Source: an uncultured delta proteobacterium (lineage in GTDB: Bacteria; Desulfobacterota; Desulfobaccia; Desulfobaccales; 0-14-0-80-60-11). From it: a stretch of DNA of 64,000 nucleotides. The notes beneath the pieces are model-generated. The model searched no databases, was not told where the DNA came from, and worked only from the letters and a program-made list of their open reading frames with translations. The translations under genes were made by a program, and so were the position numbers. Numbering within the stretch: position 1 is the first letter of the stretch; the number at the start of each line of letters is the position of its first letter. Shown here piece by piece: positions 1 through 64,000 of this stretch. Location of the stretch: NCBI GenBank assembly GCA_963812015.1, contig CAWETI010000002.1, positions 1,408,001-1,472,000 on the forward strand, read 5' to 3'.

Positions 1-339
1 GATTCGGGCTCGCCCATAGGCCCGATCGGTATAAATCCGGGCCTGGTGGGAGAGCAGGGAGGTGGCCGGCACGCCCTGGGACCGGAGAAACATACTGAAC
101 AGGGACACGGTGACCTGCTCGCCGGTAGCCAGCAGCACGTCCAGTTCCCGGGGGTCCGGGTCTTCGGACAATTCCTTGGCCAGATTAATGAGGCGGTCGG
201 TTTCGCCGGCCATGGCGCTCAACACCACCACCATTTTATTGCCGTCTCGCCAGCCTTTGACCACCCGGTTGGCCACATTGGCAATGCGGTCGGGGTTGGC
301 CACCGAGGTGCCGCCATACTTTTGCACAATGATAGGCAC
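1..339 (-). CDS. lysC: Aspartate kinase, N-terminal part (runs off the window start)
   Basis: Not in the ORF track. Manual translation from GTG at 339 (GGAG RBS upstream) gives MPIIVQKYGGTSVANPDRIANVA...VVVLSAMAGETDRLI...RELDVLLATGEQV, the aspartokinase signature. Confidence 0.93.
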   Translation of the reverse strand, partial: MPIIVQKYGGTSVANPDRIANVANRVVKGWRDGNKMVVVLSAMAGETDRLINLAKELSEDPDPRELDVLLATGEQVTVSLFSMFLRSQGVPATSLLSHQARIYTDRAYGRARI

Positions 340-507
340 GATTGCACTCCAGATTTATATAAATCATTAATTATATCTCATCTTTAAAAAAAGCAAAGCG
401 CTTCTCGGCCATCTTTCGCTATGGTCAAGGGTGCATTTTTAGATTGACGCTGGCAAACAAATGGTGGTATTAAAAGAAAAAAATCACAAGTAAAGGAGGC
501 CAGATAC

Positions 508-1410
508 ATGGCTGCAAAATTGATCAAAGGGGCCGAAGTGGCCGCCCAAATAAGGGAAGAGCTGAAGAAGGAAGTAGAAGAACTCAAGGCCAAACATAAT
601 TTGACCCCGGGCTTGGTTACCATCCTGGTGGGGGAAGACCCGGGCTCCGTCAGCTACGTCACCGCCAAACAGAAGACTTCTCACGAGTTGGGCTTCTATT
701 CCATCCAGGACAACCAGTCCCCGGATATCACCGAGGCGGCCCTGCTGGCCCTCCTGGACAAATACAACAAGGACCCCAAGATCCACGGCATCCTGGTGCA
801 GCTGCCCCTGCCCAAGCACATCGACTCCAACAAGGTGCTTTACGGCATTAATCCCGACAAAGACGTGGACGCCTTCCATCCGGTGAATGTGGGCCGCATT
901 TTGATCGGCAATTATGCCTTTCTGCCCTGCACCCCGGCCGGCTGCCAGGAACTCATCTATCGGTCTTACGGCGACCCCAAGGGCAAGGAAGTGGTGGTGG
1001 TGGGGCGCTCCAACATCGTGGGCAAACCCATGGTGGCCATCATGATCCAGAAGCGGGCCGGGGCCAACGCCACCGTCACCTGCGTCCACACCGGCACTCC
1101 CAAAGATAAGATGATCGAGCACTGCCGCCGGGCCGACATCCTCATCGTCGCCGCGGGCGTGCCCAAATACATCCAGGGCGACTGGGTCAAAGAAGGCGTC
1201 TGCGTCATCGACGTGGGCGTCAACCGCATCGGCAAGAGCGAGAAGACCGGCAAAGCCATCCTGGCCGGCGACGTCGATTTCGAATCCGTCTCGCAAAAAG
1301 CCTCCTTTATCACCCCGGTGCCCGGCGGCGTCGGCCCCATGACCATCACCATGCTCATGAAGAACACCGTCATGGCCGCCAAACTGGCCGCAGGGCTGGT
1401 AAAGCTGTAA
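508..1410 (+). CDS. folD: Bifunctional methylene-THF dehydrogenase / methenyl-THF cyclohydrolase
   Basis: Motifs GILVQLPLP, KDVDAFHP, PCTPAG, GRSNIVGKP, TPVPGGVGPMT; AAGGAGG RBS. Confidence 0.97.
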   Translation: MAAKLIKGAEVAAQIREELKKEVEELKAKHNLTPGLVTILVGEDPGSVSYVTAKQKTSHELGFYSIQDNQSPDITEAALLALLDKYNKDPKIHGILVQLPLPKHIDSNKVLYGINPDKDVDAFHPVNVGRILIGNYAFLPCTPAGCQELIYRSYGDPKGKEVVVVGRSNIVGKPMVAIMIQKRAGANATVTCVHTGTPKDKMIEHCRRADILIVAAGVPKYIQGDWVKEGVCVIDVGVNRIGKSEKTGKAILAGDVDFESVSQKASFITPVPGGVGPMTITMLMKNTVMAAKLAAGLVKL

Positions 1411-1430
1411 GATTGGGTTGAGGGATTTTA

Positions 1431-1637
1431 TTGGGGAGAGGGCTAAGGGCTTTTCCGTCAGGTGCCCTTACCCCCTCCCCAACCCCCCCAATGCCATAAA
1501 GAGGTGCAATAATTCACAAAGATAAGGCGAGGCCTTGGCCCCGCCTTATCTTTGTGCACCCTTACATCGGTTGGGAGGGGGTGTGGGGGGGGAGGGCAGG
1601 GACTCTTATGTAAGGGTCCCTGGCCCTCTCCCCACAA
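1431..1637. repeat. Composite G/C-rich palindromic intergenic repeat (family A): two GGGGAGAGGGC...GCCCTC(T)CCCC-type units around a central hairpin
   Basis: Imperfect palindromes at about 1431-1490 and 1570-1637; similar units at 3428-3492 and 9827-9885. Confidence 0.6.
1515..1556. terminator. Strong hairpin between convergent folD and hisI-like genes (probable bidirectional terminator)
   Basis: CACAAAGATAAGGCG...CGCCTTATCTTTGTG perfect 15-bp stem. Confidence 0.65.
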
Positions 1638-1642
1638 TCTCT

Positions 1643-2053
1643 CTAATGTGAAAAGGCGATTTCCGGGTAGACCTCGTCCGGGTCGAAGACCCGGGGGTCG
1701 GCGATTTCCCAGCCCTCGGGGGTGAGGCGTCGGAAAAAGCAGGACTGGTAGCCCAATTCGCAGGCCCCGCCGGCGGGCCGCACCTTAAGGAGGAGTTGGT
1801 CTCCCCGGCAGTTAAGGCGCATCTCCAGCACTTCCTGGAAGTGCCCCGAGGCCTCGCCTTTGGCCACCACCTTGCGTTTGTCCGGGTGGTAATAGTGGAC
1901 CCGGCCCGTGGCGGACATTCGTTCCAGAGCCTCCCGGTCCAGTTCCACCACCATCAGTACGGCGCCGGTATCGGCCTCCTGGATGACGGCGGCCAGGCGC
2001 CGGCCTTCGGGCAACGGCAGCCAGTCTGGCAGGTGCAGCCATTTCTGGGTCAA
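1643..2053 (-). CDS. Phosphoribosyl-AMP cyclohydrolase (HisI)-like protein with divergent active-site motifs
   Basis: KGEASGHFQEV, LLLKV, GAC..GY.SCFFR match the HisI fold. TTG at 2053 follows AAGGAGG. Canonical SRSR, DCDxD and CHTG motifs are altered. Confidence 0.8.
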   Translation of the reverse strand: MTQKWLHLPDWLPLPEGRRLAAVIQEADTGAVLMVVELDREALERMSATGRVHYYHPDKRKVVAKGEASGHFQEVLEMRLNCRGDQLLLKVRPAGGACELGYQSCFFRRLTPEGWEIADPRVFDPDEVYPEIAFSH

Positions 2054-2164
2054 GGCGTCCTCCTTAAGAAAAAAAGAAAAAATGGACCGAATAAATTTTT
2101 CTAACATAATCGTTCAGTATCGGTCCATTTTTTTTCCCAAGCGGCTCTATATCTGGAAAAAATC

Positions 2165-2224
2165 TTGACATATTTGGGAGATGGATGGTATTTAGGAGCA
2201 TTGTAAAAGTGAAAGAGTGCACAA
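2165..2224 (+). promoter_or_regulatory. Sigma70-type promoter followed by a Rex-like operator
   Basis: TTGACA 2165-2170; TG-n-TATTTA 2186-2194; AAGTGAAAGAGTGCACAA 2207-2224 matches 11 of 14 defined positions of TTGTGAAnnnnTTCACAA. Confidence 0.5.
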
Positions 2225-2257
2225 ATTATTCCGCCAAAACAGGGAGGAGACAAAAAG

Positions 2258-2674
2258 ATGGCAAGATATGGTTACATAGAATTTTACTACAGCACCAAAC
2301 ACGCGCCCGTCGATAAATATAAATGCGACAATGCGAATGTGCTCAACCTGCTGAAAAGCGTGGGGTCCCATGGGGTAGAGACCGCGGCCATTGACCTGGC
2401 CGACAATGCCGATCCCTTCCGGATGTACCACAAGGCCTCCAGCGGCCCTGCCTCCGAGTATCGCCCCATTTTCGGCGAGGTGCGTGGTTCGGATTATAAA
2501 GAATACTTCGGCAAGACCATTCCGGCCCTCTGCGTCTACCCCAAGAAGGGTGACCGGGCTCCGGTGGAGGTCTTACCTCGCATGGACCATAAGCTAGGCC
2601 GGGTTTATCTGATCGAGGAATGGTTGGAAAATTATGTCGCCGAGCTGGAAGGCCGCATCGAAGCCACGAAGTAA
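2258..2674 (+). CDS. Hypothetical protein, 138 aa (possible thioredoxin/glutaredoxin-like fold)
   Basis: GGGAGG RBS, own promoter and terminator; FGKTIPAL resembles a cis-Pro loop motif. Confidence 0.75.
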   Translation: MARYGYIEFYYSTKHAPVDKYKCDNANVLNLLKSVGSHGVETAAIDLADNADPFRMYHKASSGPASEYRPIFGEVRGSDYKEYFGKTIPALCVYPKKGDRAPVEVLPRMDHKLGRVYLIEEWLENYVAELEGRIEATK

Positions 2675-2686
2675 CCGCCACTTTTC

Positions 2687-2720
2687 GGCCCCACCGGCAA
2701 CGGTGGGGCTTTTTTTTTTT
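2687..2720 (+). terminator. Rho-independent terminator
   Basis: GGCCCCACCG-GCAA-CGGTGGGGCT stem-loop followed by a long T run. Confidence 0.9.
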
Positions 2721-2788
2721 GTATGAACCCCAGGTGTGGGCCCGGCAGCTCCTGCCCCGACAAAAAGAATTAGCCGTGTGAAAGGCTG

Positions 2789-3346
2789 TCACTGCTCCTG
2801 GGCGCCAGGGTAAACCCGCAACAATTCCCGCAAGGCTTTTCCGTAAGTTTCATACGCCGCGTGACCGAATAGGACGAAGCGGGCCAGCTTAATCTCCGGA
2901 TGCTGGGCCAGGTAATCCATGACCGTCTTTAAGGCGACCCGGGCCGCATCCTCTATGGGGTAAGCGTAGACGCCGGTGGAGATGGAAGGAAAGGCAAGGG
3001 ATTTAAGCCCTTTGGCCGAGGCCAGCTTCAGGCTTTCCCGGTAGCACGAGGCCAGCAGATCCGGCTCCCGATGGAACCCATCCTTATAGACGGGGCCCAC
3101 GGTGTGGATCACATACCTGGCCTTGAGGTTGCCGCCGGTGGTAATACGGGCCTCCCCCGTGGGACAGCCCCCCAACTGGCGGCATGCGGCTTCGATGGTC
3201 GGCCCGCCGGCCCGGTGGATGGCGCCGTCCACCCCGCCCCCGGGACGCAGGGCGGCATTAGCGGCGTTGACAACGGCGTCCGTGTCTTGCCGGGTGATAT
3301 CCCCTTCCACCAGTTCCAGGGTGGATTGACCCACTTTCACTTCCAT
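2789..3346 (-). CDS. Macrodomain O-acetyl-ADP-ribose deacetylase / ADP-ribosylhydrolase (YmdB-like)
   Basis: GDIT, VNAAN, GGGVDGAIH, VIHTVGP, AFPSISTGVY. Confidence 0.95.
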   Translation of the reverse strand: MEVKVGQSTLELVEGDITRQDTDAVVNAANAALRPGGGVDGAIHRAGGPTIEAACRQLGGCPTGEARITTGGNLKARYVIHTVGPVYKDGFHREPDLLASCYRESLKLASAKGLKSLAFPSISTGVYAYPIEDAARVALKTVMDYLAQHPEIKLARFVLFGHAAYETYGKALRELLRVYPGAQEQ

Positions 3347-3427
3347 GCACCGACCTCCGAGGTTACCTCAAGGGGAGAGGACTCCTGACCTCTGCCACAG
3401 GCTTGCACTTTTAATCCTGTTCATGGG

Positions 3428-3492
3428 GGTTGGGAGGGGAGTTTGAGGGGGGCGGAGGACCCTGACTAAATGCCCCCCGGTCCCCCCCTCAA
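3428..3492. repeat. Family A palindromic intergenic repeat
   Basis: GGTTGGGAGGGGAGTTTGAGGGGGG...CCCCCCTCAA, similar to 1570-1637 and 9827-9885. Confidence 0.55.
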
Positions 3493-3509
3493 CCTAGTCT
3501 TTTGTCAAT

Positions 3510-4085
3510 TCATTTTGGAATAAGGCGGTACGGAGCCGCCCGTTTGGTCCACTCGCTGCCGAGAAATTTGGCCGTCAAGGTTTCGTATGATTCCCGCAAG
3601 GGTTTGGGGTCGTGGGTCATCTTATAGCGGGACACCCCCATGAAAAAGACGGCCTCCGCCGCTGCGGCGCTGTCGGGATAATTCTGCAAGGCTTCCTCGA
3701 ACATGCCCTGGGCCTCGGGATGCTGCTCGGCGTTGAAGTACCATTTGCCCTTGGCCACCATGAACGTGGGAATGAATTCCTCCGGCGGGAGAAATCCCAC
3801 CACGCGATGGACCTCGTTGCCGTCGGCATCCAGCACGATGATCGTGGGGGTCCAATTCACCTTAAATTGCTCCATCAGGGCGGTGTTCGAGACCTCGATC
3901 TGGACCGGGGCAAAGTTATAATCCACAAACTTGACGACTTTGTCATTGGGGTACGTAACCGCACCCATCTGTTGGCATCCGATTCACTGTGGGTTGAAAA
4001 AGTCAAGGAGAACGGGCTTCTTCGTCTGGCGGGCGCTGTTTTTGGCCTTGGCCAGATCATTCAGCCAGCAGATATTCAGGGCCAT
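3510..4085 (-). CDS. Thioredoxin-fold selenoprotein (UxxC) with C-terminal TPR-like helical region
   Basis: ATG 4085 after AAGGAGG; reads KPVLLDFFNPQ-TGA(3986-3984)-IGCQQMGAVTY in frame with ORF 3510..3968; WTPT cis-Pro motif; hairpin downstream of the TGA. Confidence 0.88.
3949..3966 (-). promoter_or_regulatory. Candidate bacterial SECIS hairpin
   Basis: GGGUGCG-GUUA-CGUACCC stem-loop with G at the first loop position, starting about 17 nt 3' of the in-frame UGA. Confidence 0.6.
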
Positions 4086-4389
4086 GGGGATTTCCTCCTT
4101 GTGAGAAAACGGGGCTAAGCTATCCCGCATATTATTCAATAAATAATCATTCCTAATCGAAAGGCAAGAGAGGCAGGGCGGGTTTGAGCAGGGTGGGGCA
4201 GGCGGTTTAGGGGGACGCGGCACGGGAGGGCCAGGTCGCCCTCCCGCGCTTTGGCCATCACTAACAGGCGATTAAAAACGGGTCGCCTTGCTCAGAATGA
4301 CAATTTAAAGAAAGTGGCAGGTTTTCTCACACCCTAAGAGAAGTACTGGTGAGCGGTGAGTCTTCACAAACCTGACGGGTCCCGGCCTC

Positions 4390-4872
4390 TTACTCTACAA
4401 TGATGACGGCGCAGCCTTTGGCGTTTTGCACCACCTTGTGGGTGACGCTTCCCAAAAGGAGGGTCTTGGCCAGGCCCAGGCCCCGGCGACCCATGATGAT
4501 GGTGTCGAAGCGCCCGGTTTCGGCTTCGTTGAGGATATCTTCGGCTACGTCATAATCTCTGAGCTTGAATTTATTATGCACCGCATCCTTGGGGATGCCG
4601 GCCTTGATTAAGTGATCGTGGGCCTTTTTCACCAGGCCCTGCCATTTCTTTTCTTGCTCTGTCTGCCAGCCGGCCACCAGCCGCTGCCGGGATTCTCTTT
4701 CTTTTTCATCCAGGATATGGCCGTCATCCCAGAAAGCCGGGGGTAGATCCGACAAAACCTGGAGGAGCGTAACCTGCACCCCCGGAGTTTTACCGAAGGT
4801 TTCAGCCGTGTAGTCCACCGCCCGCCAGGCCCCTTCCGAACTATCCAGGCCAATTAAGATCTTATGGGACAT
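4390..4872 (-). CDS. Universal stress protein (UspA family)
   Basis: KILIGLDSS, IIMGRRG, LLGSVTHKVV; AAGGAGG RBS. Confidence 0.93.
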   Translation of the reverse strand: MSHKILIGLDSSEGAWRAVDYTAETFGKTPGVQVTLLQVLSDLPPAFWDDGHILDEKERESRQRLVAGWQTEQEKKWQGLVKKAHDHLIKAGIPKDAVHNKFKLRDYDVAEDILNEAETGRFDTIIMGRRGLGLAKTLLLGSVTHKVVQNAKGCAVIIVE

Positions 4873-5124
4873 GCATGCCTCCTTTTGCATAGATAAAGTT
4901 AATTTTAAGCATCAGCAGGAGAAGATGTCAACCGACGGGCGCGACTGAATGCTTCTTGGGCAATTGCGGGGCTCCATACCCCCGGCGCCCCGGGAGGAGC
5001 GCTCCGGCCGGCGGATAGCCGGTTAGGCCGAGAGCCTCGGCGCCGGGGCCAGGGATTATGCCGGCACAAAAACCTTGCAATGTTACCACCCCGGCCATAA
5101 AATTCTCAGGCAAGAGTACTGCTT

Positions 5125-6204
5125 ATGGACCAGCCAAAGGACCTGTTTTATAGCCCTGCGGACCACACCGGCCAGGTGGATCGGTTGCTGGCCACCATCG
5201 AGTTCTCCAAGGCTCTAGTGAGCGCCTACGATATGGAGACGCTCCTTACCGCGATCCTGGAGCGCATCAAGGCGATCATCCCCGCCCAGAACTGGTCCTT
5301 GCTGCTCATCGACCCTCAGACCCAGGAATTGTACTTCGCCGTGGTGGTGGGAGTGGCCCCGGAGAAGGTGAAGGATATCCGCCTGCAGCCGGGAGAAGGC
5401 ATCGCCGGGACCGTGGCCCGGACGGCGCTGCCGATCTTCATCCCCGATGCGGACCAGGACCCCCGCTTTGCCGCCCGGGTGGACAGCTTGACCGGCTTTG
5501 ACACCCATTCCATCATCGCTCTGCCTTTGATCATCCGGGGAAAAGTCATCGGGGTGTTCGAGGTGATCAATGTGGAGGACGAGAGATACTTCCGGGAGAA
5601 ATACCTGCCCCACCTGACCATTCTGGCGGACTATGTGGCCATCGCGGTGGATAATGTCCGCAATTTACAGAAGCTCGAGGCCCGCACCTTTATTGACGAT
5701 GTGACCGGGTTCTACAATACCCGGTATCTTATCCACGAACTGGACCGCCTCATCCCCCAGCTCCTGGACCAGGGTGCGTCTTTTTCCGTGGTCTTCCTGG
5801 ACCTGGACAACTTCAAGACGGTGGTGGACACCCACGGCCACCTGCGGGGCAGCAAGGTCCTGGCCCAAGTGGCCCGGGTAATTAATGGGGTGCTGGGGCC
5901 GGACGACAGCCTGGTACACTACGGCGGCGATGAGTTCATCACCCTGATGCCCCGGCGGTCCCGGCAGGACGCCCTGGAGACCACCCGCCGCCTGCGCCGG
6001 AGCCTCAACCAGACGGTCTTCCTGCAAGATGAAGGGCTGGAGATCAAGGTCACGGCCAGCTACGGCATCGCCACCGTCCCGGATGACGCCCAGGACCGGG
6101 AGCAACTGCTGCTCATCGCCGACCGGGCCATGTTCGGCAGCAAAGGCCGGGGCCGGGACCGCATCATGGTGGGCCGGGACATGGTGCCGGTGGAAGATGC
6201 CTGA
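5125..6204 (+). CDS. GAF-sensor diguanylate cyclase
   Basis: N-terminal GAF (GEGIAG, DPRF...D..TGF); DLDNFK and YGGDEF; no RxxD I-site. Confidence 0.93.
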   Translation: MDQPKDLFYSPADHTGQVDRLLATIEFSKALVSAYDMETLLTAILERIKAIIPAQNWSLLLIDPQTQELYFAVVVGVAPEKVKDIRLQPGEGIAGTVARTALPIFIPDADQDPRFAARVDSLTGFDTHSIIALPLIIRGKVIGVFEVINVEDERYFREKYLPHLTILADYVAIAVDNVRNLQKLEARTFIDDVTGFYNTRYLIHELDRLIPQLLDQGASFSVVFLDLDNFKTVVDTHGHLRGSKVLAQVARVINGVLGPDDSLVHYGGDEFITLMPRRSRQDALETTRRLRRSLNQTVFLQDEGLEIKVTASYGIATVPDDAQDREQLLLIADRAMFGSKGRGRDRIMVGRDMVPVEDA

Positions 6205-6408
6205 AAGAGCGTCACGGGCACCGGGATCATTCCGCCACGAACCGGGAGAGATAAGAACCCTGATCGCGGCAGCCCTCTTGCCAGCACCAAAAAAAATTGG
6301 TCGGCAGTTTAACCGCATGGATTACCAACGGGTAGACTTCGATCCGGAGAACCCCCGCATCACGGATCTGCTGCTATCGCCCCACTGAGAGGCTACGCCA
6401 CCGCCGGT

Positions 6409-7164
6409 TTACTTGGCCTTGCCCTGGGCGGCCACGGCTTCCATGGCCTTTTTAATCTCCGCCTCATCCCCCAAATAGTAATGTTTCACCTGGTTCAGGT
6501 CGGCATCCAGTTCATATACCAGGGGGACGCCCGTGGGGATATTCACCGACACGATGGCGTCATCGGAGAGGCGATCTAGATGCTTCACCAGGGCGCGCAG
6601 GCTGTTGCCGTGGGCCACCACCAACACCCTTTGGCCGGCCTTAATGGCCGGGGCGATGATGTTATGCCAGTAGGGCAGCATACGGGCCACGGTATCGGCC
6701 AGGCATTCGCAGGCCGGGAGGGTGTCGGCGGCCAGGTGGGCATAGCGCCGGTCAAACCGGGGATGGCGAGGGTCGTCCGGTTCCAGGGCCGGGGGCCGCA
6801 CCGCATAACTGCGACGCCAGATCTGCACCTGTTCTTCGCCATATTTTGCCGCGGTTTCGCTTTTATTGAGCCCCTGCAAGGCCCCGTAATGCCGCTCATT
6901 GAGCTGCCAGGCGCGAATCACCGGGATCCACTCCAGTTCCATGGTCTCCAGGATGATCCAGAGGGTTTTGATGGCCCGCTTGAGCACCGAGGTGTAGGCG
7001 ATATCAAAGGTAAAGCCGCGGTCCCGGAGGAGCTGCCCCCCGGTCAGGGCTTCCTGGTCCCCCTGGGCCGACAGGCCCACGTCGGTCCAACCGGTGAAAC
7101 GGTTTTCCAGATTCCAGACGCTCTGGCCGTGCCGCACCAGCGTCAGGGAGTAGGTCGTGCTCAT
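6409..7164 (-). CDS. gpmA: 2,3-bisphosphoglycerate-dependent phosphoglycerate mutase
   Basis: LVRHGQS.WN..NRFTGW, LNERHYG.LQG, AHGNSLR. Confidence 0.97.
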
Positions 7165-7324
7165 GGGCGCCCCCTTGATGGGTGAAAGAGATGGGGTTCA
7201 GAAAGACCGGGCTGTTGAGGATCGCGCCATCAAACCCCGTTAACCACCGCCCGCATGGATTTGACCGGCGTAAGCATGCCGAACATGCTTGGCCTGCCGT
7301 CAGACCCCACGGGACAAAGAACTC

Positions 7325-7606
7325 TCAGTGTTGGAGTTGCCAGGATTTATTAGACTTCCGTTGACTGGCATAACGATTTTTCCGGTTTTTGGAGTGCCGC
7401 GACCCGGCGGATTGGGCGGAGACCCCTCACCCTGTCTGTGCTTGCGCCCGGGTCCGTTTGGCCTTAGGGCTCTTGTGCCCCCGGGTCCTGGTTTGAGTCC
7501 TGCTTACCCCTGAATCTGGGGTATCCAGGGCCGGGGAGGGAGTGGCGCCGGCGGAAAAACTCATGCATAGGATAAACACGGCCGCAGCCAAAATCGCTCT
7601 GTGCAT
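7325..7606 (-). pseudogene. Small signal-peptide-bearing basic protein with an internal TGA at 7427-7429 (truncated or pseudogene)
   Basis: MHRAILAAAVFILCMSFSAGA signal-like N-terminus; K/R/S-rich composition continues for 33 codons past the TGA. Confidence 0.35.
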
Positions 7607-7707
7607 GTTGACTCCGATGTCTCGTCTGGCTGCGGAAGCCAGCCTGTCTGCGCAACTCATACCGTTTGCTTGGAAACGCTTCCCACGCAAGTCGACCGCA
7701 ACAACCA

Positions 7708-8889
7708 TCAACTCCGATAGTCGGCGTTGATGCGGATGTAGTCCTCGGTAAAATCGCAGGTGTCGTAGTAGTCGGCAAAGACCCCTTTGTTGAGGTGGAT
7801 GGTCACCGTAAAAGAGCCGGACTTGATTACCTGCTGGGCCGCGGCTTCCGCCTCTGGCCCTAAGCCCCGGCCGTTTTCTACCACCAGGTAGTCACCGAAG
7901 GCAATGGAGACCAGCTCCGGGTCGAAGCGGGCCCCGGCCCGCCCCAGGGCGGCCATGATCCGCCCCCAGTTGACGTCTTCCCCCGCCATGGCGGTCTTGA
8001 CCAGGGGCGAGAGGGCCACGGTCATGGCGGCCTTTTTGGCTTCAGCCGGAGTGGCCGCGCCCTTGACGAGCACCTTATAGGCGTGGCGGGCGCCTTCACC
8101 GTCGGCCACCACCTGCCAGGCCAACTCGCCCATCACCTGATTCAAGGCCTCGCCCAGGGCGATCATCCCGGGCCCCGCCTCGGTAATCACCGTATTGCCC
8201 GCCTTCCCACTGGCCAATAACAGGATGGTATCGTTGGTGGAAGTGTCGCCATCCACGGTGATCCGGTTGAAACTCACCGGCAGGGCCTGGCCCAGGAGGG
8301 TTTTCAAGACTTTGGGGCTGGCCCCGGTGTCAGTGAACACGAAGACCAGAAGGGTGGCCATATCCGGGTGGATCATGCCTGCGCCTTTGGCGATTCCGGC
8401 CAGGGTGAATTCCCGGCCGTCAATCATGCCCTTGACCAGCGAGGCCTTGGGCCGGGTGTCGGTGGTCATGATGGCCCGGGCCGCCTCGCCCAACCCGTCA
8501 GGGCTCAGCCCGGCCACCAATTGGGGCAGGGCCTGGGTGATGCGGTCCCCGGGCAAGGGGGCGCCGATGACCCCGGTGGAGGCCGGCAGCACCAGGCCTT
8601 CGGGGAGGTTCAGCAACTCCGCGGCCCGGCGGCAAGTCTCCCGGGCAGTGGCCAGGCCCTGGGGGCCGTTGCAGGCGTTGGCGTTGCCGGCATTCACCAG
8701 GATGGCCTGGGCGGAACCTTTCCGTAGGCGTTCTTGAGAAATCAGCACCGGCGCAGCCTTCACCCGGTTGCGGGTAAACACCCCGGCCGCAGCCGCGGGG
8801 GTATCCGCCACCATCAGGGCCAGGTCCAGAACCCCGGGCTTTTTGATGCCGGCGGCGGTGGCTGAGAATTTAAATCCCGGGACGATCAT
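7708..8889 (-). CDS. argJ: Glutamate N-acetyltransferase / ornithine acetyltransferase
   Basis: NAGNANA, STGVIG, IMTTDT, KGAGMIHPDMAT, DGDTSTND, DGEGA, INADYRS. Confidence 0.97.
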   Translation of the reverse strand: MIVPGFKFSATAAGIKKPGVLDLALMVADTPAAAAGVFTRNRVKAAPVLISQERLRKGSAQAILVNAGNANACNGPQGLATARETCRRAAELLNLPEGLVLPASTGVIGAPLPGDRITQALPQLVAGLSPDGLGEAARAIMTTDTRPKASLVKGMIDGREFTLAGIAKGAGMIHPDMATLLVFVFTDTGASPKVLKTLLGQALPVSFNRITVDGDTSTNDTILLLASGKAGNTVITEAGPGMIALGEALNQVMGELAWQVVADGEGARHAYKVLVKGAATPAEAKKAAMTVALSPLVKTAMAGEDVNWGRIMAALGRAGARFDPELVSIAFGDYLVVENGRGLGPEAEAAAQQVIKSGSFTVTIHLNKGVFADYYDTCDFTEDYIRINADYRS

Positions 8890-8994
8890 ATCGAGAATTA
8901 ACCTAACTGTTTTCTTAAATGATGTCAATAAGGTAGGTGATGGCTGGTCTGAACTTGCTATAATTTCATTGTCTAAGTTGGCGTAACGATAATC

Positions 8995-9032
8995 CCCCTC
9001 ACCCTAGCCCTCTCCCCCAAGGGGGAGAGGGG
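8995..9032. repeat. REP-like palindrome
   Basis: CCCCTCACCCTAGCCCTCTCCCCCAAGGGGGAGAGGGG, a widespread REP-like pattern. Confidence 0.75.
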
Positions 9033-9056
9033 AAAAAATCTACCGATGAAAGCACA

Positions 9057-9638
9057 TCAGCAATGGAATTCGTTGCAGCTTCGGGTTTGCCATAAAACAA
9101 AGTCAATCTTCTTCATGTCTGAGATGCGGTGGGAATCAGGAATTAACTTATCGAAGATGGTGAGAATTTCTGAAGCCTCTTCTGTGGGCAAGAAATCTCT
9201 GTACCATTGCTGGATTCTACGATAAACCTCAATTATCTTATTCAAGCGATCCTTTGTACCATATGCAGGCGCTCTTTGGCCAGTATTCCTTAAAATTTTA
9301 ACATCCCATATTGGTTGATTCGGGTCAAGAGTATGGGCAAGCTTACTAGAGAAAGAAGGCTCAAATCTTCCGAGTATCGTATGGAAGTGGGCTATTGTCT
9401 CGTCAAAAGATGGCCTTTGAATCTTTCCATTTTCCATGTATTCATAATAGGTTGAATAAAAATAATGATTTCGTTGTCGAACTTTATAGAAGCTGTTATA
9501 TATATATTGAAAATTTGAATTAACAGCGACATTAAGACGTGGAAACAAATTCATAATTTCAACATACTGTAATATTCCTCTTCTTGCTCTATTAATAGCA
9601 TCAGTTATTTTATCTCTATTCATTTCGAACCCCTCCAT
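9057..9638 (-). CDS. AT-rich hypothetical protein (possible HhH/glycosylase-like fold)
   Basis: 193-aa ORF with AT-rich codons; SFSSKLAHTLDPNQPIWD and KKIDFVLW motifs. Confidence 0.75.
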   Translation of the reverse strand: MEGFEMNRDKITDAINRARRGILQYVEIMNLFPRLNVAVNSNFQYIYNSFYKVRQRNHYFYSTYYEYMENGKIQRPSFDETIAHFHTILGRFEPSFSSKLAHTLDPNQPIWDVKILRNTGQRAPAYGTKDRLNKIIEVYRRIQQWYRDFLPTEEASEILTIFDKLIPDSHRISDMKKIDFVLWQTRSCNEFHC

Positions 9639-9783
9639 TTAATAATTTTAATGCATTTCTAAGAATGATCAAGCGCAAATATATCTAATTAATTCAAGGT
9701 GTTGCAATGTTATCAATAATTTCAATGAGTTATCTTGTAAAAGGGGAATTCAAATAGGTTTTAACAATAAAGACCAAAAAAGC

Positions 9784-9885
9784 AATGAAGGCGGAGCAGC
9801 AGCCCCGCCTTCATTGTGGCTAAAAGGGTTGGGTAGGGGGTTTGGGGGAAGTCCAGGGACCCGCGTCCCTGGCCCTCCCCCCAAA
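9784..9885. repeat. Hairpin plus family A palindromic repeat downstream of secA
   Basis: AATGAAGGCGG...CCGCCTTCATT hairpin followed by GGTTGGGTAGGGGGTTTGGGGGA...CCCTGGCCCTCCCCCAA. Confidence 0.6.
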
Positions 9886-9888
9886 AAA

Positions 9889-12384
<2,496 letters not shown>

Positions 12385-12529
12385 ATAGGTATCTGCCAAT
12401 AAAAACCCCCGATAAAGCCAGGCTTCACCGGAGGAATGAAGGCGTGGTTACAGTTGCCCTAGCGCTGGCCGCGGGGTCCATCTTCCTGCCAGCCACCCTA
12501 CCCCCCATGCAGATGGGGTTCTTTAAAAG

Positions 12530-12558
12530 AAAATAACGCACCGGCCTAAGACTGTCAA
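12530..12558 (-). promoter_or_regulatory. Sigma70-type promoter upstream of secA
   Basis: TTGACA (12558-12553), 17-nt spacer, TATTTT (12535-12530). Confidence 0.55.
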
Positions 12559-12566
12559 GTTAATCG

Positions 12567-13040
12567 TTAATCCCCGGGGGCCGTCGCGGTCAGGTCCAGG
12601 AGCATGGGAACCTCGTCGCAGTCGGGAAATTTGACGCAATTGACGCAATCGGCCCAGACGATGGGAAGCAGGTCTTCCCGGGAGACGACTTGGAAACCGA
12701 AACGCTGGAAATAATCCGGGCGCAGGGTCAGGAGGAAGATTTCACTCAAGCCGATGGCCCGGGCCTCGGTTAGGCAGGTTTCCACCAGGCGGGAGGCGAT
12801 CCCCCGGCTCCGGTGGGTCGGGACCACGGCTACGGACCGGATTTCCCCCAGGCCGGCCCAACAGATATGCAAGGCGGCGATGCCCAAGAGGGGGCCCTGC
12901 TCCTCCCGGTACACGTAGTAATCCCGCAGCTGGCCGTAGAGATCGGCCAGGGTGCGGGGCAGGATGCCCCCGTCCTGAGAGAACTCCACCAGGAAGCGGC
13001 GGATTTCCGGGACTTCGTGTATTTTGGCCTTGCGAATCAT
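12567..13040 (-). CDS. GNAT N-acetyltransferase, short N-acetylglutamate synthase type
   Basis: ILPR, EIRSVAV, RGIASRLV, C-terminal WADCVNCVKFPDCDE; close to argJ. Confidence 0.85.
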   Translation of the reverse strand: MIRKAKIHEVPEIRRFLVEFSQDGGILPRTLADLYGQLRDYYVYREEQGPLLGIAALHICWAGLGEIRSVAVVPTHRSRGIASRLVETCLTEARAIGLSEIFLLTLRPDYFQRFGFQVVSREDLLPIVWADCVNCVKFPDCDEVPMLLDLTATAPGD

Positions 13041-13120
13041 TGTCGGGTTAGAGGGTTACGGAAAGTTTATGCTTCGATTATACTTTATGATTATATCATC
13101 AGGTTAAAGGTAAAACCACT

Positions 13121-13627
13121 ATGTCCGTCATTGCCAAAGATAACTATGTATCCCTGGAGTACCGCCTGTGGCTGGATTCCGGGGAACAACTCCGGGGCAC
13201 CCCGGAGGCGCCGGCGGTGCTCACTTTCATAGCCGGTTGCGAAGAGCTCATGCCGGGGTTGGAGCGCCGTCTCCGGGGGCTCAGGGAGCAGGATGCGGTG
13301 GAGTTCGTGGTGCCCGCGGCCGAGGCCTTCGGGGACTACGACCCCGATTTTGTCCAGGAGTGGAGCCACAAGGTTTTTCCTCCGGGCATGGAACTCAAGC
13401 CGGGGCAGAAGGTGGTCCCCGCCAACCTGCCGTTTCCGCCGGAATATCCCCTGGTCGTCAAGGAAGTCAGGGAAGATGTGGTGATTCTGGATATGAACCA
13501 CCCCTTTTCAGGCCATGACCTGCGCTACCAGGTGCGGGTTGTCGAGGTCCGCCCGGCCACCCCGGAGGAACTGGAACCCTTAAAGGAGTGCCAATCCTGC
13601 CGGGAGGGGATGAGCTGCGAGGTTTAG
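13121..13627 (+). CDS. FKBP-type peptidyl-prolyl isomerase (SlyD-like)
   Basis: VSLEYRL, LMPGLE, AEAFGDYDP, LDMNHPFSG.DL; Cys-containing tail. Confidence 0.9.
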   Translation: MSVIAKDNYVSLEYRLWLDSGEQLRGTPEAPAVLTFIAGCEELMPGLERRLRGLREQDAVEFVVPAAEAFGDYDPDFVQEWSHKVFPPGMELKPGQKVVPANLPFPPEYPLVVKEVREDVVILDMNHPFSGHDLRYQVRVVEVRPATPEELEPLKECQSCREGMSCEV

Positions 13628-13742
13628 GCCTTTCTGGAGACCGGCCGCCTCTTAAGCGGTGGGCCTGAGCCGCCGGGGCCAAAGCAAGGGGAGGAGGACC
13701 CGGGTCCCCCTCCCCTTAGTTGATCTTCCGTATTCGGGGCGT

Positions 13743-13931
13743 TTAGGTTTCCGTTATCGTAATCGCGCCCGAGGGGCAGACCTCAATACAGCTCTCGCAG
13801 CCCAGGCATTCATCCTCGTTCACCGGGACGGCTTTGTCAGCCTGCATCTCGAAGACGCCCACGGGGCAGACGTTTACGCACTCCTCGTCCCCGGTACACT
13901 TGTCAGTATCAACTTCAACCCGCCATGCCAT
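13743..13931 (-). CDS. Dicluster ferredoxin (7Fe/8Fe type with CxxDxxC)
   Basis: CTGDEECVNVCP and CLGCESCIEVCP; AAGGAGG RBS. Confidence 0.95.
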   Translation of the reverse strand: MAWRVEVDTDKCTGDEECVNVCPVGVFEMQADKAVPVNEDECLGCESCIEVCPSGAITITET

Positions 13932-14124
13932 TTCAGTAGTACCTCCTTAAAATTGCGCCATTTATAACAATATATCAAAAAAAGTTCCTGGTGAAAACAG
14001 GGGGACATGTTTAAGAAATAATCCGATGCGTATGCTTCGGCAGCCGCAGACTTTGGCAATTCTCAGGACGAGACGCCTGGGCCACGTGAATTAAGCTGGG
14101 GCGGGGAAAAAGGCCTTTCCGGAA

Positions 14125-15573
14125 CTAGAGGCGCACCCGCTCCGGTATCTCGTGGTCCGGACGCGTTGCGTTTTCTTCCGAGTCGGCATCACCCCGGTAC
14201 TCCCGGGCCCGCCGCACCAGCGCCTTAGCCCACTGAGGGCAGCCCAGGGCGTGGAGATGGGTGTAAGTGGCCAGGACGTTTTGATAAAGGAGACCTTCCC
14301 GTTGCCCGCCGATGCCGGAGCCCCGGCTGACCGTAAAGGCCATGGGGACCTCGGGCCCCGGGTCGGGCATCATCTGGGAATAATGAAATTCGTGGCCCTT
14401 GAGCACGGTTCCCCGGGGAAAGTACGGGTTGTCCCGGGTCACTTCCAGGATGGTGTAGCCATGTCCCTGGGGCTTCTTGCCCATGACGAAGTCATAGGGA
14501 AAGAGGCCGGCCATGGGGAATTTTTCTCCCTGGATTTGAATAGTCTCGCCCAGGAACATGAGGCCGCCGCACTCGGCATAGATGGGCAAACCGGCCTGGG
14601 CCGCGGCCTTTACCGAGTTGCGAAAGCTCAAATTCTCGGCCAGGGCCCGGGCATGGGTCTCGGGGAAGCCGCCGCCGATATAGAGGGCGCCCAGATTGGC
14701 CGGGAGGATAGGGTCCTCCAGAGCGCTCAGCTCCACCAGGACCGCACCCTCACGCTCCAGGGCTTCCAGGTTTTCCGGGTAATAAAACTGGAAGGCCGAG
14801 TCCCGGATAACGCCGATGGTCACTGGGGCGGCCGAGGTAGCCGGAAGTTCGATTAGGCCGGGTGACGCCGGCAGGGGCGGGGCCTGGATAGCCACCTGCC
14901 AGAGGCCATCCAGGTCAAGGTAGCGCCGGGCCAGGTCCCGGGCGGTGTTCACGGCCCGGATGGCGGTATGGTGCTCCAGGGGGGGCACCAATCCCATGTG
15001 GCGTTCGGGAAAGACCTCACACTTGAGCCGGGGGATGGCCCCCAGCACCGGGATGCCGCAGTAGGTTTCGATGGCGCTGCGGATGATGGCTTCGTGACGA
15101 GGACGGGCGATCTGGTTGAGGATCACGCCCCGGATGGGCACCTGGGGGTCGAAGTGCTGGCAGCCCAGCACCAGGGCGGCGGTGGTGCGGGTCCGCATGG
15201 TGCAGTCCACCACCAACACTACCGGGGTGGCCAAAAACTTGGCCAGTTCGGCGGTGCTATAAGTACCCTGGGCATCGAGGCCGTCGTAAAGGCCCCGGTT
15301 GCCTTCGATGAGGATGGCGTCAGCCTGATCGGCATGGCGGACCACTGAAGCCAGAATCTGGTCCCCCTCCATGAGGAAGGGGTCCAGATTATGGCTGGGG
15401 CATCCGGCTGCCAGGCAGTGCCAGGCCGGGTCGATATAGTCGGGGCCCTTCTTGAAGGGCACCAACCGACGCCCCTGGTCCCGCCAAGCGGCCAGGAGCC
15501 CCAACGTCAAGGTGGTCTTGCCGGCCCCACCCCTGAGAGCTGCCAGCAGCAGCCGGGGACAGGGCTTATTCAT
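14125..15573 (-). CDS. dsrN: Cobyrinate a,c-diamide synthase homologue (siroheme amidase DsrN)
   Basis: GGAGKTT, KKGPDYID, IEGNRGLYDG, YAECGG, GHEFHYS; translationally coupled to dsrD. Confidence 0.9.
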   Translation of the reverse strand: MNKPCPRLLLAALRGGAGKTTLTLGLLAAWRDQGRRLVPFKKGPDYIDPAWHCLAAGCPSHNLDPFLMEGDQILASVVRHADQADAILIEGNRGLYDGLDAQGTYSTAELAKFLATPVVLVVDCTMRTRTTAALVLGCQHFDPQVPIRGVILNQIARPRHEAIIRSAIETYCGIPVLGAIPRLKCEVFPERHMGLVPPLEHHTAIRAVNTARDLARRYLDLDGLWQVAIQAPPLPASPGLIELPATSAAPVTIGVIRDSAFQFYYPENLEALEREGAVLVELSALEDPILPANLGALYIGGGFPETHARALAENLSFRNSVKAAAQAGLPIYAECGGLMFLGETIQIQGEKFPMAGLFPYDFVMGKKPQGHGYTILEVTRDNPYFPRGTVLKGHEFHYSQMMPDPGPEVPMAFTVSRGSGIGGQREGLLYQNVLATYTHLHALGCPQWAKALVRRAREYRGDADSEENATRPDHEIPERVRL

Positions 15574-15815
15574 CAGTGCTTTGCGGCCCCTTCTTCGTGG
15601 GGAATTTCGATGAAGCTCCCACCGAAGTAGGTATAGACGCAGCGGCCGCCGTCGATGAGAGTCTTGATCCCGAACTTGATCATAGTCTTGTCCTGATCAG
15701 GATGCGCCTTGAGGACGGCCTTCTGGATGTCCATGGCCTTGAGCTGTTTTTTGCCCTGGGCCTTTGCCACCATATCGAAGATAAATTCTACCAACTCTTC
15801 TTTGGAAAGTGCCAT
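15573..15815 (-). CDS. dsrD: Dissimilatory sulfite reductase-associated protein DsrD
   Basis: 80-aa Lys-rich protein directly after dsrB; YTYFGGSF motif. Confidence 0.85.
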   Translation of the reverse strand: MALSKEELVEFIFDMVAKAQGKKQLKAMDIQKAVLKAHPDQDKTMIKFGIKTLIDGGRCVYTYFGGSFIEIPHEEGAAKH

Positions 15816-15828
15816 TTATCCCACCTGC

Positions 15829-16899
15829 TTAGAATTTAAAATGCATCGACGTCCGGTAGGTGTCATAAGCCCAACGGTATTCGTCAATGTGCTGGAAGGT
15901 AAAGGGAATTTCGCATACTTCAAAGAACTTTTCCCACCCGATGCGATTGACCCATTCGCCCACGCGCTCCCACTTGTTAGCGCCTTCGGCGTACTTGATG
16001 AGGATCTTACGGATGGCCTGGACCACTTCCGGCCAGCGGGGCGGATTGTTGGGCAGATAGGGCACCGCCAGCTTGGAGAACATGGGCGGGGTCTTGGAAT
16101 TGGACACTTTGCCGCCGACCAAGAGGGCTACGCCGCCTTTCACGGAGTCGAACACCGGCAGGGCCGGGCACATGGTGTAGCAGTTGCCGCAGTACATGCA
16201 GCGCTCATCGTTGATCACCACGCTCTTGATGCTCTTGTCCGGATGGGGCCGGATGGCGCCGGTGGGGCAAGCCGCGATCGTGGTGGGAATTTCGCACAGG
16301 TGGCGCAGCCTCTCGTGGTTAACTTTGGGGGGCGTGCGGTGGATCCCCAGGATGGCGATGTCGGAGCAGTGCACCGCGCCGCACATATTGAGGCAGCAGG
16401 CCAGGGCGATGCGCACCTGGGCCGGCAGCTTGTGGCTGCCGAAGTACTCAAACAGGTCGTCCATGACGGCCTTGACGATCCCGGAGGCGTCGATGGCCGG
16501 GGTATGGCAATGCACCCAGCCCTGGGTGTGAACGATGCTGGTCACCGAGTGGCCGGTACCGCCCACGGGGATGCCCATCTTTTTGCAGGCGTCCTTCAGG
16601 CCGGCGATCTTGCCCTGGTCGGTGAGCAGGAACTCGATGTTGTTCCGGGAAGTGAAGCGCAGGTAGCCGTCGCAGAACTTGTCGGCCAGGCCGCACACAT
16701 CTTTGATGAAGTCGGTGGTCACCAGGCGGCCGGAGCCACCCCGGACGGAATAGATTTTGGCGCCGGACTCGGACACGTGCATCAGCACACCGGGTTCCAG
16801 GATTTCATGGTATTTCCACTTGCCGTAGTTGTCTTTGATGATGGGCGGCAAGAACTTGTCAAATTTGGGGGGGCCAATATCAGTTATACGGTCAGCCAT
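15829..16899 (-). CDS. dsrB: Dissimilatory sulfite reductase beta subunit
   Basis: [44 protein letters not shown]. Confidence 0.98.
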
Positions 16900-16967
16900 T
16901 TTCCTCATTCCTCCTTATGATTCGGCACTAAGCCAGGCAAGTATGCTTTAATGAGAAAGTTGCCTCA

Positions 16968-18206
16968 TTATTTGATGTATTTACGGCCCGCGGCCTCGGC
17001 CTCGAAGTCTTCGGCGTGCCAGAAAAAGAAGGGGTTGGCCCGGGGGGTCCTGACGGTCTGGGGCACCGGGGGCAGTCCCACGCCCTGGAAGAAACTCCGC
17101 ATCCCCAGGCGCAGCATCAATTCACCCACGCGCTCCCGGTTTTTGCCGTTTTCCGACCACCATTCGTGGATATTGCCGATTAGCTCCGTGAACTCTTCAT
17201 AGGGCGCTTCCATCTGCATGAAGGGGACGATAACCCAGCTCATCTGGGCGCCTTCCAGGATGGGGGCGTGCGATCCCAGGAGCAGGGTGGCGCCGGTTGC
17301 GGTACCGGGCCGCAGGGCCTGGGGCATCATGTTGATGCAGTGCATGCAATGGTTGCAGTTCTTGTTGTCGATGGTCAGCTTATTGCCGTCATAGCTCATG
17401 CAAATAGTGGGGCAGAGATCGGTGACATCGGCCTTGATGTCGAGCTTTTTATAAACGGTGCCGCCACCCGCAGGCTTGATTTCGCCGGCGGCATAGGCCT
17501 TCACCGCGGCCTGGTCGATGCGGATGTCGTCTTTCCAGACGCCGATGACGCTCATGTCGGCCCGGGCAATCGCGGCCACGCAGTCATTGGGGCAGCCGGA
17601 GCATTTGACTTTGAATTTATAGGGGAAAGACGGGCGATGCATTTCGAACTGGAAGTGCTGGGTGGTTTCATAGCACAAGTCCATGGTGTCATAGCAGGCC
17701 CATTCGCAGCGAGCCTTGCCCACGCAGCAGGACGGGGTCCGCATAGCCGAACCGGAGCCGCCCAGGTCCCAACCTTTGGCCGTCAGTTCGGCAAAGGTGG
17801 GTTCCAATTCATCGGTGGTGGTGCCCAGGAAGATCATGTCGCCGGTGGAGCCATGCACGTTCAGGATGCTGCTGCCATGCCGGTCCCAAATGTCGCACAG
17901 GTCCCGCAACGCCTCGGTGGTATAAAACCAGCCGGAGGGCTGGTTGACGCGTACCGTATGGAAATGCTCGACGCCGGGGAATTCTTCAGGCAGGTCGATG
18001 TAACGGCCGATGATGCCGGAGCCGTAACCCAGGACGCCGACGATGCCGCCATGCTTCCAGTGGGTAATCTTGTCTTTGTACGAGCGCTCCAACACCCCCA
18101 GCAAATCCGCAGCTGATTTTTTCCGACCGGCGACCCGCTTCAAATCCTTCACGAAGCTGGGCCACGGACCGGACTCCAGTTGATCCAACAATGGAGTTTT
18201 ATGCAT
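16968..18206 (-). CDS. dsrA: Dissimilatory sulfite reductase alpha subunit
   Basis: TPLLDQLESGPWPSFV, THWKHGGIVGV, RTPSCCVGKARCE, FPYKFK.KCSGCPNDC. Confidence 0.98.
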   Translation of the reverse strand: MHKTPLLDQLESGPWPSFVKDLKRVAGRKKSAADLLGVLERSYKDKITHWKHGGIVGVLGYGSGIIGRYIDLPEEFPGVEHFHTVRVNQPSGWFYTTEALRDLCDIWDRHGSSILNVHGSTGDMIFLGTTTDELEPTFAELTAKGWDLGGSGSAMRTPSCCVGKARCEWACYDTMDLCYETTQHFQFEMHRPSFPYKFKVKCSGCPNDCVAAIARADMSVIGVWKDDIRIDQAAVKAYAAGEIKPAGGGTVYKKLDIKADVTDLCPTICMSYDGNKLTIDNKNCNHCMHCINMMPQALRPGTATGATLLLGSHAPILEGAQMSWVIVPFMQMEAPYEEFTELIGNIHEWWSENGKNRERVGELMLRLGMRSFFQGVGLPPVPQTVRTPRANPFFFWHAEDFEAEAAGRKYIK

Positions 18207-18318
18207 GAACACTTTCCTCCCTTAATTAAATGGTCCCCTATGGGCTTATCCTTTTTTTCACAAAATCATTCCTATCTCATAATATCGCAGGCGATTTGTC
18301 AACTAAAAAATTGGTACC

Positions 18319-19632
18319 CTAAATTTCGTTAAGGATTTTCAAGGGCCCCAAGTCCCGTAAAGCGTCGGCGCAGACCGCGGCCGGACCCATGACCAGGGTG
18401 ACCAGGTTGTCGGGCTGCAGGTGGTCCTGAGCCGCAGCCGCCGCGGTGTTCAGGGTGACGCCGCGAATTTGGTCACAATAGCGCGTCAGATAATCGGTGC
18501 CCAGGTCATAGAGGTCAATGGACATTGCCTGCCGGGCGATCCCCCGGGAGGTCTCCAGCCCCAGAGGGAAATGGCCCACGTAATAGCTTTGGGCTTCCGC
18601 CAGTTCCTGATTCGTGACCCCGTTTCGGTGGACTTCGGTGAGCACCGACCGGATCTCCTGCACCACCTGGGCGGTGTGGTCCGCCGGGGTGAAGGTGGAG
18701 ACGATGAAGGGACCTGGGGCCCGGCGGAAGGAGAAGCTACTGCGGATGCCGTAGGTGAAGCCCAGGTCCGAGCGGATCCGGGCCATGAGGCGGGAGGAGA
18801 AGCCGCCCTCACCCAATACGTAGTTCACCAGCTTCAGGGGAAAGTAATCGCCATGGGCCCGGGGCAGCCCCAGGTGGCCCACCCGGATTTCGCTCTGGGT
18901 CAGGTCGGGCCGGTCCAGGAGATAGATGCCGGGGGCGCACAGACTCGCGGGCGCCGCGGCATACGGCGGGCTGGCCGGGCCGCCGCCGGTCCAGTTTCCC
19001 CAGAGCCGGGCGGCTTCTTCCTGCACCCGGTCAAAGGCCTCCATGCCCACCACCACCAGGGTGGCAGTGGCCAGGGAGAACTCCCGGCGGTAAAAGTCCT
19101 GAAGATCAGCAACCCCGAGATTATCCAGGCTGCGGAGGTCTCCCGGCACCGCATGGCCGTAAGGCGAATTTCCAAAGAACAAGCGCAGATAGTGGACATT
19201 GGCCATTTCCCGGGGATCGTCTTGCTGGTGCACCAGTTCGGCCCGGCGCCGTTCCTTCAGGAGGGGAAACTCGGCCTCGGGGAAACCGGGGGTCTGGACC
19301 ACTTCGGCCAGGGTGGCCATCAATTCCGGGAAATCTTCGGCCAGCCCCTCCAGGTTCACCAGAGTGGCGTCCCAGCCGCTCCGGGCGTCAAGAGACGCCC
19401 CCCGGGATTCGATGTCCTCGGCCAGTTGCAACTGCGAGCGCCGGGTGGTGCCCAGGGTGAGCAGCTCCGCGGTCCAATCGGCCACCCCGGGCTTGTCCAG
19501 GGGGTCGGTTTCGGCGCCTCGCTTGGCCATGAAGGTGAGGCTCAGCCAGGGCACCCGGTCGTACTCCACGCCTAACAGCTTCATGCCGCCCGGTAGGGTG
19601 GCCTGGTGAATCTCGGGAAGAAAATCTGTCAT
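18319..19632 (-). CDS. M16 zinc peptidase family, non-catalytic subunit
   Basis: M16 fold with LGEGGFSSRL..IR...G.TY; no HxxEH. Confidence 0.9.
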   Translation of the reverse strand: MTDFLPEIHQATLPGGMKLLGVEYDRVPWLSLTFMAKRGAETDPLDKPGVADWTAELLTLGTTRRSQLQLAEDIESRGASLDARSGWDATLVNLEGLAEDFPELMATLAEVVQTPGFPEAEFPLLKERRRAELVHQQDDPREMANVHYLRLFFGNSPYGHAVPGDLRSLDNLGVADLQDFYRREFSLATATLVVVGMEAFDRVQEEAARLWGNWTGGGPASPPYAAAPASLCAPGIYLLDRPDLTQSEIRVGHLGLPRAHGDYFPLKLVNYVLGEGGFSSRLMARIRSDLGFTYGIRSSFSFRRAPGPFIVSTFTPADHTAQVVQEIRSVLTEVHRNGVTNQELAEAQSYYVGHFPLGLETSRGIARQAMSIDLYDLGTDYLTRYCDQIRGVTLNTAAAAAQDHLQPDNLVTLVMGPAAVCADALRDLGPLKILNEI

Positions 19633-19647
19633 GGTGACTTCCTTATC

Positions 19648-20523
19648 TTAAAGGGTTTCTGTTAAGAACATCCTGATCCGTTCGGCGTTGGATTGCCAGG
19701 TGGACTTCGAGGGAATGTGAGGCCCCTCGAACACTTCCACTGCGGTGAGACTGGGGAGCAGTTCTTTGGCCCGACGCAGGGCAGGTTCTACCGGAATGAA
19801 AATATCTGATTTAGCCAGAAATAGCAGGGTTGGAGCCTTGAACCCCGATAGGGTTTCTTTATCGAACGGTCCTGGAGGGGCCACATTTAATTTGACGTAG
19901 CGGAAGGTTGCGTCGAACACCTGAAGGGAAAAGTCATCCGTCATGCCGGCCAAAGGCTGAACCGTGCCAAGCAGGCGCTCCCGGCTGGGAAAATAGCGAT
20001 ACAGCAGACAGGGGATGAAAAACTTGATGGTCGGACAGAGGAACGGGACCCGGGTGAGGCCGGCGGGCGCCACCAGGGCCGCCCGGGAGATGCGCTCCGG
20101 GGCATAAGAGGCCGTATCCAGGAGAATGCCTCCTCCGAAGGAAACCCCGATAAACGGAAGTCGTACGAGGCCCAGGCCGTTAAGGACGTCTACCATCCAT
20201 TTGCCGTAATTGTGGTCCCCGGGCGGCACCCGGGTCTGAGCGCTGCGGCCCGGTTGGCCGATGGGGTCCGGGGCGAAGAGCCGGTAGTCTCTGGTAAGGG
20301 GCAGGAAACATTCCAGGATGCGAGGCGACCCGGTGCTTATGCCGGTCAACACCATTACGGGCGGCGCATCTTGGGGGCCAGCTGCTAAGACATGGGTGTG
20401 GCCGAAGCGGGTTTCCACCACCCGGCTTTGAGTTTCAACGGCGAGACTGGCCAGCTTTTGCTCATAGAGGGCAATAAGTTCAGCTTCGCCCTGGGCGCTT
20501 CGGTAAATAGATGCAACGGACAT
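19648..20523 (-). CDS. Alpha/beta hydrolase (carboxylesterase-like)
   Basis: ETRFGHTHV, DPIGQPGRS, GVSFGG nucleophile elbow, C-terminal GPH. Confidence 0.9.
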   Translation of the reverse strand: MSVASIYRSAQGEAELIALYEQKLASLAVETQSRVVETRFGHTHVLAAGPQDAPPVMVLTGISTGSPRILECFLPLTRDYRLFAPDPIGQPGRSAQTRVPPGDHNYGKWMVDVLNGLGLVRLPFIGVSFGGGILLDTASYAPERISRAALVAPAGLTRVPFLCPTIKFFIPCLLYRYFPSRERLLGTVQPLAGMTDDFSLQVFDATFRYVKLNVAPPGPFDKETLSGFKAPTLLFLAKSDIFIPVEPALRRAKELLPSLTAVEVFEGPHIPSKSTWQSNAERIRMFLTETL

Positions 20524-20548
20524 GCGGTTTTTCCAGATACGTCTTCCC

Positions 20549-21877
20549 TTAAGCCAACGGCCCCAGGGTCTCACTTTCTTCCGGGGTGACCGGCTGCAGC
20601 ACCACCACGGTGCGGTTGTCCGCCCGGAGGTAGGTCCGGGCCACCCGGAGAATATCTGCGGCAGTGACCGCCTCCAGGGAACTGAGCACCTGGTTGGCTA
20701 GCTGCGCCTCCCCGGCCTTCAGGTGGCACAAACCTACCAGGAGCCCCCGGAAAAAATTGTGGGCCAGGGAGCGCACCCCTTGAGAACGCAGGAGTTTTTT
20801 AGCGCGGGCCAGTTCCGCCGGGGTCACGCCATCCTGCTGGAGCCGGTCCAGGGCGGCCCAGAGCTCCTGCTCCAACTCCGCCAGGGATTGGCCCGGGGTC
20901 GCCACCGCGGCGATCACCAGGAGATCGGGGTCCTGGGCCGAAAAGGGCACGGGGGCCAGTTCCACGTCCAGGGCGATCGCCTTGCCCTGCCGGACGAAAT
21001 CCTGGTGAAACCGGGAAGCCTTGCTCCCGGACAAGATGACGGCCAGCAGGTTCAAGGGGTAGAGGTCCGGGTGGCCAAACCCCACGATATGGAACCCGGC
21101 GAACAGGGCCTCCACCTGAGAGACCTTCTTGACGATGGCCCGGCGCTCGCCCCGCTGGGGCGGCTCCTCGACTTTGGGGTCGGGATTCGCGGCCGGGGCG
21201 GGAATTTGGCCGAAATACCGGTCCACCAGGTCCCGGGCCCGCTCCGGCTCCACGTCCCCGGCGATGACCACGGTGATCTTCCCGGGGTGGTAATGGCTGC
21301 GGTAGTATGCCAGGCAATCCTCCAGGGTCATGCGGTGCAGGTCCTGGTCCCAGCCCACCACCGGCCAATTATAGGGGTGCTGGGTATAGGCGGTGGCGAA
21401 TAATTGCTCTTCCACCAACCCGAAGGGGCTGTCCACCGAGCGCAGTTTCCGTTCGCTGATGACCACCTGGCGCTCCGGCTGGAAGGTGTCGTCGTCCAGT
21501 TTTAAATTAATGAGGCGATCAGCCTCCAGTTGCAGGCCCAATTCCAGGTGCGCCGCGGGCAGATTTTCGAAGTAGGAGGTGTGGTCCCGGGTGGTGAAGG
21601 CGTTGATCTCCCCGCCCTTGGCCTGGAGGATGCGGGAGAATTCCTCGGGACCCAGGGTCTCCGTGCCCCGGAACATGAGATGCTCGAAGAGGTGGGAAAT
21701 GCCGGTAATGCCCGGCAGCTCGTGGCGGGACCCCACCTTATAGTGAATCTGCAGGGAGACGATGGGCAAACGGTGATCCGGAAGCACGAACAGGGTGAGG
21801 CCGTTGGCCAGGGTAAAGCGCTCCAGGGTGATTTCGGGCTGCCAAGCGGCCGGATCAAAGTTCCGGGATAGGGTCAT
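20549..21877 (-). CDS. M16 zinc peptidase family, catalytic subunit
   Basis: GISHLFEHLMF (HxxEH), INAFT, downstream Glu in VVISER. Confidence 0.95.
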   Translation of the reverse strand: MTLSRNFDPAAWQPEITLERFTLANGLTLFVLPDHRLPIVSLQIHYKVGSRHELPGITGISHLFEHLMFRGTETLGPEEFSRILQAKGGEINAFTTRDHTSYFENLPAAHLELGLQLEADRLINLKLDDDTFQPERQVVISERKLRSVDSPFGLVEEQLFATAYTQHPYNWPVVGWDQDLHRMTLEDCLAYYRSHYHPGKITVVIAGDVEPERARDLVDRYFGQIPAPAANPDPKVEEPPQRGERRAIVKKVSQVEALFAGFHIVGFGHPDLYPLNLLAVILSGSKASRFHQDFVRQGKAIALDVELAPVPFSAQDPDLLVIAAVATPGQSLAELEQELWAALDRLQQDGVTPAELARAKKLLRSQGVRSLAHNFFRGLLVGLCHLKAGEAQLANQVLSSLEAVTAADILRVARTYLRADNRTVVVLQPVTPEESETLGPLA

Positions 21878-21956
21878 TAAAATTCCTCCTCAATACGTTA
21901 GAGGCTAGTTAAAGAAATTGGGGAAAAGGTCTTAAAAATTATGGTTTTCACCCTTT

Positions 21957-22916
21957 TTATTTAGCCGGTGGATAGCCGCTCCATTTTCTGGCCAGGGTCT
22001 CGTCCACTTCCACCCGTAACGGAGTCATTTCCACAATCGGGATGGCCTTGGGCCGCTCCCCCGCCAGGACCCGCCGGGCCAGGCCGGCCAGGTCTTCCCC
22101 CAGGCGGCGGTAATCCAGGGCCACCCACAACACAGCCCCCTGGTGCGGCTCATCGGGGGCGCCGCTCACCACCCTGACCTTCATGCGGCGGCCCCAGTCC
22201 AGGGCCAGGGGCGCATAGCGCGCGGCGCTTTCGGCCGGGGGCAGATAGATGACCCGGGCTCCCCGATTCATCAGCCGCTCCAGGCCGACTGCGTCGGTGG
22301 CGGCCGCGGCGCTGGTCTCGGTCAAGGGCTGCACCCCGAAGCGCGGCGCCTCGGTCTCGAAACGCCGGGCGAAATCCGCGGCCATCCCGTCGGTGGGGTC
22401 ATAGAGGAGACCCCAGGCGCCTTGCCCCAGCAGGCTGGCGCCGTGCTGCAGCGCCGCATCCAGGGGCGCCGGGGACGCAATGCCGGTGACGTTCTCCTGG
22501 TGAATGCCGGGGTGGGCCGGATCATAAGCGGCTTTGGTAAAATAAGGGTTGGCCACCAGGCCGAAGATCACGGGAATCTGTTTCACCACCGGGGCCACCC
22601 AGAGGAGCGCCGGGGTGCCCAGCACCACCAAGAGCCGGGGACGGGTCTCTCGCACGCGGCGCAGAGTTTCCTGCCCCTGAGGCCCGAACTCCGGGACCAA
22701 AACCACTTCCACGGGTCCTGCCCCCAGTTTGGCCTTAAATCCGGCCACCGTCTGGCGCAGCCTGGGGGAATCCGGGGAGCCGAAGACGATGATGGGACCC
22801 GGGGCGCGGCTGCAGCTGGTCAAGGTCACCAAACCCATAAGCAGCAGGGTGCGGAGAAGTTTTCGGTTTTCGGTTTTCGGTTTTCGGTTAAAGGCTTGGG
22901 GTTGTAACATACTCAC
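21957..22916 (-). CDS. ABC transporter substrate-binding-like lipoprotein (start uncertain)
   Basis: LTSC lipobox; VVLGTPA, IPVIFGLV.NP, NVTGIA, GLLYDP pattern. Confidence 0.75.
   Translation of the reverse strand: MSMLQPQAFNRKPKTENRKLLRTLLLMGLVTLTSCSRAPGPIIVFGSPDSPRLRQTVAGFKAKLGAGPVEVVLVPEFGPQGQETLRRVRETRPRLLVVLGTPALLWVAPVVKQIPVIFGLVANPYFTKAAYDPAHPGIHQENVTGIASPAPLDAALQHGASLLGQGAWGLLYDPTDGMAADFARRFETEAPRFGVQPLTETSAAAATDAVGLERLMNRGARVIYLPPAESAARYAPLALDWGRRMKVRVVSGAPDEPHQGAVLWVALDYRRLGEDLAGLARRVLAGERPKAIPIVEMTPLRVEVDETLARKWSGYPPAK
22860..22889. repeat. Heptamer tandem repeat (TTTTCGG)x4
   Basis: Seen directly; related arrays at 27150-27182, 27957-27978 and 34305-34332. Confidence 0.8.
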
Positions 22917-23029
22917 AGGGCAAGCGTTCCCAAAAAACCTGGTTAAAACAGTTCTAACCGCAATGGCGACAGGCCGTGAATAGGTGGCTCACGTTACCTG
23001 AAAACCGGAAACCGGCCCAATGAGCCACC

Positions 23030-23767
23030 CTAAGGGATAAACATGCCGATGCGCTGCCAGCGTAGCCTAAAGTCATTGCTATTCCAGGATAAATGGTAAA
23101 TAAGCCCCTTGAGCCCCCCCAGAAAGGCCTCGTAGATGGACTGGCCTGAAGGTCCCTGCCAGGAAAAATAAATGATGACCGCCTTGCCCCGGAAATTATC
23201 CATGGGCACAAAGCCCCAGAAACGGCTGTCATAACTGTGATCCCGGTTGTCCCCCATGCAAAAATAAGAGTTAGCCGGCACCACCAACGGGCCCATGTTG
23301 TCCCGGCCCGAGTCGGTGGGGCGCTGCGGAGGCGGCATAATCAAAGGATCGTCATAGACCGCCTGGGGGGTCTCAAACAATTTACCGTTGATGAAGATTT
23401 TTTTATTGGTGATCTGAACGCGGTCGCCGGGCAGGCCGATAACCCGTTTGATATAGTCTTTGGTGGGGTCCTGGGGAAAGATAAAGACCACCACATCCCC
23501 TCGCTGAGGCGTGCCGATGGGAATCCAGACCTTGTTGGTTAATGGGTTGCGGAGGCCATAGGCAAACTTGTTCACCAGGAGATAGTCGCCGATGAGCAAG
23601 GTCGGTTGCATGGAGCCGGAGGGAATGGAAAAGGCCTGTACTAAAAAGGCCCGGATCACCAGGGCCAGGATAAAGGCGATGAACAAGGCCTCCCCGTATT
23701 CCCGCCAAAAAGGCTTCTTCAGGGAACCGGGGCGCGCACCAGAGTCTCTTGGGGTCATGGATAGCAT
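23030..23767 (-). CDS. lepB: Signal peptidase I
   Basis: IPSGSMQPTL.IGD, YIKRVIGLPGD, MGDNRDHSYDSRFWG. Confidence 0.97.
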   Translation of the reverse strand: MLSMTPRDSGARPGSLKKPFWREYGEALFIAFILALVIRAFLVQAFSIPSGSMQPTLLIGDYLLVNKFAYGLRNPLTNKVWIPIGTPQRGDVVVFIFPQDPTKDYIKRVIGLPGDRVQITNKKIFINGKLFETPQAVYDDPLIMPPPQRPTDSGRDNMGPLVVPANSYFCMGDNRDHSYDSRFWGFVPMDNFRGKAVIIYFSWQGPSGQSIYEAFLGGLKGLIYHLSWNSNDFRLRWQRIGMFIP

Positions 23768-23822
23768 AGGGGACTTTTCAGGGGAGAGGCTGCGGTGAAC
23801 AGCCCGTCCCGTAGCAGCTGTC

Positions 23823-23984
23823 TTAATCCACCGGCTGGAATTGATCTTGAGTGGCGCCGCAAATTGGGCAGACCCATTCCGGCGGCAATTTATCGAACGG
23901 GGTGTTGGGATGAACGTGGTTATCCGGGTCTCCCTGGGCAGGGTCGTAGATATAACCGCAAATCTGACATTGGTATTGTTTCAT
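23823..23984 (-). CDS. Rubredoxin (53 aa; absent from the ORF track)
   Basis: Manual translation [62 protein letters not shown]. Confidence 0.96.
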
Positions 23985-23998
23985 GGCGCTCTCCTCGG

Positions 23999-24631
23999 CT
24001 AGGAAAGGTTATCCCGGGCCAGACCCCGAATCAGGTCAGGGCCCGCGGCGAACGAATCCAGGTAATAGTCGGCGGTCAACTCGGGGTTGCGGTAGGCCAC
24101 AAACGGCACTCCGGCATTAGCGGCGAATTCCTCATCCACTCGGGAATCGCCGATGTAAATGGCTTCATGGGGCTCCAGGGCAAAGTGCTTCAGGATGCGC
24201 TCAAAGGATTCCGGGTGCGGTTTGGGGCGGCTGACGTCCTGGGCCGACACCACCAAGTCGAAGTCCTCCGTCAAGCCGTGGTAGGTAAGCACCGCCCGGG
24301 TGGTGGTGGTGCGGTTGGTGGCCAGGGCCGTGTACCGGCCGGGGCGCAAGAACCGGAGAAACTCCCGGAGGAACGGCTCCTCCACCATCATGGCGATGAA
24401 GGGGCTGTAATCGAAACTGCGGGCGAAGCGAAACACGGCCTCCAGGTCGGCATAGCCCTGGAAGATGTGCTCCAAGGATTCCCCCACGGTGTGGCTGTGA
24501 ATATAGTCCACAGACTCGGGGCTCAGGGCGGGCCGGCCAAAGTTGGCGAGGATGCTCGTGTAGAAGGCGATATTGGCCTGTCGTGAATCAAACAAGACCC
24601 CGTCGCAATCAAAGGCTACCAGTTTGGTCAA
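23999..24631 (-). CDS. HAD-superfamily hydrolase (phosphoglycolate phosphatase-like)
   Basis: [28 protein letters not shown] start inferred. Confidence 0.9.
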
Positions 24632-24932
24632 GTTATCGTTCCATGATGTCGGGCGAACCGATTTGGCCCGGGGGATCATTGCCGCCCGGGGCGGCAGCGC
24701 CATTTTTAATAAAATATAAATATTATCAGATTATTGTCAATTATCAATGCCGGCCAGAAAAAAGGGCCAAGGTTCTCGGCGGCAGAAAGGTTGGAAAAAG
24801 GTTTTTTTCGACTTTTCCCAAGGTTAGCTCCCAGGCGCTTGCAGGGCTTGGGGCCCGGGGGAGGTGCCACCCAGACCTCCGAGACGGTTTTCTCCTTGAT
24901 TTTCAGGCCCGGTTCTCCCAGAATCATACCTC

Positions 24933-26051
24933 ATGATGCCTATCCCATTGAACCCTCGTCTGGCGGCCCTCAGGGAGCTGCTCCCCTCCCATGGAGTTGA
25001 CGCCCTTCTGGTTTTAGGTCCCGAAAATCGCCGCTACCTGAGCGGGTTTACCGCCACCGACCCCGACTGGGGCATGCTCCTGATCACCCCGGAGGCGGCC
25101 CTGCTGGTCACCGATTTCCGCTACCAGGTTTGGGCCCAACAGGAAGTCCGGGATTTTGAGGTGCACCTCTACAAATTCGACTTGGGGGAAACCCTGGGGG
25201 AGTTCCTCAAGGATCTGAAGGTGGGACGGTTGGGTTTTGAAGCGGCGCATCTCACCTACCATCAGTACCAGCGTCTGACCCAGGCCGTAAGCGGGGCGGG
25301 GCTCACGGTGACCTGGCAACCCCTGGAAGGGCTGGTGGAGGGTTTGCGGCAGTGGAAGAGCGAGGCCGAACTGGCCATCATGCGGCAGGCATTGGAACTG
25401 ACCGAAAACGTGATGCTCCAGGTGGCCGGGGAGCTCGCCCCGGGCCTGACGGAACGCCAGGTGGCCTGGGAGATCGAAAAACGCCTCCGGGAAGGCGGGG
25501 CCGAGGATATGGCCTTTCCTCCCATCGTGGCGGCCGGGGCCAATAGCGCCCGGCCCCATCACCACCCCGGGGACTACCGCCTCAAGGCCGGAGAACCCAT
25601 CATCATCGACATGGGGGCCCGGATAGACGGTTACTGCGCCGATATGACCCGCACCTTTATTATAGGGCCTGCCGATGACCACTTCAGGAAAATCTACTCC
25701 CTGGTGCGCCGGGCCCAGGCCCGGGCGGAGGCCGAACTCAAGGCCGGCATGGACAGCCTGGCGGGGGATGCCTTGGCGCGGGAAGTGATCGCCGCCGGCG
25801 GCTATGGCGAGGCCTTCGGCCACTCCCTGGGGCATGGGGTGGGGTTGGCGGTGCATGAGTCTCCCAGCCTGAGCCCCTCCGAAGCCAGGCGAGGCGTGCT
25901 CCCGGCCGGGTGCGTGGTGACGGTGGAACCGGGTATCTACCTCACCGGCTGGGGGGGCGTCCGCCTGGAGAATATGGTGCTGCTCCACCCCGAGGGGGCC
26001 GAGGTGTTGAATAAACCCGGATATTTTTACGATTTCGGAATGGATGCTTAG
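24933..26051 (+). CDS. Xaa-Pro aminopeptidase (M24B)
   Basis: RRYLSGF, IDMGA...GYCADMTRT, HSLGHGVGLAVHE, EPGIY, GVRLE. Confidence 0.95.
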   Translation: MMPIPLNPRLAALRELLPSHGVDALLVLGPENRRYLSGFTATDPDWGMLLITPEAALLVTDFRYQVWAQQEVRDFEVHLYKFDLGETLGEFLKDLKVGRLGFEAAHLTYHQYQRLTQAVSGAGLTVTWQPLEGLVEGLRQWKSEAELAIMRQALELTENVMLQVAGELAPGLTERQVAWEIEKRLREGGAEDMAFPPIVAAGANSARPHHHPGDYRLKAGEPIIIDMGARIDGYCADMTRTFIIGPADDHFRKIYSLVRRAQARAEAELKAGMDSLAGDALAREVIAAGGYGEAFGHSLGHGVGLAVHESPSLSPSEARRGVLPAGCVVTVEPGIYLTGWGGVRLENMVLLHPEGAEVLNKPGYFYDFGMDA

Positions 26052-26206
26052 GGGGCTGCCGGCGAAAAACTCCCGTGGCGCTCAGAAATAAATCTGCAAA
26101 AAGATCCGTTCCCTTCCCCCTGGAGATAGGAGGGCCGGGGTGGGGGGGCAAAGCATAAGCTGGGTGACAAGATGACCGGAACCTCTCTTCTCCTGGCATC
26201 CTCTGA

Positions 26207-26509
26207 TTACTTCGCTCTTCTCCCGATTTCCCAGGGAGTGGAGAAATCCAAGCCCACCAGAAAGTGTTCCGGTTTCGAAGGGTGGGGGAGAACCCAGACT
26301 ACATGGCCTCTGCGGTGAATCTCTTTGGCCATGTCCGGCAGGATAAAACTGAATTCTACCGGGTCCCCGGAGTTGTACCGGATCGGGGTTTCAATTTTAG
26401 CCCCGGTCTCGCTTACGTTTAATAAATAGGTGCCACCCATAGGTTGGTTGTTAATCTCTTTTATTTCTAAAAAGACGGATATACGCTTATCCCGACGTCT
26501 CTCCTCCAT
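26207..26509 (-). CDS. PilZ-domain protein
   Basis: RRDKR (RxxxR) and NVSETG (D/NxSxxG). Confidence 0.9.
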   Translation of the reverse strand: MEERRRDKRISVFLEIKEINNQPMGGTYLLNVSETGAKIETPIRYNSGDPVEFSFILPDMAKEIHRRGHVVWVLPHPSKPEHFLVGLDFSTPWEIGRRAK

Positions 26510-26547
26510 TTCGCACCCTCCTTGGTAAATGCGGCATCATCCAGGTT

Positions 26548-27102
26548 TCACCCCACCGACCGGTCCCGGGCCTGGATGTCGCAGATCATGACCACCAGGT
26601 CGCTGCTCTTGCCGGCCGGGTCCTTGACCAGGTCTTCGAACACGGCTTTCACCGAAAACCCGGCCTTCTTGAAAGCGTTAAAAGCGCCTACGGCCTGGAG
26701 GTGAATCTCGGCTATCAGCTTTTCCAGGCCGAATTCCCCGGCCAGTTCGACAATTTCGTTGATCAGAAGGGTGCCCAGTCCCCGGCCCTGGTAGTCTTTG
26801 GCCACCACCACCCGGACATTGCCCAGATGGCGCTTCCATCCCACCTTGCGCATGTGGAGGGTGACGTCCCCGACGATCCGACCATCGGCTTCCGCCACCA
26901 GGGGAAAGACCCGGTGATAGTCGATGTGGTTCACCCAGTGGTCGATCACGGCGGGGTCCCGCACGTCACTGCGCAGGAAGCTCAATTCTTTGGCATCGAG
27001 ACCCTGGAAGAATTTCAGCAGCATTTCCCGGTCTTCCTTGACTAAAGGCCTCAGCTTGACCCGAGAACCGTCTTTCAACACCCCCTCTTTGGAGTAAGCC
27101 AT
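26548..27102 (-). CDS. GNAT N-acetyltransferase
   Basis: LKDGSRVKLRPL, VAKDYQGRGLG. Confidence 0.9.
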   Translation of the reverse strand: MAYSKEGVLKDGSRVKLRPLVKEDREMLLKFFQGLDAKELSFLRSDVRDPAVIDHWVNHIDYHRVFPLVAEADGRIVGDVTLHMRKVGWKRHLGNVRVVVAKDYQGRGLGTLLINEIVELAGEFGLEKLIAEIHLQAVGAFNAFKKAGFSVKAVFEDLVKDPAGKSSDLVVMICDIQARDRSVG

Positions 27103-27206
27103 CACCTCGCCCCCCTTTGGTGTAAGAGCTATCAACTATCACCAGTCAGCCAAAAACTAAAAACCAAAAAACCAAAAACCGACTGCTCACTGTTAACCGC
27201 TTGGTT

Positions 27207-27950
27207 CTAAGCCCCCTGGGCCAGGCGCTCTGCCAGAAAATGAGGCAGCCCGGCGGCCAGGATGCGGCGTTGAGCCCCGCCAATATCATAAGGGGCAGTC
27301 TTAAAATGAATGGAAAAATCCTCGTCGTCAAAGATGGCGTAAGCCGCTTCGGGGGTGCCGTCCCGGGGTTGGCCCACGCTGCCGGGGTTGATGAGATAGT
27401 GTTCCTCCGGGGATAACCCCATCTTGGCGGGAGAAATCTTACGCAGGGCCACCGTGCCCCGAATATCCCGGTACCACAGGGCGCGCCGGTGAGTGTGGCC
27501 GAAGAAGCACACCCGGAGGTCAGGGAGATTGCGTAACTGTTTGAGGACCCGTTTTCCCTGAAAGTGGTAGGCGATATAGGTGTCGGGGTTGGAGGGGGTG
27601 CCGTGGCAGGCCAGAAATGAGCCTGGCTCCTCCCGGAGTAAAGGCAGGCCTTGCAGAAATTCCAGAAATTCGGGGCGAATCTGCCGGCGGCACCACATCA
27701 AGGCCTCATAGGCGATGATATTAAAATTTTGGGCCCGTTCAGGATCGAGCACCGCCAGGTCATGGTTACCCGCCAGGCTCCAGATGTTGCGGTTCTGGAG
27801 CAACTCCAGGCACTCATTGGGGCTGGCGTTGTAGCCTACCAGGTCGCCCAGGTTCAAAATGGCCTCCACTCCCTCCAGGTCGATCTGGGCCAGCACGCTG
27901 TCCAGGGCTTCAAAATTACTATGGATATCGGCGATAATGGCCAGGCGCAT
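27207..27950 (-). CDS. Metallophosphoesterase
   Basis: DIHSN, GDLVGY, GNHD, GHTH, NPGSVGQPRD. Confidence 0.95.
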   Translation of the reverse strand: MRLAIIADIHSNFEALDSVLAQIDLEGVEAILNLGDLVGYNASPNECLELLQNRNIWSLAGNHDLAVLDPERAQNFNIIAYEALMWCRRQIRPEFLEFLQGLPLLREEPGSFLACHGTPSNPDTYIAYHFQGKRVLKQLRNLPDLRVCFFGHTHRRALWYRDIRGTVALRKISPAKMGLSPEEHYLINPGSVGQPRDGTPEAAYAIFDDEDFSIHFKTAPYDIGGAQRRILAAGLPHFLAERLAQGA

Positions 27951-28149
27951 GATAAGCTTTCGGTTTCCGGTTTTTGGTGAGGAGTACCACGCACTCACCC
28001 TCTTCTTATTCTTGCGTAAATATCCAAATAATCAACGCATTTTTTAGGGATAGCCTGAGAATCGTCAATTTTTTTGGGGGGTGACCGGAATCCGGCGACT
28101 CGACCACCTTCCTTGACTTTTCCAGGGATTTTGTTACCTTTTGGCCACC

Positions 28150-30135
28150 ATGGAACCTGGCGATATTGTCGAATTCTTCGAAGAAAAGCGCATTTTATGC
28201 GGCGTCGTAATGGACCTGAAGGGGGAGCGGCTCCATGTCCTTACTCAGACCAGCCGGGAAATGACCCTGACCCCCAAGCGGGTTCTTCACCAGGGCCCCC
28301 GCCTGCCCATCGACAGCTTGTCCCGCCAGGAGTTGCTGCGCCAACTGGAAGAGACCGCCCGGAAACGGGAGATTTTAAAAGGCAACATCAATCTGGAAGA
28401 CCTGTGGGAACTGCTGGCTTCAGAGGAGCAGGCCGTGTCGGTGGCCGAGATGGCGGACCTGTGGTTCGCCCAGAGCACTCCCGACCAGGTCGCGGCCACC
28501 AGCCGGAGCCTCAGGGAGGATCGGTTTCTCTTTAAGCAGAAAGATAACCTGGTGATTCCCAATCCTCCGGAAGTGGTCGAGCAACTGAAAGAACAGTATT
28601 TCCGGGAGTTGGAGCGCCTCCAGGAGCTGGAGGAGATTGCCGCCTGGCTTGAGAAGGTCTGGGCCGGGCAGGGGGCCGCGGCCGGGCCCTGGAAAGACCG
28701 GGTCGTGGACCTGTTGCGCCGGATGGCGGTGTGGGGAGCCGAGGCCCCCGATTACCTCCAGGGGAAGGCCTATCTGGACAAGGCCCGCCTTAACCCGGTG
28801 GAGGCCCCCTTTCGCCTGCTGGTGCGGTTGGGAGTGTTTCAGGAGGATGAAGACCTGGACCTCTACCGGCTGGAGGTTCCGCTGGAATTTTCCCCGGAGG
28901 TCCTGAACCTGGCCCGGGGGCTGGTCAAAACCTCGCCTCCTGATCTCTATGCGGCCCGGCGGCAGGACCTGACCTATTTGGAATTGATGACCATCGACGG
29001 GGAGCGCACCCGGGACTTCGACGATGCCCTGAGTCTGGAGGAAGTGCCGGAAGGCTGGCGCCTGGGGATTCACATCGCCGACGTCTCAGCGCAGGTGCAG
29101 CCTCGAACCTCCCTGGATCAGGAGGCCCAGGAACGGGGCACCTCCATCTACCTGCCGGAGCGGCGGCTGCCCATGCTGCCGGAGGAACTCTCGGAAGATA
29201 CCGTGAGCCTGCTGGTTCACCAGGAACGCCTGGCTTTAAGCTTTCTGGTGACCCTGAGTCCTGACGCCGAGGTCAAGGACTGGGTGATCGTCCCCAGCCG
29301 CATCAAGGTCCACCGGCGCCTGACTTACCATGAAGTGGACGGTCTCCTGGCCCAGGATCGACAACTCGCCACCCTGTCTCACCTCACCCAGCGTCTCAAG
29401 GAACGGCGGCTATCCCGGGGTGGCCATGAACTGCGTTTGCCGGAGGTGTGGGTCATTTTTACCCCCCAAGGCGAGATCCAGGTGGTCGTGGAAGACCAGG
29501 AGACGGCCAGCCACCAGTTGGTGGCCGAGGCCATGGTGCTGGCCAATTCCCTGGCGGCCCGATTCCTGGCGGACCAGGGGATTGCCGCCATCTACCGGGG
29601 ACAACCCGATCCCCGGGAGCCTATCCAATCGGCCCCGGACAAGACCCTCCTGGAACTCTGGCAGGACCGGCGCCGCCTGAGCCGGGTGGTAATGGACCTC
29701 TCACCATCGCCCCACTGGGGCCTGGGGCTGCCCTGCTATACCTTTGCCACGTCTCCCATCCGCCGCTACCTGGATCTGGTGACCCACCGCCAGATTTTGG
29801 CGGCAGTGAGCGACCAGCCGCCGCCCTATCAGGCGGCGGATCTGGATCGGATTTTGGCCACCATCGAGCCGGCCATGCGCCGGGCCGGCCAGTTAAAAAG
29901 CCGGCGTCTCCGCTATTGGCTCCTGAAGCACCTGGCGTCCCGGGTCGGCCAGAAGATGGAGGCCCTGGTGCTGGAGAGCCTGCCCTACCGCTACCGCATC
30001 ATCCTGCCCGATATCCTGTTGGATCTCTTTATGGCGACCCCGGGCAACGTGAAGCTGACCCCGGGAGATACCGTCCTGGTGCGCCTGGATCGCGCCCTCC
30101 CCCGGGAAGATCAGATCAAGGTTTCTTTGGCTTAA
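28150..30135 (+). CDS. RNase II/R family (RNB) exoribonuclease
   Basis: TIDGERTRDFDDALS, IHIADV, RGTSIYLP, TSPIRRYLDL..HRQ. Confidence 0.95.
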   Translation: MEPGDIVEFFEEKRILCGVVMDLKGERLHVLTQTSREMTLTPKRVLHQGPRLPIDSLSRQELLRQLEETARKREILKGNINLEDLWELLASEEQAVSVAEMADLWFAQSTPDQVAATSRSLREDRFLFKQKDNLVIPNPPEVVEQLKEQYFRELERLQELEEIAAWLEKVWAGQGAAAGPWKDRVVDLLRRMAVWGAEAPDYLQGKAYLDKARLNPVEAPFRLLVRLGVFQEDEDLDLYRLEVPLEFSPEVLNLARGLVKTSPPDLYAARRQDLTYLELMTIDGERTRDFDDALSLEEVPEGWRLGIHIADVSAQVQPRTSLDQEAQERGTSIYLPERRLPMLPEELSEDTVSLLVHQERLALSFLVTLSPDAEVKDWVIVPSRIKVHRRLTYHEVDGLLAQDRQLATLSHLTQRLKERRLSRGGHELRLPEVWVIFTPQGEIQVVVEDQETASHQLVAEAMVLANSLAARFLADQGIAAIYRGQPDPREPIQSAPDKTLLELWQDRRRLSRVVMDLSPSPHWGLGLPCYTFATSPIRRYLDLVTHRQILAAVSDQPPPYQAADLDRILATIEPAMRRAGQLKSRRLRYWLLKHLASRVGQKMEALVLESLPYRYRIILPDILLDLFMATPGNVKLTPGDTVLVRLDRALPREDQIKVSLA

Positions 30136-30278
30136 CCAGGTTGCGGTTGATGGCATGGCCCAGGGAGCCGGGCGGCGCATCGCAAGCGTAATCATTCCTC
30201 CGGTTTTAGCCAGACCTATCGTGCCCCCGGCAATCGAACGGCTGGAAAAGCCTACTCGGACTTACCTGAGCGGCTAGA

Positions 30279-31553
30279 TTATATTTTCGGAAAAGACACC
30301 CAAAATCCCATCAGGATTCCTAACAAACTTACCAGGGGTATTAAGACCCTGTAGTGAATTTGGGTAACAAAAATACCGTAAATCATCATTAATAAGATAA
30401 GCAGATAATTGCCATATTTAATAAAATAATAAATGAAAGGGGGCATCGAAATTAGTTTAAAGAATATAAATCCCGCAATCCAAGACATCAACCCGAAGGC
30501 CGCCATGATAATTCCATAAAATGATGCTACCAATAAGATATTCAGAAGCCTGTCAATATTATAATTTATGAATATATTGCGTATTCTTAAATCATAAGCA
30601 TTTGCGCTTGGCAGATAATAGCCATAATGAGGAGGCCAAAAGGCCGGTTTAAGATGGGCTAACCTGATATAGTATTTATTATTGATGAATCTACCTGCAC
30701 TTAAATCAACTTGCTCTTTTATTACTTGATCTATAGTCTTAATCTCAATATCTTTCTGGAGTGTAATCCATTTTATGAGTGCCTCAAAATCTTGAAACGT
30801 GAGTTGCATGGTTCCGTCGCTTACTTCGTAGTTGATTTCACTAAAATCGTACTCGTGGAATACGACACAAACTATCGGTTGAGAGTAGGAAATGCGTTGG
30901 GCATAACTGAGCACCTTTCTTAACTGGCCTAATTCGCAGGTATTGGGTAAGAATTTTAGGGTGGCAGATGGACTGGCATAGCCAGAAAGATTCGAAGAGA
31001 GGCAGAGGAAGTTCATTTTTTCTAAAGCCAGTAAGGTATTGGCGTCATACGTACCAAAAGGTGGAATAAACGTATCGATTGAGACACCGAGGGTCTTCTC
31101 TAAAAATAATTTTCCTTCTCTTATCTTTAAAAATTGACTGTCATAATCAAGTCCGGCAAACTCGGTGGGTTTATTCAGAAATGATCGGTTGATATTATGG
31201 TGTGAATAACCATGCAGGGCGACATTTAGTGTCCCGGCATGAATGGCATTGAGGAGCATGTCGACCTTCGGTTGACTCAACACAATGACATCTTGAGGCC
31301 TCGGGTTCTGGATCACGCCGGACGCCACATAAGGGATGACCCCAACCGTAAAAGCAATGTGATATTTTTTGAATAGATCGATTACCTTTTCATCTAAATA
31401 GGTGGCGCTTTTGCTGGAATAATCATCATATCTGAAAATTAGGGTAACAGAATTATGATTTATCGAACCATAACTTGGAATAGTCATAAAATTAAACAAT
31501 ATTTTAGAAAAAATTCCCAATCTTGATAATAAGGAAGATCTGGATATTGTCAT
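30279..31553 (-). CDS. AT-rich membrane-anchored polysaccharide deacetylase-like protein (DUF2334/CE4)
   Basis: FRYDDY, LHGYSH, FIPPF, VFHEYD; three C-terminal hydrophobic segments. Confidence 0.8.
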   Translation of the reverse strand: MTISRSSLLSRLGIFSKILFNFMTIPSYGSINHNSVTLIFRYDDYSSKSATYLDEKVIDLFKKYHIAFTVGVIPYVASGVIQNPRPQDVIVLSQPKVDMLLNAIHAGTLNVALHGYSHHNINRSFLNKPTEFAGLDYDSQFLKIREGKLFLEKTLGVSIDTFIPPFGTYDANTLLALEKMNFLCLSSNLSGYASPSATLKFLPNTCELGQLRKVLSYAQRISYSQPIVCVVFHEYDFSEINYEVSDGTMQLTFQDFEALIKWITLQKDIEIKTIDQVIKEQVDLSAGRFINNKYYIRLAHLKPAFWPPHYGYYLPSANAYDLRIRNIFINYNIDRLLNILLVASFYGIIMAAFGLMSWIAGFIFFKLISMPPFIYYFIKYGNYLLILLMMIYGIFVTQIHYRVLIPLVSLLGILMGFWVSFPKI

Positions 31554-31602
31554 TATAGGTGATTAAGTTCTCTCACAAGCTATTTTAAAATTGCCTCCTT
31601 TC

Positions 31603-31674
31603 TGTCATCCTGAACGGAGTGCAGGATCTCAACTCATTGAACCTGCGAAATCCTTCGCTTCGCTCAGAATGACA
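31603..31674. repeat. Palindromic repeat element (TGTCATCCTGA...TCAGAATGACA type)
   Basis: Terminal inverted repeats with internal TCCTTCGCTTCGCTCAGAATGACA; partial copy at about 4290-4302. Confidence 0.75.
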
Positions 31675-31988
31675 ACTTTCCGGCAAAGCGAGGTTTTGAA
31701 ATGGCCTGTAGGCAATATGCATAAAATCCGAGAGGAACGCGCTGTATCCACCCCCAGATCAGCCACTCTGGCCATTTTTTCGGGGCGCCATCCCTGCTCT
31801 TGGAGGGGTCTTCAGTATAACTATCGGAAGAATCCCAGCATTGCGTTAAGGAAGTTTCTTTCGCCCCGGCGAAAACTTTAGCTTGCCAGGTTTTGGGGTT
31901 GAGGGGAAGGGCGGGGTGATGCCGCGCAAAGGCGCCAGGGGCGGGTCGGCCCGCCCCTTTGTCTGGCTACTGAAGAACTGGCAGATGA

Positions 31989-33290
31989 CTATTGACTCCT
32001 GCCAAACACCCGAGAAAAAATCGCCTCGACATGGCGGAAATAGCGGTTTAGATCAAAGATCGCCGCGACCTCCGCAGCGCTGAGGTGCTGGCCGATCTCG
32101 GGGTCGGCCTGAACTCGTTGGGCGAATTCGCCCCCTTCCTGCCAGACCAGCATGGCCGGGCGCTGCACCAGCCGGTAGGCCGCGTCCCGGGGAAGGCCCT
32201 TGTCGATGAGGGCCAGGAGCAGCGACTGGGAGAAGACCAGGCCCCGGGTTAATTTGAGATTGGCGGCCATGTTCTCCGGATAGACCTGGAGATTTTTGAG
32301 GAGGCGGGTGAGCCGGGCCAGCATGAAATCCAGGAGCACGGTGCTGTCCGGGGCGATAACCCGCTCCGCCGAGGAGTGGCTGATGTCCCGCTCGTGCCAC
32401 AGGGCGACGTTTTCCAGGGCCGTCAGGGCGTTGCCCCGGAGCACCCGGGCCAGGCCGCAGAGGTTTTCCGAGAGTATCGGGTTGCGTTTATGGGGCATGG
32501 CCGACGAGCCCTTCTGGCCGGCGGCGAACATCTCTTCCGCTTCCCGCACCTCGGTGCGCTGCAGGTGGCGAATCTCCAGGGCCACTTTTTCCACGCTGGC
32601 GCCGATCAGGGCAAGGGTGAGAAAGTATTCGGCATGCCGGTCCCGCTGGATGATCTGGGTGGAAATGGGCGCAGGCGTGAGCCCCAGACGGCGGCAAACC
32701 CCGGCTTCCAACTCCGGGGGCAGATGGGCGAAGGTGCCCACCGCGCCGGAAATTTTCCCCACCGCGATGCTCTTTCGGGCCGCCTCCAGCCGGGTCCGCT
32801 GCCGCTGAAACTCGGCGTACCACAAGGCGAATTTCAAGCCCAGGGTGATGGGCTCGGCATGCACCCCGTGGGTCCGACCCACCATGATCTGGTCTTTGAA
32901 GGCGAAGGCCTTTTCTTTAAGCACGGCCAAAAGATCATCCAGATCGGCCAGCAAGAGGTCCGCCGCTTCGGTCAGGCGCAGGCCCAGGGCGGTGTCCAGC
33001 ACATCCGAAGAGGTGAGGCCGAAGTGGAAGTAGCGGCCGTCCTCCTCAAGGCCGGCGGCCACCTGGTCCACAAAAGCGGCCACGTCGTGGTGGGTCTTGG
33101 CCTCGATCTCCAGGATGCGCGCCACGTCGATCCTGGCCTTCCCGGCGGCCCGGGTCGGCACCTCCTTAGGGATGAGGCCGCACTCAGCCATGGCCTCCAT
33201 GGCGGCCAGCTCCACCTTGAGCCAGCTGGCAAATTTGTTCTCTTCGGTCCAAATCCGAGCCATGACCTCACGGCTATATCGGGGAATCAT
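31989..33290 (-). CDS. purB: Adenylosuccinate lyase
   Basis: MIPRYSR, HFGLTSSD, GRTHGVHAEP, GSSAMPHKRNP, WHERDISHSS.ER. Confidence 0.98.
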   Translation of the reverse strand: MIPRYSREVMARIWTEENKFASWLKVELAAMEAMAECGLIPKEVPTRAAGKARIDVARILEIEAKTHHDVAAFVDQVAAGLEEDGRYFHFGLTSSDVLDTALGLRLTEAADLLLADLDDLLAVLKEKAFAFKDQIMVGRTHGVHAEPITLGLKFALWYAEFQRQRTRLEAARKSIAVGKISGAVGTFAHLPPELEAGVCRRLGLTPAPISTQIIQRDRHAEYFLTLALIGASVEKVALEIRHLQRTEVREAEEMFAAGQKGSSAMPHKRNPILSENLCGLARVLRGNALTALENVALWHERDISHSSAERVIAPDSTVLLDFMLARLTRLLKNLQVYPENMAANLKLTRGLVFSQSLLLALIDKGLPRDAAYRLVQRPAMLVWQEGGEFAQRVQADPEIGQHLSAAEVAAIFDLNRYFRHVEAIFSRVFGRSQ

Positions 33291-33602
33291 GCTTCACCTC
33301 ACGTAAAAAAATATCATCGGTTGAAATGCGGAGGCCGGACCACGGGGCCCGGGCCGCCGGCCGCCCCCAGGCTCAGTCGCCTGGCAAAAGACCGACGTCT
33401 GATTATAATCAGAAAAGCGCGGTGGGCGGTAAGAGAATCTGGCCGCAGGGCAAATAATGCCGATTTCTGAAGACCGGAGAGTTGACGCCGAATCCGGGAA
33501 ACTATACTGTTCAGGGTAGATGAGATAAATTAAACGCGTTGACCATCAGGCGCGAAGTCTGGGATTTGTCTCTATCTTGCCGGAAGAAATCTTGAGGTCG
33601 CC

Positions 33603-34265
33603 ATGCCCGGTTGGGGAGAAATTTTTGCCGATCCCGTGATGCAGGGCCGGGAGCCCGAACCCGAGCTTATCGCCCTGATCCCGGTAATGCGAGCGGCCGG
33701 CTGCCGCCGGCTGCTGGACGCCGGTTGCGGCGTCGGCCGTCACCTGCTGCCCCTTCTCCAGGCTGGTTTCCTGGTCTGGGGCGTGGATTGTGACAGCCAG
33801 GTGCTCCGTCTCCTCAAGGACCGCCTGGCAAACGCTGATGTGGCGGTGGCCGGACCGTATCTGGCCCAGGCCGACCTCAACCGCCTGCCTTTCGCCTCCG
33901 GGGCCTTCGACCTGGTAGTGTCCATCAAGGTCATCAACCACGGCCATGCCGCCATTTTCCGGGACTATTGTCGGGAGCTGGACCGGGTCCTGAAACCTGG
34001 CGGACGTCTGTTCATCATGGTTTCCCCCTGGGAGTTCGCCGAACTGGTCAGGCTGCCCCAGACCCGGGAGCTGGAGCCCGGCACCCTGGTGGACATCGCT
34101 ACCCCTGATGGCACCCTGGTGCACCACTTTCCCACCCCGGAAGAACTTCGGGAACAGTTTCCCGGCTATCAGGCGCACCGCTGGGAGACCGTCCGGGTCC
34201 CCATCCCCTTCATGGAGAACGTGGAGATGCCGCAGCTGATTTTTTGGGGAGAAAAGGTGAGGTAG
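33603..34265 (+). CDS. Class I SAM-dependent methyltransferase
   Basis: LLDAGCGVGRH, FDLVVS, RVLKPGG. Confidence 0.9.
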   Translation: MPGWGEIFADPVMQGREPEPELIALIPVMRAAGCRRLLDAGCGVGRHLLPLLQAGFLVWGVDCDSQVLRLLKDRLANADVAVAGPYLAQADLNRLPFASGAFDLVVSIKVINHGHAAIFRDYCRELDRVLKPGGRLFIMVSPWEFAELVRLPQTRELEPGTLVDIATPDGTLVHHFPTPEELREQFPGYQAHRWETVRVPIPFMENVEMPQLIFWGEKVR

Positions 34266-34336
34266 AAGTAAGCAGTAAAAAGTGAGCAAATGTGGTTTTT
34301 TTCTGGCCCCTAAAACCTAAAACCTGACCCCTAAAT

Positions 34337-35392
34337 ATGACCGACCAGAGAGAACCCTCCATCCTCGAAACCCGGCATCAAGGCCTGAGGGTGATTATCC
34401 TCAACCGCCCCCGGGTCCTCAATACCCTTAACCGGGAAATGGTCCGGCTCCTGCAGTCGGCGTTGGACGAGGCTCTGGCCGCGGACGACGTACGCCTGGT
34501 GGTGATCGGCGGCGCCGGGGACCGGGGTTTCTGTGCCGGGGGCGACCTCAAAGAGCTGACCCGGGCGGTCCAGGATGGCGAGGTGCACCTGGCCGACCAG
34601 TTCTTCCGGGAGGAGTATGCCCTGGACCTCCTGATCCACCGGTTCCCCAAGCCGGTGGTGGTCCTGGCCCACGGCGTCACCATGGGGGGCGGGTTGGGCC
34701 TGGCCGCGGGGGCGGACCTGGTCGTGGCCACCGAAGCCACTCGCATGGCCATGCCCGAAACCCGCATCGGCTTCTTCCCGGACGTGGGCGCCACCGGCTG
34801 GCTTTTCGCCAAGTGTCCCCCGGGCTACCCCGAGTACCTGGCCCTGACGGGCTATGAGCTTTGGGGGGCCGAATGCGTCCGGCTGGGGCTGGCCACGCAT
34901 CTGGTGGATTCGGCCCGGTTGCCCGAACTTCGGGAGGCGCTCAAAAATTGTGCAGTGGGGCTTGCCGCAGATAAGCCCAAAGCGGTGGCGGAACTGGAAC
35001 TGGTGCTGGCCCCCTTCACCCGCCGGGATATTCCGCCAAAGCCCGAGTTGGACGTATGGGTGGCGGAGCATTTTGCGGGGAAGAGGTCTCTTCGGGAGAT
35101 CATGGCCGCCCTGAATCAGTGCAGCCTGGAAATGAAGCTCTGTGAGGACGTGTGCCGGCGCCTGGGGGAGCGCTCCCCCACGGCCCTGGCCGTGACATTG
35201 CAGCTCCTCCGGGCCAATGAGGGGCGGCCCCTGCCGGAGGTCTTCGGCCGGGAGGCCCTGGCGGCCCACTTCCTGATCAGCCATCCCGACTACCTGGAGG
35301 GCATCCGGGCCCGGATCATCGACAAGGATGATCAGCCCCGCTGGCAGCCTGCCACCGTCGAGGCATTGGGACCCATGGCCACAGGGTTTTGA
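34337..35392 (+). CDS. 3-hydroxyisobutyryl-CoA hydrolase-like (crotonase family)
   Basis: LNRPRVLN, FCAGGD, TMGGG, MPETRIGFFPDVG, EGIRA.IIDKD..P.W. Confidence 0.9.
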   Translation: MTDQREPSILETRHQGLRVIILNRPRVLNTLNREMVRLLQSALDEALAADDVRLVVIGGAGDRGFCAGGDLKELTRAVQDGEVHLADQFFREEYALDLLIHRFPKPVVVLAHGVTMGGGLGLAAGADLVVATEATRMAMPETRIGFFPDVGATGWLFAKCPPGYPEYLALTGYELWGAECVRLGLATHLVDSARLPELREALKNCAVGLAADKPKAVAELELVLAPFTRRDIPPKPELDVWVAEHFAGKRSLREIMAALNQCSLEMKLCEDVCRRLGERSPTALAVTLQLLRANEGRPLPEVFGREALAAHFLISHPDYLEGIRARIIDKDDQPRWQPATVEALGPMATGF

Positions 35393-35547
35393 GGGGAGGG
35401 TGGGGGCATGATATCTAACTATTTAATAATCCAGGTAAATAAACCTTTAGCAAAAGGGGGCTTAACAAAAGCTTTCAGAAATCGGGGCGGATTATTATTA
35501 TGTAATTCGGGGAATACGTTGTTAGAGGAAGAAAAGCGAGGGAGCTT

Positions 35548-36321
35548 ATGTCGTATCAAACCATTCTGTTGGAACAGGAGTCCGGAGTTGCCACCATCAC
35601 CTTCAACCGCCCGGACAAGCTCAATGCCCTGAGCCACGAGATGCTGGCGGAGTTCAAGGATGCCGTGGACCGGGTGAGCCGGGACCCCGGGATCCGGGTG
35701 CTCCTCCTCACCGGGGCCGGCCGGTCCTTCATCGCCGGGGCGGACATCAAGGTCTTTCTGGAGTTTGATCCCCTGGCGGCCCGGCAGTTCGCCCGGTCGG
35801 CCCACGAGACCGGCTTCAAGCTCGAGGCCCTGGACATCCCGGTGATCGCCTGCGTCAACGGTTTTGCCCTGGGGGGCGGCCTGGAGATGGCCATGGCCTG
35901 CGATTTCATCTATGCCGCGGACACCGCCAGGCTGGGCCAGCCGGAAATCAACCTGGGGATCATCCCCGGCTTCGGCGGCACCCAGCGCCTGTCCCGTCTG
36001 GTGGGCAAGGGGGCGGCCAAGGAGTTGGTCCTCACCGGCCGCATGCTGGACGCGGCGGAAGCCAAAGCCCTGGGGCTGGTGGCCCAGGTCTTTCCCGCCG
36101 ATACCTTCATGAGGGAATGCCGGAAAGTGGCCCGGTCCCTGGCGGCCAAGGGCCGGGTGTCTTTGGGCGCCGCCAAGCAGGCCATCGACCGGGGTTTCGA
36201 CCAGGACTTGCGAAATGCCTGCCTTCTGGAGGTGGACGCCTTTGCCCTGTGCTTTGCCTCTCCGGACGCCCACGAAGGGGCCAGGGCCTTTCTGGAGAAG
36301 CGCCAGCCGCGGTTTGCTTGA
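35548..36321 (+). CDS. Enoyl-CoA hydratase (crotonase)
   Basis: FIAGADI, ALGGGLE, GQPEINLGIIPGFGGTQRL. Confidence 0.95.
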   Translation: MSYQTILLEQESGVATITFNRPDKLNALSHEMLAEFKDAVDRVSRDPGIRVLLLTGAGRSFIAGADIKVFLEFDPLAARQFARSAHETGFKLEALDIPVIACVNGFALGGGLEMAMACDFIYAADTARLGQPEINLGIIPGFGGTQRLSRLVGKGAAKELVLTGRMLDAAEAKALGLVAQVFPADTFMRECRKVARSLAAKGRVSLGAAKQAIDRGFDQDLRNACLLEVDAFALCFASPDAHEGARAFLEKRQPRFA

Positions 36322-36373
36322 ACCATGAGTAGGAACAGAGCGGAGGCTAATAGTGGGCCACCCAGGGGGCTTG

Positions 36374-36453
36374 AAAATCCCCCCTTCCCCCCTTTAGGAA
36401 AGGGGGGGGATCAGAAAGTCCCCCTTTAACAAAGGGGGATTTAGGGGGATTTT
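36374..36453. repeat. Family B palindromic repeat (AAATCCCCC...CCCCCTTT-nnn-AAAGGGGG), inverted pair
   Basis: Two CCCCCTTT/AAAGGGGG hairpins; same pattern at 38816-38899 and 43099-43192. Confidence 0.8.
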
Positions 36454-36550
36454 ACCATTCCCGATAAAGCCGGTGGCGACACTGCCCCATCCTTGCGGCG
36501 GGGCCAGAATTCCAATACAATCGAGAAAAACTCTGACATGAGCCTATCTT

Positions 36551-37636
36551 ATGCCTGATAGCAACCGCAAACCCACCCGGCCCATCTTTATCGGCCCGGT
36601 CCAGATCGGCGGCGGGGCCCCGGTGGTGGTGCAAAGCATGACCAACACCGACACCCGGGAAGTTGGGGCCACCCTGGCCCAGATCCAGCGCCTGGCCGCG
36701 GCGGGCTGCGAAGTGGCCCGCCTGGCCGTGCCCGATAAGGAGGCGGCCCAAGCCTTCGGGGAGATCAAGCGCGAGAGTCCGCTGCCCCTCATCGCCGACA
36801 TCCACTTCAATTACCGTCTGGCCCTGGCGTCTTTGGAGGCGGGGGCCGACGCCATCCGCATCAATCCCGGCAACCTGGGGGGGGCCGAAAAAACCCGGAT
36901 CGTGGTGGAGGCCTGCCGGGAGCGGGGCGTGCCTCTGCGCCTGGGGGTGAACGCCGGCTCCCTGGAGGCGGACCTCCTGGCCCGCTACGGCGCGCCCAGC
37001 GCCGCCGCCATGGCGGCCAGCGCCATGCGCTGGGTGAAGCAGTTCGAGGACTGGGGCTTCTTCGATTTCAAGATTTCCCTGAAATCGTCCGATGTTTTGA
37101 CGACCGTGGCGGCGTATGAGGAGTTGTCCCGCCAGACGGACTACCCCCTGCACCTGGGGGTCACAGAAGCCGGGGGCCTCATTGCCGGCACGGTGAAATC
37201 CGCCCTGGGCATCGGTATGCTGCTGGCCAAGGGCATCGGCGACACCATGCGGGTGTCCCTCACCCGTGACCCGGTGGAAGAAATCCGGGTGGCCTATGAG
37301 ATCCTCCGGGCCCTGCAGCTTAGGGAACGGGGGGTGGAACTCATCTCCTGCCCCACCTGCGGCCGCTGCCGCATCGATCTCTTCTCCCTGGCCGAGGAAG
37401 CCGAACGGCGGCTGTTGGCCGTGACCGCCCCCATCAAGGTGGCCATCATGGGCTGTGTGGTCAACGGCCCGGGGGAAGCCCGGGAGGCCGATGTGGGGAT
37501 TGCCGGGGGCGCCGGGGTGGGCCTGTTGTTCAAAAAAGGCGAAGCTGTACGCCAGGTGCCTGAGCATGACCTCCTCCGGGTCTTGCTGACGGAAGTGGCG
37601 GCCCTCACCGGCGAGGCGGTGGAACTGCCCGAGTAA
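36551..37636 (+). CDS. ispG: 4-hydroxy-3-methylbut-2-en-1-yl diphosphate synthase
   Basis: VQSMTNT, ADIHF, RINPGN, LHLGVTEAG, SCPTCGR, MGCVVNGPGE. Confidence 0.98.
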   Translation: MPDSNRKPTRPIFIGPVQIGGGAPVVVQSMTNTDTREVGATLAQIQRLAAAGCEVARLAVPDKEAAQAFGEIKRESPLPLIADIHFNYRLALASLEAGADAIRINPGNLGGAEKTRIVVEACRERGVPLRLGVNAGSLEADLLARYGAPSAAAMAASAMRWVKQFEDWGFFDFKISLKSSDVLTTVAAYEELSRQTDYPLHLGVTEAGGLIAGTVKSALGIGMLLAKGIGDTMRVSLTRDPVEEIRVAYEILRALQLRERGVELISCPTCGRCRIDLFSLAEEAERRLLAVTAPIKVAIMGCVVNGPGEAREADVGIAGGAGVGLLFKKGEAVRQVPEHDLLRVLLTEVAALTGEAVELPE

Positions 37637-37937
37637 GGGTTAATTGACGGCCGCAGGCTTTACCATCAATCCGATTTCCCTGCCTAAGCAATACTTGGCG
37701 CATTCCCTCCCCGTTGGCGTTGTCCGCCGGGGTTGACGCCTTGACCCCCTAAAGCCCAAATTAAGCAATTTGGAAGGTGAAAACCAGGGATAGCCTGATT
37801 TACTTGAGGCTGGTTTCAAGAGAATAATCGAATTCAAGTATTCTGGAAGAGGTGGGATGAGGGCGCCGCGGGTCACAAGGACAGGAAACCCCTGAGAAAT
37901 TCCTTGACAATTCGAGTAAAAGCCCTTAACCGTAGCA

Positions 37938-38098
37938 TATGACGTTGTGATAACGCCCGGCATTACTTGGCGATACAACAGAGTTGCACCTGTCCAACGG
38001 CTTCAGGCGGCGGGGACATCTTAACAGGTTTTGGTCTCGTTGCCTCATCACCACGATGTAGAGGCAGTGTTCCCGTCAGGTATGATTTAAACGTCATA
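37938..38098 (+). ncRNA. Candidate structured RNA (rod-like; 6S-like RNA or 5' leader)
   Basis: TATGACGTT/AACGTCATA closing stem; inner CAAC-a-GAG/CTC-GTTG and ACCTGT/ACAGGT stems; TTGACA at 37904-37909 places the start near 37939. Confidence 0.3.
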
Positions 38099-38169
38099 AA
38101 CTTTATTGAGTGAACCGCGGTTGGCGCGGCAAGCAGGTTAATTCGCGAGGATCGAAAGGGGGGGCTCAG

Positions 38170-38610
38170 ATGAGGATAGTGGCCTTAATTATCGGGATTA
38201 TGTTGGTTTCAGCCGGCGTCGTGGGAGCTATTGACACGCCTAGTCGGACTGTACCCCCGGCCATGCCTGAGGTCATAGATGGTGTCCCCTATACGGGCGT
38301 CATCCAAAACAAAACCAGTTACGAGGTGTCGATCCCATCGGATAATAGCGATGCCACCCTGATTATTCCGCCACATGGGTGGATAGAGTATACCATCTGG
38401 ACCCACCAGTTTGACGTAGCAGCCTACCACAATGGCGACCCGTTTTATTGTCTGAAACTAATCGCCAATCCCCAGGCGTATACCTTCAAGTGCAAAAAAT
38501 ACGATTTCATGGCGGAGATCGTCAAACCGGAGCCGGTGCGGAAGTATAAACCCATGAAAAAGCGGCGCATTAAAAGAAAACCGAAAAGCGATGATGCAGA
38601 GTTAGGGTAG
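38170..38610 (+). CDS. Hypothetical secreted protein with basic C-terminal tail
   Basis: Signal peptide MRIVALIIGIMLVSAGVVGA; beta-rich body; KKRRIKRK tail. Confidence 0.75.
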   Translation: MRIVALIIGIMLVSAGVVGAIDTPSRTVPPAMPEVIDGVPYTGVIQNKTSYEVSIPSDNSDATLIIPPHGWIEYTIWTHQFDVAAYHNGDPFYCLKLIANPQAYTFKCKKYDFMAEIVKPEPVRKYKPMKKRRIKRKPKSDDAELG

Positions 38611-38762
38611 CAACGCCCGATACGCCGATTTTGTGTTGAAACTCCGAGGGGAAGCAGGCAGATTACTGGCCGGCTTTCCCTCTTGCTTTGCACCCCAGTC
38701 TTCCTTAGCCGGCTTCACGCCAAGGCGCACTCAAAGAATTGCAGAACGCGAGGTTCGGGGCG

Positions 38763-38965
38763 CACCTAGTGGCGTGTTTCAGAATTAAAGTAACAAGGTA
38801 AAAACCGGTCTTTTACCCCCCTTTCCTAAAGGGGGGCCAGGGGGGATTTTTATAAGAGTTTGAAATCCCCCTGAATCCCCCTTTTTCAAAGGGGGACTTA
38901 ACCTGCCAGGTCTGGTGCTCCCAGCCTGCATTTATGTCCATCTAATCATGCAACACTACACCTAG
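38763..38965. mobile_element. Putative MITE-like insertion inside a REP palindrome
   Basis: CACCTAG direct repeats at 38763-38769 and 38959-38965; imperfect inner inverted repeats; carries a family B repeat. Confidence 0.5.
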
Positions 38966-39036
38966 GGGTGCGCCCAAAGCGGGGGGACACGCAGGTCAGC
39001 CCCTGCAATACATTGCGGTTGGATGGCGCATCCGCC

Positions 39037-39708
39037 TCAAACCGGCCGGGTCACCGCCCGACTGAGGTTTTGCAGGATGTCCAGGTAGACCTCCGAGTAG
39101 TTCAACCTTCCCTGGCGGATGGCGTAGAAGGCATTCAGCATCAGGGACGCCACCATGAGATTGGCGAAGAGCAGTTGGGGGGCCCCGGCCGCCATAAGTT
39201 CCTCGCATGACAGGGTGGCGGGGTTCTGGTCCTGGGGGTCGGCAATCTCCGGATGATAGCGGCTCAGGGACGGGGTGAGGTCCTGGCCCCCCTGGCGCAC
39301 GTAAACCTGGACGTTGCCGTCCTCATAGTCGTTGCCCCCGGAAATGAGGGTGAGGTCGGCAAGGGAGGCGGCATGGCGGCTGACCAGGTTACGGGAGGCG
39401 TGGTTGTCCACCATCAGGAAGACCACCTCCCCCTCGCCGATCAACCGGGCCACGTTGTCCTCCGTGACATATTCCGGGGCCGCCCGGAAGGCGATGACTT
39501 CGAACTCCTGCGCCAGTTCCAGCGCCTTGACCTCGGCCTTGTTGCCCAGGCGGGAGAACGCCTGGCGGGCCGCGTTGCTGCGCTCAAAGCGGTCGCCGTC
39601 AATGAGGGTGAGACGGGCCCTGACGGCGGAATATTGCAGATAGCGGCAGAGAAAGGGGAGCAGGGCGCAGCCGATGCCGCCGATGCCGATTGCCTTGATC
39701 TCTAACAT
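39037..39708 (-). CDS. ThiF/E1-like adenylyltransferase
   Basis: GIGGIG, IDGDRFERSNAARQ, NKAE, VDNHASR, SCEE...QLLFAN; no CxxC zinc pairs. Confidence 0.92.
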   Translation of the reverse strand: MLEIKAIGIGGIGCALLPFLCRYLQYSAVRARLTLIDGDRFERSNAARQAFSRLGNKAEVKALELAQEFEVIAFRAAPEYVTEDNVARLIGEGEVVFLMVDNHASRNLVSRHAASLADLTLISGGNDYEDGNVQVYVRQGGQDLTPSLSRYHPEIADPQDQNPATLSCEELMAAGAPQLLFANLMVASLMLNAFYAIRQGRLNYSEVYLDILQNLSRAVTRPV

Positions 39709-39792
39709 ACAGAAGCTCCTTGAGGTATGCCCGGAACCGGGGAACGACTGCTGATCGCCGGCTGAAAGGTATTGAGAAAAGTCCGGTTCGGG

Positions 39793-40455
39793 TCAAGGGC
39801 CGAACTCGATGGGCCGGGGCAGGGGAGTCACTTTCCGACCCACTTCCCCGGCCCAGTCCGCCTCAGGCGGCGTCTCCTCCCAGGGGATGGGATAGGGTGA
39901 GAACAGGTGCTCCGGGGGAATTTGCCCCCGAAACCCTTGGACCACCACGGAGCAGGACAGGGTGAGTTCGCGGTCCAGGTTGCCGATGGTAAGGTGAAAG
40001 CCGTCTTCGAAGCGTTCGTCCTGCCAATCCCTGAGGGAGTGAAACGCGTCCAACCCGGCATGGCTGTGGATGGTGCCCAGGCGGGTGAGTCCCGCCGGGA
40101 ACTCCCTGACCTCGTAATCGCAATGGCCACCCCCCACGGTCTGGTGGGGCACGACCAGTTCGTAGGTCCGGGTGGCTTCCCGCCAGGCCAACAGAACCAC
40201 GGCTTCGCTTTCGTAGCGGGTATAAACGGCCCGGAAGAAGGCCACGGCCCGGAGCAGCAGGGCGGCGGGCAGGGGAGGGGCGCTCAGGCGGATATCGGGC
40301 CCCTGGGACTCGAGCCAGGGAATGCCCGGGGCCGGGACCACAGCCTCAAAGAAGGGAGTCCGTTTCACCAGGAACAACCCATCCCGGGTGAGGAGATAAT
40401 AGATGGTGTCGGCGGGCGGGGAATAATCCCGGTCTTTCAGATAAATGGGTAACAT
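39793..40455 (-). CDS. JAB/MPN (JAMM) metallopeptidase
   Basis: SEAVVLLAW (catalytic E) and GTIHSHAGLDAFHSLRD (HxH-x7-S-x2-D). Confidence 0.88.
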   Translation of the reverse strand: MLPIYLKDRDYSPPADTIYYLLTRDGLFLVKRTPFFEAVVPAPGIPWLESQGPDIRLSAPPLPAALLLRAVAFFRAVYTRYESEAVVLLAWREATRTYELVVPHQTVGGGHCDYEVREFPAGLTRLGTIHSHAGLDAFHSLRDWQDERFEDGFHLTIGNLDRELTLSCSVVVQGFRGQIPPEHLFSPYPIPWEETPPEADWAGEVGRKVTPLPRPIEFGP

Positions 40456-40605
40456 GCAGTTTTGGGGCAGGCTAGGGCTCTCATAAAAATTTTACCGGTT
40501 GATGGGTTTCTCCCGGGAAGTATGGCCAGTGATCGTCGTTGGGGCCATCTGCCAACCCGTGAGGTTTGCACTCCCCGACCGGCCGGAGTTTCGACCTGAA
40601 ATATT

Positions 40606-40920
40606 TCAGAAGCATGTGGGTGCGATGAACACCAGGAGCCGGATTTGCGTATGGGCCTTGAGACCGTGGGGTTCGGCCACCGGCATGATCTGGGTCTGTC
40701 CGGCCCTGGCCGGCATTGCATGGGCGCCGGTAAACTCGCCTTCCCCTTCCAGGATGAGGAGGGCGACGTCCGAGTCGGCGGGGTGGGAATGAACCGGCAA
40801 TTCCTGCCCGGGCTCAAAGTTGAAAGCCAGTACCCGCAGATTGGGAGAATCATAGAGAAGTTCCCGATAAGGCTTGTCAGCAGTGAATTTGTCCACTTTC
40901 GCCAAGTCAATGAGGTTCAT
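40606..40920 (-). CDS. Cupin-domain protein
   Basis: FEPGQELPVHSH, ILEGEGEF, EPHGLKA. Confidence 0.9.
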   Translation of the reverse strand: MNLIDLAKVDKFTADKPYRELLYDSPNLRVLAFNFEPGQELPVHSHPADSDVALLILEGEGEFTGAHAMPARAGQTQIMPVAEPHGLKAHTQIRLLVFIAPTCF

Positions 40921-41141
40921 CTAGCCTCCCGCGGCCCTCAGCCGAAAAACATCTGCCTCCACCGGCCAGTCGTCTCCCGGTCACGGGGCCATGAGGCCTG
41001 GAGCGGAAGCCTGAAATTCCTCCGAGGTTCCGCCCGCGCCCGGGATAACCCTGGGCGGGGGTGAACGGTAATCTCCGATCAGGTGGATAAGTTTCTGAAA
41101 TCATAAATTTTTCGGCAAGTTTTGTCAATCCTGGCCAAGGT

Positions 41142-41591
41142 CTAAAACGCCTTCCTGCTATCCAGGAGCAGGGTGACGGGCCCGTCATTGATGAGACCCA
41201 CGTCCATCATCTGGCGAAAGCGACCGGTGGCCACCCTGAGGCCGAAGCCGGACATAAACTGGACCAGGTCCTCGTAGAGTTTTTCCGCCACTTCCGGGGT
41301 GGCCGCGGCGTCGAAGGAGGGGCGCCGCCCCTTGCGGCAATCACCCAGGAGGGTGAACTGGGATACCAGAAGAACTTCAGCCTTGAGGTCCAGAAGGGAA
41401 AGATGCATCAGGCGCCCGTCCCCGGCAAAAACCCGGAGGTGCGCCAGCTTTTGGGCCAGGGCGGCCACGTCACCGGGGCCGTCATCCTGGGCCACCCCCA
41501 CTAAAACCAACAGGCCCACGCCGATCCTGGCAACCTCTTCCTCATTTACCCGGACCCAGGCCTCTTTGACCCGTTGCACCACCGCCCGCAT
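41142..41591 (-). CDS. dtd: D-aminoacyl-tRNA deacylase
   Basis: MRAVVQRV, SQFTL, KGRRPSF, NDGPVT. Confidence 0.97.
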   Translation of the reverse strand: MRAVVQRVKEAWVRVNEEEVARIGVGLLVLVGVAQDDGPGDVAALAQKLAHLRVFAGDGRLMHLSLLDLKAEVLLVSQFTLLGDCRKGRRPSFDAAATPEVAEKLYEDLVQFMSGFGLRVATGRFRQMMDVGLINDGPVTLLLDSRKAF

Positions 41592-41870
41592 ACCCATCCC
41601 CCCAGCGTCTCTGATGACGCTATCATAGCATCACCGGCGGGCCGATGCCAAAAGCTTATCTCGGTCACCGCCGCCCCTTGCCTATCAGCCAGGCTAAATA
41701 AACCTCAGCAATCGTGTCAAGATGGAGCAGTTTTCCCTGAAAACCCAGCCGGCCGCTATCCCCCTTGCCGGGGAAATCTTCCCGCGCCTGCGTTATAGGA
41801 TTGTGTTATCGGGTATGGGTATGATAAGTTTAACAAGCAAACCTCTAAACAGGAAATCGATCCCGGCATC

Positions 41871-42464
41871 ATGGCTTCCACCCCCGTTTCCCAGGCCAAT
41901 CTCACCATACCCAACGTCATCACCCTGGTCCGTATTATCCTGACTCCCCTCTTCATCATTTTTTTGATCCAGGGATATTATCAAAAAGCGCTGGCAGTAT
42001 TTCTGCTGGCTGGATTGAGCGACCTGGCGGACGGTCTCATCGCCCGGGTCTGGCACCAGAAATCCCGCCTGGGGAGCTACCTCGATCCCCTGGCGGACAA
42101 AATCCTCATGGCCGCCAGTTTCGTCACCTTGAGCATTTACCGGGAGATCCCTTCCTGGCTGACGGTGGTGGTTCTCAGCCGGGATGTAGCCCTGGCCCTG
42201 GGGGTGGTGATCTTTCGCCTGGCGGATATCCCTCTGGTGGTCAGGCCCTCCCTGGCGGGCAAATGGACCACCACCTTCCAGGTGAGTACGGTGTTCCTGG
42301 TGCTGGTGGGCAAGCTCTGGCCCGTTCCGCCCCTGGTATTGGTGGCCTTTTTCTGGGTGACCGGTATCCTGACCACCGTCTCCGGGATAGGCTACCTCTA
42401 TGGCGGGATCAAGATGATGAACGCGTCCCAGGGAAATGGCTCCCGGGGGGACAGCCGTGGCTGA
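41871..42464 (+). CDS. CDP-alcohol phosphatidyltransferase (PgsA/cardiolipin synthase-like)
   Basis: TIPNVITLVR, SDLADGLIAR, GSYLDPLADK. Confidence 0.93.
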   Translation: MASTPVSQANLTIPNVITLVRIILTPLFIIFLIQGYYQKALAVFLLAGLSDLADGLIARVWHQKSRLGSYLDPLADKILMAASFVTLSIYREIPSWLTVVVLSRDVALALGVVIFRLADIPLVVRPSLAGKWTTTFQVSTVFLVLVGKLWPVPPLVLVAFFWVTGILTTVSGIGYLYGGIKMMNASQGNGSRGDSRG

Positions 42465-43011
42465 AATCATCGACCTGGAACGCTTCCGGTCGAAGATCGC
42501 CGCGGACCAGGGGTTCCGCTCCTGGCTGGCTCGCTTCCAGGAGCAATTCGGGCCCGACACCCGGCTGCAGGATCTGAGCCCGTCCACCCTCCTATACCTG
42601 GCCACTCCGGGGGAGGAGAACCTCTACGTCTTCTTCGACCTGGTAATGGGGGCCCAGGGACTGGGGGGATCGGTGCGCTTCCGCCTGGATGACCTGGATA
42701 ATGACGTCAAGATGAAGATTATGGACACCGCCTTTGCCTTGGTGGATCGGGTGCGGTTCGAAGTCATGCGCCGCCTGGGATGGGTGGCGGCGGAGCCGGA
42801 GGCGGATGCCCCCATTATCGAACTGGTGCGCCGGGCCTGGCGTCAAGGGGCCAAATTTGGCCAGGATTCCCCGGTCCTCGCCCCGGACTATCCGGATTAC
42901 CCGGCCTATGCCCGCCTCAACCCCATGGACCGGGTGGTCTTTCTGCGCCGGCTCATTCCCCGGGCAGTAGTCTCCTTCCGCGCCCTGGTGGAACCAGCTT
43001 CGCCGGAATAA
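42457..43011 (+). CDS. Hypothetical protein
   Basis: GTG start overlapping the upstream stop; host-like codon pattern. Confidence 0.7.
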   Translation: MAEIIDLERFRSKIAADQGFRSWLARFQEQFGPDTRLQDLSPSTLLYLATPGEENLYVFFDLVMGAQGLGGSVRFRLDDLDNDVKMKIMDTAFALVDRVRFEVMRRLGWVAAEPEADAPIIELVRRAWRQGAKFGQDSPVLAPDYPDYPAYARLNPMDRVVFLRRLIPRAVVSFRALVEPASPE

Positions 43012-43098
43012 CCCCTTTTCTTCTCCTTGCCGTTCTCTGGCGTCTTCATCCCGGCAGTATTATTCCTCGGGTTCAACCATGCTTATAGAACCTGATTG

Positions 43099-43192
43099 AA
43101 ATCCCCCTAAATCCCCCTTTTGCAAAGGGGGACTTTCTCAGGAATCCGGCGCAGTTCCCTCCTTTGACAAAGGGGGGATAGGGGGGATTTTT
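43099..43192. repeat. Family B palindromic repeat pair
   Basis: AAATCCCCCTAAATCCCCCTTTTGCAAAGGGGGAC...AAAGGGGGGATAGGGGGGATTT. Confidence 0.8.
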
Positions 43193-43303
43193 CTCTGAGG
43201 GGTCAGGTGAAAAAAGTCATCGGTTAATTGCCCAGATTAATATCTTTCGGGAGGCGGTGGAAGCAGCCTTATTGGCCCCTCCCCCAGATCCGGATGTGGC
43301 TCT

Positions 43304-43846
43304 TCACCACCAGAATTCGGGGTAGCGGCGCCGGGGGGCCAGGTTGTTGACCAGCAGGGCCACCACCAGCATGACCAGGGCGCCCGCGGCCACGGGCACC
43401 AGGGCGTAGAGATAGCCCAGGTTGGTCACCTTGGGGCCGCTGATCACCGCGATGAGGGCGGTGGCGCCGCCCGGAGGGTGGAGGGTCTTGGTGGCGTGCA
43501 TTACGGCGATGCTGGTGGCCACCGCCAGGGCCGCAGCCAACCAGAGATTGGGTTCAAGGAGCTTGAAGGCGGTCACCCCGATGAGGGCCGAAATGACGTG
43601 GCCGCCCAGGAGGTTGCGGGGTTGGGCCAGGGGGCTCTTGATGGCCCCGTAAATGAGCACCGCCGAGGCCCCGAACGAGCCGATGATCATGACCAGGTCG
43701 GTCTTATCCATGAAGCCGTAATTAATATAGGCCACCGCGGCGATCCCCAGGAAGCCCCCCAGCCACGACCAGAAAATTTCCGCCAGGCCGACCCCGGGGG
43801 GACTCTGGGTGGTGCCGGTCATCTTGCGGAAGTAAGCCCTGATCAT
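43304..43846 (-). CDS. HPP family membrane protein
   Basis: SFGASAVL, SPLAQPRN..GGH, LHPPGGATAL, RRYPEFW. Confidence 0.95.
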   Translation of the reverse strand: MIRAYFRKMTGTTQSPPGVGLAEIFWSWLGGFLGIAAVAYINYGFMDKTDLVMIIGSFGASAVLIYGAIKSPLAQPRNLLGGHVISALIGVTAFKLLEPNLWLAAALAVATSIAVMHATKTLHPPGGATALIAVISGPKVTNLGYLYALVPVAAGALVMLVVALLVNNLAPRRRYPEFWW

Positions 43847-44454
43847 GACACTTTCCTCCCCATGGTGGCCTTAACGATGTCCCCCCGGGATACCAGGCCC
43901 AGGAGGCGGCCGGCCGGGTCGGTGACCGGAGCCCGGTTGATGCCCCGGTCGGTGAGCAGGGCGGCAATGGTCCGCACCGGGGTGTCCGGGGCCACGGTGA
44001 CGGCCGGGGAGGTCATGATGTCCGCGGCCAGGGAGCGCTTTATGGGCAGGGCCACGCAGCCTTTGGTTTTCAGGCAGCCCGCCACCAGGCTCATGAAGTT
44101 CTTGGGTTCTGTGACTCCCATGTGGGTCAGGAAATCTTTTTCCGAAATGACCCCCACCACCTTATGTTCGGCGTCCACCACGGGCAGTCCCGACACCCCC
44201 CGCCGGCCCATGGCGGCGGCCACTTCGGCCACCGGCGTGTCGGGATTGACCGCGACCACGTCGGTGGTCATGATCTCGGCGGCGGTGACCTCCCGGCTCA
44301 AGCGCTCCAAGGCGTGTTGAAAGGCCAGGCGGTAGAGCTCTTTAAAATCAGCCGGGGTGATATCCAAGTACCCCGGGATGGCGCGCATGGCCTCGTAGAT
44401 ATCTTCGTCTTTGAGCTCAATGCCAGCCGGGAAATCCTTCAAATTATCAGGCAT
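43843..44454 (-). CDS. CBS-domain protein
   Basis: IMTTDVVAV, LPVVD...VVGVISE.D, IMTSPAVTV, GLVSRGD; ATGA overlap with the HPP gene. Confidence 0.93.
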   Translation of the reverse strand: MPDNLKDFPAGIELKDEDIYEAMRAIPGYLDITPADFKELYRLAFQHALERLSREVTAAEIMTTDVVAVNPDTPVAEVAAAMGRRGVSGLPVVDAEHKVVGVISEKDFLTHMGVTEPKNFMSLVAGCLKTKGCVALPIKRSLAADIMTSPAVTVAPDTPVRTIAALLTDRGINRAPVTDPAGRLLGLVSRGDIVKATMGRKVS

Positions 44455-44629
44455 GGAATACCCCTTCCTGGCCACAGGCCGGAAAGCCTGTCACCAATTG
44501 TTGCGGGTCTATTGGGAAAAAATAACCATGATTCGCGATTGTTCCACCTTAATTTCCTGATACTATGGGGGGAAATTCAATGCCTCAAGAAAAAATTAAG
44601 CAAGTTATATTTCGGTTTAAGGGTTTTTT

Positions 44630-46420
44630 ATGGATGGGAAGATAACACGGCTGATCAAACGCCGCATCGCCCCGGACCGTTATGGCTGGTCCGGCCATTT
44701 CCGTTGGCCGCTCATGAGCATTGCGGTGGGCGTGGTCTCCGGCTTGGGGGCCATTCTCTTTGAAGTACTCTTGAAAAATGCACTCTACTATTTATTGCAT
44801 CTGCCCACCGGCTTCATAGAACCGGTAAAAGGGATGAATGCGGCAGCCGTGGCCGCCCTGGCCGGGACCCAATCCTGGCTGGTTCTTGTTATTCCCGCCC
44901 TGGGGGGGCTGATATCGGGGCTTCTGGTTTTTTTAATCGCCCCGGAAGCGGAAGGGCACGGGACCGATGCCATGATCGAAGCCTTTCACCGCCGAGGCGG
45001 CTATATTCGTAAACGGGTACCGCTGGTGAAGATTGTGGCTTCCGCTCTTACCATCGGCAGCGGCGGTTCCGCCGGCAAAGAAGGCCCCATCGCCCAGATC
45101 GGGGCGGGTTTTGGCTCTTTCTTTGCCACGATTTTAAAACTCAAACCCCGGGACCGGCGCATCCTGGTGCTGGCGGGTGCGGCCGGCGGCATCGGGGCCA
45201 TCTTCCATGCGCCCCTGGGGGCGGCGCTCTTCGCCCCGGAAGTACTCTACCGGGAAACGGAGTTTGAATCCGAGGCCATTTTACCCTGTATTGTCTCCTC
45301 CATCGTAGCTTCCTCCATCTTTGACCAGTATTTCGGGCGAACTGCCCTCTTTTTCCCGGGGCCGGTGGATTTCGCACCGGTGGAGCTTTTGCCCTACGCC
45401 ATCTTTGGGCTGGTATGCGCCCTGGTGGGCTACCTTTACGTGAAGCTGTTCTATGACGTGATCCGGGACCGGTTTTTTAGGCGAGTGCCGATTCCCATTT
45501 CTTTGAAACCCGCCTTGGGAGGACTGATGCTGGGCGTTATCGCCTTCTATTTGCCGCAGGTGATGGATGGCGGTTACGGCTGGGTGCAGACGGCCCTGGA
45601 GGGCAAGATCTTCTGGGGCACCATGTTGCTGCTGGCCCTGGCAAAAATTGTGGCCACGTCCTGCACTATCAGTTCCGGAGGGAGCGGCGGCGTCTTTGGC
45701 CCGTCGGTCTTCATGGGGGCCATGCTGGGTGGCGCCTTTGGCTTTCTGGGGCATCAACTGGCGCCGGGTTGGGTGATCCACCCCAACGCCTTTGTCCTGG
45801 TGGGCATCGGCGGCTTCTTCGCCGGGGTGGCCAAGGTGCCGGTGGCCTCCATCATTATGTCTTGCGAGATGTGCGCCAGCTATACCCTGCTGGTGCCCCT
45901 GATGTTAGTGTCCACCATCTCTTATCTGTTGTTGGGCAAGGTCAGCCTCTATGAAAAACAGGTGGTGGACCGGCTAGCCTCTCCGGCCCATATGACCGAG
46001 TTTGCCCGGGAGATATTGGAACAGATGCAGGTGGCCGAGGTGGTCAAACCTCGTAAGGTGACCACAATCCCCGAAAATATGCCCCTGGATCAGCTCATTC
46101 AGGTGGTCACCCACTCCAGTGAAACCTATTTCCCGGTAGTGGATCAAACCGGCCGGATGACCGGGATCTTCTCCATTAACGATATCCGGGAAGTGATGTT
46201 CGAGGCGAGTCTGGGCCATCTGGTGGTGGCTGAAGATGTGGCCACCCTCAACGTGGTGCGGGTCTTCGGAGACGATTCTTTGCAGGAAGCCCTGGATAAG
46301 ATGGTCCGGTTGAACGTCGATGAATTGCCGGTGGTGGAGGCAGAGGCCCCGGAAAAAATTGTCTCCATGATCTCCAAACGGGAGATCATCGGTTACTACC
46401 ATTCCCAGGGGAAGTCCTAA
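44630..46420 (+). CDS. ClC chloride channel / H+/Cl- antiporter with CBS domains
   Basis: GHGTD, GKEGP, GVFGP, SLYEKQ; C-terminal CBS pair. Confidence 0.95.
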   Translation: MDGKITRLIKRRIAPDRYGWSGHFRWPLMSIAVGVVSGLGAILFEVLLKNALYYLLHLPTGFIEPVKGMNAAAVAALAGTQSWLVLVIPALGGLISGLLVFLIAPEAEGHGTDAMIEAFHRRGGYIRKRVPLVKIVASALTIGSGGSAGKEGPIAQIGAGFGSFFATILKLKPRDRRILVLAGAAGGIGAIFHAPLGAALFAPEVLYRETEFESEAILPCIVSSIVASSIFDQYFGRTALFFPGPVDFAPVELLPYAIFGLVCALVGYLYVKLFYDVIRDRFFRRVPIPISLKPALGGLMLGVIAFYLPQVMDGGYGWVQTALEGKIFWGTMLLLALAKIVATSCTISSGGSGGVFGPSVFMGAMLGGAFGFLGHQLAPGWVIHPNAFVLVGIGGFFAGVAKVPVASIIMSCEMCASYTLLVPLMLVSTISYLLLGKVSLYEKQVVDRLASPAHMTEFAREILEQMQVAEVVKPRKVTTIPENMPLDQLIQVVTHSSETYFPVVDQTGRMTGIFSINDIREVMFEASLGHLVVAEDVATLNVVRVFGDDSLQEALDKMVRLNVDELPVVEAEAPEKIVSMISKREIIGYYHSQGKS

Positions 46421-46449
46421 AGCAAAGCCGCGATCAAAGCGCAGAAGAA

Positions 46450-46492
46450 GAAATGGGGAAATGAGCCGCATCGGGCCATTTCCCCATTTTTT
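46450..46492. terminator. Bidirectional terminator-like hairpin between convergent genes
   Basis: AAATGGGGAAATG...CATTTCCCCATTT. Confidence 0.7.
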
Positions 46493-47664
46493 TAGCCGGT
46501 GCGCTCCTTCTTGTAGAGGGGCGACATCTCCCGCAGGGTCTGGACGATGCCCGGCAACACCTTGATCACTTTGTCAATATCAGCCTCGGTATTATCCATG
46601 CCCAGGGTGAAGACCAGGGTGCCCTGAGCCAGGGCGTGGCCCAGGCCGGTGCCGATGAGCACGTGAGAGGCGCGCAGCGATCCGGAGGCGCAGGCGGACC
46701 GGGTGGCCACGATGATGCCTTCCTCGTCCAGCATGAGCACCAGGCTTTCGCCCTCGACATATTCCACCGAGACGGAGAGGAGATGCGGCAGGCATTGGGT
46801 GGGATTGCCGTTGATTCTGATTTCAGGGATGCGCTCGGCCAGCCCCTTGGTCAGGCGGTTCTGGAGGGCCTGGATGCGAGGCAGACGTTCGGGCATCTCC
46901 AGGCGGGCCCTCTCCGCGGCCACGCCCAGGCCCACGATGCCGATTAGGTTCTCCGTGCCGGCCCGGCGTTTGTTCTCCTGGAGGCCGCCGTCGATGAGGG
47001 GCCAGATGGGCGTGCCCTTGCGGACGTAGAGCGCCCCGACTCCTGGGGGGCCGTAGAACTGGTTGGCCGCCAGGCTCAACAGGTTTACCCCCAACTCCTG
47101 CACGTCCACGGGGATAATGCCGGTGGCGGCCACCGCGTCGGTATGCATCACCACCTTGTGCTTCTTGGCGATGGCGGCGATTTCGGCGATGGGTTCGATG
47201 GTGCCGATCTCATTGTTGGCCAGCATAATGCTGATGAGGATGGTTTCGGGCGTTATGGCCTTCTCCACCGCGGCCGGGTCCACCATGCCGTATTTATCCA
47301 CATCCAGGGAAGTGACCCGATAATCCAGGAGGCGGAGGGTCCGGAGAGAATTCAAGACCGACTTGTGCTCGATATTGGAGGTGATGATGTGGCGACCCTT
47401 CTCCCGGAGCCCGATGGCGATCCCCTTGATGGCATGGTTGACGGACTCGGTGCCGCCGGAGTTGAATACCACCTCTTTGGGGTCGGCGTTGATCAGGGCG
47501 GCCACCTGCTCCCTGGCCTGTTCCAGGGCCTGGCCGGCCGGCAGCCCTATCTGGTGTTCGCTGGAAGGGTTGCCGAAGACGGTATTAATATAATTGATCA
47601 TCGCCTCCTTCACCATGGGGTGAAGAGGCGTGGCAGCTAAATGGTCCAGATAGATTACACCCAT
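46492..47664 (-). CDS. iscS: IscS/NifS-family protein lacking the PLP-binding lysine
   Basis: YLDH, GNPSS, IEHKSV, ANNEIGT, RAGTEN, SACASG; SLAANQFYGP replaces SxHKxYGP. Confidence 0.9.
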   Translation of the reverse strand: MGVIYLDHLAATPLHPMVKEAMINYINTVFGNPSSEHQIGLPAGQALEQAREQVAALINADPKEVVFNSGGTESVNHAIKGIAIGLREKGRHIITSNIEHKSVLNSLRTLRLLDYRVTSLDVDKYGMVDPAAVEKAITPETILISIMLANNEIGTIEPIAEIAAIAKKHKVVMHTDAVAATGIIPVDVQELGVNLLSLAANQFYGPPGVGALYVRKGTPIWPLIDGGLQENKRRAGTENLIGIVGLGVAAERARLEMPERLPRIQALQNRLTKGLAERIPEIRINGNPTQCLPHLLSVSVEYVEGESLVLMLDEEGIIVATRSACASGSLRASHVLIGTGLGHALAQGTLVFTLGMDNTEADIDKVIKVLPGIVQTLREMSPLYKKERTG

Positions 47665-47694
47665 GAGAATATCCTCATTTCCCGGCCTGGGACA

Positions 47695-48216
47695 TCAGTG
47701 GTCATGCTCATGGGGTATATCCTTCCCACAAAAAATGCACATAGGAGAATCTTCCTCCACCTGCTTCGAACAATAGGGACAGTAGCAGCCTTCGCGTTCA
47801 TGCTTGTGGTGGGGCTCCTTGTCCAGGTCGGTTTCAGGAACTTTCCCGGCTTTGCGGTCCAGGTAGTTCTTGATGGCCGAATGCAGGGCATCGGCTCCCA
47901 GGTTGGAACAGTGGAGCTTGTTGGGGGGCAGACCGCCCAAAGCCGCGGCCACGTCCGCATTGGTAATCTTCATGGCCTCCGGCAGGGTTTTGCCCCTAGC
48001 CATTTCGGTGATCATGCTGGAAACCGCGATGGCGGCGCCGCAGCCGAAGGTCTTGAACTTGACGTCGACGATGCGGTCATTCTCAACCTTGATGTACACA
48101 TTCATCATATCCCCGCACACGGGGTTGCCAACTTCGCCCACCCCATCGGCGTGGATAATTTCGCCCACATTGCGAGGATTCTTAAAGTGATCCAGTACTA
48201 TTGGGGAATATGCCAT
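47695..48216 (-). CDS. iscU: Fe-S scaffold IscU/NifU-N with C-terminal CxxC-CxxC extension
   Basis: DHFKNPRNVG, GNPVCGD, FKTFGCGAAIA, LPPNKLHCS. Confidence 0.95.
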   Translation of the reverse strand: MAYSPIVLDHFKNPRNVGEIIHADGVGEVGNPVCGDMMNVYIKVENDRIVDVKFKTFGCGAAIAVSSMITEMARGKTLPEAMKITNADVAAALGGLPPNKLHCSNLGADALHSAIKNYLDRKAGKVPETDLDKEPHHKHEREGCYCPYCSKQVEEDSPMCIFCGKDIPHEHDH

Positions 48217-48482
48217 GTTCTTCTCCCATTCAGGTGAGTTCAACAAAATTTTTCTCGTATATTATAGTAAGATTTATCAGGTTGAGGGTCAAGTGGAACC
48301 GCTCCCGGCCCCGGGAATTCTTTGGATAAAGGCGCTTTTTCCTTCAGGGCGGCGCCTGAACTCAAAAGGTGAAAAAGGCGCGCAATTTTGCTGAATAACC
48401 GGGGCAATCCAGGTACAATCGTCATTAAAGAGGCGCCCGGCGCCCCTCTTGCATCCTCTCATCAACCTCACCGAGGCCTGCT

Positions 48483-48995
48483 ATGCTGATACCCTGCTCC
48501 CGGGCCCAGGCCATCTTTGCCGCCCAAGGCGTCAGGCTGGACCGCCACACCCCGGGCTTCATGGTCTGGGACGAACACGGCGGCACCTATGTCCTCCGGG
48601 TGGAGGAACTGGCGGCCACGGAAGTCGTCTCGGACGAATCGGCAACCGGCATCCTCTTGGAAATCCCTCTGTCTTCCCGGGAGACCCTGAGACGCGACCT
48701 GGAAGAGTTCGCCGCGCAGCAACAGCTCCCCCTGGCCCCGCCGTCGGGTCCGGAACTGGCGGAAGCGGTCATCCTGACTGCCTGCCATCTACCAGGGCAG
48801 AATCTGTTCATTTTTGCCGAAGAGCCGGAGGTGGTGGCAAGAAGACGCGGGGAAACCCTGGAAATCGCGGTATCCGGTACGTTTAAGGCCCGGCGAGTTC
48901 CCTGCCAGGCAACCGACCTGGTCATTCACCTCACCAAGGCCGCCATGGCCAGGTTAGTCGCCTTGGTCCTCAGCCTGGCCCGGGCCGGGGATTGA
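48483..48995 (+). CDS. Hypothetical protein
   Basis: 170-aa ORF with host-like codon pattern and GAGG RBS. Confidence 0.7.
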   Translation: MLIPCSRAQAIFAAQGVRLDRHTPGFMVWDEHGGTYVLRVEELAATEVVSDESATGILLEIPLSSRETLRRDLEEFAAQQQLPLAPPSGPELAEAVILTACHLPGQNLFIFAEEPEVVARRRGETLEIAVSGTFKARRVPCQATDLVIHLTKAAMARLVALVLSLARAGD

Positions 48996-49086
48996 GAAGC
49001 GGACCGGTGCGTCCGCCTTCACGCATACCCCCGGTGCGCCATGCATGGCGTCCGCCATGGCAGGCCCTGGCGAAATGAGAGGTTAT

Positions 49087-49770
49087 ATGATGCACATCTT
49101 GGGGAGTTTGATCATGGTAATGGGGATCATGCTGTTTTTTCCGTCCGGTGGCCAGGGAGCGGAGGCGATCAAACTGCCGCCGCCGGCCAAGCAGGGGGGC
49201 ATGGCGCTGGCGATGGCGCTGGAGGCCCGGCGCACGGTGCGCCGCTTTGCGTCCCGGCCCCTGGACCTGGCCCAGATTTCCCAACTCCTGTGGAGCGCCG
49301 ACGGCCTCAGCGACGCCCAGGGCCACAGGACGTCGCCCTCCGCCGGGGCCACCTACCCCCTGGACCTTTACCTAGTGGTGGGGGAGCGGGGGGTGCCGGA
49401 TCTTCCCACCGGGATTTACCATTATCTGGTGGCGGAACATGGGCTGAGGCTCCTGGCCCCGGGTGACAGCCACGCGGCCGTGGTCCGGGCCTGCCTGCAC
49501 CAGACCTGGATGGCCGAGGCCCCGGTGATGGTGGTGATCGCCGGGGAGTACCGCCGCTGCACCAATCGGTACGGGGAGCGGGGCCTCCGTTACACCCACA
49601 TGGAATCCGGGAACGTCAGCCAGAACCTGTTCCTGGCCGCCGAGGCCCTGGGTCTGGGGGCCGGGATCGTCGGGGCCTTCGAGGATAAGGCCCTGGCCCG
49701 GGTTTTGAACCTGCCTCCGGCCCATGAGCCCCTGTTGGTCATGCCGGTGGGGTATAAGCAGGAAGGGTAA
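49087..49770 (+). CDS. SagB/ThcOx-family nitroreductase with signal-like N-terminus (copy 1)
   Basis: RRTVRRF, ISQLLWSA, RTSPSAGATYPL, ESGNVSQN, GAFED. Confidence 0.92.
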   Translation: MMHILGSLIMVMGIMLFFPSGGQGAEAIKLPPPAKQGGMALAMALEARRTVRRFASRPLDLAQISQLLWSADGLSDAQGHRTSPSAGATYPLDLYLVVGERGVPDLPTGIYHYLVAEHGLRLLAPGDSHAAVVRACLHQTWMAEAPVMVVIAGEYRRCTNRYGERGLRYTHMESGNVSQNLFLAAEALGLGAGIVGAFEDKALARVLNLPPAHEPLLVMPVGYKQEG

Positions 49771-49779
49771 TAACCAAAA

Positions 49780-51672
49780 TTGAAGCTCACCGCCATCAAA
49801 TCGAGGGCCATTGGGTATCGGTTTGGATTAGGCGATGGAGTGCCACTGAAATTCACCCCATTGAAAGTCCTCAGGTCGAATGGGGGCCATGGGACTGTTG
49901 ACGATACCCCCAATCTCACCTGGATTTTCCTTCTCTTTTTTGTATCCGCTAGTTTTCTGGCGTTCTCGTCCGTCCTGTCCTCGTTCTTCTTGTCGGATGA
50001 TTTTTGCCTGATAAGTTTAATCCGGGCAAGAGGTGCCTTCGGGATGTGGACTCGGAACAGTAACTTTTTTCGCCCGATCATTAGCCTGAGTATTTTTCTC
50101 GATCATTATTTGTGGGATTTAAATCCACTGGGCTACCATTGCACCAATATCTTTCTCCATGGCTTAAACTCATTTTTGGTTTGCCAGATATTATTAATTA
50201 TAATGAATAGATCTGCGACCAACAGTAAGGAAAGGGTAATTCCATTTTTTGCAGGATTGTTGTTCTTAGTTTTGCCATGTCATGCCGAATCAGTTGCGTG
50301 GATATCAGGCCGCACTGATGTAATTGCCACATTTTTTATGTTAATAAGTTTTTATATGTATTTATATTTTAATTCATATAGCAAAAAATATTTCCTTTAC
50401 ATTTCCATTTTATCATTTATCTTGGCTTTATTGTCAAAGGAGTCAGCTATAACAATGCCTGCTATAGTATTTCTTTTAGCAGTTTATCTTTATTTGACAA
50501 GTTTAGGTAAATATAGCGATATGCGTCGATTAATATTTATCAATTCTCCATATTTTTTAATAATCCCAGTTTATTTGTTACTCAGGTATGTATCCATAGG
50601 GGCTCTCCTGGGGGAGTTCGGGCCTAACATTTTTTCACAATTGAATTTTACAATCTTCTTGGAAACCATTGGCTCACAGTGTGCCAAGATCATTTTACCC
50701 TTAACGTTATTGAAATATTTTAATAATTATTGGGGGAGTTATCATCTTTTTCTCCCGGTTTGGTATATAGTATTAATTATTTCTGCATTGATTGTTTCCA
50801 TTTTAGTGGTAATGATAATAAAAATAAATATATTTAATGTATTGTCCGATGCAGTAAAAAATGCGTTGTTGTCTGGTGTCTTGCTTTCCATGTTTATATT
50901 ATCATTAATCCCTGTTATTGGCATGCCTATCTCTTTAACTGACAGTCAGAGTGATCGCTACGCTTATCTTCCGTCAATATTTCTAATTATATTGGTTGTG
51001 TTATTTATTAAGACCGTTTTTAGAAAGAAACGCTATTCTATAGTGTTATTAACTATTATTACTTCTTTATATAGTTATGCATTGGTCCAAGCCAATGTAA
51101 ACTGGAAAATTGCCGGGACCATATCACAAGATATTGTCAATAAGTTGGTGGGATATGATAAGTGTGACCATCTTTTTGTGATTAATATTCCCGACAATCT
51201 CAACGGTGCCTATATCTTTCGCAACGGCTTGGATTACGCCATTCCCCTTTTTATGCCAGCACCTCCTTATAGCAAGTTGATAGTTGTTTCATTCCAAAAT
51301 CTTTTCAGTGAAACCGAGGATATTCGAGTAAATTGCCGCTCGGACATGATTTCGGTGGCATTCAACCATTCCTCTGCAAGCAGGACGAGCAATCCGGATT
51401 TTTGGATCAACCGCAACCTTAATGCCGACGGCAATCACCCGGCGCACATCCCCTCTGGAGGTTCTTTTCAGACCCCCCTCTATGGAATTTCCGGATTTGA
51501 ACCCACTGGCTACCAGATAAAGTTCACACACCTTGGCAACCAGGATCGGGTGGCCTATTTCACCCAAGGACGGTTAACTGATTTAAGCTGCCCGCTCTAT
51601 AGCGAGTTCAGGACCCCACCAACAGATCAAGGGCAACTTGCCCACCTGGCGGGGCTGGCAGGCCGCCGGTGA
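49780..51672 (+). CDS. AT-rich polytopic membrane protein, GT-C/PMT-like glycosyltransferase (start uncertain)
   Basis: FLSDDF, FFRPI, GYH..N..LH, HAESVAWISGR.D, LLSKESA, DRYAYLPS. Confidence 0.8.
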   Translation: MKLTAIKSRAIGYRFGLGDGVPLKFTPLKVLRSNGGHGTVDDTPNLTWIFLLFFVSASFLAFSSVLSSFFLSDDFCLISLIRARGAFGMWTRNSNFFRPIISLSIFLDHYLWDLNPLGYHCTNIFLHGLNSFLVCQILLIIMNRSATNSKERVIPFFAGLLFLVLPCHAESVAWISGRTDVIATFFMLISFYMYLYFNSYSKKYFLYISILSFILALLSKESAITMPAIVFLLAVYLYLTSLGKYSDMRRLIFINSPYFLIIPVYLLLRYVSIGALLGEFGPNIFSQLNFTIFLETIGSQCAKIILPLTLLKYFNNYWGSYHLFLPVWYIVLIISALIVSILVVMIIKINIFNVLSDAVKNALLSGVLLSMFILSLIPVIGMPISLTDSQSDRYAYLPSIFLIILVVLFIKTVFRKKRYSIVLLTIITSLYSYALVQANVNWKIAGTISQDIVNKLVGYDKCDHLFVINIPDNLNGAYIFRNGLDYAIPLFMPAPPYSKLIVVSFQNLFSETEDIRVNCRSDMISVAFNHSSASRTSNPDFWINRNLNADGNHPAHIPSGGSFQTPLYGISGFEPTGYQIKFTHLGNQDRVAYFTQGRLTDLSCPLYSEFRTPPTDQGQLAHLAGLAGRR

Positions 51673-51801
51673 TGCGGCTTTTTTTCCCAAGGGGCTGGCA
51701 TCGGCACATTACGAGAACTATCTTCCTAATGGATAGGGCGAGAGGTTGAGCGGGCGGTGGCCCTTACGCCGCTAAAATTTATGGGGACAGAGGTTCAGCG
51801 A

Positions 51802-52476
51802 ATGAAAATCAGGTTTAGTCTGGTCATGGCCCTGTGGTTCACTCTGGTCAACTTGAGCGCCGGGTTCGGCGCCGAGGCCGTCAAGCTGCCGGCCCCGGCC
51901 ACGAAGGGCACCGTATCGGTGGAGGAGGCTTTACAAAACCGGCGTTCCACGCGACGGTTCGCCAACCGTTCCCTGGAGCTGGCGCAAATCTCCCAACTGC
52001 TGTGGGCTGCGGACGGGGTCAATAATCCCCAGGGGAAAAGGACTGCGCCCGCCGCCCGGGCTGCCTATGCCGTGAACCTCTACCTGGTGGTGGGGGATCG
52101 GGGCGTGACCAACCTGGCCCCGGGCATTTACCGTTACCTGGTGGCGGATAATACCCTGGAACCGGTGGCCAAAGGCGAGTTCCGCCCCGGGGTGGCCAAG
52201 GCTTGTAATTCCCAGGCCTGGATGACCGAAGCCCCGGTGATGGTGGTGATTACGGGGGATTACGCCCGCTGTGCGGTCAAGAATGGGGATAAAGCGCAGA
52301 TGTATACCCACATGGAGTCCGGTTTTGTCGCCCAGAACCTTTTCCTGCAGGTGGGGGCCCTGGGGCTGGGATCCGGAATCGCCGGGGGATTCAATGACAA
52401 GGCCCTGGCCCAGGTCCTGAAACTCCCCCAGAACGAGGTTCCCCTCCTGGTGATGCCGATGGGGTATAAAAATTAG
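51802..52476 (+). CDS. SagB/ThcOx-family nitroreductase with signal peptide (copy 2)
   Basis: RRSTRRF, ISQLLWAA, ESGFVAQN; long stretches nearly identical to copy 1. Confidence 0.92.
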   Translation: MKIRFSLVMALWFTLVNLSAGFGAEAVKLPAPATKGTVSVEEALQNRRSTRRFANRSLELAQISQLLWAADGVNNPQGKRTAPAARAAYAVNLYLVVGDRGVTNLAPGIYRYLVADNTLEPVAKGEFRPGVAKACNSQAWMTEAPVMVVITGDYARCAVKNGDKAQMYTHMESGFVAQNLFLQVGALGLGSGIAGGFNDKALAQVLKLPQNEVPLLVMPMGYKN

Positions 52477-52531
52477 GGGTCAGGGATCAGGGGCCAGCCA
52501 GAATTATCTTGTCATCCCTGGCCCCTGAACC

Positions 52532-52963
52532 CTATTTCTTGGAAAGATGAATATAAGTGCACAGCCCCTTGGCCACCAGGCGGTCGGCCTGGCGCACCTC
52601 GAATTCCCCCAGGGAGATGGTGCGGCCCCGCTTGGCGATGTGGGCCTCGGCGGTCACGTCCCCATCCCTCACCGCCCCCAAAAAGTTGATCTTCATCTCC
52701 ACCGTGTTGAACATTTCCCCCTCCGGCACCAGACTGTAGAGGGCGAAGGCCACGGCCTCATCCGCCAGGGCGGCGATGACGCCACCTTGCAGGAGGCCGA
52801 TGGTGTTGGCCAGTTCGGGTTTGAAGGGCAGCAGGAAGCAGGCATAACCCTTGCCTAATTGGGGAACCTGGATGCCGACAAACTTGATAAAGGGATTGGC
52901 CGCCAGTTTTTTCCGGATGGCGGCTTCCAACTCCGGGGCTAAAGGTTCGATGCTTACCTTCAT
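52532..52963 (-). CDS. PaaI-family thioesterase
   Basis: N..GLLQGGVIAALADEA, TVEMKINFL. Confidence 0.92.
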   Translation of the reverse strand: MKVSIEPLAPELEAAIRKKLAANPFIKFVGIQVPQLGKGYACFLLPFKPELANTIGLLQGGVIAALADEAVAFALYSLVPEGEMFNTVEMKINFLGAVRDGDVTAEAHIAKRGRTISLGEFEVRQADRLVAKGLCTYIHLSKK

Positions 52964-53269
52964 GGACATTCTCCCCATGCACTGAAATAATTGTCCGGTG
53001 GGGAGGCCGTCCCTGGCCGCCGTCAGGCAATCCACCGGCTGCTTGGGGCGGCGGGCCCGGAGGCCTGCGCCACCGGCTTATGGCTCTTATGAATAGAGAA
53101 AACCATACCACAGGCAGGGCGCCGGCGCCACCGGCCCGAAGTTACCATTGCAGCGGGTAGGGCGGCTCAAGGGGAAAAACGGTGGCCAGGCCCTATCGCA
53201 CTATCGCCTGGGGGGCAAATTTTTTATAATATATAAATAATCTGAGAAAACTTAATCAGGAGTCATCCG

Positions 53270-54034
53270 ATGAAAATCGCCATCAGCGGCAAAGGCGGGG
53301 TGGGGAAAACCACCCTGGCGGCCCTTTTGATCAATTATTTCCGGAGCCAAGGGAAGAAGGTGCTGGCGGTGGACGCCGACCCCGACGCCAACCTGGCCCT
53401 GGCGCTGGGGGTTTCCGATCCGGAGAACATCATCCCCTTGAGCCAGATGAAAGAGATGATCGCGGAGCGCACCGAGTCCAAGCCCGGGTCCATGGGGGGC
53501 TTTTTCAAGTTTAACCCCAAGGTGGACGACATCCCGGAGAAATTTGCCCGGGAAATCGACGGCATCAAGCTCATCGTCATGGGGGGCGTCAAGAAGGGTG
53601 GCAGCGGCTGCGTCTGCCCCGAAAGCGTGCTGCTCCGCACCCTGGTGACCCACATGGTGCTCCTCCGGGATGAAGTGGTGGTCATGGACATGGAGGCGGG
53701 GATCGAACACCTGGGCCGGGCTACGGCCCAGGGGGTGGACCGCCTCATCATCGTGGTGGAACCGGGGCGCCGCAGCATCGAAACCGCCATGCACGTGAAA
53801 GATTTGGCCGGAGACCTCGGCCTCAAAAAGGTGGCGGTGGTGGGCAGCAAGATCCGCAGCGCCTCCGACGAAGAGTTCCTCCGTAAGAATCTGCCCGATT
53901 TTCCCATCCTGGGATTCATCCCCTTTGATGACCAGATCATCGAAGCCGACCTGAAGGGGCGGCCGCCGTACGAAGCGGTGCCGTCGCTGCTTAAGGTGGC
54001 GGAAACCATCGGCCAGAGCCTCAGCGAGACCTAA
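53270..54034 (+). CDS. cooC: CooC/AcsF nickel-insertion ATPase
   Basis: GKGGVGKTT, DADPDANL, GSGCVCPE, DMEAGIEHLGR. Confidence 0.92.
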   Translation: MKIAISGKGGVGKTTLAALLINYFRSQGKKVLAVDADPDANLALALGVSDPENIIPLSQMKEMIAERTESKPGSMGGFFKFNPKVDDIPEKFAREIDGIKLIVMGGVKKGGSGCVCPESVLLRTLVTHMVLLRDEVVVMDMEAGIEHLGRATAQGVDRLIIVVEPGRRSIETAMHVKDLAGDLGLKKVAVVGSKIRSASDEEFLRKNLPDFPILGFIPFDDQIIEADLKGRPPYEAVPSLLKVAETIGQSLSET

Positions 54035-54044
54035 ACAAAATTCT

Positions 54045-54209
54045 GGGGAAAAAGGCGAAAAGGGGAAAAGGCGAAGAGGGAAAAGCAACCGCATAGCTTC
54101 TCATTTCGGAACCAAGGCGCCTTATTGCTCACCGGCTACTTTAAAAGATGCATAAATTTATGATCTTTTTCATTTCCTTTTCGCCTTTTACCCTTTTCGC
54201 CTGTTCCCC
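54045..54209. repeat. Long inverted repeat built of octamer-like units
   Basis: GGGGAAAAAGGCGAAAAGGGGAAAAGGCGAAG (54045-54083) and its near reverse complement (54173-54209). Confidence 0.75.
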
Positions 54210-54226
54210 CGTGCTTTAATACGCCC

Positions 54227-55465
54227 ATGCCCCCTAAGCCCCAGGCCAACCTGACCCGGTCCCTCAAGTTTCTGGTGGTCGCCGTCCTTTACTTCGCTGA
54301 AGGGGTGCCCTTCGGGTTTGTCTACACCACCCTGTCCTACTACCTCCGCAGCCGGGGCGTGCCCCTGGAGCAGATCGGCATCCTGAGCCTCCTGGGCCTG
54401 GCCTGGAGCCTCAAGGTCTTGTGGAGTCCCCTGGCGGACCGTTTCGGCTCCCGGGCGGCCTGGCTGGTGCCGGCCCAGGCCCTGGTGGTGGCCAGCATGC
54501 TTGGCCTGGCCTACCTGGCTAACGCCCCCATCACCCTAACGTTCTGGGTCCTGGTGGGGGTCTTGTGCCTGGCCTCGGCCACCCAGGACTTGGCGGTGGA
54601 CGCCTACACCATCGACCTCCTGGATACCGATGAACTGGGCATGGCCAACGGTATCCGCATCGGGGCTTATCGGGTGGGCCTCATCGCCGCGGGGGGCGGG
54701 GTGCTGATCCTGAGCGACCTGGTGGGCTGGAGCCCCACCTTCGTGGGGGTGGCCATCATTATGGCCGCCCTGGCCCTGACCGTGGTGGCGTTCAGCCCCT
54801 TTCACCGGGCCCGGCCCGAAGTAGCCCGGGCCCAAACCGGCAAAGGCCTCGGCCAGATTAAAGAGTCATTCCAAGGGCTGATGCGCCATCCCCACATGGG
54901 GGCCATCATCGCCTTCATTCTGGCCTATAAGGCCGGGGACGCCTTACTGGGGGCCATGATAAGCCCCTTCTGGCGGGACCTGGGCTTTTCGGGCACCCAG
55001 TTCGGGGTGGCCTCCATCATCATGGGGAAAGTCCCCGCCATCCTGGGCGGGTTCCTGGGGGGCATCATCACGGCCCGCTGGGGCATCAGCCGGGCCTTAT
55101 GGCTCCTGGGCATCTTCCAGGCCTGCTCCATCCTGGGCTACTGGGCCGCGGCCCTGCCGGGCGCCTGGCATTACACCATTTACCTGGCCACCCTGATAGA
55201 AAACCTGGCCGGCCAGATGGGCTCCGCCGCGTTCATGGCCTTCCTCATGTGCCTGTGCGATAAACGCTATAGCGCCTCCCACTATGCCTTCCTGTCCATG
55301 CTCTTCGGCCTGAGCGGCCGCCTGTGCGGCTACCTGGGGGGCTGGGCCGCGGCCTATTTCGGCTACGCCACCTTCTTCTTCCTGAGCTTCCTCATCGCCT
55401 GGCCCGCCTTCGCCCTGCTCCCCTGGGTCCTGCCCGTGATCCGCAAGATCGAGGGGAGAGAATGA
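54227..55465 (+). CDS. AmpG-family MFS permease
   Basis: LYFAEGVPFG, WSLKVLWSPL.D, SATQDLAVDAY, YSASHYA. Confidence 0.9.
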   Translation: MPPKPQANLTRSLKFLVVAVLYFAEGVPFGFVYTTLSYYLRSRGVPLEQIGILSLLGLAWSLKVLWSPLADRFGSRAAWLVPAQALVVASMLGLAYLANAPITLTFWVLVGVLCLASATQDLAVDAYTIDLLDTDELGMANGIRIGAYRVGLIAAGGGVLILSDLVGWSPTFVGVAIIMAALALTVVAFSPFHRARPEVARAQTGKGLGQIKESFQGLMRHPHMGAIIAFILAYKAGDALLGAMISPFWRDLGFSGTQFGVASIIMGKVPAILGGFLGGIITARWGISRALWLLGIFQACSILGYWAAALPGAWHYTIYLATLIENLAGQMGSAAFMAFLMCLCDKRYSASHYAFLSMLFGLSGRLCGYLGGWAAAYFGYATFFFLSFLIAWPAFALLPWVLPVIRKIEGRE

Positions 55466-55741
55466 TTGAAGGGAGGGCGGGATCAGTGCTGCCCGGCAGG
55501 CATTTTGCACCCAGGGTTAAGCGGGTACATTGAAGGAATGTAGCCGCACGCTTTAGCCTGTGCCACCAAAGATTTTTCTTGAAGAGGGGAGTCCTCGGAA
55601 TACCCAGGATAGCCGGGATACGGGCTTGTTAGTTAATGTGAACGTCATGTTATCTCCGGTGCGTCACCTGGTGGCCTCCCCAAATACCCAACCTCCTGAG
55701 ATTCCTAATATATTGCAATCCTAGCCCTAGGGGGCTATACT

Positions 55742-56641
55742 ATGCTTATGGCTCAAGAAACCTGGATTGAGGTGCGCGTTCTCGTGCCTGCCCGGATGCA
55801 GGAGGAGGCCTCCCTGTTTCTTACCGATTTCAGCGGCCGGGGAGTGATCATCGAGGAGGACAACGTCCCGGCGGGCGGTGTGGTCATCCGGTCTTATTTC
55901 CGGCCGGAGGAGTATGGCGACTGGCAGCGGCAAGAGTTGCAGGACTATATTAAGCGCCTCAGCGGCTATGAGCTCTATCCCCTGGGCCTGGAGGTCCGCC
56001 AGGTGGCCGAAGAAGACTGGGCCGAAGCCTGGAAGGCCCATTTCAAGCCCTTAAAGGTGACGGATCATGTGGTCATCCGGCCGCCTTGGGAGGAATACGC
56101 CGCCCAACCGGGCGAAACGGTGATCACCATCTACCCCGGCATGGCCTTCGGCACCGGTCGCCACGCCAGCACCCTGTTGTGCCTCAGGGCTCTGGAGCAG
56201 GTGTGGGAGGCGCGCCTGCCCCGGGCCGGTGGCCCCTGGCAGGTGCTGGACGTGGGCACCGGCACCGGCATCCTGGCCCTGGTGGCGGCCCGCTATGGAG
56301 CCGAGGTGCTGGCCATCGACCTGGACCCGGAGGCCGTGGCCGCGGCCTTGGAAAACGTGCGTCTGAACAATCTGGTTGACCGGGTGTATGTGGAGGAAAC
56401 GCCCCTCGCCTCACTGCGGCAGCAGTTCGGCCTCATCCTGGCCAACATCACCGCCCCGGATTTGCTCCAACTGGCCGAGGCCTTGACCGCCCGGCTGTTG
56501 AGCGAAGGCGTCTTGATCATCTCCGGGTTCCTGGCCGAAGACGTCCCGTCCCTTTTAAGTCGTTACCAGGGGCTGGGCTTGCACCAGACCGGGTTCCTTA
56601 CCCATGAGGATTGGGGCGCCTTGATTTTCCGACGTCCTTAA
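55742..56641 (+). CDS. prmA: Ribosomal protein L11 methyltransferase
   Basis: EEDWAEAWK, PGMAFGTGRH.ST, LDVGTGTGIL, ILANI. Confidence 0.96.
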   Translation: MLMAQETWIEVRVLVPARMQEEASLFLTDFSGRGVIIEEDNVPAGGVVIRSYFRPEEYGDWQRQELQDYIKRLSGYELYPLGLEVRQVAEEDWAEAWKAHFKPLKVTDHVVIRPPWEEYAAQPGETVITIYPGMAFGTGRHASTLLCLRALEQVWEARLPRAGGPWQVLDVGTGTGILALVAARYGAEVLAIDLDPEAVAAALENVRLNNLVDRVYVEETPLASLRQQFGLILANITAPDLLQLAEALTARLLSEGVLIISGFLAEDVPSLLSRYQGLGLHQTGFLTHEDWGALIFRRP

Positions 56642-56706
56642 CCATTGACCGCAAAACTTGCGGCTCCGACGACAGCCTGTCGCCGGCTTGAGAATAAGGG
56701 GATTCC

Positions 56707-57036
56707 ATGAAAGATCTATTGCACAAGGCGTGGCTTTTTGGCGCGGGGGTGTTCGATTTCACCAAGGATAAGGTGGAGGCCCTGGTGGAGGAAATGGTGC
56801 AGCGGGGCGAAATCACCCAGCAAGAGAGCTCCGAGACCGTAAAACAATTGTTGACCAAGGCCCAGGAGGCCCAGCAGGCCATGGTGGAGAAGACCAAGGA
56901 ACTGGTGCATAAGGCCTTGGCGGAAACAAAATGTGCCAAAGCTGCTGACCTGGCGGCCCTGGGAAAACGCGTAGCCGCGTTGGAGAGGGAGATTCAGCGC
57001 TTAGAGGAAATGATGCGGGAAGTCAGCGGCGAGTAG
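56707..57036 (+). CDS. Phasin-like coiled-coil protein
   Basis: GAG...TKDKVEALVEEMVQRGEI pattern and coiled-coil tail. Confidence 0.75.
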   Translation: MKDLLHKAWLFGAGVFDFTKDKVEALVEEMVQRGEITQQESSETVKQLLTKAQEAQQAMVEKTKELVHKALAETKCAKAADLAALGKRVAALEREIQRLEEMMREVSGE

Positions 57037-57081
57037 GGTGGATATCACCCGGAACCGATCGCTAAACCCTATTGCCAGACC

Positions 57082-57810
57082 ATGCGCCGATTCTATGCCC
57101 CGCCGGAACATTTTCAAGGCAACGTGGTGACCCTGGACCCGGAGGAGACCTTTCACCTGGCCCGAGTCCTGCGCCTTGCGGTGGGGGCCTGGGTGGAGGT
57201 CTGCGACGGCCAGGGAGGGAATTTTGCGGCCCGGGTGGCTACCCTGGAACCCCGGGGGGCCACGCTTTGCATCATGGAAAAGCTGGACCCCTGGGGAGAG
57301 TCGCCTCTGCCCCTGGTCCTGGGGATCGGCCTGGCCAAAGGGGAGGCCCTGGATGAGGCCGTTCGCCAGGCCACCGAGATGGGGGTGAGCCGGATTTTTC
57401 CCTTCATCTCGGAGCGGTCGGAACGGCTCCCCCCGGAGCGGGTGGTGCGGCGCCGGGAACGCTGGCAGCGTCTGGCCCGGGAGAGCATCAAGTCCTGCCA
57501 GCGGTCGTTGCTGCCCGGGATCGAGGCGCCTCGGGATTTTGCGGCGGCGCTGGAAGGGCCCGAGGAGATCAAACTCATCTTCTGGGAAGAAGAGCGGGGC
57601 GGGGGGCTCAAGTCCTTTCTCGAGCTGCCCCGGCCCCGGGACGCCAGGATTCTCATCGGGCCGGAAGGAGGGTTTTCTCCCCATGAGGCGGACCTGGCCC
57701 GGGAGGCCGGCTTTCACGTGGTGAGCCTGGGGCCCCGCCGTCTCAAGGTGGCCACCGCGGCCCTGGCGGCCATCACCTTGGTGCAGTATGCCTGGGGGGA
57801 CCTGGCCTGA
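57082..57810 (+). CDS. rsmE: 16S rRNA m3U1498 methyltransferase
   Basis: HLARVLRL, ATEMGV, IGPEGGFS, SLGPRRL. Confidence 0.96.
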   Translation: MRRFYAPPEHFQGNVVTLDPEETFHLARVLRLAVGAWVEVCDGQGGNFAARVATLEPRGATLCIMEKLDPWGESPLPLVLGIGLAKGEALDEAVRQATEMGVSRIFPFISERSERLPPERVVRRRERWQRLARESIKSCQRSLLPGIEAPRDFAAALEGPEEIKLIFWEEERGGGLKSFLELPRPRDARILIGPEGGFSPHEADLAREAGFHVVSLGPRRLKVATAALAAITLVQYAWGDLA

Positions 57811-58730
57811 TGGCCGTCGACCTCCCCTACCGGGATCTCAATTCCTACCTGAAAGGTCGGTTCGGCGAGCGGATCCAGAAAATCACCCTGGATGCCGGGC
57901 TGACCTGCCCCAACCGGGACGGCCGGGTGTCCACCGGCGGTTGCCTCTACTGTAACGCCCGGGGCTCCGGCACCGGCGCCTGGGACCGGGGCCAGGACCT
58001 ACCGGCCCAAATAGCGGCGGGCCTGGAGGGCATGACCCGGCGCTACGGGGCGAGGCGGTTCATCGCCTATTTCCAAAGTTTTTCCAATACGTATGCGCCC
58101 CTTGCCAGGCTCCGGGAGCTCTACGAGGCCGCCCTGGCCTGGCCCCAGGTGGTGGGTCTGAGCATCGGCACCCGTCCGGATTGCCTGGCGGATGAGGTTC
58201 TGGACCTACTGGCCGGCTATGCCCGGGACCGGCTGATCTGGCTGGAGCTGGGGCTGCAATCCGCCCATGACGCGACGCTTGCGCGCATTAATCGGGGGCA
58301 CGACGTGGCTTGCTTCACCGAGGCCGCAAGCCGGGCCGCGGCCCGGGGCCTCCCGGTGGTGGCCCACGTGATTTTGGGACTGCCTGGAGAGGGCCCCCGG
58401 GAAATGACCGCCACCGCCGCCTATCTGGCCCGGCTCCCCTTGCAGGGGGTCAAAATCCACTTGCTCTATGTCATCAAGGATTCCGCCCTAGCTCGGCTGC
58501 ATGGGGACGGAAGGTACGTCTGCCTCACCGAAGACCAATACGTCAATCTTGTGGTGGACTTCATCGAACGGCTCCCTCCCCACTTGGTGATTCACCGGCT
58601 CACCGGCGACCCTCATCCCGAGGAGTTGGTGGCACCGGCCTGGTGCCTGGATAAATTCCGGGTTCTGCAACGCATCCGGGAGGAATTTGCCCGCCGGGGC
58701 ACACGCCAGGGGAGCCGGTGGGAAGGCTGA
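57810..58730 (+). CDS. Radical SAM protein (TIGR01212/YhcC family)
   Basis: CPNRDG...GGCLYC, YFQSFSNTY, IGTRPDC, ELGLQS, INRGH. Confidence 0.94.
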   Translation: MAVDLPYRDLNSYLKGRFGERIQKITLDAGLTCPNRDGRVSTGGCLYCNARGSGTGAWDRGQDLPAQIAAGLEGMTRRYGARRFIAYFQSFSNTYAPLARLRELYEAALAWPQVVGLSIGTRPDCLADEVLDLLAGYARDRLIWLELGLQSAHDATLARINRGHDVACFTEAASRAAARGLPVVAHVILGLPGEGPREMTATAAYLARLPLQGVKIHLLYVIKDSALARLHGDGRYVCLTEDQYVNLVVDFIERLPPHLVIHRLTGDPHPEELVAPAWCLDKFRVLQRIREEFARRGTRQGSRWEG

Positions 58731-58930
58731 CCGGCGTCAAGATTTCTCGCCTGGAGCTAGTCTTGCTTTTTTCTCGCCACGTCCGGCATTTTTCTCCTGG
58801 GGATATTGGCGCTCCTGGGATATATTTACCTTGATCCGGTGCGGGAGCGGTTTTACCAGGCAGTCCTCCACCGGGCGGATGCGCGCCGTGATGAACGGCG
58901 CCGGCGTAAAGGAATTTATATGTCATCGCC

Positions 58931-59746
58931 ATGGCTGGCCTGATGGATAACCCGGACAAGAAGGGAGCTCCCGAAGCCTGGATTACGCTGGAAACCCAGG
59001 GGAGTCTCTGGTGGAAGAGCAAGTCGGCGACCTGGGGTTTCCTGGCCCTGGTCCTTTTATGTCTGGGGCTGTTTTTCTGGGGGTTTCACTACCGCGGCCT
59101 ACTGTGGGGCCAGGTGTGCTATTACTCCGGCCTCTGTGCCGACAAGCAATGGATCAAATCCATCCTCGAAGCCGCGGGGCCCCTGGCGCCCCTCATATTC
59201 ATCGTGATCCAGGCCCTCCAGGTGGTGCTGGCCCCCATCCCCGGGGAAGCCACCGGCTTCGTCGGCGGCTACCTGTTCGGCGTCCCCCTGGGCCTGTTCT
59301 ACTCCACTCTCGGGCTGACCCTCGGCTCGGTGGGCGCCTTCCTCATAGCCCGCTGGCTGGAAGAACACTACGTGGCCCGCTGGATCCCCAAGGAAATCCT
59401 CCAAAAATTCGACTTCCTGATGGAGCGCCAGGGGGCCCTGATTTCTTTCATCCTCTTCCTGCTACCCGGTTTCCCCAAGGACTACCTCTGCTTCGTCCTG
59501 GGCCTGAGCCGCATGCCCTTCAAATTATTTCTGCTGATCAGCACTATCGGGCGGATTCCCGGAACCCTGCTCTTAACCCTCCAGGGGGCCAAGGTTTACG
59601 AGGGCGACTATTACAGCACTCTGGTCATCCTGGGGCTGTGCCTGGTCTTCATCGTGGTCCTGGGGTACTACCGGGCGGCGGTGTACCGGTGGATAAGGCG
59701 CTTTGACCATCCCGAAAACCAGGCGCCGGGTTCGGGCAACTCATAA
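58931..59746 (+). CDS. TVP38/TMEM64 (DedA superfamily) membrane protein
   Basis: QALQVVLAPIPGE...GGYLFG, LLPGFPKD. Confidence 0.92.
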   Translation: MAGLMDNPDKKGAPEAWITLETQGSLWWKSKSATWGFLALVLLCLGLFFWGFHYRGLLWGQVCYYSGLCADKQWIKSILEAAGPLAPLIFIVIQALQVVLAPIPGEATGFVGGYLFGVPLGLFYSTLGLTLGSVGAFLIARWLEEHYVARWIPKEILQKFDFLMERQGALISFILFLLPGFPKDYLCFVLGLSRMPFKLFLLISTIGRIPGTLLLTLQGAKVYEGDYYSTLVILGLCLVFIVVLGYYRAAVYRWIRRFDHPENQAPGSGNS

Positions 59747-59817
59747 GGTGGGGGGAGGGCCGGGGCGGGTGACCCTGGTGCCCTCCTGCAGAAATATGCT
59801 TATCAAGGGAGCAAACC

Positions 59818-60834
59818 ATGGTAATGGATTCTGAAGGCGGTTTTGATCAAATTATGGCCATGGCCCGGGGGTTCCAGGTCTCTAAAATGCTTATGGTGGC
59901 CGTGGATCTGGGCCTGTTCGATTTCCTGGCCGAACCTAAGAGCGCGGTGGAGACCGCGGCCTGGCTGAAGGCCGACCACCGGGCCACCGGCATCTTCTTG
60001 AACGGCCTGGCGGCCCTGGGTATCCTGGACAAGGGCGTGGACTACTTCCGAAACAGCGCCCTGGCCTCCCGCTACCTGGTGCGGAGTTCGGAAAATTACC
60101 GGGGGGCCATCATCAAGCACATGGAACACACCTGGAAACGGGGCTGGGAAGACCTGCACCAAACGGTTCTGGTGGGTCATCCCCCGGAAGTGGACAAGGA
60201 AAAATGGGTGGATAGCCGACCCGAACGGGACGAAGCCGAGGTCCGGTCCTTCATCTGGGGCATGCACGCCATCGCCCGGGACCTGGCGCCCACCGTGGCG
60301 GCCCGGCTGGATCTGAAGGGCGTGCGCCGTCTGTTGGACCTGGGCGGCGGCCCGGCCACCTATGCCATCAACTTTGCCCAGGCCAACCCGGAACTTAAAG
60401 CCACCGTCTTCGACCTGCCCATGCCCATTGAGATCGCCCGGGAAAATATCGCCAAAAACGGCCTGACGGATCGGGTGGACACCCTGGCGGGAAACTTCCT
60501 CCACGATGACATCGGCACGGGCTACGATTTCATCTGGATCTCCCAGATCCTCCACAGCCATGACGAGGGGCAGTGCAAGCTCATCATCGCCAAGGCGGTG
60601 GCCGCCCTCACTGCCGGGGGCACCCTGGCCATCCAGGATTTCTATCTCAACGCCGACGGCGCCAGCCCCAAGGGCGCGGCCATGTTCGGGGTGCATATGC
60701 TGGCCGTTACCCCCCGGGGCCGGGCTTATACCCACGGCGAGGTGGCGGAGTGGATGCAGGAGGCGAGGCTGGCGGCTCCGGAGTTCATCGAGAGCGGTAT
60801 GGACGCCAGCATTTTGGTAGCAAAAAAGCCGTAG
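59818..60834 (+). CDS. O-methyltransferase (dimerisation plus SAM domain)
   Basis: AVDLGLFD, LLDLGGGP, VFDLP, GNFL, SQILH. Confidence 0.92.
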   Translation: MVMDSEGGFDQIMAMARGFQVSKMLMVAVDLGLFDFLAEPKSAVETAAWLKADHRATGIFLNGLAALGILDKGVDYFRNSALASRYLVRSSENYRGAIIKHMEHTWKRGWEDLHQTVLVGHPPEVDKEKWVDSRPERDEAEVRSFIWGMHAIARDLAPTVAARLDLKGVRRLLDLGGGPATYAINFAQANPELKATVFDLPMPIEIARENIAKNGLTDRVDTLAGNFLHDDIGTGYDFIWISQILHSHDEGQCKLIIAKAVAALTAGGTLAIQDFYLNADGASPKGAAMFGVHMLAVTPRGRAYTHGEVAEWMQEARLAAPEFIESGMDASILVAKKP

Positions 60835-60919
60835 GGGGGCAGTAAGTTACCGGGCGAAAAGGATGCCTTTCTCGGATGTAGTCAACCGGGCAGTAAAAAC
60901 TTAGACCGGATGGACCTCT

Positions 60920-61309
60920 TTATGCCGATTTGGGGCGATCGGGGCTATTTTGCCAGGGCCAGCGTCCGGTGATCTCCAGTTCCAGGGCAAAGCTCAGAAA
61001 GGTTAGAATTACTACCAAAAGCGCCAATATCCCCAGGTCCAGGTAGGTAGGACCAACCGCCACCGTGCCGACGATATCGGAAGCAATGAGAAATTCCAGA
61101 CCCAGCAGGATGGCCTTGCCAAAATCGCTGCGAAATCTCCGATAACAATCGTCCAGGGCTCCCTCTTTGATGACCCGCACGACAAAGATGATGGTGGTGG
61201 TTACTGCACCCACCACGATGATGCCAATGGCAATGGATTCGATTCCCACTGCGACCCATTTGATCAACTGATCGAAGCCCTCGAAGCCTCTGCTTGCGCC
61301 CACCATCAT
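60920..61309 (-). CDS. DUF1622-family membrane protein
   Basis: GKAILLGLEFLIASDI, FLSFALELEI.GRWPW. Confidence 0.88.
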   Translation of the reverse strand: MMVGASRGFEGFDQLIKWVAVGIESIAIGIIVVGAVTTTIIFVVRVIKEGALDDCYRRFRSDFGKAILLGLEFLIASDIVGTVAVGPTYLDLGILALLVVILTFLSFALELEITGRWPWQNSPDRPKSA

Positions 61310-61376
61310 GCAGTCCCCGCCAATGATAATTTTCTCTAATCTGCTGCGCCTACCAGGTTAAGTTTTTGTCAGCCCT

Positions 61377-62294
61377 TTATTCTTTGCTCCCTTGCCCCAA
61401 CAAATCTGTCAGCGCCGCCTCAATGCTGGGGAAGTTGAACATGAAACCTGCGTCCAGCAGCCGTTTGGGCAAGACCATTTGCCCCGTGAGCAGGGTGTCG
61501 GCAAATTCCCCCAGCATCAGGCGCAGCATGAATCCCGGGGCCGCCAACCAGGTGGGTCGGCCCAAGACCCGGCCCAGGGCCCGGGTCAGGTCCCGGTTGC
61601 GCACCGGGTGGGGAGCGGTGAGATTCACGGGGCCGGAGATTTCCGGGTGCGACTGGATGAACCGGAAGGCCCGGGCGTGGTCCTGCTGGTGAATCCAGGA
61701 GAACCACTGGAGCCCGGAGCCGATGGGTCCCCCCAGGAATTTCTTGAACATCGGGACCATCTGACCCAAGGCCCCGCCGTCCTTGCCCAGGACGATGCCG
61801 AAGCGGGTGACCACCACCCGGACCCCCAAATCCTGGGCTTTCAAGGCCTCGGCCTCCCAGTTTTTAGCCACCTCACCCAGGAAGCCGGCATCCGGCGGGG
61901 AATCTTCGGTGAGGACCTCCTCCCCCCGGGGTCCGTAGTAACCCACCGCCGAGGTGCTGCAGAAGAGCTGCCGCCGGTCCCCCGCGGCCAGGGCGGCCAC
62001 CAGGTTACGGGTGGTGCTCACCCGGCTTTCAAAGATTTCCTTCTTATGGGCTTCGCTCCAGCGGGTGAAGATGGAGGCCCCTGCCAGATTGATGATCCAG
62101 TCATGCTCCGGCACCGCCGCCATCCAGAGTCCCGCCTGGGTGGGATCGCCCGTGAGTAAGCTGATCCCGGCCGGGGCCGGAACCGGGGACTGGGCTCTGC
62201 GGCTGAGGATGGTGATGGTGTGGCCCGTCTGGGCCAGTTCCCGGGACAGATAGGTGCCCACAAAACCGGTGCCGCCGGTCATGAACACTTTCAT
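61377..62294 (-). CDS. TIGR01777-family NAD-dependent epimerase/oxidoreductase
   Basis: TGGTGFVG, INLAGA, SAVGYYG, GSGLQWFSWIH, GPVNLTAP. Confidence 0.94.
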   Translation of the reverse strand: MKVFMTGGTGFVGTYLSRELAQTGHTITILSRRAQSPVPAPAGISLLTGDPTQAGLWMAAVPEHDWIINLAGASIFTRWSEAHKKEIFESRVSTTRNLVAALAAGDRRQLFCSTSAVGYYGPRGEEVLTEDSPPDAGFLGEVAKNWEAEALKAQDLGVRVVVTRFGIVLGKDGGALGQMVPMFKKFLGGPIGSGLQWFSWIHQQDHARAFRFIQSHPEISGPVNLTAPHPVRNRDLTRALGRVLGRPTWLAAPGFMLRLMLGEFADTLLTGQMVLPKRLLDAGFMFNFPSIEAALTDLLGQGSKE

Positions 62295-62546
62295 GATGGC
62301 TGTCCTCGCTTTTTCCGGCGGGGCGGGGATCAGGGCGGGGCTCTCAACCCGGCACTCCATGCCCACTCCTGGAGACGTGCCCTCCGCCCAGTTTCATGAA
62401 AATTAACCATCAGGAACGGGTGGGGCAAGCATTTGGGACTCGGTCTGGTGGGACAGAAAGCATGGCCGTGGCGCTTCGCGATATTATGAGCGCCGCGGCC
62501 CCGAGGCCAGGTTCAATGAGCGCCGCGGCCGTGCCCAGCCGCAAGA

Positions 62547-63143
62547 TCACGTGGCGCCGGCGGTTTTCTTCCCCAGTTCCCTGGCTCCTAAAGCGATGAT
62601 AATATAAGACCAGCCGCTAAAAATCATTTCAATGGCCACAAACAGGCCGATCACCCAAAATCCCGACACCGGCCAGCGGGCCAGGATCATGAAGCCCAAA
62701 ATAATGGCGGCGATGCCCCCGATCAGAGGCCAGCCCCAGTTCTTGACGCGTCGTAGCTGAAAGGCCATGATGATGCGCACCACCCCGATGCCCACCAAGG
62801 CCCCGGCGATGAGCAGGGTGAACAGGGTTGAGGCCACCAGCGGGTCGGCCATGATGCTGAGGCCCGCCAGCACATACAGGATGGCAATGATCACGTGCCA
62901 CAGGACACTCTGCCACCCCCGGCATTTGAAGGTTTGAAAGATCTGGACCCCGCCGCCGATAAGCAGAAGGACCCCGAAAATAAACACGGTGGCCAGGGTC
63001 AGCCAGATGGTCATGCCCAAGCCGATGGTTCCCAGGATCACCAGGAGAATGCCCTGGGCCAGGAGCCAGCCCCAGTTATGGATCAGGTCCCCAAAGACCT
63101 CAGAGGGAACTAGAGCTTGTAATGATTCGGTGCCATTAGTCAT
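62547..63143 (-). CDS. HdeD/DUF308 membrane protein
   Basis: NWGWLLAQGI..ILG repeats; WP....WVIGLFVAIE. Confidence 0.9.
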   Translation of the reverse strand: MTNGTESLQALVPSEVFGDLIHNWGWLLAQGILLVILGTIGLGMTIWLTLATVFIFGVLLLIGGGVQIFQTFKCRGWQSVLWHVIIAILYVLAGLSIMADPLVASTLFTLLIAGALVGIGVVRIIMAFQLRRVKNWGWPLIGGIAAIILGFMILARWPVSGFWVIGLFVAIEMIFSGWSYIIIALGARELGKKTAGAT

Positions 63144-63361
63144 TCTTCCGCCTCCTCAAACCTGCGATATGTTCAGAATATAATTACTTCTTCTCTATCG
63201 GCCAGTGGTGGCGGAAAGTTAAAGTTGAGAAACCACAACCAACCGCCAGTCCAGGATAATTAAGACATTTACCGGTAATGCGCAGACAAAATCGAGGTTC
63301 TGACCGGATGGTTTATTAAGCGTCCCAGGAGCCATCTCACTGGCCAAGGGGTGCACGCATC

Positions 63362-64000
63362 TCAGGACTGGAAGAAGGAGGTCACCACCATCAATAACGT
63401 CAAAATGATCAAAATCACCACAGTGACCCAGGAGATGACATTATAACCCCAGTTATTGACATAGTCGCCCATGAGATCACGGTTGTTGACCAAGAGCAAC
63501 ATAAAGATCAGGACAAAGGGCAGCATCACCCCGTTGACCACCTGGGACCAAAACATCACCGCAATGAGAGGCATATTCGGGATGAGGATCACCCCGGCGC
63601 CGATGATTATGAGCAAGGTATAGAGCCAATAAAATACCGGTGCCTCTTTCCAGGAATGATTGATACCCGCCTCGAGGCCGAAGGCCTCGCAAGTGAAATA
63701 CGCGGTGGACAGAGGGAGAATGGAAGCCGAAAACAGCGAGGCATTCAACAGGCCGATGGCAAAGAGGGTGGAGGCCCAGACCCCGGCCAGAGGGGCCAGG
63801 GCCAGGGCGGCTTCTTTGGCGTTTTCTATCTTAATTCCATGTAGATGAATAGTGGCGGCGCATGCCACAATAATGAACATGGCCACGAAGTCACACATAA
63901 AACAACCTAAGATATTGTCCAGCCTAGAATAGCCGTAATCTTTGACGGTGATGCCTTTTTCCACCACCGCGGACTGAATGTAGAACTGCTGCCAGGGGGC
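63362..64000 (-). CDS. NRAMP-family divalent metal transporter, C-terminal part (runs off the window end)
   Basis: PWQQFYIQSAVVEKG, ALAPLAG, GLLNASLFSA, SQVVNG..LP. Confidence 0.9.
   Translation of the reverse strand, partial: APWQQFYIQSAVVEKGITVKDYGYSRLDNILGCFMCDFVAMFIIVACAATIHLHGIKIENAKEAALALAPLAGVWASTLFAIGLLNASLFSASILPLSTAYFTCEAFGLEAGINHSWKEAPVFYWLYTLLIIIGAGVILIPNMPLIAVMFWSQVVNGVMLPFVLIFMLLLVNNRDLMGDYVNNWGYNVISWVTVVILIILTLLMVVTSFFQS

Follow-up and report, generated by a model that had tools for sequence, protein, structure and literature searches.

The window, by which we mean the whole stretch of 64,000 nucleotides analysed, carries two adjacent genes on its minus strand, 84 bp apart, that encode a JAB/JAMM zinc peptidase of 220 aa (39793..40455) and a stand-alone ThiF-fold E1 of 223 aa (39037..39708). 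A preliminary description of the sequence had reported both as co-directional neighbours, and both open reading frames were found at this site. The intact JAMM motif and the E1 motifs without CxxC pairs that it had noted also hold up among homologues. The JAB, which is predicted to serve as maturase and de-conjugase of a ubiquitin-like protein (Ubl), has the catalytic residues E84, H130-S-H132, S140 and D143, with E84, H130, H132 and S140 kept in 90/90 aligned homologues and D143 in 89/90. The E1 contains G8xG10G11xG13, D39-x5-N45-x2-R48Q49, S167C168 and Q178LLFAN183; Cys168, located in the crossover-loop region, is kept in 123/123 aligned homologues and the adenylation motifs in 121-123 of the 123, while the zinc CxxC is present in none of them. 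MoeB and ThiF usually carry zinc-binding CxxC pairs, and the E1 differs from these cofactor enzymes both in lacking the pairs and in lying on a separate branch (see below). It scored under every cut-off of the MoeB/ThiF NCBIfam models; its Pfam match was to ThiF (E 2e-15) and its sole PDB sequence match was MoeB (E 3e-7). The JAB matched Prok-JAB (E 1e-4) and PRTRC_A (E 1e-6). The best NCBIfam matches were PRTRC_A for the JAB (28 bits, cut-off 102) and PRTRC_ThiF for the E1 (45 bits, cut-off 145), both far below the cut-off.

The pair is preceded by dtd and a cupin gene, the two neighbours already named in the preliminary description, and is followed by a 146-aa ORF and ispG. Its composition is likewise host-like as claimed, with GC3 of 0.85 for the E1 and 0.78 for the JAB against 0.78-0.85 in ispG, dtd and purB. 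Between dtd and the cupin gene is a candidate sigma-70-like promoter (41100..41128, minus strand; TTGACA-17-TATGAT, 11/12) that could drive cupin-JAB-E1; it is a consensus match only, from a scan that returned 2 sites against 0.7 expected by chance. In four wetland metatranscriptome libraries, contigs of relatives span the JAB and E1 and likewise every neighbour gene, and since DNA carry-over into such contigs is possible, this coverage was not taken as evidence of expression. The 146-aa ORF (38170-38610, plus strand) belongs to no known family, has a signal-peptide-like start and a basic tail, and is kept beside ispG in carriers and non-carriers of the system described here, with tandem paralogues in some relatives. 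A palindromic REP-like element at 38811-38900 has 79 blastn matches in the genome, and a comparable hairpin with G/C runs immediately precedes the start of the E2 gene. Two low-GC genes of the window, at 30279-31553 and 49780-51672, look recently acquired and resemble by eye a polysaccharide deacetylase and a membrane glycosyltransferase.

Neither ORF inspection nor tblastn with phage Ubl and E2 queries revealed a Ubl- or E2-like gene in the gaps flanking the pair, as had been stated before. The further proposal, that the pair is a domesticated module for attaching and detaching a modifier whose gene lies elsewhere, is supported by the Ubl gene found on contig C3 and the E2 gene found on contig C2 of the same genome, both far from the pair. 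The queries came from a viral contig whose E1 is 47% identical to that of the window and which carries an E2-fusion, JAB, E1 and Ubl in a row; tblastn of its proteins on the window's genome gave the Ubl (E 3e-13) and the E2-like gene (E 6e-5). The Ubl (C3, 380268-380546, plus strand) is 92 aa long and ends in GEKG followed by RDAD, and it was missed by a C-terminal motif scan of all ORFs of the genome because of this tail. Among its 17 orthologues in a panel of 41 genomes, identity is 78-90% as far as GEKG, after which each sequence continues for 1 to >100 unrelated residues. Since the tail is unconserved in 17/17 orthologues, trimming would be obligatory if the Gly is used, and a neutral tail is what would be expected if the JAB removes it, as BubCD does on BubAB (10.1101/2024.11.21.623953). 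Among distant Ubls 50/75 terminate at the Gly, and GxKG is invariant in 46/46 aligned Ubls. The Ubl also has a weak match to ThiS (E 0.001). At the other end, the 17 family Ubls share an N-terminal LKxxT tail. It occurs in 9/9 ATPase-linked, 0/40 viral and 3/26 other Ubls, the last three being on short contigs of Methylomirabilota type. This tail is a candidate handle for the motor described below, an association that is confounded by kinship. Between the Ubl gene and rpoZ is what we take to be a HicA/HicB-like toxin-antitoxin pair (C3, 380661-381553). Since the 251-aa gene before the Ubl (37/41 panel genomes) and dtd (38/41) are present in non-carriers, neither is a part of the system.

The E2-fold protein is encoded on contig C2 (415102-415887, minus strand), directly behind an ATPase gene. 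Asn135 is kept in 74/74 and Cys149 in 73/74 aligned sequences, and no column has His in >9/51 rows. A homologue matches Prok-E2_D (E 2e-8), and homologues also match PRTRC_B. The top 25 structural matches of its model (pLDDT 86) are all of the UBC fold at Z 4.1-5.1, where the threshold of the tool is about 8, and Foldseek alone, which gave no match at E < 0.001, did not place the fold. When the E2 was co-folded on the E1 dimer plus Ubl, the score was 0.34 against 0.01 for the best control, which lends weak support to the pairing: the calibration mark was reached by 116/157 solved and 2/215 mismatched pairs, only 18/157 solved pairs and both mismatches fell at <=0.60, and a resemblance to E1-E2 complexes already solved may contribute. 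The runs had no less than 73% of contacts in common, and the partner pLDDT was at least 80. The model of residues 1-48 is beta-beta-beta-alpha and weakly matches PC4/Sub1/PUR ssDNA-binding folds (Z 3.3-3.8), making a dimerisation or nucleic-acid-binding module possible. The apparent start of the gene is an Ile codon (C2:415887, locus L095; orthologues L096-L115), ATC or ATA being found with an AGGA-like site upstream in 13/14 pattern-matching loci (20 examined), and 10/14 loci have no in-frame upstream ATG, GTG or TTG.

The neighbouring gene (C2, 416250-418001, minus strand) encodes a tandem AAA+ ATPase of 583 aa that is Cdc48/p97-like; this fifth partner lies outside the window and was absent from the preliminary description. 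Its model (pLDDT 93) matches the D1-D2 two-ring core of Drg1/p97/Cdc48 in Foldseek (E 2e-21 over about 600 columns, TM about 0.6), and the CDC48 profile scores 89 bits against a cut-off of 803. The D1 domain is degenerate, lacking the Walker A Lys, and D2 is intact, retaining its Walker A and Walker B motifs, the two arginine fingers and a pore loop of sequence KWVG. There is no p97 N domain, for which 583 aa leaves no room. BLAST of the two halves against each other gave no match, and for the N-terminal half ESM Atlas returned only unnamed clusters. The genome has no 20S proteasome pair and no Pup ligase; its sole proteasome-family gene is presumably HslV-like, judging by its start. In one relative (G008), a second ATPase copy (contig C114, 10780-12519) is 96% identical to that of the window's genome, compared with 86% for that relative's own copy, and is probably bin contamination.

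In the 41-genome panel, orthologues of the E1 (E < 1e-100) were found in 17 genomes, the JAB in 19, the Ubl in 17, the E2 in 20 and the ATPase in 18, all within the same 4 of 13 genera. A search of the family's 69 genomes gave the E1 in 43, the Ubl in 41, the E2 in 46 and the ATPase in 43; with these four genes searched, 39 genomes had all four, 23 none and 7 some. Six of the seven partial genomes are incomplete or fragmented assemblies (70-93%) and in the seventh, G016, the system is decaying. It is kept in 7 genera of the family. The genes occupy three sites in the window's genome (JAB-E1, Ubl, and ATPase-E2), and in many relatives the Ubl and ATPase-E2 are found on one contig about 5-13 kb apart, mostly on opposite strands and with housekeeping genes between. 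The JAB-E1 site is fixed, with dtd at 21, ispG at 30 and the JAB at 31 of 40 relatives' loci; the JAB and E1 are 11-21 kb apart in two genomes (G015 and G007). The cupin gene is present in only 13/40 carrier loci and also occurs at the empty site of G018.

A tree built on seven flanking proteins of 16 genomes unites the carriers in one clade (UFboot 96), within which G002 and G016 are nested. G002 has empty Ubl and ATPase-E2 sites with intact flanks, its JAB-E1 site being cut by a contig end, and G016 has empty JAB-E1 and Ubl sites, a broken E2 and an E1 only on a 2-kb contig. About one gain and two or three losses underlie the co-occurrence of the genes, the related genomes not being independent. 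Pairwise distances of unlinked members correlate at rho 0.68-0.91, and those of members with flanking genes at 0.56-0.82. Median pairwise dN/dS for the five genes in 15-18 genomes is 0.15-0.20 (JAB 0.18, E1 0.17), with unsaturated dS, compared with 0.06-0.09 for rpoZ and a thioesterase; the JAB and E1 are intact and under purifying selection. Sampling 401 genomes across the phylum gave the E1 in 7, of which the sole one outside the family carries Ubl-E2-JAB-E1 contiguously on a contig of 4.6 kb.

Contiguous forms of the system are found elsewhere. The E2-fusion, JAB, E1 and Ubl occur in this order in 36/39 viral loci, and the fetched DNA of these loci has the ATPase in 0/39. Since the ATPase is absent from the phage and several other operons (DNA fetched), tagging as such would not need it. 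In the large-phage operon (L160-L197, L031), the E2 fusion measures 820-970 aa, the tail of the JAB is long and variable, and the Ubl is extended at its N terminus; RNA polymerase genes adjoin the operon on L031. Among the best 80 of 180 metagenome loci, ATPase-E2-JAB-E1-Ubl was found three times, ATPase-JAB-E1-Ubl six times and ATPase-JAB-E1 once, at a contig end. The ATPase of these operons is of the same family as that of the window's genome (E about 1e-175 for full-length copies), and cluster members of the operon proteins are named Methylomirabilis/NC10. In seven loci of Methylomirabilota type, seen as contigs alone, the ATPase is directly before the JAB with no E2 between, which counts against a strictly fixed five-gene set.

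In a quick E1 tree, the Methylomirabilota-type E1s group loosely with those of the Desulfobaccales (SH-aLRT 86), apart from the main phage group, the MoeB-type and the tandem E1s. The window's E1 falls outside the MoeB/ThiF paralogues, the placement that the preliminary description had said would count against it not being found. This tree has one MoeB-type row and puts the window-type E1 on a long separate branch, and it does not separate a phage from a non-phage origin of the host clade. Annotated phage and plasmid collections yielded distant E1s only, three records each at about 30% identity. Further cassettes (L073, L201-L217, L244, L251 and L278) consist of Ubl-E2-small helical protein-JAB-E1 with short Ubls and no ATPase (DNA fetched), and several of their Ubls end in GxKG plus one residue, often Cys. 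A MoeB-like gene of the window's genome (C3, 1360477-1361164, minus strand) is interrupted by a frameshift, which may be an assembly error, close to a run of G.

The class 6d operons were predicted in 2006 by Iyer, Burroughs and Aravind (PMC1779556), and we infer that class 6d corresponds to PRTRC (TIGR03735-03737; Pfam Prok-E2_D and Prok-JAB). Judged on sequence, the present system is a variant of the class-6d/PRTRC kind and not of Bub. The earlier claim of kinship to both stands for PRTRC, whose models are the best NCBIfam matches albeit far below cut-off, and falls for Bub, since Cys is present on both the E1 and E2 here and Tyr/Ser in Bub. The features shared with class 6d/PRTRC are separate genes for a small Gly-ended Ubl, a JAB with an N-terminal extension, a stand-alone E1, which here as well is next to the JAB gene, and a Cys-bearing E2-like protein. 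The system differs from it in that all profile scores are far below cut-off, the invariant His that follows the E2 Cys in that class is absent, and the strictly conserved Arg and Trp of JAB-N are absent: PRTRC_A aligns over the N-terminal part of the JAB, and no Arg or Trp there reaches 90%, with Lys31 in 84/90 and mixed Arg/Lys at 32 (residues 25-40). DUF2016 did not match the JAB, and the genome gave no match to PRTRC ParB (TIGR03734) or to the alpha-helical partner PRTRC F, for which the control genomes were likewise without a match. Furthermore, a tandem Cdc48-like ATPase has been added, and the genes are chromosomal, scattered and vertically inherited, unlike the one sporadic contiguous operon of class 6d/PRTRC.

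Bub (6E/DUF6527; Ye et al., 10.1101/2024.11.21.623953) resembles the present system in a JAB that matures the pro-Ubl by a cut after Gly, a minimal E1 and an E2 without E3. It differs in its chemistry, an E1 crossover-loop Tyr and E2 Ser forming oxyesters there and invariant Cys being found on both enzymes here, and in its fused genes (JAB-E1 or E2-E1), which are unfused here. DUF6527 (PF20137) had no match in the genome, the control matching in 1/14. BilABCD (10.1101/2023.09.26.559546) likewise comprises a Ubl, E2, JAB and E1, uses Cys chemistry and has no E3, but its E1, BilD, has a tandem IAD-AAD-CYS architecture and belongs to a compact defence operon, whereas the E1 here is a single-domain protein of 223 aa that matches BilD at E 2e-6 only. 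The coupling of a Ubl conjugation set to an AAA+ ATPase, with modelled tandem AAA+ domains, recalls eukaryotic ubiquitin-Cdc48/p97, from which the system differs in having no N domain, a degenerate D1, no E3 and no proteasome. A Ubl set with an AAA+ ATPase is also found in the FtsH-ternary systems (PMC7159879), which include a RING E3, vWA/MoxR and effectors that were not seen here. A full-text literature search found no description of the ATPase-linked, dispersed form, and published operon tables could already list such a set.

We consider it very probable that the Ubl, JAB, E1, E2 and ATPase constitute one system, and probable that this system conjugates the Ubl to proteins. From the genes, their conserved active sites and folds, their co-inheritance and the operon form found elsewhere, we infer every chemical step of the following model, the role of the ATPase as reader and a cellular rather than defensive role. 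The JAB would cut the variable tail of the Ubl after GEKG to expose the C-terminal Gly, which the E1 dimer would adenylate and carry as a thioester on Cys168. The Ubl would then pass to Cys149 of the E2, which would transfer it to target lysines, no E3 having been seen. The Cdc48-like ATPase would engage the tagged protein, perhaps via the LKxxT tail of the Ubl, and unfold or extract it, and the JAB would take the tag off again. We favour, with moderate confidence, this reversible tagging pathway, whose five genes are passed on and lost as a set although they occupy separate sites, and in which the ATPase would read the tag and the function would be cellular, in remodelling or quality control. 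The modest fold scores of the E2, the degenerate D1 of the ATPase and the antiphage role of the characterised relatives (Bil, CBASS) call for caution with the tagging reading. The characterised bacterial E1-E2 pathways, as described in the sources cited, are compact operons shown or proposed to be antiphage, and the present one is chromosomal, in three pieces and equipped with a p97-like motor. It would provide a five-protein, E3-free test case for ubiquitin-style tagging in the remodelling of bacteria's own proteins and for the origin of tag-unfoldase coupling, as well as the first soluble handle found on the predicted class-6d/Prok-E2_D chemistry.

The same chemistry could instead serve against phage as in Bil, with the Ubl placed on phage proteins and the ATPase dismantling them or resetting the system. 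Conjugation is used for defence by both Bil and type II CBASS (10.1101/2024.11.21.623953 and 10.1101/2023.09.26.559546), and the presence of the same E2-JAB-E1-Ubl set in large phages (36/39 loci) implicates the family in phage-host conflict; the losses in G002 and G016 also accord with a defensive function. We nevertheless find this role unlikely, as the genes stand singly among housekeeping genes at fixed sites, are vertically inherited and host-like in composition, and PADLOC gave no match for the JAB, Ubl or E2 and weak general matches only for the E1 and ATPase. It is less likely still that the Ubl, JAB, E1 and E2 conjugate while the ATPase is no reader of the tag, acting instead to remodel the E2 or another partner or being a linked passenger. 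The ATPase is absent from all 39 viral loci and from the shorter-Ubl operons, has no p97-type N domain and in the window's family adjoins the E2 and not the Ubl. Against this, it is lost together with the other genes, heads the operon in another phylum and is tracked by the N-terminal tail of the Ubl, and a second system in the order likewise pairs a Ubl with an unfoldase-type ATPase (see below).

A sulfur-carrier or small-molecule pathway, in which the E1 would thiocarboxylate the Ubl like MoeB/ThiF and the JAB would only mature the carrier, seems very improbable. The MoeB-like sequence of the E1 and the ThiS match of the Ubl are in its favour, and operons that combine a JAB with a ThiS-like carrier in sulfur chemistry have been described (PMC1779556, Table 1 rows 4a-4e). 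However, the E1 has no zinc CxxC and lies apart from the MoeB-type paralogues in the tree, a MoeB-like gene is present elsewhere in the genome, and it is an E2 and an unfoldase that are inherited with the pair; the operons read showed neither a rhodanese nor a sulfur enzyme. That the genes are a decaying remnant of a mobile operon, as their scattering, the real decay in G016 and the complete operons of other lineages might suggest, is scarcely credible, being contradicted by dN/dS of 0.15-0.20 for all five genes in 15-18 genomes, by retention in 7 genera and by invariant catalytic residues.

The weak E1 matches seen in non-carriers belong to a tandem-domain E1 encoded in a six-gene operon. The other genes encode a 120-aa protein ending in PQEGG, a 392-aa protein, a protein of 150-180 aa that is of unknown kind, a ClpX-like ATPase and a JAB-like protein. 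The 120-aa protein has no Pfam match and is a putative Ubl by its end and context, and the 392-aa protein has ESM Atlas features near Prok-E2_D. Five of the six genes were present in 7/7 loci fetched (L308-L314, from G027, G002, G001, G020, G018, G025 and G040). In the 41-genome panel, the operon was sequence-verified in 15 of the 21 genomes without the window's system, is likely in two more and had no clear match in four, and it was found in 1 of the 20 genomes with any part of the window's system. Direct searches found it in 0/10 intact carriers and in 3/5 further genomes without an intact window set, and gave no match in the window's genome; the remaining carriers were scored from the E1 search only. 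This near-complementary distribution is suggestive of replacement, in few independent events, and of a shared job worth finding. We raise, tentatively and as a possibility less probable than the pathway itself, that in bacteria of this order an everyday cellular job needing a Ubl and a dedicated unfoldase was served by an older Ubl(GG)-E2-like-ClpX-like-JAB-tandem-E1 operon, which was displaced by the phage-related Ubl(KG)-JAB-E1-E2 with a Cdc48-like motor, and that this set then became a dispersed, resident and proteasome-free counterpart of ubiquitin-p97. Exceptions to the complementarity are G001, which has both systems, and G016 and G433, which have neither. In G002, nested among the carriers, the second system is present and the window's system is absent.

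Follow-up and report, generated by a model that had tools for sequence, protein, structure and literature searches.

The window, a 64,000-nucleotide stretch of DNA from an uncultured Desulfobaccales bacterium, encodes an iscU-iscS pair whose IscS has lost the Schiff-base lysine of cysteine desulfurases. By analogy, this protein likely falls outside the active desulfurases and works like the IscS-IscU of Archaeoglobus fulgidus. New here is a distinct Desulfobacterota clade that combines a novel arginine, Arg322, with a zinc-ribbon IscU, is enriched in dsrA-bearing genomes and sometimes stands at the head of dsr operons. An inactive IscS as such is no novelty: it is known from A. fulgidus and noted for Methanosarcina acetivorans IscS1 (PMC7585200).

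The iscS gene (46492-47664, minus strand) codes for an IscS/MisS-fold protein of 390 amino acids. Its ORF reads LLSLAANQFYGPPG, HTDAVAA where desulfurases have HxDAxQ, and SACASG with the mobile-loop cysteine intact, just as the first-pass annotation had described. That annotation placed a glutamine at the PLP-lysine site. Both the ORF translation, with codon CAG for Gln202 at 47059-47061 (47061-47059 as read on the minus strand), and a gap-free alignment with the S-x-H-K motif of solved desulfurases bear this out.

Neighboring positions are also replaced. In the alignment to solved desulfurases, Asn201 takes the place of the histidine preceding the PLP-lysine site. Ala179 stands for the PLP-contact glutamine (Q183 in E. 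coli) and Val351 for the substrate-carboxylate arginine of GSVRF (R354 in E. coli). Retained are the stacking His H100, the pyridine Asp D176, N150, T237 and the mobile-loop Cys325, and Arg322 is a new residue before the Cys motif (TRSAC). We take the kept Thr237 and the lost Ser and His to be PLP-phosphate contacts.

The catalytic lysine is required for cysteine desulfurase activity. Among the hallmarks of the group I enzymes (IscS/NifS/MisS), the window IscS has the fold, the stacking His, the pyridine Asp and the loop Cys but lacks the Schiff-base Lys (K206 in E. coli), R354 and Q183. In E. coli IscS, K206A and Q183E abolish the desulfurase activity (PMC9978102). PMC8918507 describes what Lys, Arg, His and Cys do in these enzymes.

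An aminotransferase class V fold is found by both profile and model. The AlphaFold2 model (pLDDT 95.7) matches IscS/NFS1 structures, including E. coli IscS and A. fulgidus 4HVK/4EB5, with Z of 54–58 and rmsd of 1.1–1.6. The NCBIfam equivalog scores fall below their cut-offs (TIGR03402, 475 vs 530.75 bits; TIGR02006, 373 vs 643), but this test is weak because the canonical paralogue of the genome likewise falls short. The best PDB sequence matches (9WEP, 9WER, 9WEW, 9WF8, 9WFB, 9WFE and 9WFY) all belong to a single 406-aa desulfurase that is altered step by step; one of the changes, Arg to Val, is also present in the window IscS. Five of these ids were looked for in the literature searched, and no paper there named them.

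The A. fulgidus IscS is inactive as a desulfurase and ligates the IscU cluster. Its structures (IscS2-IscU; PDB 4EB5, 4EB7, 4HVK; D199K 4R5F) share the fold of the window IscS with Z of 54 and rmsd of 1.1–1.3 at 44% identity. It reads SSNDIYGPKG, HIDATAS and GTLLLT, having His changed to Asn, Lys to Asp, Gln to Ala and Arg to Leu with the loop Cys kept, which is the loss set of the window IscS. Hence, this kind of inactive IscS is already known. Alignment with the E. coli and A. fulgidus proteins, proposed in the first-pass annotation, upheld the Lys loss and added the losses of His, Gln and Arg shared with A. fulgidus.

The A. fulgidus genes also form a two-gene pair in a sulfate reducer (PMC8918507). 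Alike are the residue losses, the loop Cys and an adjoining IscU with intact ligands, but the window IscS lacks the SSND motif, having Gln instead of Asp. It further differs by Arg322, by iscU preceding iscS and by the zinc-ribbon tail on IscU. In A. fulgidus IscS, even the D199K variant has PMP bound, and the proposed sulfur source is sulfide (PMC8918507).

Other known systems are partly similar. PMC7585200 describes the M. acetivorans IscS1-IscU1 as lacking the catalytic Lys, suggests that it acts like A. fulgidus IscS, and reports its coexistence with active desulfurases and an enlarged IscU1 of 24.2 kDa. This IscS1 is archaeal and uncharacterised there, so its likeness to the window IscS is by description, not by residues. 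MIS (MisS-MisU), called the least studied Fe-S system, is a scaffold and a desulfurase homologue in two genes with no accessory genes adjoining, as in the window, but MisS is defined as a cysteine desulfurase while the window IscS is without the catalytic residues (PMC13066941). In the same paper, SMS (SmsCB), also encoded in the genome of the window, is an example of clusters being built from sulfide with no desulfurase involved. Its proteins are SufB/SufC-like and unrelated to the window IscS-IscU.

The partner gene iscU (47695-48216, minus strand), above the NCBIfam NifU_clost cut-off, encodes an IscU/MisU scaffold of 173 amino acids and precedes iscS with 30 nt between the two. Its ligand residues C34, D36, C59, H102 and C103 are intact, and the IscU ligands are all invariant. 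Alignment, Pfam and model mark a C-terminal His-rich linker and zinc ribbon (CYCPYC-x10-CxxC) at 47698-47829 (minus strand). This tail and the Val351 replacement were absent from the first-pass annotation.

The five Cys of the tail are invariant in all 26 aligned IscU tails, which have His-rich ends. Each of these 26 members has Pfam Zn_Ribbon_1 as its best match, with the window copy below the curated cut-off. The tail is modelled with a pLDDT of about 70. Its profile gave weak zinc-ribbon matches only in the PDB (best E 0.023), and an Atlas search returned no usable match. We infer a metal-binding role of the tail.

No accessory isc or nif genes adjoin the pair, whose neighbors are a chloride-channel-like gene and an ORF of no known family. 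A putative sigma-70-like promoter, TTGACC-17-TACTAT (48264-48292, minus strand; 9/12 consensus matches), lies upstream of iscU, and its CTTGA is invariant in 17/17 aligned upstream regions. Divergent from iscU is a 170-aa ORF (48483-48995, plus strand) without any Pfam, NCBIfam or Atlas match; its homologues occur in 29 of 64 loci, all of close relatives. Elsewhere in the window (39037-40455, minus strand), a JAB-like gene with a weak PRTRC protein A match lies beside a ThiF/E1-like gene, possibly a ubiquitin-like or sulfur-carrier activation module.

Matches to a clade member at E 1e-126 or below defined the clade and gave 53 carriers among the 401 genomes of the phylum searched. The loci of 40 carriers were read; the other 13, of the window's class, were assigned by score, with three of those also read. 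In all 40 distant loci read, IscS has the Cys but neither Lys nor Arg, and an IscU with the C-terminal CxxC-CxxC ribbon adjoins iscS in 39. At position 322, they have Arg (37) or Lys (3), where canonical enzymes have Gly or Ser/Thr.

The first-pass annotation took Gln, rather than Asp, as the mark of a variant. However, the site varies within the clade (Q, P, T, S, N and I). The Asp form is also found in P0339, a protein with the source name Desulfosporosinus. In the SSND family, 119 of the 120 proteins listed have D and none has Arg, while the window protein reads AANQ. Arg322 and the zinc-ribbon IscU are better marks of the variant than Gln.

With the diagnostic columns removed, the tree gave an SH-aLRT of 99 for the clade and 97 for the SSND-type clade, with SSND-type proteins such as P0149 standing in for the A. 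fulgidus sequence itself. Free trees separate the Lys-less groups, but the AU test does not reject their union (p-AU 0.66 for the clade and SSND; 0.43 for all Lys-less groups). Descent separate from that of the A. fulgidus type is thus no more than a possibility, the same tests being compatible with one clade. Thus, Gln versus Asp carries little weight, because the site varies and the AU tests allow one origin.

Of the 150 top-ranking 50%-cluster representatives, 5 with a truncation or frameshift were set aside, and 19 of the other 145 are Lys-less; 17 of the 19 are also without Arg and Gln, and all 19 keep Cys. Arg is kept in 124 of the 126 Lys-bearing representatives. P0124, an IscS that clusters among Lys-less proteins, still has the Lys but neither Arg nor Gln, possibly an intermediate state.

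A second Lys-less IscS clade has the SGPALG motif, 44–49% identity to the window IscS and the operon tusA-iscS-rrf2-iscU (loci L066-L071, L073, L075-L079, L081 and L083-L085). This type makes up 15 of 21 IscS copies from 20 chosen loci of the class. Since the two clades coexist, many class genomes hold two different Lys-less systems. Other Lys-less groups are L132-L138 (AANPF/ASQF with GSAC, iscS before iscU, ribbon in 3/7) and the SAHQ-type L178 and L179, paired with IscU. Asgard IscS proteins (L050, L054-L060) have Leu at the Lys site and the substrate Arg kept, with iscU after each.

The window also encodes dsrA (16971-18212, minus strand) and dsrB (15829-16908, minus strand), as annotated at first; both pass NCBIfam cut-offs and lie about 28 kb from iscU-iscS. 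An 80-aa ORF (15573-15815, minus strand) between dsrB and a dsrN-like gene is DsrD-like by position. We call it dsrD from its position, since the Pfam DsrD model PF08679 gave no match to it and none in any control either. In the same genome, aprA is above its cut-off outside the window.

Across the phylum, 204 of 401 genomes have dsrA: 48 of the 53 carriers versus 156 of the 348 non-carriers, all counted in MAGs with gaps and among related genomes that are not independent. As kin are not independent, traits were permuted within families. In the seven families varying in both traits, with families fixed for either trait excluded, dsrA and the clade occurred together 21 times where 15.5 were expected (p about 0.0005), a partial phylogenetic correction.

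The association is not strict. Five carriers are without dsrA and dsrB, four of them also without aprA, which rules out a strict dependence of the clade on dsrAB. Conversely, 156 of the 204 dsrA genomes are without this clade, including six near-complete ones of the window's class (G006, G070, G079-G082).

In four genomes (G414, G302, G390 and G454), the iscU-iscS pair immediately precedes dsrA in the same orientation, with gaps of 14–236 nt. They represent two families, three of the four belonging to one, and all retain Lys-bearing desulfurase homologues. In G414 and G390, dsrA is followed by dsrB, a dsrN-like amidase gene, a DsrK-like gene and a YedF/DsrE-like gene. In the other 36 of the 40 loci read, dsrA is not adjacent (within about 1.5 kb). 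Hence, the link to dsr is stronger than the window had shown: the clade tracks dsrA, also within families, and sometimes heads the dsr genes.

On balance, we lean toward a mechanism built by analogy with A. fulgidus. The iscU-iscS pair would be a minimal (MIS-type) module with IscS as a non-catalytic partner that, without the desulfurase Lys, Gln and Arg, would not process cysteine. It would fold round a B6 cofactor (PLP or PMP) retained non-covalently, dock IscU and lend Cys325 as a ligand to the growing [2Fe-2S] cluster. The sulfur source would likely be inorganic sulfide that the cell itself produces in its dissimilatory metabolism. IscU binding, non-covalent PLP/PMP, cluster ligation and the sulfide source are inferred from this analogy.

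PMC8918507 points to limits of the analogy itself. The A. fulgidus structure with bound cluster contains the D35A variant of IscU, and with wild-type IscU the Cys may therefore not act as a ligand. The sulfide step of that model is itself presented as a hypothesis. An extension that we regard as rather doubtful is that the Lys-less IscS with Arg322 would receive its sulfur directly from the DsrAB/DsrC pathway to build the DsrAB and DsrK clusters with the zinc-ribbon, possibly iron-loaded, IscU. It would then be the sole assembly route, with no cysteine desulfurase, in some sulfate reducers.

The first-pass annotation had suggested a Lys-less scaffold partner in a sulfide-making bacterium and had asked for a canonical desulfurase elsewhere in the genome. 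The only other intact desulfurase homologue (C3:1092236-1093348) has the canonical Lys, Gln, Arg and Cys and no scaffold adjoining. Because this orphan enzyme and SmsCB are present, other sulfur routes exist and free sulfide is a candidate source, not a necessity. What stands of the suggestion is a probably non-catalytic, A. fulgidus-like IscS paired with IscU in a bacterium that has dsrAB.

The window iscU is the only intact NifU_N gene of the genome. At C2:868658-869132 (L086, L187) lies a fused remnant in which the 5' part of a three-domain nifU joins the 3' part of a canonical nifS, through either a real deletion or misassembly. Immediately ahead of it are 25 codons of a second iscU in reverse orientation, and relatives have intact counterparts (L074, L081). 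In several class genomes, a molybdopterin oxidoreductase and a canonical cysteine desulfurase are fused in a protein of about 1,135 aa (L082:2847-6242, P0154).

It is conceivable, if on the improbable side, that Cys325 instead relays persulfide, taking sulfane sulfur from the orphan desulfurase, TusA/DsrE-type carriers or DsrC and handing it to IscU, whose ribbon could supply electrons if iron-binding. In favor of a relay are the invariant Cys loop, the tusA gene in the second Lys-less operon of the class and the YedF/DsrE-like sulfurtransferase gene in the dsr operons that follow iscU-iscS. Among five class genomes chosen for having only two matches, G026, G071 and G072 have one orphan canonical copy each, as does the window's genome (G000). 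However, the other two, G029 (95% complete) and G049 (96%), showed Lys-less copies only, and a search of a further genome, G363 (99%), likewise turned up no Lys-bearing desulfurase. Moreover, tusA matches beside the window-type loci number 0/64 and 0/47 in two locus sets.

Quite unlikely is a role outside assembly, in which IscS serves to stabilise or store clusters on IscU, or senses sulfide or redox, while SmsCB or NifUS assemble them. It draws on SmsB in 43 of the 62 class genomes searched, on canonical nifU-nifS in some relatives of the class and on the near-complete genomes that miss the clade. The invariant IscU ligands speak against it, as does G363, which has dsrA. Its desulfurase-type matches are only the Lys-less copy and a SerC, SufB was not found in this genome, and it has a second, divergent IscU-like gene.

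We give very little credence to a remodelled enzyme, whose pocket would bind PLP/PMP and, with Arg322, act on a different sulfur substrate without the Schiff-base lysine or via another lysine. Across the clade H100 and D176 are invariant and T237 is mostly kept, and Cys325, His100, Asp176 and Arg322 are kept in 120/120 best homologues listed, position 322 being Arg or Lys in all 40 distant members as well. Nevertheless, the alignment offers no conserved substitute lysine near the site: in distant members K101 gives way to N or Q, and K232 to N, G and others.

The Lys loss is also no accident of one genome. Among the 120 best homologues listed (80–90% identity), position 202 is Q in 116, P in 4 and Lys in none, so the case of relatives all carrying Lys, raised in the first-pass annotation, does not apply and a sequencing error or private mutation is ruled out. 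None of the 120 has Arg351. The codon is CAG in 11 and CCG in one of 12 relatives compared, and relatives' source names point to Desulfobaccales. The iscS dN/dS is 0.12–0.19 in all 12 comparisons with relatives; the gene is under purifying selection.

Thus, with nothing to favor it beyond the residue losses themselves, and with an iscS orthologue intact by score in 73 of 83 class genomes, an error or a decaying pseudogene is practically dismissed. A contig of run X1 spans 46400-48060 with zero differing letters, a match that is not independent since X1 may be the source sample. The contigs of three RNA runs cover 22–27 of 30 bins as short, divergent pieces of relatives, so they are no evidence for transcription of the window gene.

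In the literature searched, mostly without subscription journals, we found no account of a bacterial Lys-less IscS clade or of iscU-iscS beside dsrAB. The sulfur source of the inactive A. fulgidus IscS-IscU is stated as an open question in PMC8918507. The dsrA enrichment, the position at the head of dsr operons and the genomes with no canonical desulfurase found give genomic support for the sulfide hypothesis, and the clade supplies bacterial proteins for testing it. More broadly, many anaerobe genes annotated as cysteine desulfurase probably are not.
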